The notes beneath the pieces are model-generated. The model was not told where the DNA came from. It did not search any database and saw only the letters and a list, made by a program, of their open reading frames with translations. A stretch of 37,809 bases of DNA from Hyalangium sp. (GTDB lineage: Bacteria; Myxococcota; Myxococcia; Myxococcales; Myxococcaceae), in the NCBI RefSeq assembly GCF_045802625.1, contig NZ_JBJMQP010000096.1:1-37809 (forward strand). Direction: 5' to 3'. Shown piece after piece: positions 1-37,809 of the stretch (positions are counted from its first letter, which is position 1; every line of letters begins with the position of its first letter). Made by a program: the position numbers and the translations under genes.

Positions 1-1
1 C

Positions 2-202
2 GCCGTCTGCGTCATCCCGTCCGTGGTCAGCAACATCATGGGGGTGCGCTTCCAGTTCGGTGGCACCGCGCTCCTCATCGTCGTGGGCGTGGCGCTGGAC
101 ACGGTGCAGCAGATCGAAGGCCACCTCATCAGCCGCAACTACGAGGGCTTCGCCGGGCCTCGCGGTCCGCGCATCCGCGGCCGGGTCCGGGTGGCGGCCT
201 AG
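2..202 (+). CDS. secY: preprotein translocase SecY, C-terminal fragment (5' end outside window)
   Basis: Frame 2 reads ...[45 protein letters not shown]... to TAG at 200-202. This matches the conserved SecY C-terminus and sits upstream of adk, as in spc-alpha clusters. Confidence 0.85.
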
Positions 203-218
203 CCAGTAGGTTTTACCA

Positions 219-262
219 GGGCGCCTCTCTCCGGATGGCCGGGGAGGGGCGCCTTGTCGTTC
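219..262 (+). terminator. GC-rich hairpin between secY and adk, followed by a U-containing tail (attenuator or partial terminator)
   Basis: gggcgcctctctccgg (219-234) pairs with ccggggaggggcgcc (239-253), about 15 bp including 2 G-U pairs, with loop atgg. The tail is ttgtcgttc. Confidence 0.3.
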
Positions 263-351
263 AGGGGTAGTCAGACGTGCACGGGGAGCGAGTTCGAGGG
301 TTGGCGCTGCGGGCTTCCCGTGCGTTCCTTCGGAGGAGCTGAGAGGAGCAC

Positions 352-999
352 ATGAACCTGATCCTGTTGGGCCCGCCAAACGCGGGGAAGGGCACCCAGG
401 CGAAGAACCTGTTCCGGGACTATCAGATCCCGCAGATCTCCACTGGGGACATCCTCCGCAAGGCCGTGAAGGAGGGGACGGAGCTGGGCAAGATCGCCGG
501 GCCGCTGATGGCCTCCGGCGCCTACGTCCCCGACGACATCGTCATCGGCATCGTCGAGGAGCGCCTCAAGCAGCCGGACTGCGCCAACGGCTTCGTGCTG
601 GATGGCTTCCCTCGCACCACCCCCCAGGCCGATGCGCTGGAGCGGATGCTGGCGAAGAACGGCAAGAAGATCGACGCCGTCGTCTCGCTCGAGGTGCCGC
701 ACGCCAAGCTCATCGAGCGCGGCTCGGGGCGGCGCTCGTGCCCGGTGGACGGCAGCGTTTACCACGTCTACCAGAACCCCCCGAAGCGGGCGGGGTACTG
801 CGACAAGTGCGGCGCGGGGCTCGTCCAGCGCGAGGATGACCACCCCGAGGTCATCGAGAAGCGGCTCCAGAAGTATGACGCGGAGACGTCGCCCCTGAAG
901 GCCTACTACGCCAAGAAGGGCCTGCTGAAGAGCATCGACGGCGTGGGCACTCCGGACGGCATCTACGCCGAGATCCGGGCGGCCATCGGAAAGGCCTGA
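352..999 (+). CDS. adk: adenylate kinase
   Basis: P-loop GPPNAGKGTQ is present, with an NMP-binding region. The LID carries the Zn motif CPVD...CDKC. Length is 215 aa, in conserved position after secY. Confidence 0.95.
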   Translation: MNLILLGPPNAGKGTQAKNLFRDYQIPQISTGDILRKAVKEGTELGKIAGPLMASGAYVPDDIVIGIVEERLKQPDCANGFVLDGFPRTTPQADALERMLAKNGKKIDAVVSLEVPHAKLIERGSGRRSCPVDGSVYHVYQNPPKRAGYCDKCGAGLVQREDDHPEVIEKRLQKYDAETSPLKAYYAKKGLLKSIDGVGTPDGIYAEIRAAIGKA

Positions 1000-1089
1000 G
1001 TGGAGAGCGGGCGGGCAATGAGGGGCCGCGCTGGGAGTGGCGCCCCCTGGCCTGCGGGTTCTTCCTCGAACACGCCTGTGTAGAAGCCC

Positions 1090-1848
1090 ATGAGCTCCGT
1101 CGAGATCAAAAGCCCGGACGAGATCGCCCTCATGCGAGAGGCCGGCCGGATCGTGTGTGAGATCCTCGACGAGCTCGAGAAGGCCGTGGCCCCCGGCGTC
1201 ACCACGTGGGAGCTGGACGCCCTGGCCGAGAAGCTCATCTACGAGAAGGGGGCCAAGCCGGCGTTCAAGGGCTACCTCGGCTTCCCGTGCTGCCTGTGTG
1301 CGTCCATCAATGATGAAGTCGTACATGGTATCCCCTCGAAGAAGCGGAAGCTGGTCGAGGGCGACCTGATGAAGCTCGACTTTGGGGTGGTGTACCGGGG
1401 CTTCTTTGGGGACTCGGCGCGCACGGTGCCGGTGGGGAAGGTGGGCCAGGAGGCCCAGGCCCTGATTGACGCGACCCGGGAGTCGCTCCAGAAGGGCATC
1501 GCCGCCTCGGTGGCGGGCAACCGGATTGGGGACATTGGCCACGCGGTGCAGAGCTACGTGGAGGCCCGCGGCTACTCGGTGGCCGAGGGCTTCACCGGCC
1601 ACGGGATTGGCCGCAAGCTCCACGAGCAGCCCGATGTGCCCAACGTCGGCGAGCCCGGCTCCGGCATGAAGCTGCGCCCCGGCATGGTGCTGGCCATTGA
1701 ACCCATGGTGAACATGGGGACCTCTGAGGTAGCGCTACTGGAGGACGACTGGACGGCGGTGACGCTCGATCACAAGCTTTCCGCGCACTTCGAGCATACG
1801 GTGCTGATCACCGCCCATGGCCCCGAGGTGCTCACGCGCAGGTCCTGA
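1090..1848 (+). CDS. map: methionine aminopeptidase type I
   Basis: 252 aa with typical MetAP-I pita-bread fold motifs (DFGVVYRGFFGDSART, HGIGRKLHEQP, AIEPM...EHTVLIT). Confidence 0.95.
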   Translation: MSSVEIKSPDEIALMREAGRIVCEILDELEKAVAPGVTTWELDALAEKLIYEKGAKPAFKGYLGFPCCLCASINDEVVHGIPSKKRKLVEGDLMKLDFGVVYRGFFGDSARTVPVGKVGQEAQALIDATRESLQKGIAASVAGNRIGDIGHAVQSYVEARGYSVAEGFTGHGIGRKLHEQPDVPNVGEPGSGMKLRPGMVLAIEPMVNMGTSEVALLEDDWTAVTLDHKLSAHFEHTVLITAHGPEVLTRRS

Positions 1849-1996
1849 TAGGGCCTGACGCGGAGTGAAATACGTTGTTATCATGCGGGGTTGATAGAAG
1901 TTCGGAGTAAGCGCGACACGGTACTTGCCACTTCGGGACCAAAGTGCTATCCCGCCGCGCTTCCAAGAGTTCTGTGGTCCGGAAGAGGGTTTTCGA

Positions 1997-2215
1997 TTGC
2001 CGAAGGATGATTCGATCGAAGTTGAGGGGACCGTGATGGAGCCCCTGCCCAACGCGATGTTCCGTGTGGTGCTGGACAATGGCCACAAGGTGCTCGCGCA
2101 CATCTCCGGCAAGATGCGGATGCACTTCATCCGCATTCTTCCGGGGGACAAGGTCAAGGTCGAGCTGTCGCCCTATGATTTGACCCGTGGACGGATCACG
2201 TATCGGGCGAAGTAG
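1997..2215 (+). CDS. infA: translation initiation factor IF-1 (TTG start)
   Basis: The 72-aa product [72 protein letters not shown] aligns end-to-end with IF-1. SD GGAAGAGGG lies 7 nt upstream of TTG 1997. The track ORF (1925) and the ATG at 2036 give implausible lengths. Confidence 0.85.
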
Positions 2216-2286
2216 TCGGGTTGCCCTCGCGCCAGGCGGGGGAGCCCTAGCAGGCTTTTCTATTCACGAAGGAAGGAAGTAGCGCC

Positions 2287-2403
2287 ATGAAGGTGCGGGC
2301 GTCCGTCAAGAAGATCTGCGACAAGTGCAAGGTTATCCGCCGTAAGGGCATCGTGCGCGTGATCTGCGCCTCCAACCCTCGGCACAAGCAGCGCCAGGGC
2401 TAA
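2287..2403 (+). CDS. rpmJ: 50S ribosomal protein L36 (38 aa, absent from the ORF track because it is short)
   Basis: Translation is [38 protein letters not shown], with the C-x2-C...C...H zinc ribbon. SD GGAAGGAAG lies 7 nt upstream. Position between infA and rpsM is conserved. Confidence 0.9.
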
Positions 2404-2450
2404 CGGCCACCCCGTTGGCTCCAGACCAACTCAACTAGAAGGAACGAACG

Positions 2451-2837
2451 ATGGCTCGTATCGCCGGTGTCGATCTCCCGCCTGCCAAGCGCGCGGTGAT
2501 CTCGCTTCAGTACATCTACGGGATCGGTAACAAGACCGCCCATGACATCTGCGCCCACGCGGGGATCGAACTCGCCACGCGGACCAAGGACCTGACCGAT
2601 GAGCAGGCCCGCAAGATCCGCGAGTACATCGAGGCGAACCTCAAGGTCGAAGGCGATCTGCGGCGCGAAGTGACGATGAACATCAAGCGCCTGATGGACC
2701 TGGGCTGCTACCGGGGCCTGCGTCACCGCAAGGGCCTGCCCGTCCGCGGCCAGCGCACCCACACCAACGCCCGCACCCGCAAGGGCCCCAAGCGCGGCAT
2801 TGTGCGCGCCAAGCCGGCTGCTCCGGCGGGCCGCTAA
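2451..2837 (+). CDS. rpsM: 30S ribosomal protein S13
   Basis: [10 protein letters not shown]...[10 protein letters not shown]...[24 protein letters not shown] is canonical S13. Confidence 0.95.
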
Positions 2838-2910
2838 CCCGTTCCCCCACCTGCGCCGGTCCTTCACTGTGCCGGCGTCGATTACCTACTTCTGAGGAGC
2901 ACCGACTCTC

Positions 2911-3357
2911 ATGGCTGAAGAAGTCAACACCCCCGCCGCCGCTCCGGCCGCCCCCGAGGCTGGTGGTGAGACCGCCGCGGCGAAGAAGGCCAAGCGCAAG
3001 GGCAAGAAGAACATCCTCAACGGCGTGGTCCACATCCAGTCCACGTTCAACAACACCATCATCACGATCACGGACGTGTCCGGGAACGTGATCTCCTGGT
3101 CCTCCGCTGGCGCCCGTGGCTTCAAGGGCAGCCGCAAGTCGACGCCGTTCGCCGCGCAGGTTGCCGCCGGTGACGCCGCCGCCAAGGCCATGGAGCACGG
3201 GCTGAAGAACGTGACGGTGCTGGTGAAGGGCCCCGGCGCTGGCCGTGAGTCCGCGCTGCGCGCCCTGGCCGCCGCGGGCCTGAAGATCAACCTCATCCGC
3301 GACGTGACGCCCATCCCGCACAACGGCTGCCGTCAGCCCAAGCGCCGCCGCGTCTAA
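2911..3357 (+). CDS. rpsK: 30S ribosomal protein S11 (Ala/Lys-rich N-terminal extension)
   Basis: ...[29 protein letters not shown]...[12 protein letters not shown]...[18 protein letters not shown] is canonical S11. Confidence 0.95.
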
Positions 3358-3416
3358 TCCTCCCCCGGGCCGCTCCGCAAGGCGCGGCCCCAGACCACCT
3401 CTCGAAGGAGAAGTCC

Positions 3417-4043
3417 TTGGCTCGTTACACCGCCAGCGCCTGCCGCATCTGCCGGCGCGAGAACCTGAAGATGTACCTGAAGGGCGACCGCTGCTACACG
3501 GACAAGTGTGCCATCGAGCGCCGCCCCTATCCCCCCGGTCAGCACGGCCAGGGCCGCGTGAAGTTCTCCGGCTACGGCGTGCAGCTGCGCGAGAAGCAGA
3601 AGGTCAAGCGCATGTACGGCCTGCTCGAGAGCCAGTTCCGCGGGTACTACCACCGCGCGTCCGCGGCCAAGGGCAAGACGGGTGAGAACCTGCTGCAGCA
3701 GCTCGAGCTCCGCCTGGACAACGTGGTGTTCCGCATGGGCTTCGCGGACACGCGCGCCGAGGCTCGCCAGCTGGTGCGCCATGGCCACTTCACGGTGAAC
3801 GGCAAGCGGGTGAACATCCCGTCGTTCGGCGTGAAGCCGGGCAGCTCCGTCGAGGTGGCGGAGAAGAGCCGCAAGGTGCTCCGCATCTCCGAGGCGCTGG
3901 AGACGGTGGACCGCCGCGGCGTGCCGCAGTGGATCGACCTGGACAAGAAGGGCTTCAAGGGCACGGTGAAGACCGCCCCGAACCGTGAAGACCTGACCAT
4001 GCCGATCCAGGAGCAGCTCATCGTCGAGCTCTACTCCAAGTAA
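3417..4043 (+). CDS. rpsD: 30S ribosomal protein S4 (with N-terminal Cys4 zinc finger)
   Basis: [36 protein letters not shown]... followed by an S4 RNA-binding domain; 208 aa. Confidence 0.95.
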
Positions 4044-4080
4044 GGCGTGAGGCCCCTCGTGGGCCTGATGGCTTGCTTCA

Positions 4081-4121
4081 GGCGCCCTGGCGGCCACCGC
4101 CGGGGCGTCGTGCTTCTTTCT
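4081..4121 (+). terminator. intrinsic-terminator-like hairpin plus U-tract in the rpsD-rpoA spacer
   Basis: Stem ggcgccctggcgg/ccgccggggcgtc is about 13 bp with 2 G-U pairs. It is followed by gtgcttctttctgg. It is flanked by smaller hairpins aggccc-ctcgt-gggcct (4050-4066) and ggccgg-catgt-ccggcc (4122-4138). Confidence 0.35.
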
Positions 4122-4226
4122 GGCCGGCATGTCCGGCCCTGGCTATTTGTCGTACCCCCGCGTGTCCATCCTCCTGCCACCCTGGCGGGTAAGTCGGTGG
4201 TGGCGCACGCTCCGAGGAGCAACACC

Positions 4227-5273
4227 ATGGCTGATACGTTCATCGCGAAGAACTGGCGCGACCTCATCAAGCCTCGCCGGCTGGAAGTCGATCAGGACTC
4301 GCTCACCACCACTTACGGCAAGTTCGTCGCCGAGCCGCTCGAGCGCGGCTTTGGCACCACGCTGGGCAACTCGCTGCGCCGCGTGCTGCTGTCCTCGCTG
4401 CAGGGCTCGGCCATCACCTCGGTGAAGATCGAGGGCGTGGACCACGAGTTCACCACCATCCCCGAGGTGGCCGAGGACGTCACGGACATCGTGCTCAACC
4501 TGAAGGAAGTCCTCCTTCGGATGCACACGAACGAGACGAAGACCCTGCGCATCGAGGCGGAGGGCCCCAAGGAGATCAAGGCCGGTGACATCATCGCCGA
4601 CCAGGATGTGGAGATCCTCAACCCCGGCCACCACATCTGCACGGTGTCCGAGGGCGGCAAGGTGCGCATGGAGCTGTCGTGCCGCCGCGGCCGTGGCTAC
4701 GTGGCCGCCACCGTCAACAAGGTGGCTGGCGCGCCCATCGGCACCATCCCCATCGACTCGCTGTTCTCGCCCATCCGCAAGGTGAACTACCAGGTCACCA
4801 ACGCCCGCGTCGGCCAGGTCACTGACTTCGACAAGCTGGCGCTGGAGGTCTGGACGGACGGCTCCGTGACTCCGCAGGACGCGGTGGCGTACGCGGCGAA
4901 GATCATCAAGGAGCAGCTCACGGTCTTCGTGAACTTCGACGAGACCGAGGAGCCCGTGGTCGCGGAGGCCCCGAAGGAGGAGGCCAAGCTCAACGAGAAC
5001 CTCTTCCGCTCGGTGGATGAGCTGGAGCTCTCGGTGCGCTCGGCCAACTGCCTGCAGCAGGCCAACATCAAGACCATCGGCGATCTGGTGCAGCGCACCG
5101 AGGCCGAGATGCTCAAGACGAAGAACTTCGGCCGCAAGTCTCTGAAGGAGATCAAGGAGATCCTCGCGGAGATGGGCCTGTCGCTCGGCATGAAGCTGGA
5201 GAACTGGCCCCCGAAGCAGGCTCCGGTGGCGGCTCCGGCCGCTCCCGCCGCCAGCGCGGCGCCCAAGGCCTAG
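4227..5273 (+). CDS. rpoA: DNA-directed RNA polymerase alpha subunit
   Basis: Translation from ATG 4227 ([21 protein letters not shown]...) gives 348 aa with alpha NTD, alpha CTD and an Ala/Pro tail. SD GAGGAG lies 7 nt upstream. The track ORF starts 180 nt upstream in the spacer. Confidence 0.93.
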
Positions 5274-5447
5274 GCCTTCCCGTAGTGCCTCGATCCGCGC
5301 CGTGACACGGCCTCACGCGGCGCGGGCAGAGGGGGCCCCCAAAAAGGGCCCATTGGCAATGGCGAGCCTCGTGTCAGGCCCGCTCTTCCCACCCGGTACC
5401 TGATACGGCCGGAGTGGTGGAGCCCGAAAGGCTCCGGAGTCGCGGAC

Positions 5448-5855
5448 ATGCGTCACAAGATTGGACAGAGGAAGCTCCACCGCACCACGAGCCACCGGCT
5501 CGCGATGCTCAACAACATGGTCACCTCGCTGCTGGAGCACGAGGCCATCCGCACCACCGTCCCCAAGGCCAAGGAGGCCCGGAAGATGGCGGAGCGGATC
5601 ATCACCCTCGGCAAGCGCGGCGGTCTGGCCAATGTCCGGCTCGCGGCTCGCATCGTGAAGGACAAGAACGTCCTCCAGAAGGTGTTCAGCCAGTACAAGG
5701 ACCGCTACGCCACCCGCAACGGTGGCTACACCCGGATCATCAAGCTCGGCTTCCGCCGTGGTGACGCGGCCGAGATGGCCCTGCTGGAGCTGGTGGATCG
5801 CCCGGCGAAGGCCGCGGCCGCCGAGGGTGGCGAGGCCGAGGAGAAGAGCGAGTAG
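5448..5855 (+). CDS. rplQ: 50S ribosomal protein L17
   Basis: [37 protein letters not shown]... is canonical L17. A hairpin cggagcc-cgaaa-ggctccg lies about 25 nt upstream. Confidence 0.95.
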
Positions 5856-5935
5856 TCCGCGCTCTGAAGTGAAGTGCTCACGGAGCGTCCTTCCCAGCCG
5901 GGGAGGGCGCTCTCGTGCTTTGGGGGCCTGGAGCG

Positions 5936-6604
5936 CTACTCCAGCGGCTGGCCGTCCTTCACCAACTCCGCGTTGCCGTGCTTGGTGCGCATCTCCGCGC
6001 TGGTGAAGCGCTGATCGGCGGGCATGGACCCTTTGGAGCTCAGCAGGCTCTTGGGCGTGAGGGTGAAGATGCTGCCGGCGTCGATCTTCTCCACCGTCGC
6101 GCGGTACGAGCCATTCACCACGAAGACGACGTCCTCCCAGGGATCGTTGGTGGTGTTGGTGACGGTCAGGCTGGGCGCGGCCTTGGGGCGATCCGCGTTG
6201 GGCAGCACCGTGACGCGCGCGCCGAGATCCGCTGTCTTCACGCCCCGGCCCGGGCACGCGATGATGATGCTCACCAGGGAGATGAAGATCCAACCGCCGA
6301 CGATCCCCGCCTTGGCCTTGACGAACCAGTCCGAGCCGCGGAAGTCCTGGGCCAGCTCCTTGACGATGGAGAGGGCGTTGAGGAACTGGTTGGAGGCCTC
6401 GGAGGCGAGGCGCTTGCTCACCTTGCCGTCGGGCTTCTTCTCGACCGGGGCCGCGCGCGCGGCGCTGATCGCCCGCATGCCGCCTGGGTTCGTCACCGTG
6501 CGGGGGATGCCGGGGCTGGAGACCGTGCGCGGAGGAGCCCCGGAGGACTCGGGGCCCTCCGTCGGCGGAGCGCTCTGTTCAGGCACCTTGCGACCTTCGC
6601 TCAT
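5936..6604 (-). CDS. hypothetical single-pass membrane protein with a Pro-rich N-terminus
   Basis: ATG start at 6604 and high GC3. One TM helix, IVGGWIFISLVSIIIAC. Lies 36 nt downstream of the TPR gene on the same strand. Confidence 0.6.
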   Translation of the reverse strand: MSEGRKVPEQSAPPTEGPESSGAPPRTVSSPGIPRTVTNPGGMRAISAARAAPVEKKPDGKVSKRLASEASNQFLNALSIVKELAQDFRGSDWFVKAKAGIVGGWIFISLVSIIIACPGRGVKTADLGARVTVLPNADRPKAAPSLTVTNTTNDPWEDVVFVVNGSYRATVEKIDAGSIFTLTPKSLLSSKGSMPADQRFTSAEMRTKHGNAELVKDGQPLE

Positions 6605-6640
6605 CGGACACCGAGTGTAGAGGCGAGGAGCGCCCGGTGG

Positions 6641-8029
6641 CTACTCCTGAGCCTTGATCTGTTGCAGCGCCCGCGAGGCCAGGGCGTTGTCCGGCTGCTC
6701 CTCCAGGACCTTGAGGAGCCACTTCTCCGCCTCCTGGCGCGACGCCTTGCGCTCCTCCGGCTTGCGGGCCTTCAGCGTCTCCTCGGTGAAGAGCAGCCCC
6801 AGGCGCAGGGCGAACTCCATGTTCTCCGGGTCTTTTTCGACCACACGCCGCAGCTCGCGCTCGGCCGCCGGGAAGTCACCCTCCAACTGGTACACCATGG
6901 CCAGCTTGCCCCGAGGCGGGGCCGCCTCCGGCTGCAGCGAGGTGAGGACGCGGAAGGCCTCGCGGGCGGCGGGGATGTCCCGTCGATCCAGGCTCAGGTC
7001 TCCGAGCCGGGACCAGGCGTCGTCCAGCAGCGGGTTGAAGGCCACGGCCTTGGTGAAGGCCTCGCGGGCCGCGTCCGCGCGCTGGCGCGAGAGGTACAGC
7101 TCGCCCAGATAGAACTGGTTCTTGCCGTCCCGGGGCGCCAGCTCGATGGCCTGCTTGAACTCGTCCACGGCCCGGCCCGCGTCATCCAGCCGCTCGTAGG
7201 CCAGCCCCAGCAGCGCGTGCACCACGGCCAGGTCCGGGTAGTCGTGGAGGATCTCCTCGAAGGCGAGGATGGCCTGCTGCGGAACATCCATCTCCTGGAG
7301 GAAGCGCATGCCCTCCTCGAGCTTGCCCTGGGCCGCCTTCGGGAAGCCGGCGAACGGGTCGGCGATCTGGTTCATCAGCGCCCGGGCCGTCGTGACTTCA
7401 GCGGGAGTGGGAGAGGCTCGGACGACGGCGCTCAGCGCGGCCACGGCGCCCGCGCTGTCCCCGGTGCGGTGCAGCGCCTTGGCCAGCGGGAGCCGGATGG
7501 CGGCGCGATCCGGAGTCAGCTCGGCGGCGCGGCGCAGCGGGCCCAGCGCGGCGGCGTACTGCTCGGACTCCAGGTAGGCGATGCCGAGGCGGTAGTGGAA
7601 CTCGGCCTCGCTGGGGGCCATGGCGATGGCGCGCTCGAAGGCGGCCACCGCGGGCGCTCCGGCGTCCGAGGACCGGGAGAAGTAGGCCAGCCCGAGCATG
7701 TAGTGGTTCACCGCTCGCTCGGACTGGGCGTTGCGGCGCTGGAGCTCCGCGATCCACGCATCCGTGTGGCCCGCCTTCACCTGGGCCTCGGTGAGCGCCC
7801 GGGCGATGTCGAGATCCTCCGGGCTCTTCGCGTGCAGCTCCTGCAGCAACGGCAGGGCTTTGGCGGGCTGGTTCTCTTCCAGATAGACGTGGGCCTGCTC
7901 GCGAGGGCTGAGCACTCGCTCCATCGAGGAGCCATGGCTGCAGCCGGTGAGGAGGCTCCAGCCGAGCACGGCGGCCAGGGCTTGCCGGCGGAGCAGGGAG
8001 ACGCGGAGGGTCGGGAGCTTCACGTTCAA
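6641..8029 (-). CDS. TPR-repeat lipoprotein
   Basis: Signal peptide with lipobox LLTGC, then about 10 TPR repeats. The start is TTG 8029 or GTG 8023. plsC ends 2 nt upstream. Confidence 0.75.
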   Translation of the reverse strand: MNVKLPTLRVSLLRRQALAAVLGWSLLTGCSHGSSMERVLSPREQAHVYLEENQPAKALPLLQELHAKSPEDLDIARALTEAQVKAGHTDAWIAELQRRNAQSERAVNHYMLGLAYFSRSSDAGAPAVAAFERAIAMAPSEAEFHYRLGIAYLESEQYAAALGPLRRAAELTPDRAAIRLPLAKALHRTGDSAGAVAALSAVVRASPTPAEVTTARALMNQIADPFAGFPKAAQGKLEEGMRFLQEMDVPQQAILAFEEILHDYPDLAVVHALLGLAYERLDDAGRAVDEFKQAIELAPRDGKNQFYLGELYLSRQRADAAREAFTKAVAFNPLLDDAWSRLGDLSLDRRDIPAAREAFRVLTSLQPEAAPPRGKLAMVYQLEGDFPAAERELRRVVEKDPENMEFALRLGLLFTEETLKARKPEERKASRQEAEKWLLKVLEEQPDNALASRALQQIKAQE

Positions 8030-8031
8030 GG

Positions 8032-8826
8032 TCAGGAGGACTTCCGGGCGGGAGGGGACGGTTGGCCGATGCCTTCGTAACCCGCGGCGGCGACGGCGTC
8101 TTCAACGTCTCCGCCCAGGCCGCCGAGCTCCACGTTCTGCTGGATGATCTGCGCGCGGATGGCGCGAGCGAGCCCCTCGCGGTCATTCGCGGCGAAGCCC
8201 GAGGTGTCGATGGGCTTGCCGATCTTCACGTGCACGGGGCCGGGGACGATGTTCCAGGAGTTCTTGGGCATGATCTTCCGAGTGCCCTCGATGGTGACGG
8301 GGCAGATGGGCACGCGGGCCTCGAGGGCCAGCGCGAACGGCCCCTTCTTGAAGGGGAGGATGCGCCCGTCCGGCGAGCGGGTGCCCTCCGGGTAGAGGAA
8401 GATGCTGGTGCCGCCGCGGATCTTCCGCCCCGCCGCCTGCAGCGAGCTGATGGCCTTCTGCCGGTTGGAGCGGTTGACGAAGATGTGCCCGGCGATCCAG
8501 AGGTACCAGCCGATGAACGGCACCCACTTGAGCTGGCTCTTGGCCACGTAGCGGAAGTTGGCCGGCACGGCGACGAAGAGCGCGGGGATGTCCAGGGTGG
8601 ACTGGTGGTTGGCCACGTAGATGGTGGGCCGCTTCGGGTCCACGTGCTCCAGGCCCTCCACCACCATCTGGGCGCCGCCGGCCCACAGCAGCACGGGCGA
8701 CCACAGGTGACGGCAGATCCACAGCGTGGAGTCCCCGCCGAGCACGAGTGAAGTCAGGATGGTGAACGGGAAGAGGACCGCGGTCCACGCCCCCGCTATG
8801 AACATGCAGAAGAGCTTACGTCCCAT
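8032..8826 (-). CDS. plsC: 1-acyl-sn-glycerol-3-phosphate acyltransferase
   Basis: HxxxxD motif NHQSTLD, then FVAK, YPEGTRS and PICPVTIEG blocks; N-terminal TM helix. Start taken at ATG 8826 (MGRKLFCMF...). The 39-codon upstream extension in the track ORF has a non-protein-like composition. Confidence 0.8.
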   Translation of the reverse strand: MGRKLFCMFIAGAWTAVLFPFTILTSLVLGGDSTLWICRHLWSPVLLWAGGAQMVVEGLEHVDPKRPTIYVANHQSTLDIPALFVAVPANFRYVAKSQLKWVPFIGWYLWIAGHIFVNRSNRQKAISSLQAAGRKIRGGTSIFLYPEGTRSPDGRILPFKKGPFALALEARVPICPVTIEGTRKIMPKNSWNIVPGPVHVKIGKPIDTSGFAANDREGLARAIRAQIIQQNVELGGLGGDVEDAVAAAGYEGIGQPSPPARKSS

Positions 8827-9021
8827 GGGAGATCTTGAAGTGAGAGCCTGCCATACCCGGAGCGTGCGCGTGGGCTCGTTGATCGAGGTGCGCTCACGAA
8901 GCCTCCTTGGCGCCCCGGAGGGCTCCCGGGCGAGCAGAGGCATTCGGCGGGTTCTAGCATGGGTGGCCCCCGCCTTTGGTGCTGGTATGCGCCGCCCGGT
9001 GGGGCTACAAGCAGGGGTGGC

Positions 9022-9636
9022 GTGGCCAGGAAAAAGTTCATCGCCGTCGCGGGTAACATCGGCGCCGGCAAGACAGAGCTCACTTCGTTCCTCTGCCGCA
9101 AGTACGGGCTGACGCCGTACTTCGAGCCGAATGATCAGAACCCCTACCTGGCCGACTTCTACAAGGACATGAAGAAGTGGGCCTTCCGCTCACAGATCTT
9201 CTTCCTGACCCACAAGTTCCGGCTGCACCGGGAGATGGAGCGCCAGGCCGGCACGGTGCTGCAGGACCGCACCATCTACGAGGACGCGGAGATCTTCGCC
9301 AAGAACCTGCACCGCCAGCGCTTCATCGACCGGCGGGACTGGCAGATGTACCGGGAGCTGTACGAGACGATCTCGCAGGTGCTGACCCCACCGGACCTGA
9401 TGATCTACCTGCGCTGCCCGGTGCAGACGCTCAAGGAGCGCATCCGCCTGCGCGGCCGCTCCATGGAGAAGGACATCCCCACGCTCTACCTCAAGCGCCT
9501 CAACGCCCTGTATGAGGAATGGTTCAGTAACTACAAGATGTCCCCTGTGCTGGTTCTCCCGACGGACAAGCTGGACTACCTGACCAACCTGGTGGATCGC
9601 GTGGATCTGTTCCGCCAGATCGAGAAGCACCTGTGA
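9022..9636 (+). CDS. deoxynucleoside kinase (dAK/dGK/dCK family)
   Basis: P-loop VAGNIGAGKT occurs 5 aa after the GTG 9022 start; SD AGGGG. dNK-family blocks (ERS-like, RxxY, ...). ATG 8959 would add 21 W/G/P-rich residues, so it is less likely. Confidence 0.75.
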   Translation: MARKKFIAVAGNIGAGKTELTSFLCRKYGLTPYFEPNDQNPYLADFYKDMKKWAFRSQIFFLTHKFRLHREMERQAGTVLQDRTIYEDAEIFAKNLHRQRFIDRRDWQMYRELYETISQVLTPPDLMIYLRCPVQTLKERIRLRGRSMEKDIPTLYLKRLNALYEEWFSNYKMSPVLVLPTDKLDYLTNLVDRVDLFRQIEKHL

Positions 9637-10808
9637 ACGAGGTCTACGTCCTCGCCATCGAGTCGTCCGCTCCGGTGCCGCTGGCCGAGCTGCGCCAGAC
9701 GTTCGAGACGGATGACGTGCGCTTCTCCCCGCTCGAGCCGGGGGAGGGGTTCGCCGTCCACGCGGAGGGGACGCGGGTGGAGGTGCGCTTCGGCATCGAC
9801 GGGCCTTCCGCGTCCTGGGAGCCGCGCCTGCTGACGGGGAGCGAGGAGGCTCAGCAGGCCTTCCGGTCCGCCAAGGGGTTCTATCGCCTCTCCGTGGAGC
9901 CGGGCTCGGGGCCGCAGCCCACCGTGCCCGTGTTCGAGGCGCTGTGGTGCGCGCGCACGCTGATGGAGCACACCCAGGGGGTGCTGCTGGATCTCACCGC
10001 GTACAAGCTGCACGACGTGGCGGACGTGGTGGAGATCACCGAGCTGGACTTCGACATCCGCGATCACGTGAACCTGCACGCGGTGGCGGCCATCGAGGGT
10101 GACACGCCGCTGTGGGTGCACTCGCACGGGATGGAGAAGTTCGGCACGCGAGACCTGGAGATCTTCCACCTGGGCGAGGAGGATCTGCTGGCCGCGGAGA
10201 TGTTCCTCCACGAGCTGTGCACGGACATGGCCTTCGGGCAGGGGCCGGAGCTGCGCAAGGAGGTCCACACCAGCGAGGGCCAGTCCTTCATGCTGGTGCC
10301 CTCCGAGGAGGCGCGGGTGAACCTGCTCGGCGTGCCGCTGGACACCTTCGAGGGCCACGAGTCCCTGTTCCTCAGCGTGGTGTCGCCGCTGGGGCGGCAC
10401 AACACCGCGGAGCTGCTGCGCCCCTACCGCGAGCGCTTCGTCCCCGAGCCCGAGGAGCGCACCGAGTCGCTGCGGTTCGAGTCCCAGGCGCTGCTGCCCG
10501 CCTTCAAGGCGCGCTTTCAGCGCAAGGGGTTGATGGAGCCGCTCACCTTCCTGGTGCGCGCCCCCTTCGAGACGCACCCCGAGGGCCAGGAGGTGGAGGA
10601 GAACCTCTGGCTGGAGGTGGTGGGCTGGGAGGAGGGCACCGTGGTGGGCAAGCTGGTGGATGGCGCCGTCCACACCACGGAGTGGCGCAAGGGAGCCCAC
10701 GTCGAGGTGGACGAGGAGCACATCAACGCGCTGGCCATCAGCCGCGAGGGGCGCACGCTGGATGAAGAGGAGATGCGCGCCCTGCTGATCGCCGAACGGC
10801 CCATGTAG
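9633..10808 (+). CDS. hypothetical protein (C-terminal part resembles a DUF2314-like fold)
   Basis: The GTG start overlaps the dNK stop by 4 nt (GTGA). 391 aa with high GC3. No recognisable catalytic motif. Confidence 0.6.
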   Translation: MNEVYVLAIESSAPVPLAELRQTFETDDVRFSPLEPGEGFAVHAEGTRVEVRFGIDGPSASWEPRLLTGSEEAQQAFRSAKGFYRLSVEPGSGPQPTVPVFEALWCARTLMEHTQGVLLDLTAYKLHDVADVVEITELDFDIRDHVNLHAVAAIEGDTPLWVHSHGMEKFGTRDLEIFHLGEEDLLAAEMFLHELCTDMAFGQGPELRKEVHTSEGQSFMLVPSEEARVNLLGVPLDTFEGHESLFLSVVSPLGRHNTAELLRPYRERFVPEPEERTESLRFESQALLPAFKARFQRKGLMEPLTFLVRAPFETHPEGQEVEENLWLEVVGWEEGTVVGKLVDGAVHTTEWRKGAHVEVDEEHINALAISREGRTLDEEEMRALLIAERPM

Positions 10809-10820
10809 GCTGCGCGCCCC

Positions 10821-12521
10821 ATGCCCGCCCTGTTGCTGCTCACCGGCCCTTCCGCCGGCCGCCGGTTCGAGGTGGTCTCGGAGGTGACGATCGGCCGCAG
10901 CCCCTCGTGCGAGCTCCAGATCGACGACGACAAGGTGTCGCGGCGGCACGCGCGGATCTTCCTGCGCGAGGGCCAGGTGTGGCTGAGCGATCTGGGCTCG
11001 ATCAACGGCACGCTCGTCAACGGCCGGCGGGTGAAGGGCGAGGCTCGTCTGCTGCCGGGCGATCGCTTCCAGGTGGGGGAGACCACCGCCACCTACGAGC
11101 CGCTCCCCGAGCCAGTCCTCGCGGAGACGCAGCCGCTGGACGCCAGCCATGTGCCCATCGCGGAGGTGCTGCCCCACGTGGGGCCCGAGGCGGGGCTGTT
11201 CTCGGCGGCGGTGGCGCTGCTGGGGGCTACCAGTGAGGCCATGGTGCTGCGGCGGCTGGTGGTAGAGGCCCTTCACGCGCTCAACGCGGACCGGGCCGCG
11301 GCGCTGCTCGGCGGGCCGGAGGAGCTGCTCACCGCGGCGGTGTCCGGCGCGGCCTCCGTGGAGGTTCCCCGCTTCATGTCGAGCCTGGCGCTGGAGATGA
11401 AGGAGGTGGCCTCCACGGGCACCGCGCTGTGCGCTCCGCTGGTGGCCTCGGGGGGAATGCCCTTTGGGGTGCTGTATGCGGAGTGCAACGAGCCGCGGTT
11501 CTCCGCGCTGGAGGTTCAGCAGGTGGCGGCGCTCGGGCGTATGGGCGGGGAGGCGTATACGGCCCTGCGCTCGCGTGCGCGGGAGGAGCAGGCCCAGGTG
11601 GAGGTGGTGGGCACCTCCCGGCCGTTCCGCCGCATGGTGGAGCAGGCCCGGCGCGCGGCGGCCAGCACGGCGCCCGTGGTCATCTCCGGAGAGCCCGGGA
11701 CGGGGAAGAGCCTGCTGGCCCGGTACATCCACCTGCACTCCCCGCGAGGGCTCGGGCCGCTGGTGGCGGTGGACTGCCGGCAGCCGGCCGTGGAGGAGCA
11801 GCTCTTCGGTGGAGCCAGTGCTCCTGGGCTGCCGCCGCGCTCTTCGGCGCTCCTGCGCGCGGATGGGGGCACGTTGCTGCTCCAGCATGTGGAGGGGCTC
11901 TCGGGCGCTGTCGTCGAGCGGCTCACGCGGCTGCTCACGAGCAAGGTGGCTCCGGCGAGGCAGGGCGGTGAGGAGCCCGTGGATCTGCGCCTCATCGCAA
12001 CGGCGAGCGCGCCCGCTCAGCTCCTGGCGGCCCAGGGGGCGATGGACATGACCCTGGCGATGGCGCTGTCCGGGCTGGAGATCGAAGCGCCTCCACTGCG
12101 CGAGCGCCGGGCCGACGTGCTCGCGCTCTTCGAGCACTTCTCCCAGCGGAGCGCGGGAGAGACCCGAAAGCCTGCGCCTGTGCTGAGCCCGGGGGCCCGG
12201 CGCCTGCTGGCGGACTACACCTGGCCGCAGAACGTCCGCGAGCTGAAGCTGGTGAGCGAGCGGCTCGCGCGCGTGTACGCGGGCGGCGAGGTGTACGCGC
12301 TGCGGCTGCCCCCGGAGATCCAGGAGGGCGGGGTGGTGTCTGAGCCGAGCAGCTTGCCGCGGCTTGTGGAGCGCCTGGAGCGGGAGGCGATCATCGAGGC
12401 ACTCCAGGCCGCGGGCGGGAGGAAGAGCCGCGCGGCGGAGCGGCTGGGCATCAGCCGCCCCACGCTGGACAAGAAGATCGAGGAGTACGCCATCCGTGTG
12501 GAGCGCTCGCGGCGGAGCTGA
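10821..12521 (+). CDS. FHA-domain sigma54-interaction-domain transcriptional regulator with degenerate Walker B and GAFTGA motifs
   Basis: N-terminal FHA domain (GRSPSCELQIDDDKVSRRHARI...GSINGT), then an AAA+ bEBP core. Walker A is GEPGTGKS. GAFTGA is replaced by GASAPG, and Walker B reads TLLLQHVEGL where DE is expected. The R-finger PPLRER and WPQNVREL blocks are conserved. C-terminal Fis-type HTH. Confidence 0.85.
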   Translation: MPALLLLTGPSAGRRFEVVSEVTIGRSPSCELQIDDDKVSRRHARIFLREGQVWLSDLGSINGTLVNGRRVKGEARLLPGDRFQVGETTATYEPLPEPVLAETQPLDASHVPIAEVLPHVGPEAGLFSAAVALLGATSEAMVLRRLVVEALHALNADRAAALLGGPEELLTAAVSGAASVEVPRFMSSLALEMKEVASTGTALCAPLVASGGMPFGVLYAECNEPRFSALEVQQVAALGRMGGEAYTALRSRAREEQAQVEVVGTSRPFRRMVEQARRAAASTAPVVISGEPGTGKSLLARYIHLHSPRGLGPLVAVDCRQPAVEEQLFGGASAPGLPPRSSALLRADGGTLLLQHVEGLSGAVVERLTRLLTSKVAPARQGGEEPVDLRLIATASAPAQLLAAQGAMDMTLAMALSGLEIEAPPLRERRADVLALFEHFSQRSAGETRKPAPVLSPGARRLLADYTWPQNVRELKLVSERLARVYAGGEVYALRLPPEIQEGGVVSEPSSLPRLVERLEREAIIEALQAAGGRKSRAAERLGISRPTLDKKIEEYAIRVERSRRS

Positions 12522-12556
12522 AAGCCGCGGCTTCCACTCCCGCCACGGCCGGCTCC

Positions 12557-14218
12557 TCAGAGGGACTTGAGGAACTCGATCAGCTCCCACTTCTGGTCTT
12601 CACTCAACTCCCGAGTGCCGTACGCATGGCCCGCGTTCGAGTTGCCTGGGAGGGTGGTGTCGAACCGGAAGCCTCCGTCCCAGGGCTGAGTGTCGAAGCC
12701 CACGTTCTTGGGATCGAAGTCCCGGCTACCGACGTAGAACTGCTTGACCCGCTGCTCCGGAGGGACCAGCACCTGCCAGAGGTTCGGTACCGAGCCGTTG
12801 TGGAGATAGGGCGCCGTGGCCCAGATCCCATTGAGCGGCCGAGTCTTGTACACATTCAAGTCCTTGCCGTGCGATCTGGGCACCTTGAGGAACTCGCCGA
12901 TCGCCGCCGTCGTCGACTCAATGGGCTGAGAGAGGATGGAGCCCACCACGGCGTGCAGAAGGATGTCCCAGCCGCCCGCCGTGGGGCCGAACGGCTCCCC
13001 GACGAGGACGTATTCCCTGGCGCCCTCGAGCGGGCCCGTCTTCGCCACGCGGGTCGAGAAGTTGGTGGCCATCTTTGGATCCGTCCCCACCTCCGCGAGT
13101 GGCGTCAGGACCGCGGAGACTCGCCGGGCCGGGCTGGTCCGGTCGATGAACGCGTGGCACCTCACGCAATACTTCTCATAGTGTGCCTTGCCCCTGGCGG
13201 CCTTGAGGGGATCAATGGCTGGCAGGACTTCCGTGGGCCACTGGGGGGACCAGAGCTTCTCCAGCGACTTCTCCAGCTTGCCAATGTTCTCGAAGTCGAT
13301 GGAGTTCTCATATCCAGGCATGAGCCCGGACGGGGAGAGCGTGACCGACGCGAAGACTCCCAGCAGCTCGCCGGTGTTGCGGAGCAGCGGCCCCGGCGGA
13401 GTGTTCGAGGCCGAGCCGTTCCACTGCACCACGTCGTGCTGGGGAGTATCCCAGAGGAACGGGTAGGAGACCGGGGCGTCCGCGTTGGTCCGGTTCTCGG
13501 GAATGCCAAGGTCGTGAGCCAACACCATGTTCAGGATGTCCCCGAAGGCATCCAGCCGGGCGTAGCCGTACGCCACCGGAGAGGCATTGAGGTGCCGGCG
13601 AGCTTCCAACTGCGCGGTCGTCTCGAACAGGGCCTGGCGCAGCTCATTGGCACTGTCCAGGTCATAGGCGTCGCGGAGGATGGCCCGCGCGAAGCGCTCG
13701 AACTTCGCGGCATCCTTGCTGGTGGCGGCCAGCGCGGCGGCCAGCTCGTCGAAGAAGGTCGTGAAGTCCGCGAGCGTGGGGGCCCCGTCAATGCGGAGCC
13801 CCACCCCGTTGAAGTTGACCTGGCCGGTATGGCACGCGGCGCAGGTCAGCCCGATCCAGCTCTGGCCATGCTTGTCGACGTCCTTCACGAAGCCCACGGG
13901 CAGACCGTCCGGGTTCAACGGGCTCGGGTCGGCCGTGAGGTACCGGAAGCGCTCGAAGTTCGCGGTAGAGCGGAACAGGTGGGTGTTCGAGGCCTGCTCC
14001 AGGTTCAGGAACCACTCGTAGGGGAGGATCTGGGAGCCCTGGGTGGTGAACCAGAACCACTCTCGCTCCGCCTTGTTCCAGCCCTGGCTCAGGTTGACCA
14101 CTTTGATAGGGCCCCCCCGGGGCGCCTCATCCTTGGAGACGGAGTGGGAGGTGGCACAGCTCTCGAGAACCAGCATGAGGCACGCCATGGCGGCGGCCCT
14201 GGGCAAACATGTCTTCAT
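12557..14218 (-). CDS. secreted di-heme c-type cytochrome (DUF1111 / peroxidase-like family)
   Basis: Two CxxCH motifs (CAACHTG, CVRCHA) and a Sec signal peptide. Start ATG 14218 is preferred, with SD GGAAAGGA 6 nt upstream; TTG 14224 is the alternative. Confidence 0.75.
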   Translation of the reverse strand: MKTCLPRAAAMACLMLVLESCATSHSVSKDEAPRGGPIKVVNLSQGWNKAEREWFWFTTQGSQILPYEWFLNLEQASNTHLFRSTANFERFRYLTADPSPLNPDGLPVGFVKDVDKHGQSWIGLTCAACHTGQVNFNGVGLRIDGAPTLADFTTFFDELAAALAATSKDAAKFERFARAILRDAYDLDSANELRQALFETTAQLEARRHLNASPVAYGYARLDAFGDILNMVLAHDLGIPENRTNADAPVSYPFLWDTPQHDVVQWNGSASNTPPGPLLRNTGELLGVFASVTLSPSGLMPGYENSIDFENIGKLEKSLEKLWSPQWPTEVLPAIDPLKAARGKAHYEKYCVRCHAFIDRTSPARRVSAVLTPLAEVGTDPKMATNFSTRVAKTGPLEGAREYVLVGEPFGPTAGGWDILLHAVVGSILSQPIESTTAAIGEFLKVPRSHGKDLNVYKTRPLNGIWATAPYLHNGSVPNLWQVLVPPEQRVKQFYVGSRDFDPKNVGFDTQPWDGGFRFDTTLPGNSNAGHAYGTRELSEDQKWELIEFLKSL

Positions 14219-14320
14219 GAACAATCCTTTCCAGACTCCGAAGATCAGACATCCCCCCTCACGGGAGGTCTCGGGGGCTCTTCAAGGACTGCTCACGCCC
14301 TCTGTCTGTGAATCCAAGGC

Positions 14321-16273
14321 TCAGCCGACCCGGTACGAGAGATCGTGGAGGCGCAGCTCGTTCCACAACTGCTGGCACTTCTCCAGGGTCCAGCTCGCCG
14401 GGAGCGTGCGCTGCGCGTTCGAGCCACTGAGCAGCTCGCCGTGGAGGCCATGGTAGGCCGTGGTGTCGATGAAATGGACGGTGTAGCCGAGAGGCGTCAG
14501 CAACGCTTGCATGTAGCACTCCAGCACGTCCACGGCGTTGCTCGGGATCCAGACCCGATTGACTTCGGTGGGGCCGGTGTGCAGCTCGCCATGCTCGGAG
14601 AACTTCTGCGCGTTGTTCTCATGTTTGTGCAGCTCTTCCGGAGAGCAGCCGTGCTCCTGGGCGAGCTGGTTCACCTGGGTGCCTTTCCGGGCCCAGGTCC
14701 AGTAACCCACCCACTCCTTTGTCTCGATCTTCATCTGTTGGATGCCGGAGTCGCCCAGCTCTTGCAGCTGCTTCATGAGCTCGCTCTTCAGCTTCTCCTC
14801 CACCAAGGCCTCCTTCTTGCCCCAGGCTCCGTCCGCCTGATCGCCGGGCCAGGGCGGCTGGAGGCCCAGCTCCTCCAGGAGCTTCGACGCCCGGTGACGC
14901 TCCACGCGGGGCCCGAAGGGCTTCGGCACCAGGGCGTGGCCGTTGATGACTTGCAGGTTGACCAGGCCGGCCGTATGGGCGGTGCCCTGTCCGGGAACAG
15001 AGGTGTCGAACGCCACGGGGATCGGGATGAAGCTCTCGTCATCCAGCGCGAGCCCGGCCTTCAGCCGCTCCCGGAGATGAGCGAACTTCTCGCGCTGCAG
15101 CGTGGTGTTTGTCTCGCGGAACGTCCCCACCGAGAGCGAGGGGTAGCGAGCCGTGAGCTGATTCTGCTCCTTTGGCTCGAGGAGCTCATAGAGCCGGATC
15201 ATCAGTCCGGGATCCGCGATGAGCACTCGGGAGGAGCCCTCTTCGGGCTGGAGGAAGGCCACCAGCTCACTGACGTGCCCGACGGCAAGCCAGGAGGTGT
15301 CGATCGGGAGCAGGGGCTGGAGCCGCTGCGACGTCAACCACTGGCGCAGCCGCGGTTCCATGCGGCCCTGCTCGCTGTCCCCGACGACCAGCTTGCCGAG
15401 CGGCGCGGGCGGGTGCTCGGTGACGGCGGGACCGGACTCGTCTGCCGCGAGCGGCGCGGTCTTGCTCGGCACGGGGGGGCTGACGAGTACGTTGCCCCCA
15501 TAGCTCTGGTGGGACTCTCTGGCTCCCTTCTCGGCGAAGAAGACGTCGTTGCAGACGGGCAGCAGGCCCGGCAGCGTGGACAGGACAAGCTCGCTGAGCG
15601 AGCCCTTGGGCAGCCTCGGGAAGTGCAGGGCCACGGCCGTCTGGGTATGCTTGTCGAAGTCGCAGCAATAGCCTGCTTGGAACTGATCCTGGACCCGCGC
15701 GTTGTCTTTGAAGCCATCCTTGAGCGTGTTGAAGAGATACAGTCCATGAGCGCCGTTGCCGTGCACGAGCGCGCTGGTGCCGTGCGCGAGCGCCTGAGAC
15801 GCATCAGCGGGGGACTGCAGGGATTCAGGCCAGATTTGATGGCAGGCCAGCGAGAGATCGTAGACGAACGGGTGATTCTCAGCAGGATCGTAGTACGCGA
15901 AGAGCCTCTCGCAGTGGGCCCAGCCGGGGAGGGCGAGCCAGGGGCCCAGGAGCGTGCTGCCCCACGCGGTGGGCAGGAAGCCGGCGAAGGCCTCTCCTTG
16001 GAGACTGCCCGGCTGGAGCTTCAGGGTGCCGCGCGTCGCGTCGCTCAACACGAGGTTGGCAGGAGTGAGATCCGTGGCGTGGATGGGCTCCTGGCCGCTG
16101 GTGAGCCTCTGCTCGATGACGGTGTGGTGCACCTTGAAGAGAAACTTCGGGTCCAGGCCGCAGGCGCTCTGGAGATGATCGGCCAGGGCCTCCCCCGTCA
16201 GCTCCGCGTCGGGGAGATGTACCTTGGTTTTGAACCAGCGCCCCTGACTGAAGAAATAGACATCCGTATCCAT
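14321..16273 (-). CDS. protein-arginine deiminase (PAD) family homolog, with catalytic Cys to Ser and Asp to Ser substitutions
   Basis: Blocks match PAD catalytic-domain signatures: RVQDQFQAGY (PAD4 D350 region), LAVGHVSELVAFLQP (VGHVDEF), HALVPKPFGP (HLGIPKPFGP), VHFIDTTAYHGLHGELLSGSNA (TFINDF.YH..HGEVHCGTNV). Start ATG 16273 with SD GAGGAG. The track's GTG 16369 would overlap the NmrA gene. Confidence 0.75.
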   Translation of the reverse strand: MDTDVYFFSQGRWFKTKVHLPDAELTGEALADHLQSACGLDPKFLFKVHHTVIEQRLTSGQEPIHATDLTPANLVLSDATRGTLKLQPGSLQGEAFAGFLPTAWGSTLLGPWLALPGWAHCERLFAYYDPAENHPFVYDLSLACHQIWPESLQSPADASQALAHGTSALVHGNGAHGLYLFNTLKDGFKDNARVQDQFQAGYCCDFDKHTQTAVALHFPRLPKGSLSELVLSTLPGLLPVCNDVFFAEKGARESHQSYGGNVLVSPPVPSKTAPLAADESGPAVTEHPPAPLGKLVVGDSEQGRMEPRLRQWLTSQRLQPLLPIDTSWLAVGHVSELVAFLQPEEGSSRVLIADPGLMIRLYELLEPKEQNQLTARYPSLSVGTFRETNTTLQREKFAHLRERLKAGLALDDESFIPIPVAFDTSVPGQGTAHTAGLVNLQVINGHALVPKPFGPRVERHRASKLLEELGLQPPWPGDQADGAWGKKEALVEEKLKSELMKQLQELGDSGIQQMKIETKEWVGYWTWARKGTQVNQLAQEHGCSPEELHKHENNAQKFSEHGELHTGPTEVNRVWIPSNAVDVLECYMQALLTPLGYTVHFIDTTAYHGLHGELLSGSNAQRTLPASWTLEKCQQLWNELRLHDLSYRVG

Positions 16274-16326
16274 GGGTCTCCTCGAGCTTGTCGGCCTGGA
16301 CGAAGGTGCGCACGCGCGTGCCAGGG

Positions 16327-17277
16327 TTACGCCGCCCCCAGCAGGCGTGCCTTGTTGCGCGCGAGCCACTCGGAGAACGTCTGCAGCCCCGGGTTCAGCT
16401 CGCGCGCGAAGGCAGGGTCGCGGACAGCGCAGTACTCCTTCTCGAAGTCGCGCATGAACTGGAACATGTTCGCCAGGTCCTTGGCGCCGGGGAAGTTGAA
16501 CGTCCGGTACACCTCCGGCGGCATGTAGCCGTAGATGACCTCCTGGCCGAGCGCCTGTCTCAGCGTCGCGGCGATCTGCTCACCCGTCAGGTGCTCGCCG
16601 GCCAGGCCCACCGTCTTGCCGATCAGCTCGCGGCCCCGCTTGAAGATGCCGTAGGCACAGTCGCCGATGTCCTCGCTGGCGATGCCCGCGAGCTTCTTGT
16701 CCGCCATGGGCAGGACGAAGACGAGCTTGCCGTCGGGACCCTTCTTCGAGCCCATCCCGAAGCGCAGCAGGTTGTCCCAGGAGAATGTCGTGAGGAGGAA
16801 CGTGGTCGGCACGCCCAGCTCCGTGAAGTGGCGGTCGCTCTCGCCCTTCACGTCGAACTGGGGGACCTTGTACTTCCCCTTCAACGTCGGCATCCGCTCA
16901 TCCTCGAGCGGCATCAGGCGGCGCGTGTCCTCCAGCGTCGACCAGATGACGTGCTGCAGGCCCGCATCCTTGGCGGCCTGAGCCATTGTCCTGGCCTGGG
17001 CGAGCTCCTTCTCGGGAGCGGAGTTCTCCCAGAAGTTCGTGAGGCAGAAGGCCCCGTAGGCGCCCGCGAACGCCGCGCGCATGCTGCCCAGATCGTTCAC
17101 ATCGGCCGTGACGACCTCCGCGCCGAGCTTCGCCAGCTTGTGTGCCAGCTCGGAGTTTGACTTGCGCGTGAGGGCGCGCACCGCGAACTCGCCGCTGGGG
17201 TCCGCGAGGATGGCACGCGCAAGGCCTCCCCCCTGATCTCCCGTTGCTCCCACCACCGCGATGATCTTCTTGTTCAT
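16327..17277 (-). CDS. NmrA-family NAD(P)-binding protein
   Basis: Rossmann motif VVGATGDQGG with NmrA-like architecture; 316 aa. ATG start with SD GGAGA. Starts 21 nt downstream of the SET gene. Confidence 0.85.
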   Translation of the reverse strand: MNKKIIAVVGATGDQGGGLARAILADPSGEFAVRALTRKSNSELAHKLAKLGAEVVTADVNDLGSMRAAFAGAYGAFCLTNFWENSAPEKELAQARTMAQAAKDAGLQHVIWSTLEDTRRLMPLEDERMPTLKGKYKVPQFDVKGESDRHFTELGVPTTFLLTTFSWDNLLRFGMGSKKGPDGKLVFVLPMADKKLAGIASEDIGDCAYGIFKRGRELIGKTVGLAGEHLTGEQIAATLRQALGQEVIYGYMPPEVYRTFNFPGAKDLANMFQFMRDFEKEYCAVRDPAFARELNPGLQTFSEWLARNKARLLGAA

Positions 17278-17298
17278 GATTGTCTCCGCATCTCGTTG

Positions 17299-18609
17299 TC
17301 AGCCAACTCGTTGATCGCTCTGCGCGCTCGTGTCTTCGGGGCCAGGAGAGGCGCTGCGCAGCGTGGGAAGGAAAGTCCGCGCCAGGCCGGCGAACGCGTG
17401 GAGCAGCCGCTTCTCTCCGCGCCGCAGCAGGAGGCAGGTGCGCGCGTTGCGCGAGAGCTCCGCATCCCGGAGGAGCTGCTCGTCCTCCTCCAGCGTCGTC
17501 TCGAAGCCCGCGAGCCGCGCCTCGCAGAGCTCACCGAGCGTACGGAGGACCCGCTCCTCGTTGTCCACGCTCAAGGGCTCAATGACGCCCAGGCCCCCGC
17601 TGGCGTTGGCAGCGGAGGTGATGCTGGCGAGTTCCTCCTCGTTCGCATGGGCCACACGGAGGAAGGAGAACATCGCCGCGGTCGTTGCGTGATCGTAATA
17701 GAGGGGCACCTCGAAGCGGCGCAGCGCGGTGGGGCTGGACAGCCCCAGGAGCTCCCGCTTGACGAGCGCCAAGGGATCACTTTCGGGAATGCCCAGATGG
17801 AGCAACAGCTCATCCTGAGGGTTGTCCTCGGGCACGAAGCCGTAGTTGAGCAGGAAGCGGAAGTTGGACTTGACTCCGTAGCTGATGTGGAATTCCTCGC
17901 CTGCGGACACGGCCTCTCGCGCCACCAACACGAAGGCCGTCTCGTCCGCGGAGGGTCCCCACAGGCCATGGGGAGACTGCCGGTGGTTGAGCATGTCCGC
18001 CAGCGGCACGAAGCACCGGACGAGCTTTCCGCCCAGCTTCATGCCGAAGGTGCGGCTGACGAGCACGAGCTGCGCCCAGAGGAACGCGTCAGGAGTGAAG
18101 CGCGAGAATCCAGGAACACGCTCGCACAGGAAGGCATACTCGCCCAGCAGCAGCGCCCTCCATCTCGCGACCTCCCCCAGCATGGCGGAGCCCTTCAAGA
18201 AAGAGAGGTCGTGCTCGTCGAAGAAGAGGGGCAGGTGAGGGAAGGCGGCCGGCAAGGGATCGAGATAAGGCTTCCAGCAGGAGTTCTCTCGCGAGCGTTC
18301 CTGGAGGAGGAAGGCGGCCAGGCACGACTCCTCGCTCGCGGAAGGGGCATGAGCCGCGATACGGCGGCCGATGTCGGAGGCGCTGGCGACGTCGAACGTC
18401 AACAGGCACCCCCGTGGCACTCGGAGCACCTCCTCGCCCGGAGCAATATCGGCCCGGGCAAAGACGCCGCGCTCGCCGCCCTCCAAGTAGTCGATTCGCA
18501 GTTTGGGGAAGGAGGCTCCTGCCTGTTCAAGCCATTCCAGCGAGAAGGGCTCGTGCGCCGGATGACTGTCCTTTGGGGTACTTGGGTCTGCCTGAAAGTC
18601 GGTGCTCAT
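17299..18609 (-). CDS. SET-domain protein lysine methyltransferase (Rubisco-LSMT/SETD3-like)
   Basis: SET signatures VPLADMLNH and GEEFHISYG, post-SET LLNYGFVPEDNP, and a helical C-terminal substrate-binding-like domain. ATG 18609 is preferred over TTG 18675. Confidence 0.8.
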   Translation of the reverse strand: MSTDFQADPSTPKDSHPAHEPFSLEWLEQAGASFPKLRIDYLEGGERGVFARADIAPGEEVLRVPRGCLLTFDVASASDIGRRIAAHAPSASEESCLAAFLLQERSRENSCWKPYLDPLPAAFPHLPLFFDEHDLSFLKGSAMLGEVARWRALLLGEYAFLCERVPGFSRFTPDAFLWAQLVLVSRTFGMKLGGKLVRCFVPLADMLNHRQSPHGLWGPSADETAFVLVAREAVSAGEEFHISYGVKSNFRFLLNYGFVPEDNPQDELLLHLGIPESDPLALVKRELLGLSSPTALRRFEVPLYYDHATTAAMFSFLRVAHANEEELASITSAANASGGLGVIEPLSVDNEERVLRTLGELCEARLAGFETTLEEDEQLLRDAELSRNARTCLLLRRGEKRLLHAFAGLARTFLPTLRSASPGPEDTSAQSDQRVG

Positions 18610-18811
18610 TGGCTCCGCCGTGCGGCGTGGGTGCGCCAGGAAAGACGTGGCAGCGGAGGTGGTTGTGATTTCCAAGGCTCAGCGAGGCAGGTCCGTGGTG
18701 AAGCTCCAGAGCAGCGAGCCAGGAGGAGTGCGCTCACCCGCCTGTCAGCCAGAGCCCTCGTCCGCTCTCCTGGAGCTCACATCCCTGAAGGATGAGAGCC
18801 TTCTGCATTCC

Positions 18812-19381
18812 ATGCGAGTGCGCACCTGTGCCTGGAGGCACTGCCGGCGTGTCTTCTTCCTCTGCGCGCGCTGCAACCGGGGCAACCTGTACTGCTCGCG
18901 GAGCTGCGCGCAGAGGGCCCGGCGGGTGAGCCTGAGGGCCGCGGGGCAGCGCTACCAGCGCAGCCGCAGGGGCCGCTTCAAGCACGCGGCCCGTCAGGCC
19001 AGCTACCGGCAGCGGCGGAGGGCGCTGCAGAAAGTGACGCATCCCTCTACGCAGGAGCCGCCGACTCTCGGCAATGTGGTCTCTCCGACGGAGAACACGA
19101 AGCACACCCTCATACCGCTCTCCGCCGGGCGAGAACATGCAACGAAGCCTCAGGAGTTCGGGAGTGAACAGGCGGGGGCCGCTGCTCGAGCCACCCGGCA
19201 GGGCGCCTCGGCGGGCCTGTCCGGCCGCCTCATGGGTGCGTCTGGTGGCGAGGAAGGAGCGCGGGCCACCACCTCCCTGGAAAGCCCCCGGCCCGAGTGG
19301 CAGTGCATTCGCTGTCAGCGCTCGCTGAGCGCCCTGCGCCAGACCCTCCTGGCGGTGGCGCTCCCCTCAGACAGGGCCTAG
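18812..19381 (+). CDS. hypothetical Cys- and Arg-rich zinc-ribbon-like basic protein
   Basis: MRVRTCAWRHCRRVFFLCARCNRGNLYCSRSCAQRARR... carries C-x4-C, C-x2-C and C-x3-C, followed by an R/Q-rich tail and a C-terminal CIRC. GC3 is very high in the first 70 codons. Divergent from the SET operon. Confidence 0.45.
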   Translation: MRVRTCAWRHCRRVFFLCARCNRGNLYCSRSCAQRARRVSLRAAGQRYQRSRRGRFKHAARQASYRQRRRALQKVTHPSTQEPPTLGNVVSPTENTKHTLIPLSAGREHATKPQEFGSEQAGAAARATRQGASAGLSGRLMGASGGEEGARATTSLESPRPEWQCIRCQRSLSALRQTLLAVALPSDRA

Positions 19382-19479
19382 CGGCAGTCCATCACATCGG
19401 GTGACGCCGCCGCGTTGCCGCTCCAGTTCGAGACGAAAAGCCTCTCACCCGTGCGGGCGCTCCGCGGGTGGCGAGGGCT

Positions 19480-19560
19480 GATAGGGATTGAAATGTCTTC
19501 AGACGTTTGAGTGTGCCAGGTTGTGAATATTTCGTTTGAGTTTAAAGGCTTTTCACAAAC
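19480..19560 (+). promoter_or_regulatory. AT-rich putative promoter region of the ECF sigma gene, with two direct CGTTTGAGT repeats
   Basis: Local GC is far below the 70% background. Copies of CGTTTGAGT lie at 19504-19512 and 19533-19541, 29 bp apart. Confidence 0.3.
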
Positions 19561-19605
19561 AAAGGGCTGGTCCGTCTCCAGGGGGCACTTTCCGGCACAG
19601 GACCC

Positions 19606-20145
19606 GTGAAATCTCCCTCGAGCCCCTCTTCTTTTTGGCAGGTCTGGTTGCAGCACAAAGACCATTTGCATCAACAGAGCCTTCGTCTGATGGGAGGGAG
19701 TGAGCCCGATGCGGACGACGCGCTGAACACCGCCATGCTTCGCGCCTTGCAGCGGTTCTCTTCCTCGAGTGGAGAGATCCACAACGAGAAGGCCTGGCTG
19801 AGCCGGATCCTCTACAACGTCTGCATGGACCTTCACCGCGAGCGCCGGCGCCGGGTCGACCCGGAGGAGCTGCTCGAGGAGGCGGAGATCTCGTGGGGCG
19901 CGCCTCTGGAGGACTCACCGGATGAGGTGCTGCTCCAGCGCGAGCGGGCCGAGGAGATCCACGGCTGCATCGAGGCGCTGCCCCTCAACCTGCGCAAGCC
20001 CTTCACGATGCGCTTCCTGCAGGACATGTCCTATGCGGACATTGCCCTGCACCTGCAGCTGACCAACTGCAACGTGAGGAAGCGCATCCAGCTTGCCTAC
20101 GGCATCCTCCGCGTCACGCTGGCGGAGGTGCTCCTCGCGCGCTGA
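19606..20145 (+). CDS. ECF-type RNA polymerase sigma-70 factor
   Basis: Region 2 (DALNTAMLRALQRF, ILYNVCMDLHRERRR) and region 4 HTH (MSYADIALHLQLTNCNVRKRIQLAYGILR) are present. GTG start. GC is lower than in neighbouring genes. Confidence 0.85.
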   Translation: MKSPSSPSSFWQVWLQHKDHLHQQSLRLMGGSEPDADDALNTAMLRALQRFSSSSGEIHNEKAWLSRILYNVCMDLHRERRRRVDPEELLEEAEISWGAPLEDSPDEVLLQRERAEEIHGCIEALPLNLRKPFTMRFLQDMSYADIALHLQLTNCNVRKRIQLAYGILRVTLAEVLLAR

Positions 20146-20154
20146 GCCCAGGCT

Positions 20155-20179
20155 GGCGCCCGCCATGAGGCGAGGCGCC
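20155..20179. terminator. hairpin in the 51-bp convergent gap (candidate bidirectional terminator)
   Basis: ggcgcccgcc-atga-ggcgaggcgcc, about 10 bp with one bulge. Confidence 0.25.
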
Positions 20180-20196
20180 ACCGCCGTTCGTGAGGC

Positions 20197-21081
20197 TCAG
20201 GGGCGCGGATCACCGGCCGGGTCCTCCGGCCGTGGCTCCGGCTTCACCTCGCTGGGCCCAGGCCTCGACTCGAGCCCCGCCTCCATTCGCGCGACCAGAT
20301 CCTGGGCCAGCCGCTCGCTGAAGCCGGACACGAAGCACAGCGCGAGGAAGAAGAAGGACTCTTTGGGGCCGGGAGCTGGCCGCTCGAGGGGGATCAGCCC
20401 GGAGTTCAGCAACGCGATGGAGAAGATCGCGAAGCAGGCCCCCACCACCGGCTTGGAGAAGCCGGCCATCACCATCGAGGCCGGCGTGGTGCCTTGCAGC
20501 TCTTTGAAGTCCTGGATGCGTACCAGGATGCTCGTCACGCTCCCCACGGCGCCGCCCACCACGGCCAGCAGCAGCAGATGGAGGGGGATGCCGAAGAACG
20601 TTTCCCCCGAGGCCATGATCCATTGCTGGCCCAGCACCGCCAGCACCAGGACGACGGTGAGTGAGCCTCCCAGGCCGAGCATCACCTGGACGGAAGGGGA
20701 GTCCGTCTTCAGCACGGCCGCCAGGCGCAAGGGGTGCAACGCATCCGCCAACTGGGACGCGAGCCGCTTGCGCATGTCCCGGGCAAACCGCAGGTTGGGC
20801 TTTTCTCCCAGCAGCGCGATGATCCCCAACTCGAGGCAGTCGACCGCGGCGGGCCCGAGCGTGGACGCCGCCTGCTCGCGCAGGTAGAGCAGCAGCGCCA
20901 GCTCCTCCTGGATACGTGAGTCGAGGGGCTCGGCGAGGCGCTGGCGGAGCCGCGCGTTCAGATCCGAGTCTCCGGGAGGCAAGGGCGGCTCGTCTGGCGG
21001 CGCTTCAGGCTCGGGGAGGGGGGAGGGCGGGGCCAGAGACGAGGCGCCGTCCATAGGGAGCACCTGGAACTGCTCGCTCAT
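20197..21081 (-). CDS. hypothetical polytopic membrane protein downstream of phaC
   Basis: Pro-rich N-terminus and about 4 TM helices. ATG 21081. Lies 86 nt after the phaC stop on the same strand. Confidence 0.6.
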   Translation of the reverse strand: MSEQFQVLPMDGASSLAPPSPLPEPEAPPDEPPLPPGDSDLNARLRQRLAEPLDSRIQEELALLLYLREQAASTLGPAAVDCLELGIIALLGEKPNLRFARDMRKRLASQLADALHPLRLAAVLKTDSPSVQVMLGLGGSLTVVLVLAVLGQQWIMASGETFFGIPLHLLLLAVVGGAVGSVTSILVRIQDFKELQGTTPASMVMAGFSKPVVGACFAIFSIALLNSGLIPLERPAPGPKESFFFLALCFVSGFSERLAQDLVARMEAGLESRPGPSEVKPEPRPEDPAGDPRP

Positions 21082-21167
21082 ATGGGACCTTCTAGGACGA
21101 GAGATGAAAGGCTCTGAAGAAACGTCGCAAGCCTCGAGGCTGTGAACGCTCGCCCCGGGCCGGGCCC

Positions 21168-22931
21168 CTACTCCGGGAGGATGCGCGTCCGCACATAGCG
21201 GCCCGGAGCTGCTTCGATGGGGTGCAACGCTCCATCCCCTGGCGATCGGGCCGGGACACGCGGTCCCGAACGTTCAGACAGCCAGGCGTCCCAGTCGGTC
21301 CACCAGGAGCCCGGCCGCTCCACAGCGCCGGTGAGCCATGCGTCCGCATCCGGCGCCAGTGGCTCTGGCTCGGCCACCCAGTGACGGTACTTGTTCGCCG
21401 CTGGCGGGTTGATGACGCCGGCGACGTGACCGGAGCCCGCAAGGACGAACCGTTTAGGGCCGGAGAAGTGCCGCAGGCCCCGGTACACGGAGCGGAAGGG
21501 AGCGATGTGGTCCTCCCGGCAGGCCTGCACGTAGAGGGGGATGCGTACCCGGCCCAGGTCGAGCGGCGTCTCCCCGAAGCAGAGGGCTCCCGGCTGCACC
21601 AGCCGGTTGTGCAAGTACAGCTCTCGCAAGTAGGTGGCGTGCGCTCGCGCTGGCAGGTGCGTCGGGTCGGAGCTCCAGTACAGGAAGTCGCTCGGGGCTG
21701 GCTCCCGGCCGAGCAGGTAGTTGTTCACCACGAAAGGCCAGAACAGCTCCTTGGCCCGGAGCAGGTTGAAGGTGGTCATCATGTCGACCCCGTCGAGGTA
21801 TCCCCGCTGGCGCATGCTCGCCTCCAGGTGCTCGAGCTGGGGCCCGTCGATGAACGCGCCCAGATCGCCGGGCTCGCTGAAGTCCACCTGCGTGGTGAGC
21901 AGGGTGGCGCTCTGGATGCGCTCGTCTGCCTGGGCGGCCAGGTAGGCCAGCCCCGTTGCCAGCAAGGTGCCACCGATGCAGTAGCCCAGCGCGGACACCT
22001 GCTGCTCCCCGGTGGCCCGGGTGGTGGCCTCGAGCGCGGGCAGCAGCCCACGGAGCAGGTAGTGCTCCAGGTCCACGTGGGCGTGGCTCGCGTCCGGGTT
22101 CACCCAGGAGACGAGGAACACCGTATAGCCGCGCTCCACCGCCCAGCGGACGAAGGAGTTCTCCGGACGAAGATCCAGGATGTAGTACTTGTTGATCCAC
22201 GGAGGGATCACCAGCAACGGGCGCCGGTATACGGTGGCCGTGGTGGGCCGGTACTGGAGCAGCTGGAACAGGGTGTCCTCGTAGATGACCTCGCCCGGTG
22301 TGACGGCCAGGTTCTCTCCCAGCTTGAAGGTGCGGGTGTCCGTCATGCGAGGTGCGAGCCGGCCCTGGCCGCGCTCGAGATCCGTGAGCAGCGCCTCCAG
22401 TCCGGACCGCAGGGTGCGGCCGCCAGACTCCCGCGCGGCGCGGAGCACCTCCGGGTTGAGGACAGGGAGGTTCGAAGGGGCCAGGGCCTCGGTGAGCTGG
22501 CGGGTGTAGAAGCGGGCCTTGAGCGCCGTGGGCCTGTCCACCCCCTGGGCGTTGGCCACCACCTGCTGCAGCCAGTCCGCGCCCAGCAGGTACGAGCGGC
22601 GGGCGAAGTCGAAGAAGGGGTTCTCCGTCCACGCGGGATCGCGGAAGCGGCGGTCCTCTCGCGGCGGCGGCGCGGTCTCGCCAGGGCGCGCCAGGGTCTG
22701 ACAGAGGCTCGCGGAGCGCTCACACAGATCACTCCCCGCCGTCAGCAGCTGCTCGGGGTTCATCGCCGTCCGGAGGAGCACCTCCAGGAAGGCCCGCCGC
22801 ATGTGCCTCAGGGAAGCGTCCTCCGCCGCCTCACTGGCCCTGTGCTCGAGCCAACGCGCCAGCACCCCGCAGGCCCGGGCCATGGCTCGGACCTGCTCCA
22901 GCCGCTGTGCATCTCCATCGTCGGCATCCAT
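21168..22931 (-). CDS. phaC: class I poly(3-hydroxyalkanoate) synthase
   Basis: Lipase box GYCIGG and an alpha/beta-hydrolase core with conserved His/Asp; class I length (587 aa). ATG 22931 with SD AGGAAGGAG 9 nt upstream. The track start (TTG 22964) is less likely. Confidence 0.9.
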   Translation of the reverse strand: MDADDGDAQRLEQVRAMARACGVLARWLEHRASEAAEDASLRHMRRAFLEVLLRTAMNPEQLLTAGSDLCERSASLCQTLARPGETAPPPREDRRFRDPAWTENPFFDFARRSYLLGADWLQQVVANAQGVDRPTALKARFYTRQLTEALAPSNLPVLNPEVLRAARESGGRTLRSGLEALLTDLERGQGRLAPRMTDTRTFKLGENLAVTPGEVIYEDTLFQLLQYRPTTATVYRRPLLVIPPWINKYYILDLRPENSFVRWAVERGYTVFLVSWVNPDASHAHVDLEHYLLRGLLPALEATTRATGEQQVSALGYCIGGTLLATGLAYLAAQADERIQSATLLTTQVDFSEPGDLGAFIDGPQLEHLEASMRQRGYLDGVDMMTTFNLLRAKELFWPFVVNNYLLGREPAPSDFLYWSSDPTHLPARAHATYLRELYLHNRLVQPGALCFGETPLDLGRVRIPLYVQACREDHIAPFRSVYRGLRHFSGPKRFVLAGSGHVAGVINPPAANKYRHWVAEPEPLAPDADAWLTGAVERPGSWWTDWDAWLSERSGPRVPARSPGDGALHPIEAAPGRYVRTRILPE

Positions 22932-22979
22932 CCGAGGCCGCTCCTTCCTGGCAAAGCCGCGCAAGGTGCGCGTCCGCCC

Positions 22980-23708
22980 TCAGAACATGTGCTGCCCACC
23001 ATTGATGGTGAGCGTGGAGCCGGTGATGAAGCTGGCCTCGTCGGACGCGAGGAACACCACGGCCCGGCCGATCTCCTCGGCCCGGCCAAGCCTCCCCACC
23101 GGGATCCGGGAGCGGATCTGCGCCAGGACCTCTGGGGCAACGGCGCGCACCATGTCCGTCTCGATGTAGCCGGGGGCGATCATGTTCACGGTGATGCCGC
23201 GGGCCGCGCCCTCGCGCGCCAGGGCCAGGGTGAAGCCATGCATGCCCGCCTTGGCCGCCGCGTAGCTCGTCTGCCCGAGCTGGCCCGTCTGCCCATTGAT
23301 GGAGCCGATGTTGATGATGCGCCCGAAGCCGCGCTCGCGCATCGCGGGGAGGACCGACCAGCACATGTTGAAGCACGAGGTGAGGTTGGTCTGCAGGACG
23401 TCGTGCCAGTGCGCGGCGGTCATGCGGTGCAGCATGGCGTCCCGAGTGATGCCGGCGTTGTTCACGAGCACCTCGATGGGGCCGCAAGCCTCGGCGATCT
23501 TCTTCACCTCCTGTGCGCAGTGCTCCAGGTTGGACACGTCGAACTGGAACGCGGGGATGCCCGTGCGCTCGGAGAACTCTTTCGCCGACTGCTCGTTGGA
23601 CTTGTAGGTGACGGCCACGCGGTAGCCCTGCTGCTTCAGCGCCTCGGCGCTCGCGGCGCCAATGCCGCGCGTGCCACCCGTGACCAATGCCATGCGCCCG
23701 CTCATCAT
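22980..23708 (-). CDS. phaB: acetoacetyl-CoA reductase (SDR family)
   Basis: MMSGRMALVTGGTRGIG with SDR motifs NNAG and YAAAKAG; 242 aa. SD GAGG precedes ATG 23708. The track ORF adds 115 non-coding-like codons upstream. Confidence 0.9.
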   Translation of the reverse strand: MMSGRMALVTGGTRGIGAASAEALKQQGYRVAVTYKSNEQSAKEFSERTGIPAFQFDVSNLEHCAQEVKKIAEACGPIEVLVNNAGITRDAMLHRMTAAHWHDVLQTNLTSCFNMCWSVLPAMRERGFGRIINIGSINGQTGQLGQTSYAAAKAGMHGFTLALAREGAARGITVNMIAPGYIETDMVRAVAPEVLAQIRSRIPVGRLGRAEEIGRAVVFLASDEASFITGSTLTINGGQHMF

Positions 23709-23760
23709 CTTTCCTCGTTGCTGGGAGATCCGCGCCTGAAGACGGAGCAGCCCGCCGGTT

Positions 23761-23796
23761 TGTGAATCCGCCGGTGCGCGCCTCCACCGATTCACA
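23761..23796. promoter_or_regulatory. inverted repeat TGTGAATC-N20-GATTCACA in the phaB/patatin divergent promoter region
   Basis: Half-sites at 23761-23768 and 23789-23796. Confidence 0.25.
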
Positions 23797-23933
23797 GCCA
23801 GGTGGATCCAGCCGTCCCTCTGCTTGCTGTCCCGTGGAGAGGAGTCCTTGGAGGGTAGTGGTTGGGAGATGCCATCCCCCTCTCCGCGGGGCGGCACGAC
23901 ACGCGCACCGCGCTCACCCGTCAGAGGATGCAC

Positions 23934-25115
23934 ATGACGCAGCAATCCACAGGTCAACCTCAACCGCAGATCATCGCCGTCTTCCAGGGAGGAGGGGCCC
24001 TTGGGGCCTACCACGTCGGGGCCTACCACGCCCTGGAGGAAGCCGGGCTCCACCCGGATTGGATCTCAGGCATCTCCATTGGGGCCTTCACCGCCGCGCT
24101 CATCGCCGGCAACCGCCCGGAGAAGCGGCTGGAGCGGTTGGAGGAGTTCTGGCGGGAGATCTCCTGGCCTGGCACCGAGTGGGGAGCCGCGCTGAAGGGG
24201 CCCTACCGCCAGTTGTTCAACCTCGGCAGCCACATGACGAGTCTCCTGTTCGGCCAGCCGGGCTTCTTCGTCCCTCGGGTGGTTCCTCCCTCGATGGCCC
24301 TCCCAGGCTCGCTCGAGGCGCTGAGCTTCTGCAGCACGCGGCCCATGCGCACGACGCTGCAGCGGTTGGTGGACTTCGACTACATCAACTCCCGTGCGAC
24401 GCGGCTGAGCCTCGGGGCCACCCGGCTGAGTGATGGGCAGATGGTGTTCTTCGACAACACCCGCGAGGCCATTGGCCCGGAGCATGTGCTCGCCAGCGGA
24501 GCGCTCCCTCCGGCCTTCCCGCCGAGCCGCATCGACGGCGAGCTCTACTGGGACGGCGGCTGCGTCACCAACATGCCGCTCAACGCCATCCTCGATGATC
24601 CTCCTCGGCGGCGCACGATCATCTTCATGGTCGATCTGTTCGACGCCGCGGCAGAGCTGCCGCGCACCCAGGATGAGGCGCATTGGCGCATGAGGTCCAT
24701 TCAGTTCGCGGGTAGGACCGCCCACCATGTCGACCAGTTCGCCACCGTGTGGAACCTGCGTCGCGCGGCGACCCAGGCGGCGAGGCAGGCGTCGGCGTCT
24801 TCTCCTGTCTCCTTCAGCGACGCGCCCGCCGCGGAGCCCGCGCCGCGGCTGGACATCATCCACATCAGCTACCAGCGGGGCCGAGATCAGATCGCGGCCA
24901 GCGTTGGCGAGTTCTCACGGGCCTCCATCCAGGAGCGCCGGGCCGACGGTTACCGCGACATGAAGCAGGCCCTGGCGGCTGCCCCGTGGATGCAGGCCAG
25001 CCCCGAGGGGATGCCGCAGGCGTTCAGCGATTCGGAAACGGACCGCTCGGGCGAGGGCGCGGTCGTCCATCGCGTCAACGGCGGGAAGGTCCAGAGCAAG
25101 GTTCACATGCCGTAA
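23934..25115 (+). CDS. patatin-like phospholipase-family hydrolase (candidate PHA-granule lipase or depolymerase)
   Basis: Oxyanion GGGALGAYHVGAY, nucleophile elbow GISIGA and catalytic-Asp motif YWDGG. ATG 23934 with SD GAGG 6 nt upstream. The track start (TTG 23862) is less likely. Confidence 0.85.
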   Translation: MTQQSTGQPQPQIIAVFQGGGALGAYHVGAYHALEEAGLHPDWISGISIGAFTAALIAGNRPEKRLERLEEFWREISWPGTEWGAALKGPYRQLFNLGSHMTSLLFGQPGFFVPRVVPPSMALPGSLEALSFCSTRPMRTTLQRLVDFDYINSRATRLSLGATRLSDGQMVFFDNTREAIGPEHVLASGALPPAFPPSRIDGELYWDGGCVTNMPLNAILDDPPRRRTIIFMVDLFDAAAELPRTQDEAHWRMRSIQFAGRTAHHVDQFATVWNLRRAATQAARQASASSPVSFSDAPAAEPAPRLDIIHISYQRGRDQIAASVGEFSRASIQERRADGYRDMKQALAAAPWMQASPEGMPQAFSDSETDRSGEGAVVHRVNGGKVQSKVHMP

Positions 25116-25132
25116 CCCTGGAGAGAAGACCC

Positions 25133-25504
25133 ATGACCGAGAAGACCAAGAGACCCGAGTGGATGAAGGCGTTCTTCCCGCCCCCGAAGGAAGGCGAGGC
25201 CACGTACAGCGCTCTGTTTGACCTGGGGCGGGCGTCCCTGCTGCAGGCCGCCACCGCTCAGCGAACCGCGCTCGAGTTCTACCGGCAGTTCACGGAGGGC
25301 GATGGCGACGAGCGCTCGCTGCGCGCGTACCAGGAGGGGCTGCTGCGCAAGATGCTGGAGGCCATGGACCCCTTCTTCGCGATCGAGCAGCCGGTGCGCC
25401 AGCAGGCGCTGAAGGCGCAGGCCGCGCTGCTCGATCTGTGCGAGGAGAGCCTGCATGGCTTCCTGAGGTACAACGAGGAGCGGAACAGCTCCAAGTCCAC
25501 CTGA
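25133..25504 (+). CDS. small helical protein, phasin-like (PHA granule-associated), co-transcribed with the patatin gene
   Basis: 123 aa, predicted all-helical and amphipathic (MTEKTKRPEWMKAFF...ALEFYRQF...). SD GGAGAG lies 7 nt upstream of ATG 25133, 18 nt after the patatin stop. Confidence 0.5.
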   Translation: MTEKTKRPEWMKAFFPPPKEGEATYSALFDLGRASLLQAATAQRTALEFYRQFTEGDGDERSLRAYQEGLLRKMLEAMDPFFAIEQPVRQQALKAQAALLDLCEESLHGFLRYNEERNSSKST

Positions 25505-25522
25505 GCCTCGCATTCCATCATC

Positions 25523-25556
25523 ATGCCCCGGGCGAGTCTCCCTTCGCCCGGGGCAT
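25523..25556. terminator. perfect 13-bp GC hairpin between the convergent phasin-like and C25 genes
   Basis: atgccccgggcga-gtctccct-tcgcccggggcat, followed by cgtctttcg on the + strand. Confidence 0.45.
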
Positions 25557-25579
25557 CGTCTTTCGAGGGATGGACTCGC

Positions 25580-27277
25580 TCAGCTCTGCTTCGCGCCCGC
25601 GCGGGCCAACGCCTCGCGGCCTCCTGCCAGATAGAGCTGCTCCCATTGCAGGAGTTGCGTGGGAGTCACCCCCAGCTTTTGAGCGGACTCCAGCCGGCGC
25701 GCGGCCAGCTCCAGCACCGCACGCTCGAGCTCCTCGTGGCCCTGGGGCTTGCTCGGAGGAGTAGGGGCCGGTGGCGGCGCCGTCAGGGAGAGCAGCCCCA
25801 AGGTGGACGGGAGGGTGCTGGCCGGCGCCGGCTGTGCCAGCGGCAGCCGCACCGCGGGATCCCCAAGGAGGATGTAGCCGCCCAGATCCTGGCGGAGCAT
25901 CCACAGGTGGGCCCGCTGCAGCGGATCCACTGGTGAGGGCCGCCCGGCGCCCCGGGCCTCCTCTTCCTGATCATACAGCGTGGTCAGCTCGAGGTTGGCC
26001 TGGTGGCCCCCCCGCAGCAGCCACCCCAGGCCCACTCCGGCGCGGCGTCCCCGCGCGAACTGTTGCAGCGGCTCCAGGAAGCGGGAGGTCTTGCCGCGGC
26101 GGCTGTCGCGATCCTGGAAGCCATACGTCCAGGCCAGGTCCACGTGGCCGAAGACCGCCAGCGGCCCGTTCGGGTTGGCCAGCGCGGCCTGGGGCAGCGC
26201 GGCGACGAAGGGCCGCTCTCCGGGCTGCGGGAGCGAGGAGGTGATGGAGTCGAGCCTCCCGCTGAACTGCCCCCCTGCCTGGAGCTGCCGCAGCCAATGC
26301 TGGAACGCGCTCCGCGACGGAGTGCCCGCGCCGAAGCAGGCGAAGAGGAACCAGATGCCGCCCGGCAGGAAGGGCCGGCTGGCCAGGGAGGCGCCGTCCA
26401 GGTGTAGTCCTTCCCCCAGGTTCATCGCGCCCTGGAGCGCGAGCTTCTCGTCCGTGCTGCGCCAGCCGGCGCGCGGGCTGCCGAGCCCGTGGCTCATGCT
26501 GAAGAGGATCCCAGGCCGTGGCTGTGATGCCTGCTCGAGCAGCTCGGTCACACCGCCCTTTCCGGGCCCCCCGAGCTCTAGCAGCTCCCGCATGGGGAAT
26601 CTGCCCAGCTCACGGGCCTGCTGGGCGGCGACGAGGCCTGGCGCCACCAGCGCCTGGTAGCCCGTGGAGGTCGCCGCGGTGCCGTCATGGACCGTGAAGA
26701 AGAGCGCGCGTGCCTGCTCCTCGGTGGAGGGCTCGCGCTCCCAGCGGAGCACCTTCGCCACGTAGGACTCGTAGTCCTGCTCGCGCCGGAAGGCCAGCCG
26801 CCCGACGAAAGCACTGCTGGCCGCGCACTGCTGCAGCTCGAAGGGCACCTGGTCGAAGTCCCCGAGGAACAACAGGTAGCGCGGCCGATCCGCCACCGGC
26901 ACCGACTCGTCATCGAGCACGGTGCGCACCCAGCGGGAGAAGTGCTCCAGGCTCCGGGCCTCCGCGGCCAGCCCTGGCTTCACCCGGTAGATGCGGACAG
27001 GGTGACCGCCCTGATCCTCCTGCCGCCGCCGGCGCAGGGGCTCGATGAGGGCGAGCAGCCGGTCGCCTTCGGGCCCCTCGGGAGCGACGAGGCCCCAGCG
27101 CTGCGCGGGCAGTGAGTTGGGATCCTCGCCATCATCCCAGAGGTGGCTCTCCTCCCGGGCCTCCTGGGACTCGCTGGGAGGGGCCTGCGCGGCGGCTGCC
27201 GCTGGCACCCCTTGGGGGGTTACGGGTTCGTGGGAATCAGCGTGGACAAGTAACAGCTCCAGGTTCTCCGTGCTCAA
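25580..27277 (-). CDS. gingipain-like (peptidase C25, clan CD) cysteine peptidase with no signal peptide and a C-terminal HTH
   Basis: C25 blocks YLLFLGDFDQVPF, catalytic His ILFSMSHGLGS, catalytic Cys IWFLFACFGAGTP, and GGYILLGDPAVRLPL. After a Pro-rich linker the C-terminus reads LELAARRLESAQKLGVTPTQLLQWEQLYLAGGREALA, which resembles the IS3 OrfA HTH. TTG start at 27277. Confidence 0.7.
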   Translation of the reverse strand: MSTENLELLLVHADSHEPVTPQGVPAAAAAQAPPSESQEAREESHLWDDGEDPNSLPAQRWGLVAPEGPEGDRLLALIEPLRRRRQEDQGGHPVRIYRVKPGLAAEARSLEHFSRWVRTVLDDESVPVADRPRYLLFLGDFDQVPFELQQCAASSAFVGRLAFRREQDYESYVAKVLRWEREPSTEEQARALFFTVHDGTAATSTGYQALVAPGLVAAQQARELGRFPMRELLELGGPGKGGVTELLEQASQPRPGILFSMSHGLGSPRAGWRSTDEKLALQGAMNLGEGLHLDGASLASRPFLPGGIWFLFACFGAGTPSRSAFQHWLRQLQAGGQFSGRLDSITSSLPQPGERPFVAALPQAALANPNGPLAVFGHVDLAWTYGFQDRDSRRGKTSRFLEPLQQFARGRRAGVGLGWLLRGGHQANLELTTLYDQEEEARGAGRPSPVDPLQRAHLWMLRQDLGGYILLGDPAVRLPLAQPAPASTLPSTLGLLSLTAPPPAPTPPSKPQGHEELERAVLELAARRLESAQKLGVTPTQLLQWEQLYLAGGREALARAGAKQS

Positions 27278-27451
27278 TGCGTGTCCTCCGGCAAGGAGCG
27301 CCCAAGAGGTGGGCGCTTGCCAGGAGGACGCGGCAGGCCCTGGCCGTGTGAGTCATTGGAGGAGACATGGGTGAGACGCGCGAGCCCGGGTGATGGTGAA
27401 CTCCGCTCGCTGCCCTCATGGTGGGCAGCCGCGGTCACCGCCAGGCTTTGT

Positions 27452-27469
27452 GTGTGATCGCATTCACAC
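27452..27469. promoter_or_regulatory. CRP/FNR-type palindrome GTGTGA-tcgcat-TCACAC
   Basis: Perfect TGTGA-N6-TCACA. It lies in the divergent intergenic region, 73 bp upstream of ATG 27542. Confidence 0.4.
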
Positions 27470-27541
27470 CGTGGCGCTGTTTGGCGTCCTGGGAGCGTAG
27501 CACCCGGCACATGCCGGCAACTCAACCCCTAGGAGGAAGTC

Positions 27542-27853
27542 ATGTCATCCGCAGCCCAACTCTCTCATTACATCATCGCGTTCGCGGGCGCCGCGCGCAC
27601 CGCTCAGAAGCTCATGTCCTCGGGCATGGATCCGATGACGATCGCCGAGTACTACTTCGAGGTGAACATCACCTCGGACTTCGAGCTGAAGAGCGAGACG
27701 GACGTCACCCTCAACATCTGGCGCATGAGCATCAAGGAGAAGCTGACGCTCGACTACAAGGAGCACATGGGCATCACCGTGAAGTGCACCATCAAGCCCT
27801 CGGCCGTGCTCGCCGCCCAGGCCAGCGGTGGCGGCGGCGGCGCGGCGTCCTGA
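27542..27853 (+). CDS. small hypothetical protein A (103 aa)
   Basis: Perfect SD AGGAGG 5 nt upstream of the ATG and high GC3, but overall GC is lower than genome average. No known motif. Gly-rich C-terminus. Confidence 0.7.
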   Translation: MSSAAQLSHYIIAFAGAARTAQKLMSSGMDPMTIAEYYFEVNITSDFELKSETDVTLNIWRMSIKEKLTLDYKEHMGITVKCTIKPSAVLAAQASGGGGGAAS

Positions 27854-27962
27854 TAGGGCACGCCTCTCCCTGACAACCCAGATCTGACAATCAGCACCGC
27901 CGGTGTTCCCTCTGGGAGCGCCGGCGGTGCTGGCACGCCAGCTACCCCTCATTGGATCTCCC

Positions 27963-28409
27963 ATGGCAAAGCCTAACCAGACCACCGATCACGCCCAGGT
28001 TCTCATCCACGATCTCATCCTTGCCGTTCAGTCCTCGTTGGACATCGCTGAGGATACGGCCCGCAAGCACTATTCCTTCTCTGTCGCGGAGCTGGAGGTC
28101 TCCGCCAGCTTCGACTTCGAGATGACGGAGCAGGACAACGACATTCCGGACGACAAGCCGCAGCCCAAGCGCTGGTTCTCGCTCTTCGGCGGCAAGAAGG
28201 AGCCGGCCTCGCGCGCACGCACGCACGACTTCTCGGAGAAGGACTCCAGCAAGCTCACCGTCCGCATGCTGTTCCGGCCTGGCGGCAAGCTCCTGGTGTC
28301 TTCGACGCCGCCGCTGTCAGAGGGCTCGACCGCTCCGGCCGAGGATCCGCCCAGCCAGCCCGAGGCCGCCGAGCCCGCTCCTCCGCCGGCGGGAAAGCGC
28401 TCCAAGTAG
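27963..28409 (+). CDS. small hypothetical protein B (148 aa), paralog of protein A with an insertion and a Pro/Glu-rich tail
   Basis: Shares an N-terminal helix with A, plus HY.F.V / SFDFE / W / LTV blocks (A: YYFEVNITSDFELK..IWRMS..ITVKC; B: HYSFSVAELEVSASFDFEM..RWFSLF..LTVRM). ATG 27963 is preferred over the track start 27903. Confidence 0.55.
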   Translation: MAKPNQTTDHAQVLIHDLILAVQSSLDIAEDTARKHYSFSVAELEVSASFDFEMTEQDNDIPDDKPQPKRWFSLFGGKKEPASRARTHDFSEKDSSKLTVRMLFRPGGKLLVSSTPPLSEGSTAPAEDPPSQPEAAEPAPPPAGKRSK

Positions 28410-28421
28410 CACCCAGCAGAG

Positions 28422-28453
28422 GGAGCCCGCGGCGGAGGCTGGCCGCGGGCTCC
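28422..28453. terminator. perfect 12-bp GC hairpin between convergent genes
   Basis: ggagcccgcggc-ggaggctg-gccgcgggctcc. Confidence 0.45.
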
Positions 28454-28459
28454 GTGCCG

Positions 28460-29461
28460 TCACTTCGCCTGGAAGAGCTTGCGCTTCTCGAAGGCGTCCT
28501 TCACCGCGTCCGAGACCTGGTGCCCCCGCGCGGCCATCAGCCCCGCGACATCCACGGGCTTGGACACCGCGCAGACACCGGTGGGGTTGATCGCCGTCAT
28601 GTACCCATCCCCGCAGTCCGCGCCGTGAGCCTTCAGGATCGTGCCGAACTGCAGCTCCGCCATCAGCCGGAGCAGGTGGTGGGTCCGCTCGACCTCGAGC
28701 TCGGGCGACTCGCCGCGCACCTGATGATCCCAGTGGATGAAGCGCAGCGTGCCAACCGGCGTGTAGTTCCAGTGCATCAAGGCCTGGAAGCGCTTGCCGA
28801 TGTCAGGCACCTGGCGGAGCAGCTCGAGGAGCGATGTCGAGGGGGGCAGGTGCGGGACGGCGTCGTCCTGGAACTCGAAGCGCTGGTGGATGTTGTGGAA
28901 CGGGTAGGCCTTGGCGAACCCCACGTCACCACACTTGGGGGCGGCGAAGGTGAAGATGCCCGCGGGCTCGATGCCCTCGAGGCGGGCGAACCGCATGGCC
29001 GCGAGCGTGGCCATGGCCCCGCCCTTGTTGTGGCCCGTGAGGTAGAGGGGGAGCGTCTTGTCCCCAGCCTGGCGCAGCGCCCGGACCTGCGGCAGGAGCC
29101 GGGACCAGAGCGCATCGAGCGAGCCCCAGAACCCCGCGTGCAGCGCCCCGGGGATGCCAGGCACGGAGATGAGCTCGGCGTGGAAGTCGTTCATCCAGTC
29201 GAGCGCGGGGGCCATGCCTCGCTCCGTGGGAGGCAGGGTGCCGCGGAACGCGACGACCACGGCGTTGAGCGCGCTGCTGCGGCCCACCAGGCACGCGTCG
29301 ACGTGGGGCTTCCCGGCGCCTCCGACGATGGCGACAGGGGCGATGAGTCCGGAGGCGCTGTCATAGGGAGGATAGGAGGAGGAGAACGAGCCATTGGATT
29401 GGACGGCATAGCTGTAGACACTGGCACAGAGCATCTGGCCTTCGAGGGTGGGTGCGGGCAT
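28460..29461 (-). CDS. lipase class 3 / DUF2974 (Mbeg1-like) alpha/beta-hydrolase homolog with Asn replacing the nucleophilic Ser
   Basis: LYLTGHNKGGAMATLAA corresponds to G-H-S-[LK]-G-G in lipase_3/DUF2974. ATG 29461 with SD AGGAAG. No signal peptide. Confidence 0.7.
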   Translation of the reverse strand: MPAPTLEGQMLCASVYSYAVQSNGSFSSSYPPYDSASGLIAPVAIVGGAGKPHVDACLVGRSSALNAVVVAFRGTLPPTERGMAPALDWMNDFHAELISVPGIPGALHAGFWGSLDALWSRLLPQVRALRQAGDKTLPLYLTGHNKGGAMATLAAMRFARLEGIEPAGIFTFAAPKCGDVGFAKAYPFHNIHQRFEFQDDAVPHLPPSTSLLELLRQVPDIGKRFQALMHWNYTPVGTLRFIHWDHQVRGESPELEVERTHHLLRLMAELQFGTILKAHGADCGDGYMTAINPTGVCAVSKPVDVAGLMAARGHQVSDAVKDAFEKRKLFQAK

Positions 29462-29627
29462 GAGCGCTTCCTGTTTGGGGTTGAGATTGGGGGGAGCCCA
29501 ATCGCAGGGGAAGACGCCGCGGGAATGCACCTCGTGAAAGAGCGAGCCGCTTCACTGCGGGAGCCGGCCGCACGTCCTTCAGCACAGCCACCCATTGAAG
29601 GGGGCCTTTGCGCTGGAGAAGCCGCGG

Positions 29628-30350
29628 ATGCCATTGTCGACCAAGCCCGAATACCCTCACGACTACAACCCAGACAACACTTGGAAGAGCCTCGTACCCA
29701 GGGGTGGCAATCCCGCCGCCTGGTTCAAAGGGGCCGCTGGCATGGCCAGCCTCATCCAGGAGCGTCAGGGGGTGGGCTTCACCGAGGGCCCCATCTACCG
29801 GGTGCCCCTGGGCCGCTGTGTAGCGTGCCTGGTCCAGTTCCCGGTCGCCGCGCTGACGATCGAGAGCATCATCCATTACGACACCTACGCCGGGAAGGCG
29901 CTCGGGCCGCAGGATCTGGTGAACATGCACAACGACACGTCCAACCTGACGTTCCTGTGCAAGGGCTGCCACGCCAGCAAGGATCTCGAGCCGAGTACGC
30001 TCTATGACTGGATCATGGAGACCGTGCGGCTCGAGGAGCACGGGACGCGGCTGAGCCAGGTCCAGGTGGTGAGGCAGGCCTGGCTGGACATGGAGCGGGT
30101 CGCGGCGCAGCAGTTCCTCCACATGGACCTGACGGGCCTGCAGCACGTGCTGGCCGACCCCAACCTCAGCCCGAGATCCCAGGCGGCCGCGCGAATGGCT
30201 CGCATCAGCCTGGCGGGCCAGAAGGCGCTCAATGACGCGCACTTCCTGTTCGACTTTCATCTGGCGAAGGATGTGGAGCTGCTGGCCCACCAGCTCGAGG
30301 CCGAGGCCAAGCTCCACTTGCAGCCCGGTAAGTCCAAGCCCGTTCCGTAA
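29628..30350 (+). CDS. HNH endonuclease-domain protein
   Basis: GRCVAC...IIHYD...VNMHNDTSNLTFLCKGCHASKD fits the C-x2-C/H-N-H core, followed by a helical C-terminal domain. ATG 29628; the track gives TTG 29595. Confidence 0.7.
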   Translation: MPLSTKPEYPHDYNPDNTWKSLVPRGGNPAAWFKGAAGMASLIQERQGVGFTEGPIYRVPLGRCVACLVQFPVAALTIESIIHYDTYAGKALGPQDLVNMHNDTSNLTFLCKGCHASKDLEPSTLYDWIMETVRLEEHGTRLSQVQVVRQAWLDMERVAAQQFLHMDLTGLQHVLADPNLSPRSQAAARMARISLAGQKALNDAHFLFDFHLAKDVELLAHQLEAEAKLHLQPGKSKPVP

Positions 30351-30367
30351 GGGGCGCAGGGGCGGGT

Positions 30368-30396
30368 GGCCCTCCTCGCCGCGATGGAGGAGGGCC
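30368..30396. terminator. perfect 10-bp hairpin between the convergent HNH and GH19 genes
   Basis: ggccctcctc-gccgcgatg-gaggagggcc. Confidence 0.4.
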
Positions 30397-30406
30397 AGCC
30401 GGTGCT

Positions 30407-31006
30407 TCAGCGGCTCAGCAGCTTCAGCGCCTGCTGGTAGTACGCATCACGAGACGACTTGCCATTGTAGCCGCCGTTGATGCGGTAGGTGATTGCGTCG
30501 AGGTTGCCCTCGTCCGCGTACTTGTTGAGGTGATGGCTGGTCCAAAACCAGACGGCCGTGCGGAACCCCACCTCGGGCTCGGCGGCGCGGTTGGGGTTGT
30601 TCTCCAGATCGATGTCCAGTGCGGCCCCCGCGGCGCGGTAGTTGGCGCGGCCGGTGATCTGGATCGGACCGCGGCCCTTGTAGCGCACGCCGTCGCCCGG
30701 TTGGACGTTGCCCAGATCCCGCCGCCCCTCGTAGGCCTTCCCCGAGGCCAGCTCCTCGAAGTAGCGGAGCTCTCCGCTCTCGTGAGCGAGCTGCGCCAGG
30801 AACGCCGCCCGCCGGCGAGGGGTGTCGATCCCTCCCTCGGCCATGGCCGCATTCAGGTGGGGCAGCAGCGCGATGGCGTGCGCCTCGGGCAGCTTGCGCA
30901 TGAGGGCGCGGAGCTGCTCCAGCGTCACTCCTTGCGAAGTGCTCGTCGCGGGTGCTGCGGGGGGGATAGGCGTGTCGGGGGAGGGGGAGGAACCGGAGGA
31001 TGACAT
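30407..31006 (-). CDS. glycoside hydrolase family 19 (chitinase/endolysin-like) peptidoglycan hydrolase, with no signal peptide
   Basis: FLAQLAHESGELRYFEE carries both catalytic Glu, and YKGRGPIQITGRANY is present. A Pro/Ser linker lies N-terminal. ATG 31006; an alternative GTG 31111 would leave only 6 nt after the upstream gene. Confidence 0.8.
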   Translation of the reverse strand: MSSSGSSPSPDTPIPPAAPATSTSQGVTLEQLRALMRKLPEAHAIALLPHLNAAMAEGGIDTPRRRAAFLAQLAHESGELRYFEELASGKAYEGRRDLGNVQPGDGVRYKGRGPIQITGRANYRAAGAALDIDLENNPNRAAEPEVGFRTAVWFWTSHHLNKYADEGNLDAITYRINGGYNGKSSRDAYYQQALKLLSR

Positions 31007-31117
31007 GGGGAGCTCTCGGGCTTGGCGGCCACAGCAGAAGGTGGACCTGATGGATGCCTGGAAGACGCCTGGACCAGAGCGCTTGTGACTGGCGGACGGG
31101 GCCTGGAGCACTCTGCC

Positions 31118-34100
31118 TCAAGGCCGCGGGGCGGGCGGAGTCCGATCATGCGTCTGTTCGCACGAGGCGGACGCCTGCCGCGCCGGAGCTGGGAGATCGC
31201 CTAGATAATTCTGGCGCTCCCAGGCCGTCAGACAGGCCGAGCTGGCCGCCTGGAGCCGCTCCTGGAGTGAGTCCATGGGGAGGGGCTCGCGCGGGCGCCA
31301 GAGGCGGGCGCTCCCATCCGTGGAGCCGGTGAGGAGCTGCACGTCTTCCCCTTGGGGGCTGAACGCGGCCGATGTCACCTGGCCCTCGTGCGAGGAGAGG
31401 ACGAGGTGGGGCTCCCGGGTATCGCTGGCGAGCCAGAGGCGGACGCGCGCATCCGCGCAGGCGGTGACGAACCGGCTTCCATCCGGGCTCCAGGCGGCCC
31501 AGAGCACCGGGGCTTCGTGCCGGGCGACGAATTGGACCCCGTGGACCTTGCCCCCCTCCACGCGCCAGATGCGTGCCGTGCCATCCTGTGAGGCGGTGAG
31601 CACCCGCGTCGGATCCTGGGGATGGAAGGCCGCCGAGAGGACCCAGTCGTCGTGCCCGTAGAGCGTGGCGAGCAGGTTCCCCTCCGTGCTCCAGATGCGT
31701 GCCGTGCCATCCTGGGAGGCGGTGAGCACCCGGCGGCCATCCGCGCTGAAGGACACGGAGCGGACCTGGGCGCCATGTCCCTCGAGCAGGATGGCACGCC
31801 GCGGGTCGTCCACACGGACGATCCGGGTGGTGCTGGCGCCCGAGGCGAGCGCCACCCACTGTCCGTCGGGGCTGAACGCGGCGCCGAAGAGGGGCTCCTG
31901 CTGGGACACCAGGATGCGGCCCGCCGCGTGCCCATCCGAGGGCCAGATGCGCGCCGTTCCGTCCCGGGAGGCTGTCAGCAGCCACTTCCCATCCTGGCTG
32001 AAGGCCACCGAGAGCACATCCTGGGTGTGCCCCTGCAGCACGCGCATGTGCCGGCCGTCATCCGACCAGAGGCGCACCGCGCCATCCTGCGAGGCCGTGG
32101 CCACCCGCGCTCCGTCAGGGCTGAAGGCAACGGACCAGACGAAGCTGCCCTGCCCGGGCAGTGGGCGCGAGTCCCTCGGCTCGTCCATTCTCCAGACCCT
32201 CGCGGTGGCGTCGACGGAGCCCGTCACCATCTGCTTCCCATCCGGACCGAAGGCACCCCACAGGAGGGTGGAGCGGTGCCCTCGCAGGATCCGCGGGGGC
32301 TCGGAGTCGTGGACGGACCAGAGCCGCGCGGTGGTGTCCGAGGAGACGGTGAGGATCCGGTCTCCCAGCGGGCCGCTGAAGGTGGCCATGCGGACGGCAC
32401 CCTGGTGTCCGCGCAGCACCCGGGGCTCGCCGCTCCCGTCCGCCCTCCAGAGCCGGGCGGTGTTGTCCACGGAGGCCGTCACCACCCACTGCCCATCCGG
32501 GCTGAAGCGCGCGGTGGTGAGCTCCCCCTGGTGCCCCTTCAACAGCACGGGTCCTCCCAAGCCGCTGACAGGCCAGATGCGGGCGATGCCATCCCGCGCG
32601 ACCGTCAGCACGCGGGTCCCCTCCGGATCGAACAGGGCGGAGGTGACGGTGGCGGCATGAGGCAGTTCGCGGGGACTGGCTGGCGCATCGAAGGACAGGA
32701 TGCGCGCCTTGCCATCCTGCGAGGCGGTGACCAGCCTCTTCCCATCCGGGCTGAAGGCCACGGTGGAGACGGGGCCCTGATGACGCAGGACGAGCGGCTC
32801 GGCCACGGTCTCGAGCGACCACACCCGCGCCATTCCATCGCGCGAGGCGGTGGCGATCTGCCGTCCATCCGGACTGAAGGCGCCCCACTGGACCACGCCG
32901 CGGTGTCTGAACTCTCGCAGGAGGTGTCCATCCGAGGTCCGCCACAGGCGCGCCGTCCCATCGTGCGAGGAGGTGAGGACCAGCGCCCCGTCTGGAGGGC
33001 TGAAGGTGGCGTGGTAGACCGGCCCCTCGTGGCCCGCCAGCACGAGGGGATCCCCCTCGCCATCGGTCCGCCAGATCCGCGCCGTACCATCTCGCGACGC
33101 CGTCACCACACGCTGCCCGTCCGGGCTGACCTCGACGTAGACCACGGCCTCCTGGTGGCCTCGCAGCACGGCGCGGCTCAGAGGTTGTTGGAGGACCTCC
33201 GAGACATCCCTGTCCCAGCCCTGGAGCTGCGACGGCTCCTGGATCTCGCGCAGCGTGAGCAGGGCCAGCGTGGGGTTCTCGTGCAGCATCGTCCGGGCCA
33301 CGCCCAGCCGGATGAGATCCCTGGCGCGCAGGGCGTACCGCTGCGCCTCCTGCCGCTCCCGCTGCTCCTGGGCCTCGTGCCGCCTGGCGTTCCAGGCCAG
33401 CCCCGCCATCGCCGCGGCAACCCCTATCGCCGCGGCGAGCAGCCCCAGCAGGCGGCGGCGGGCGGCCTGCTGCCGGGATTCGGCGCTGGCCACACTGGCG
33501 TCGATGAGCTGGAGCACGTCCGCGCCAGGATCCTCGTCGTACCGCTCCAGGACACGCTGGGAATACCCGAGCCGGCTGCCAGAGAGCAGATAGGGGGCTC
33601 CTCCATCCGCGTCTTCCCGGTGCGCCAGCCACGAGCGAGCCCAGGCTTGGAGCTCTCGGAAGTGCTGGAGGCGCTCGCGGTCCGCCAACGCCCACTCCAC
33701 GAGGGCAGGCCAGGTGCGGATCAGCGACTCGTGGGAGAGCTGCAACCACTCTTCGCCCGCCTGGCCCTCCTCGCGGATGAGGAGCCGGGCGGTGAGCAGC
33801 GCCTCGAGGACCTGCTCGAACGCGTCGCGCGCCTCCTGCGCCGTGGGGCGTACGTGCTCGAGCATCGCCCGCCTGCGCGTGCCCGGGGAGGCGCCGTGCT
33901 GGAAGTCCACCAGCTCCACCAGGAGCCTGCGCGCCTGGCGCTGCTCGGCGGGGGACAGCGCCGCGTAGAGGCGATCCGCTGCCCGCGTCAGCGCCCCGGC
34001 TACCCCACCAATGGCTGCATAGGCGCGGTGGGTGAGCTGGCCGCCGTCACGCCCCTCCCACAGCTGATCCAGCGCGTATTGCAGCAACGGCAGCGAGCCG

Positions 34101-35860
34101 GGCTCCTGTCCCACGTCCTGGAGGAGCCGATCCACCAGCCCCGGCTCGAACGTCAGCCCCACCTTGTGCGCCGGGCCCACGATGGCGGCGCGGAGCTCCT
34201 CGCCTTGAAGCTCCGTGACGAAGAGGCGGTGAGCGTCGGAATACACCACCGCGTCCAGCCGCGTCCCGGCCTCATCCACCACCAGCTCTCCGCAGCGCCC
34301 GAGATAGTCCACCCGGAGCGTGGCGAGCACGATCACCTGCCGCTCTGGATCTCGCGACAGCTCCCAGAGCGTGGCGGCCAGGGCTCGGCGTGCCTCGGGC
34401 TCCGTCAGCTGGGTGAAGAGCTCCTCGAATGGATCCACGAGCAGCAGCTGGCGCGGACAGGAGGACTGGCGAAGCTGCTGGAGCGTCTCGGTGGGCCCTT
34501 GCCCCGGGCGAAGCACCCGGACCTCCCAGTCGGAGGCCGGGAGCGCATGGAGCAGTCCGGCGAGGGCGAGCGAGGACTTGCCGCTGCCCGAGGCTCCCGC
34601 CAGCACCTGGAAGCGCGGCCGCCGCCCGTCCAGTGACTCCTGGATGCGCTGGAGGAGCTCCTGTAGGAGCCGCTCGCGCCCGAAGAAGAACCGGCGATCG
34701 GTTTTCTGGAAGGGCAGCAGGCCGCGGTAGGGCCGGATTGCCACCGGGCGTGTATCACTCCCATCCTCCGCTCGGGCGTAGAGCTGCACGGAGGCGTAAT
34801 CCAACGACGAGCTGTCGCGTGCGAGCTCGCGCCGGGCCTGTCCCATGGCCTCCTCGAGCGAGCAGGGCTGCGCCAGCAGAGAGCGGTAGAGGCTCGCGGT
34901 GAGCACTGAAGAGCCCGCGATGGACAGGGGCAGACGGGAGGCCACCACCGCCTGGATGCCCGCGCGGTGGAGCGCCTGGGCCACGCTGCCCAGGTGGTTG
35001 CCCGCCAGGCCCGCGCCGCTCTGGCACGCGGCGAGCACCACCAGCCGCAGCGTCCCCGCATGGGGCGCCAGCAGGTGGCGCAGGGTGGCGCCGTCGATGA
35101 GCTCGGGCTCGCCCCCCTCCCACGAGGCATCCCAGAGCAGGCCATAGGTCTGGCCCCGCCGGCTGCCGTGACACAGCAGGTGGAGGATGGAGATGGGTTC
35201 TCCAGGACGGGCCAGCGCCTCCCCGAGCGCCGCGAGCGAGACGTTCGGCAGGACGTCGCGGGCGGGATCAAACGGATGATCGCCCTCCTCGCAAGCCTGG
35301 CTCAGTGCGCGCAGGTGGGGCTTGTCCGGGACATGGCCTCCCGCGGCGGACCAGGCGTAGAGGATGCGCCCGCCCCGCGGTGTCCCGGCCAGAGGCGCGG
35401 CGTGCGTGTCGGGCCACTCGTAACGGATGAGGACACCGGGGAGCTCGGCCAGCGCTTGCCCGGAGGTCCCCAGCGTCAGCAGCTCCCAGGGCAGCGCGTA
35501 AAGCTCGGCCGCGGCGAAGCGGAAGGTGAGGTGCACGGGGCGCCCTTGCTCCACCGCGGCGAGGATGTCGCGTGCGTGGGCATTCCAGCCCACCCCCTCC
35601 AGAAAGGTCCGGAGCCGGTCCCCCAGGCGCTGCACCACGCTTCGGTCTGGCTGGAGCCGCTCCAGCTCCGCCAGGTCCGCCAGCAGCGGGGGCTCCCAGG
35701 AGAGCGCCGCTCGCGCATAGCTCCCATGCGCCCGGCGCAGCAGGTACTCCTGGGGCTCGAGCCGGAAGTGGAAGGGATCTCCCGCATCCTGGCCGCGCAC
35801 CAGCTCCAGGAGCAGCTCGAGCGGGGCGGCCTTTCTGATCACCGGGGAGGACATGTTCAC
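31118..35860 (-). CDS. CHAT (caspase-like) protease-STAND NTPase-TM-WD40 multidomain protein (1580 aa)
   Basis: CHAT His/Cys dyad at ISILHLLCHG and LVVLAACQSG. P-loop GASGSGKSS, Walker B LLLVDPFEE. One hydrophobic helix LLGLLAAAIGVAAAMAGLAW at aa 803-822. About 14 WD40 repeats from aa 895 to the end. The GTG start overlaps the SBP stop (GTGA); ATG 35854 is the alternative. Confidence 0.85.
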   Translation of the reverse strand: MNMSSPVIRKAAPLELLLELVRGQDAGDPFHFRLEPQEYLLRRAHGSYARAALSWEPPLLADLAELERLQPDRSVVQRLGDRLRTFLEGVGWNAHARDILAAVEQGRPVHLTFRFAAAELYALPWELLTLGTSGQALAELPGVLIRYEWPDTHAAPLAGTPRGGRILYAWSAAGGHVPDKPHLRALSQACEEGDHPFDPARDVLPNVSLAALGEALARPGEPISILHLLCHGSRRGQTYGLLWDASWEGGEPELIDGATLRHLLAPHAGTLRLVVLAACQSGAGLAGNHLGSVAQALHRAGIQAVVASRLPLSIAGSSVLTASLYRSLLAQPCSLEEAMGQARRELARDSSSLDYASVQLYARAEDGSDTRPVAIRPYRGLLPFQKTDRRFFFGRERLLQELLQRIQESLDGRRPRFQVLAGASGSGKSSLALAGLLHALPASDWEVRVLRPGQGPTETLQQLRQSSCPRQLLLVDPFEELFTQLTEPEARRALAATLWELSRDPERQVIVLATLRVDYLGRCGELVVDEAGTRLDAVVYSDAHRLFVTELQGEELRAAIVGPAHKVGLTFEPGLVDRLLQDVGQEPGSLPLLQYALDQLWEGRDGGQLTHRAYAAIGGVAGALTRAADRLYAALSPAEQRQARRLLVELVDFQHGASPGTRRRAMLEHVRPTAQEARDAFEQVLEALLTARLLIREEGQAGEEWLQLSHESLIRTWPALVEWALADRERLQHFRELQAWARSWLAHREDADGGAPYLLSGSRLGYSQRVLERYDEDPGADVLQLIDASVASAESRQQAARRRLLGLLAAAIGVAAAMAGLAWNARRHEAQEQRERQEAQRYALRARDLIRLGVARTMLHENPTLALLTLREIQEPSQLQGWDRDVSEVLQQPLSRAVLRGHQEAVVYVEVSPDGQRVVTASRDGTARIWRTDGEGDPLVLAGHEGPVYHATFSPPDGALVLTSSHDGTARLWRTSDGHLLREFRHRGVVQWGAFSPDGRQIATASRDGMARVWSLETVAEPLVLRHQGPVSTVAFSPDGKRLVTASQDGKARILSFDAPASPRELPHAATVTSALFDPEGTRVLTVARDGIARIWPVSGLGGPVLLKGHQGELTTARFSPDGQWVVTASVDNTARLWRADGSGEPRVLRGHQGAVRMATFSGPLGDRILTVSSDTTARLWSVHDSEPPRILRGHRSTLLWGAFGPDGKQMVTGSVDATARVWRMDEPRDSRPLPGQGSFVWSVAFSPDGARVATASQDGAVRLWSDDGRHMRVLQGHTQDVLSVAFSQDGKWLLTASRDGTARIWPSDGHAAGRILVSQQEPLFGAAFSPDGQWVALASGASTTRIVRVDDPRRAILLEGHGAQVRSVSFSADGRRVLTASQDGTARIWSTEGNLLATLYGHDDWVLSAAFHPQDPTRVLTASQDGTARIWRVEGGKVHGVQFVARHEAPVLWAAWSPDGSRFVTACADARVRLWLASDTREPHLVLSSHEGQVTSAAFSPQGEDVQLLTGSTDGSARLWRPREPLPMDSLQERLQAASSACLTAWERQNYLGDLPAPARQASASCEQTHDRTPPAPRP

Positions 35861-37056
35861 CGGAGCGACTTCGGCTGGACGGTCTGGCCTTCCTGGCGCA
35901 CCAGCCTGCCATCCGGGTCGTAGATGGAGCTGGCCAGCTCCAGGAAGCGGAAGGGGATCTTCATGTCGAGCCGGCGGGCCTTGCGGAAGTGGATGGCGAG
36001 ATCCGGCGGCGAGATGATGCCCACGGGGAGCCGCGACGCCGGCAGCCTGCTGTCCAGGATGCTCTGCACATAGAGCGCGCCCAGCTGCCCGGCGCTCTTG
36101 AAGGGCACGCCGATGGACATCACCGCACTGGCATCCCCCTCGCGCACCACCTCCCGCACGGAGCCGAGCACGGGGATGCCGGCGGAGAGGCGGTCAATCC
36201 TCTCCAGCTCGTCGTACACGGTCGAGGAGGTGGTGATCCAGAACAGGCTGTGCCGGGCCCCCGGGTCGATCTGGCGCATCGCGCGAGCCATTTTTGGGAG
36301 CTGCTCCGAGAGGAGTGTGCTCGCGGTGGCCTTGCCATTCACGGCCAGCTCCAGGAGCTGGAATCCGTCGCGGGCCGCCATGCGGCGCATCCCCTCCGCT
36401 TCGACCTCGACGGCGCTCTGGTTGCGCCGATCGTAGAGCACCGTCATCACCTTGAGAGGCCCCATCAGCTCCTGCAGGTAGTGGAGCTGCGCCTCCGGGG
36501 GGATGCTCAGCGAGACGAAGGCCATGTTGGACGGCCGGGTCCGCTGGGAGGCTCGCTCCTCGAAGCCAAGCCACAGCTCCGGATCCTTGCAGAGCGCCAC
36601 CACCGGCGTGGGCTGGTTGCCGAAGCGGTTGTAGAAGAACCGCGCCGCGTCCGAGCCCATGGCGATGATCAGGTCGAACTGCCCGGAGTCCGCCAGCGCC
36701 AGCATCCGCTCGTACTCGTCCCGGCTGCTGTCGAGCTTGTACAGCGTGAGCTCCACCGGGACGCCCTTGTCCCGGAAGACGGGCAACATCCCCTCGAGGA
36801 TCCAGTTGAGGCTGCTCTGGGCCACGGTGAAGAGGACGAGCACCTCGCGCGCTGGCGTGTGAGGATCGGGAGAGGACTCGGGCGAGATGCGGATCCGTCC
36901 CCGGGACGCCTCCAGCTTCCAACCCTTGCTCGCTTCGCCGGGCAGGGTGAGCCAGTGCGAGAGATCCTCGGGCTGGGCCTGGACGGGACCGGAAGCCGCC
37001 AGTGCCAGGAGCAGCCCCAGCAGCCTCCAGCTTCGCGCAGGGGAGCATTCACGCAT
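35857..37056 (-). CDS. ABC-transporter-type periplasmic substrate-binding protein (ABC_sub_bind / COG2984-like)
   Basis: Sec signal peptide MRECSPARSWRLLGLLLALAASGPVQA, then a two-lobed SBP. ATG 37056 overlaps the MFS stop by 8 nt. Confidence 0.7.
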   Translation of the reverse strand: MRECSPARSWRLLGLLLALAASGPVQAQPEDLSHWLTLPGEASKGWKLEASRGRIRISPESSPDPHTPAREVLVLFTVAQSSLNWILEGMLPVFRDKGVPVELTLYKLDSSRDEYERMLALADSGQFDLIIAMGSDAARFFYNRFGNQPTPVVALCKDPELWLGFEERASQRTRPSNMAFVSLSIPPEAQLHYLQELMGPLKVMTVLYDRRNQSAVEVEAEGMRRMAARDGFQLLELAVNGKATASTLLSEQLPKMARAMRQIDPGARHSLFWITTSSTVYDELERIDRLSAGIPVLGSVREVVREGDASAVMSIGVPFKSAGQLGALYVQSILDSRLPASRLPVGIISPPDLAIHFRKARRLDMKIPFRFLELASSIYDPDGRLVRQEGQTVQPKSLR

Positions 37057-37809
37057 GATGCACCTCGTGTCCGTGCAGGCGCCGGCTCGCCCAGGTGAAC
37101 CCGGCGCCGAGCAGGAGCGCCATGACGCCAAGCCACCCAAAGGCCTGGAACCGGTTCGGGTAGATGAGCAGCAGGGCGCTGACGAGCATGGGCCCCAGGC
37201 ACTGCCCGAGTCTGCTGATGAAGCGATGGAGGGCCAGGGACGTCCGCTCCTCTCCGCCCCCTTCCTGAGAGCGGGTGAGATGGCGCTCGAGGGGCGCGTG
37301 GATGAGTCCGTGAGACAGCCCCAGCAGCCCCAGCGCCAGGGCGCACAGCGCCTCTTCGCTCAGCCAACTCCCGAGTGCGGGCAGGGAGTCCACGAACCCG
37401 AGCGCGAGCAACCCCAGCCCAGTCCCCGCCATGCCAGCTTGGAGCAGCCTCCGCGGCCGGCCGGGCCCGCTGGGGAGCACGGTGAGCAGGTGATGGGACA
37501 GCATCACGCCCAGCGCATAGATCGCGAGCAGCTGACCGATCCGATCCAGGTCATAGCCCCTGCGCGTCAGCACCAGAGGCAACGCGAAGGAGAGGAGTCC
37601 GCTGCGGATGAGCAGGGTGGGTATTCCCACGAGCAGGGTCGCTCCGTGGAACCCTGGAGCCTTCCACGCCCGTGCCAACCCGGAGAGGGACGAAGGAGGA
37701 CGGGAGCGGCGAAGCACGGGGGGAGTGGGTCTGCTCCGAGGCGGGAGAGGAGGCAGAAGCACCAGCGCGTACGCCAGCGCAAGCAGGCCCGCGAGGCCGC
37801 TCAGCAGGA
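37049..37809 (-). CDS. MFS-type transporter, C-terminal half (5' end beyond window)
   Basis: At least 6 TM helices, with an MFS-like loop LTRRGYDLDRIGQ. The reading frame stays open to the window edge. Confidence 0.6.
   Translation of the reverse strand, partial: LLSGLAGLLALAYALVLLPPLPPRSRPTPPVLRRSRPPSSLSGLARAWKAPGFHGATLLVGIPTLLIRSGLLSFALPLVLTRRGYDLDRIGQLLAIYALGVMLSHHLLTVLPSGPGRPRRLLQAGMAGTGLGLLALGFVDSLPALGSWLSEEALCALALGLLGLSHGLIHAPLERHLTRSQEGGGEERTSLALHRFISRLGQCLGPMLVSALLLIYPNRFQAFGWLGVMALLLGAGFTWASRRLHGHEVHHA

Follow-up and report, generated by a model that had tools for sequence, protein, structure and literature searches.

An intact GH19 endolysin-type lysozyme with a disordered N-terminal tail, encoded behind a CHAT-nSTAND1-WD40 gene in Hyalangium and related myxobacteria

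Genes at the locus

In the window, i.e. the whole stretch of 37,809 nucleotides from Hyalangium sp. that was analysed here (contig NZ_JBJMQP010000096.1), a gene for a GH19 endolysin-type lysozyme follows a gene for a large caspase-like STAND protein on the minus strand. The genes of the window that are relevant to this pair are:

25580-27277, minus strand: second caspase-fold protein with a weak Peptidase_C25 match and a C-terminal HTH_28 domain (Pfam), part of the syntenic block
27542-27853, plus strand: small protein of 103 aa
27903-28409, plus strand: small protein of 168 aa
28460-30350: insertion specific to the window genome, located between the GH19 gene and the small proteins and carrying the Lipase_3 and HNH-like genes
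28460-29530, minus strand: Lipase_3 gene (Pfam, 4.2e-19)
29595-30350, plus strand: weak-HNH protein (HNH 0.0049, below the cut-off)
30368-30396, minus strand: GC-rich hairpin with a perfect 10-bp stem, 11 nt past the GH19 stop codon
30407-31006, minus strand: coding sequence of the GH19 endolysin-type lysozyme, 199 aa, start ATG at 31006, stop TGA at 30407-30409
31118-35860, minus strand: CHAT-nSTAND1-TM-WD40 protein of 1580 aa, directly upstream of the GH19 gene
33386-33454, minus strand: predicted single TM helix of the STAND protein (residues 803-825) between NTPase and WD40 propellers
35857-37140, minus strand: ABC_sub_bind protein (PF04392, Pfam)
37049-37762: partial membrane-protein gene running off the window, with several hydrophobic segments and no Pfam match

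The STAND protein is composed of CHAT (residues 110-351, 2.7e-20), nSTAND1 (residues 377-751, 6.6e-94) and WD40 (3e-119) domains as identified by Pfam. Its caspase-like dyad H231/C279 and its Walker A motif GASGSGKS at residue 422 are intact, and with the C-terminal repeats all elements of a CHAT-nSTAND1 STAND system are present. SAVED_CHAT (3e-32) was the sole PADLOC model that matched the STAND protein, and no defence system was assigned by this program. The predicted transmembrane helix has a Kyte-Doolittle value of 2.25. A hydrophobic 19-mer was found in 97 of 120 STAND homologs, at a similar position after nSTAND1 in most of those listed. A search with the CHAT-nSTAND1 family gave 925 matches, mostly in Myxococcota. 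The end of the ABC_sub_bind gene and the beginning of the STAND gene share 4 nt, and both genes therefore belong to the same operon. In orthologous loci the membrane-protein gene upstream of ABC_sub_bind is MFS_1, and the order MFS, ABC_sub_bind and STAND is repeated with overlaps in L001, L079 and L080.

At its other end, the GH19 gene is followed by the GC-rich hairpin, which folds at -31.1 kcal/mol (z = -3.1) and is likely a bidirectional terminator common to the GH19 gene and the convergent HNH-like gene. Between the STAND and GH19 genes no terminator was found. The GH19 gene is thus the last gene of a chromosomal locus, with a strong hairpin behind it and a gene for a predicted membrane-anchored STAND protein in front. 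The Lipase_3 and HNH-like genes are missing from all 8 orthologous loci. The two small proteins, for which profile searches gave no family match, are an independent module, and homologs of the 103-aa protein are present without GH19 or STAND in Gammaproteobacteria. RpoA, PhaC, SET and ECF sigma factor genes near the syntenic block place it in the core chromosome. Homologs of the C25-like caspase-fold protein, whose gene is part of this block, were examined at 41 metagenome loci and recur beside CHAT-nSTAND1 genes at several of them; this neighbourhood of C25-like genes and CHAT-nSTAND1 paralogs in other contexts is an observation in favour of a coupling within the block.

The GH19 gene, its start codon and its product

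Within the GH19 coding sequence the following parts were distinguished:

30929-31006, minus strand: N-terminal tail, residues 1-26 (MSSSGSSPSPDTPIPPAAPATSTSQG), rich in Ser, Pro, Thr and Ala, predicted to be disordered
30410-30928, minus strand: catalytic domain, residues 27-199
30779-30781, minus strand: catalytic E76 (AHES)
30752-30754, minus strand: catalytic E85 (YFEE)

The open frame around the gene extends from 30407 to 31111 on the minus strand. Eight orthologs begin at an ATG that is aligned with the ATG at position 31006, and on the basis of this alignment ATG 31006 is the true start, giving a protein of 199 instead of 164 or 234 aa. The GTG at 31111 was ruled out, since the orthologs use the ATG and an element conserved in the upstream spacer occurs in all three frames (see below). 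The NCBI (PGAP) annotation of the identical protein starts from M36; this 164-aa version was judged too short because helix 1 of the GH19 fold would be cut off. A corrected gene model, in which the extension is a disordered tail, is a practical gain of this analysis.

An earlier note made from the sequence alone had described the product as a GH19 enzyme with both catalytic glutamates and without signal peptide, encoded directly downstream of a caspase-like STAND gene, and all three statements are confirmed here. The protein matches PF00182 (GH19) in Pfam with 52.6 bits, above the cut-off of 25.5, the endolysin family phrog_181 in PHROG with 2e-59, and the solved GH19 endolysin 9ms7 in a PDB sequence search with 5.5e-35. 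E76 and E85 (199-aa numbering) are invariant across 54 aligned GH19 homologs and correspond to E79 and E88 of C25GH19B (PMC9098779). The AF2 model (mean pLDDT 86.5, pTM 0.81, pLDDT above 90 over most of the catalytic domain) has the all-alpha bilobed GH19 fold, and its best Foldseek matches are the GH19 endolysins 9ms7, 9eoi and 4ok7 (TM 0.72-0.82, probability 1.0). The window gene therefore encodes an intact, conserved enzyme of the GH19 endolysin type.

C25GH19B (WP_161664743) from Corallococcus silvisoli shares 59% identity with the window enzyme across the entire catalytic domain. For this protein hydrolysis of peptidoglycan was demonstrated by experiment and no chitinase activity was found (PMC9098779), and from the degree of identity the window enzyme would be expected to cleave peptidoglycan and not chitin. 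C25GH19B was considered as the ortholog of the window gene and rejected: the residue numbering agreed, but the sequence in the supplement is that of a paralog with a hydrophobic N-terminus.

The nearest phage protein is the endolysin of Myxococcus phage Mx1 (WNM70278, 61.6% identity), as would suit the lysis cassette of a prophage in decay. This origin of the present gene is essentially refuted: the catalytic residues are intact, the domain evolves with dN/dS values of 0.25-0.5 across genera, i.e. under purifying selection, the gene has a fixed place in a core chromosomal block of at least three genera, and the window contains neither phage nor holin nor spanin genes.

Absence of an export signal and of a holin

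The highest Kyte-Doolittle value of any 19-mer in the GH19 protein is 0.91, and that of any 11-mer in residues 1-80 is 0.75 as compared to 2.22 for C25GH19B, which served as positive control. The protein is without a hydrophobic stretch, and the scan thus ruled out a signal peptide of the Sec or Tat type, a SAR segment and a membrane helix. Direct reading of residues 1-26 revealed no Cys or RR motif of the lipobox or Tat type. Leaderless are also all 97 of the closest GH19 homologs, including those fused to LysM or PG_binding domains. Since this property is common to 97 of 97 homologs, it is not a specific pointer to the CHAT protease or the STAND protein.

A cryptic signal peptide or a holin partner, either of which according to the earlier note would mark an ordinary phage endolysin remnant, was thus looked for and not found. 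No pore-former or holin was detected at the GH19-STAND locus. Hydrophobic segments are absent from both neighbouring small proteins, from the C25-like protein and from the lipase, and a holin among the neighbours was ruled out because the small proteins are non-hydrophobic and the module of the 103-aa protein exists independently in Gammaproteobacteria; they are not membrane proteins either. The locus is also devoid of a wall-binding module and of an immunity-like gene, and neither in the window nor at the orthologous loci was there a trafficking domain, an immunity gene or secretion genes of the T6SS or polymorphic-toxin type.

The N-terminal tail

The earlier note had further placed a Pro/Ser/Thr-rich linker and about 35 residues of doubtful coding status in front of the enzyme. 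The linker corresponds to the tail of 26 residues, whereas the 35 codons belong to a non-coding spacer. The tail shows pLDDT values of 45-55 in two AF2 runs, with and without the MSFFGF motif, those of the window protein being 51-55, and is thus predicted to be disordered. Its dN/dS of about 1 indicates neutral evolution apart from the first 6-9 residues, and its length varies from 19 to 32 residues across the orthologs. The only conserved motif of the tail is the start MS[FL]FGF(GSK) of the orthologs, which was lost in the window genome. No inhibitory pro-segment packed on the enzyme was seen in either AF2 run, and docking of the tail on the catalytic domain or the active-site groove was not predicted even for the ortholog that keeps the motif, where such a single-chain prediction says nothing against inhibition in trans. 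A conserved cleavage site or segment was not found in the tail. According to the models, what precedes the catalytic domain is a disordered tail and not a pro-domain.

These results bear on the mechanism proposed in the earlier note, in which the GH19 protein is a precursor that is activated when the CHAT protease removes an N-terminal segment. The adjacent caspase-like protease gene with its intact dyad speaks for such a zymogen, as do the susceptibility of disordered linkers to proteases and the fact that pairs of protease and substrate genes, CHAT proteases included, are well known from immune systems of bacteria. However, the proposed segment includes 35 residues that are not translated, and in the window genome the enzyme stays under purifying selection without the motif. 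Tail-less homologs such as the 180-aa Mx1 endolysin, a bare domain, are functional endolysins, and a C25GH19B construct lacking residues 1-27 proved to be active (PMC9098779). Moreover, the real obstacle for the enzyme is crossing the inner membrane, for which cleavage is no remedy. With a neutral tail, a lost motif, no docking in AF2 and uniformly leaderless homologs, the zymogen idea is therefore unsupported and we regard it as very improbable.

The MS[FL]FGF-tailed copies of GH19 all sit at the STAND locus, and neither another such GH19 copy nor any other protein with an MS[FL]FGF start was found in the 1.7 Mb of loci examined. In the orthologs the motif, attached through a flexible linker, has the appearance of a site for docking to a partner, and its loss suggests that any such coupling may be relaxed in the window genome. 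Alternatively, the tail might serve as a non-Sec export or targeting signal of a type-3-like kind for the lysis of prey, given that the extreme N-terminus is conserved, that an unstructured Ser/Lys/Pro-rich segment of variable length comes next, and that the protein has no Sec signal. Such a role is highly unlikely: the motif is missing in the window genome, there are no secretion genes in the window or the syntenic loci, no other gene in the examined loci carries the motif, and the proposal is purely inferential.

The spacer between the STAND and GH19 genes

Two features were defined upstream of the GH19 start codon:

31007-31117, minus strand: non-coding spacer of 111 nt from the STAND stop to the GH19 start, which corresponds to the 35 residues of doubtful coding status
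31052-31088, minus strand: conserved intergenic element TCACAA-N14-GCGTCTTCCAGGCATCC, candidate promoter or operator of the GH19 gene

The spacer shows no conservation at the protein level. The window shares the element with L001, L002, L005, L006, L007, L010 and L080, and each locus has one copy. Its distance to the aligned ATG is 62, 61, 38, 43 and 42 nt, corresponding to all three reading frames, and it is therefore non-coding. Its conservation suggests that the GH19 gene may be under its own regulation. A scan for sigma-70 promoters gave no sites. RNA structures or riboswitches were ruled out, as there was no Rfam match and no stable RNA fold (z = +1.17), and a wider regulon was ruled out because the element is present as a single copy per locus.

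Conservation of the gene pair

Besides the window, the pair was found in 8 genomes or contigs (Cystobacter fuscus, five Corallococcus species and two metagenome contigs); the concern that linkage to STAND genes might be absent from other genomes is thereby removed. In 9 of 9 loci the GH19 gene is on the same strand as and next after the STAND gene, at a distance of 73-125 nt (111 nt in the window). The gene order is thus fixed in the Cystobacterineae lineage comprising Hyalangium, Cystobacter and Corallococcus. All of these loci represent one syntenic block of about 20 kb in the core chromosome, and judged from their sequences the linkage is that of a single vertically inherited block.

Independent recurrence of the pair was not observed outside these 9 loci. 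A STAND neighbour is absent at 63 other GH19 loci, and GH19 is absent beside 2 sampled CHAT-nSTAND1 paralogs and from the 41 C25-like loci, several of which carry CHAT-nSTAND1 genes. In other C25-like or STAND loci, the presumed effector slot after the STAND gene is occupied by TerB, DUF2589, FG-GAP or unknown proteins and not by hydrolases. Since the linkage is restricted to one syntenic block, the adjacency may reflect inherited history and not function.

It is quite possible, if still doubtful, that the GH19 protein acts independently of the STAND protein as a leaderless myxobacterial "clade II" lysozyme, with the adjacency being inherited synteny only. It could then be directed against the peptidoglycan of prey, siblings or self and get there without Sec, for example through cell lysis, in vesicles or with the help of contact-dependent machinery. 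In addition to the single block, the candidate promoter or operator in front of the gene is in agreement with this possibility, as is the lack of a hydrophobic N-terminus in the 97 closest homologs although many of them carry LysM or PG_binding_1. Furthermore, the GH19 fold is found by Foldseek in a delivered antibacterial effector, the T6SS protein TseP (8xcl), and there are very long open frames that end in a GH19 module (L061, 3509 aa; L048, 1135 aa). On the other hand, the GH19 gene stayed in place behind the STAND gene and on its strand in at least three genera, despite adjoining insertions in the window genome, the MS[FL]FGF tail is exclusive to STAND-linked copies, and the locus has no gene for immunity or secretion and no wall-binding module.

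A possible function of the GH19 protein

Most likely, the protein represents a domesticated, permanently active endolysin, which is limited by access to the wall alone and possibly acts downstream of the STAND protein. We give a probability of roughly 40% to the reading that this domesticated phage-type GH19 endolysin is the wall-dissolving last step of a STAND-triggered death or lysis and not a zymogen. As with canonical phage endolysins, the enzyme would be constitutively active and stored harmlessly in the cytoplasm. The inner membrane would be breached once the STAND/caspase-like module is activated, and only then could the enzyme attack the peptidoglycan of its own producer and thereby carry out the final, wall-dissolving step of a regulated cell death or lysis.

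A number of observations speak against a coupling of this kind, namely the restriction of the pair to one block, the 63 unlinked GH19 loci, the STAND paralogs without GH19, the spacer element that the GH19 gene has to itself and the lack of a pore-former. The general leaderlessness of the homologs and the disappearance of the docking motif from the window genome point in the same direction.

A stricter form of the coupling, which we consider unlikely, would make the GH19 protein the specialised executioner by which a transmembrane, caspase-like STAND receptor brings about lysis of the wall. The protein would be recruited via MS[FL]FGF in most species, and a periplasmic or phage signal would be converted into lysis. 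In such a receptor, CHAT and NTPase would reside inside the cell and the WD40 propellers outside, connected by the membrane helix, as a kind of "apoptosome plus lysozyme" of social bacteria.

Should the endolysin indeed act downstream of the STAND protein, the effectors known from NLR-like systems of bacteria would be extended by a peptidoglycan hydrolase; otherwise the locus is one more copy of an already described enzyme clade. Regulated lysis in myxobacteria during development, abortive infection or the release of lytic enzymes in predation is poorly understood, and a lysozyme locked to a STAND gene across genera offers a concrete, genetically tractable candidate pair in Corallococcus and Cystobacter. 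Myxobacteria have many leaderless endolysin-like GH19 enzymes, and their route to peptidoglycan is the question touched here.

Comparison with known systems

Bacterial gasdermins with their caspase-like proteases as well as Craspase and Csx30 are pairs in which an effector is activated by a protease. In effectors of this type a folded or inhibitory segment is cut at a defined site, and the pairs occur in many unrelated genomes. The window pair resembles them in that the gene of a caspase-fold protease adjoins that of a potentially lethal effector, and differs from them as neither a removable folded segment nor recurrence in unrelated genomes was found. With the T6SS effector TseP, the GH19 protein shares the catalytic fold; in contrast to TseP, it has no trafficking domain, and T6SS genes and an immunity gene are missing from the window as well as from the orthologous loci, where no trafficking domain was seen either.

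The phage GH19 endolysins (Mx1; PWe2, 9ms7; P. aeruginosa, 9eoi; SPN1S, 4ok7) have the same loop-less fold and catalytic residues, and canonical endolysins are leaderless like the window protein. Whereas phage endolysins reside in phage genomes, depend on holins and, in the case of Mx1, consist of the bare 180-aa domain, the window gene is located in the core chromosome behind a STAND gene, without a holin, and its product carries a tail of 26 residues. C25GH19B has the E...E catalytic pair in common with the window enzyme and belongs with it to the myxobacterial endolysin-like "clade II" (PMC9098779, PMC10875029). It differs in being a paralog whose N-terminus is hydrophobic, a feature that its authors took for a probable signal peptide (PMC9098779), whereas the window protein has the hydrophilic, disordered tail.

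The layout of the window STAND protein is that of the CHAT-nSTAND1 conflict systems described by Kaur et al. (eLife 2021, PMC8195603) and Doré et al. (PNAS 2024, PMC10907252), i.e. an N-terminal CHAT effector, an nSTAND1 NTPase and C-terminal repeats, in a family that is greatly expanded in multicellular bacteria. Neither of the two papers mentions a lysozyme or peptidoglycan hydrolase as partner. In the conflict systems the fused N-terminal domain is the effector, whereas the window and its orthologous loci, in one lineage only, have a separate GH19 gene behind the STAND gene.

Identity and gene model of the GH19 lysozyme

The open frame at 30407..31111 on the minus strand encodes a product that matches Pfam Glyco_hydro_19 (6.9e-14, 52.6 bits, cut-off 25.5), PHROG endolysin families (phrog_181, 2e-59, residues 56-232 of the 234-aa form) and the solved GH19 endolysins PWe2 9ms7 (5.5e-35), 9eoi and 4ok7. 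With 54 homologs as input, AlphaFold2 gave a model (mean pLDDT 86.5, pTM 0.81) with an all-alpha domain at residues 27-199, and a structure search with this model returned GH19 endolysins as top matches (9ms7, 9eoi, 4ok7; probability 1.0, TM 0.72-0.82). E76 and E85 (199-aa numbering; AHES and YFEE) are invariant in 54 aligned homologs and align with E79 and E88 of the characterised Corallococcus GH19 lysozyme C25GH19B, the catalytic pair assigned in that enzyme (PMC9098779). Thus, the earlier note's observation of a GH19 enzyme with both catalytic glutamates is real. Its position directly downstream of a caspase-like STAND gene was confirmed as well:

31118..35860, upstream of GH19: CHAT-nSTAND1-WD40 protein of 1580 aa, with CHAT at residues 110-351 (2.7e-20), nSTAND1 at 377-751 (6.6e-94) and about 14 WD40 blades

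The start of the GH19 gene had been left open between ATG 31006 and GTG 31111, with about 35 upstream residues of uncertain coding status. GC3 is 0.77 over these 35 codons as compared to 0.90 in the domain. All eight orthologs (192-206 aa) start at a Met aligned with ATG 31006, which is separated by 111 nt from the STAND stop (31118). The spacer contains a DNA block, TCACAA-N14-GCGTCTTCCAGGCATCC (window 31052..31088, minus strand), that is kept across genera with one copy per locus. Since its distance to the ATG varies between genomes (62, 61, 38, 43 and 42 nt), all three reading frames occur for the block, which therefore cannot be coding. Thus, the upstream codons are non-coding, GTG 31111 is not borne out, and the GH19 coding sequence is 30407..31006 (199 aa). 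An identical protein in NCBI, from a Hyalangium sp. MAG, is annotated with 164 aa (start MRKLPEAH); this start was rejected because it loses the first fold helix VTLEQLRAL, aligned from residue 3 of 9ms7. The TCACAA-N14-GCGTCTTCCAGGCATCC element is a candidate promoter or operator for the GH19 gene. Neither an Rfam match nor a stable fold (z = +1.17) nor a terminator-like site was found in the spacer. A 10-bp GC hairpin is located 3' of the GH19 stop at 30368..30396 (-31.1 kcal/mol, z = -3.1).

Export signal and N-terminal tail

The absence of a signal peptide was confirmed by a flat hydrophobicity scan of the whole GH19 protein (maximum 19-mer 0.91; maximum 11-mer in the first 80 residues 0.75). 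In the same test, in which the positive control C25GH19B scores 2.22, a hydrophobic N-terminus was found in none of the 97 closest full-length homologs, many of which carry LysM or PG_binding_1 modules. Canonical phage endolysins are leaderless. Leaderlessness is a trait of the whole GH19 clade and, with 97 of 97 closest homologs lacking a leader, does not, taken alone, implicate the adjacent protease. The N-terminus of C25GH19B (MPGSGVLLGGAALVGLGAWAMRGG; supplement of PMC10875029) is Gly/Ala-rich and only weakly hydrophobic, and its resemblance to a signal-anchor-release segment is as close as that to a cleaved signal peptide.

Residues 1-26 of the GH19 protein (MSSSGSSPSPDTPIPPAAPATSTSQG) have a pLDDT of about 50 in the AlphaFold2 model. 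The tails of the orthologs have a common extreme N-terminus, MS[FL]FGF(GSK), behind which comes a linker rich in Ser, Lys, Pro and Glu that differs in length, and the pairwise dN/dS is about 1 in the tail as compared to 0.25-0.5 in the catalytic domain. The aromatic motif is absent from the window copy and partly eroded to MSLFGSR in the closest metagenome relative. In an AlphaFold run on an ortholog retaining MSFFGFGSK, residues 1-10 had a pLDDT of 45; thus, a fold-back of the tail onto the active-site groove is not predicted. A short conserved motif on a drifting, flexible linker fits better with docking or targeting than with an inhibitory pro-segment. No further gene with an MS[FL]FGF start was found within 1.7 Mb of fetched loci. 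That the tail is a dedicated export signal appears improbable.

The earlier note had proposed regulated lysis, with the CHAT protease encoded next to the enzyme activating it by cleaving off an N-terminal segment. The untranslated upstream codons, the clade-wide leaderlessness and the disordered, neutrally evolving tail, whose motif is lost in the window copy, make this unlikely, and cleavage would not give the enzyme a route to the wall.

The STAND operon and its linkage to GH19

In the STAND protein the caspase-like His231/Cys279 dyad and the Walker A motif (residue 422) are intact. It also contains a membrane-helix candidate:

33386..33454, minus strand: single strongly hydrophobic helix, STAND residues 803-825, Kyte-Doolittle score 2.25, at the NTPase/propeller boundary

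Of 120 STAND homologs, 97 contain a hydrophobic 19-mer, and most of those listed have it at a comparable place following nSTAND1. The STAND proteins are probably membrane-anchored, with their repeats predicted to lie beyond the membrane, and these caspase-like proteins may act as membrane receptors whose sensor repeats are extracytoplasmic. The stop of an ABC_sub_bind-domain gene overlaps the STAND start by 4 nt (35857..35860, minus strand; upstream genes to 37762), and in orthologous loci the ABC_sub_bind gene overlaps an upstream MFS gene (protein of about 790 aa). These overlaps indicate one operon; a membrane protein, a solute-binding-protein-domain protein and a caspase-like STAND protein form an unusual operon composition.

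For the analysis of linkage, the GH19 protein was scanned against one genome per species, yielding 69 loci, and neighbours were checked by tblastn with the window's proteins. A CHAT-nSTAND1 neighbour occurs in six loci only (four from the scan and two from context look-ups), belonging to Cystobacter fuscus and five Corallococcus species, each with the entire syntenic block; two metagenome contigs add two more. The look-ups in Cystobacter fuscus and Corallococcus macrosporus gave the order ABC_sub_bind, CHAT-nSTAND1-WD40, GH19, two opposite-strand small genes, C25-like with HTH, patatin, SDR and PhaC. These eight loci and no others carry the MS[FL]FGF tail. The remaining GH19 relatives form three groups: proteins with fused LysM or PG_binding modules, bare domains about 180 aa long, and C-terminal portions of very long open frames. 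A STAND neighbour is lacking in all of them, the closest non-syntenic relative (74% identity) included. Thus, the linkage to STAND genes recurs in other genomes but, among the loci sampled, is confined to one syntenic block. The domain is the C-terminal module of the open frames at loci L061 (3509 aa) and L048 (1135 aa), and in the Nocardia loci L043, L050 and L055 it is C-terminal to unrelated N-terminal regions, an arrangement that would be in keeping with a toxin module.

CHAT-nSTAND1 paralogs are very numerous in Myxococcota (925 matches), and GH19 is absent near two sampled paralogs. Among 41 fetched metagenome loci with homologs (about 50% identity) of the C25-like protein (25580..27277, minus strand; caspase-fold, C-terminal HTH), several have CHAT-nSTAND1(-WD40) genes adjoining or close by in varied arrangements (L073, L081-L083, L092, L103, L111, L115 and L117, among others), and none contains GH19. 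What recurs therefore appears to be the pair of STAND and C25-like protease, with GH19 as a lineage-specific addition between them, which suggests a recurrent two-protease STAND system.

The neighbourhood contains further genes:

27542..27853, plus strand: 103-aa protein, no family match, very rare (40 clusters among 5.8 billion) and extremely conserved
28460..29530, minus strand: Lipase_3 gene, inserted between GH19 and the small-protein pair in the window genome only
29595..30350, plus strand: gene with weak HNH match, inserted likewise in the window genome only

The Lipase_3 and HNH-like insertion (28460..30350) is absent from all eight orthologous loci; a single hydrophobic segment (residues 75-94) is present in the HNH-like protein. 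The 103-aa protein is conserved at 87-95% identity within Myxococcota. Copies in the Gammaproteobacteria Pleionea sediminis and Spartinivicinus ruber have 71-73% identity, that of a Zetaproteobacteria MAG has 72% and that of a Rickettsiales genome 53%; its neighbours outside Myxococcota are proteins of about 120-140 aa and TPR proteins of about 230 aa, not GH19 or STAND genes. The ORF 14321..16369 (minus strand) matches protein-arginine deiminase (PAD, PF03068; 3.8e-26), a domain uncommon in bacteria. The remaining window is core chromosome (RpoA, PhaC, SET, NmrA, ECF sigma factor, sigma-54 activator), in which neither phage nor secretion-system genes were found; a decaying prophage remnant is extremely improbable.

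Proposed role and relation to known lysozymes

The best-supported reading, to which we assign a probability of about 0.4, is a domesticated endolysin, which would stay in the cytoplasm until the inner membrane fails and then dissolve the wall. Endolysin-type enzymes like its relatives are constitutively active and limited by access to the wall, and in this lineage inner-membrane failure could plausibly be controlled by the adjacent STAND/caspase-like module. Support for a putative functional STAND-GH19 coupling comes from conserved adjacency within a single syntenic block only. The main rival, only slightly less probable, is that GH19 is one of the leaderless lytic enzymes that myxobacteria possess in general and lies beside STAND by inherited synteny. 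A literature search found no description of a lysozyme partnered with a CHAT-nSTAND1 protein. Binding or genetic dependence between GH19 and STAND, if shown, would sharply raise the interest of the pair.

The domesticated endolysin proposed here is a member of the already described myxobacterial 'clade II' endolysin-like GH19 (PMC10875029). Its identity to C25GH19B is 59%; that lysozyme hydrolyses peptidoglycan but not chitin, and is active in a form lacking residues 1-27 (PMC9098779). With the endolysin of Myxococcus phage Mx1 (180 aa), the window protein shares 61.6% identity. Judged by these two relatives, a corresponding biochemistry would be expected for the window enzyme.
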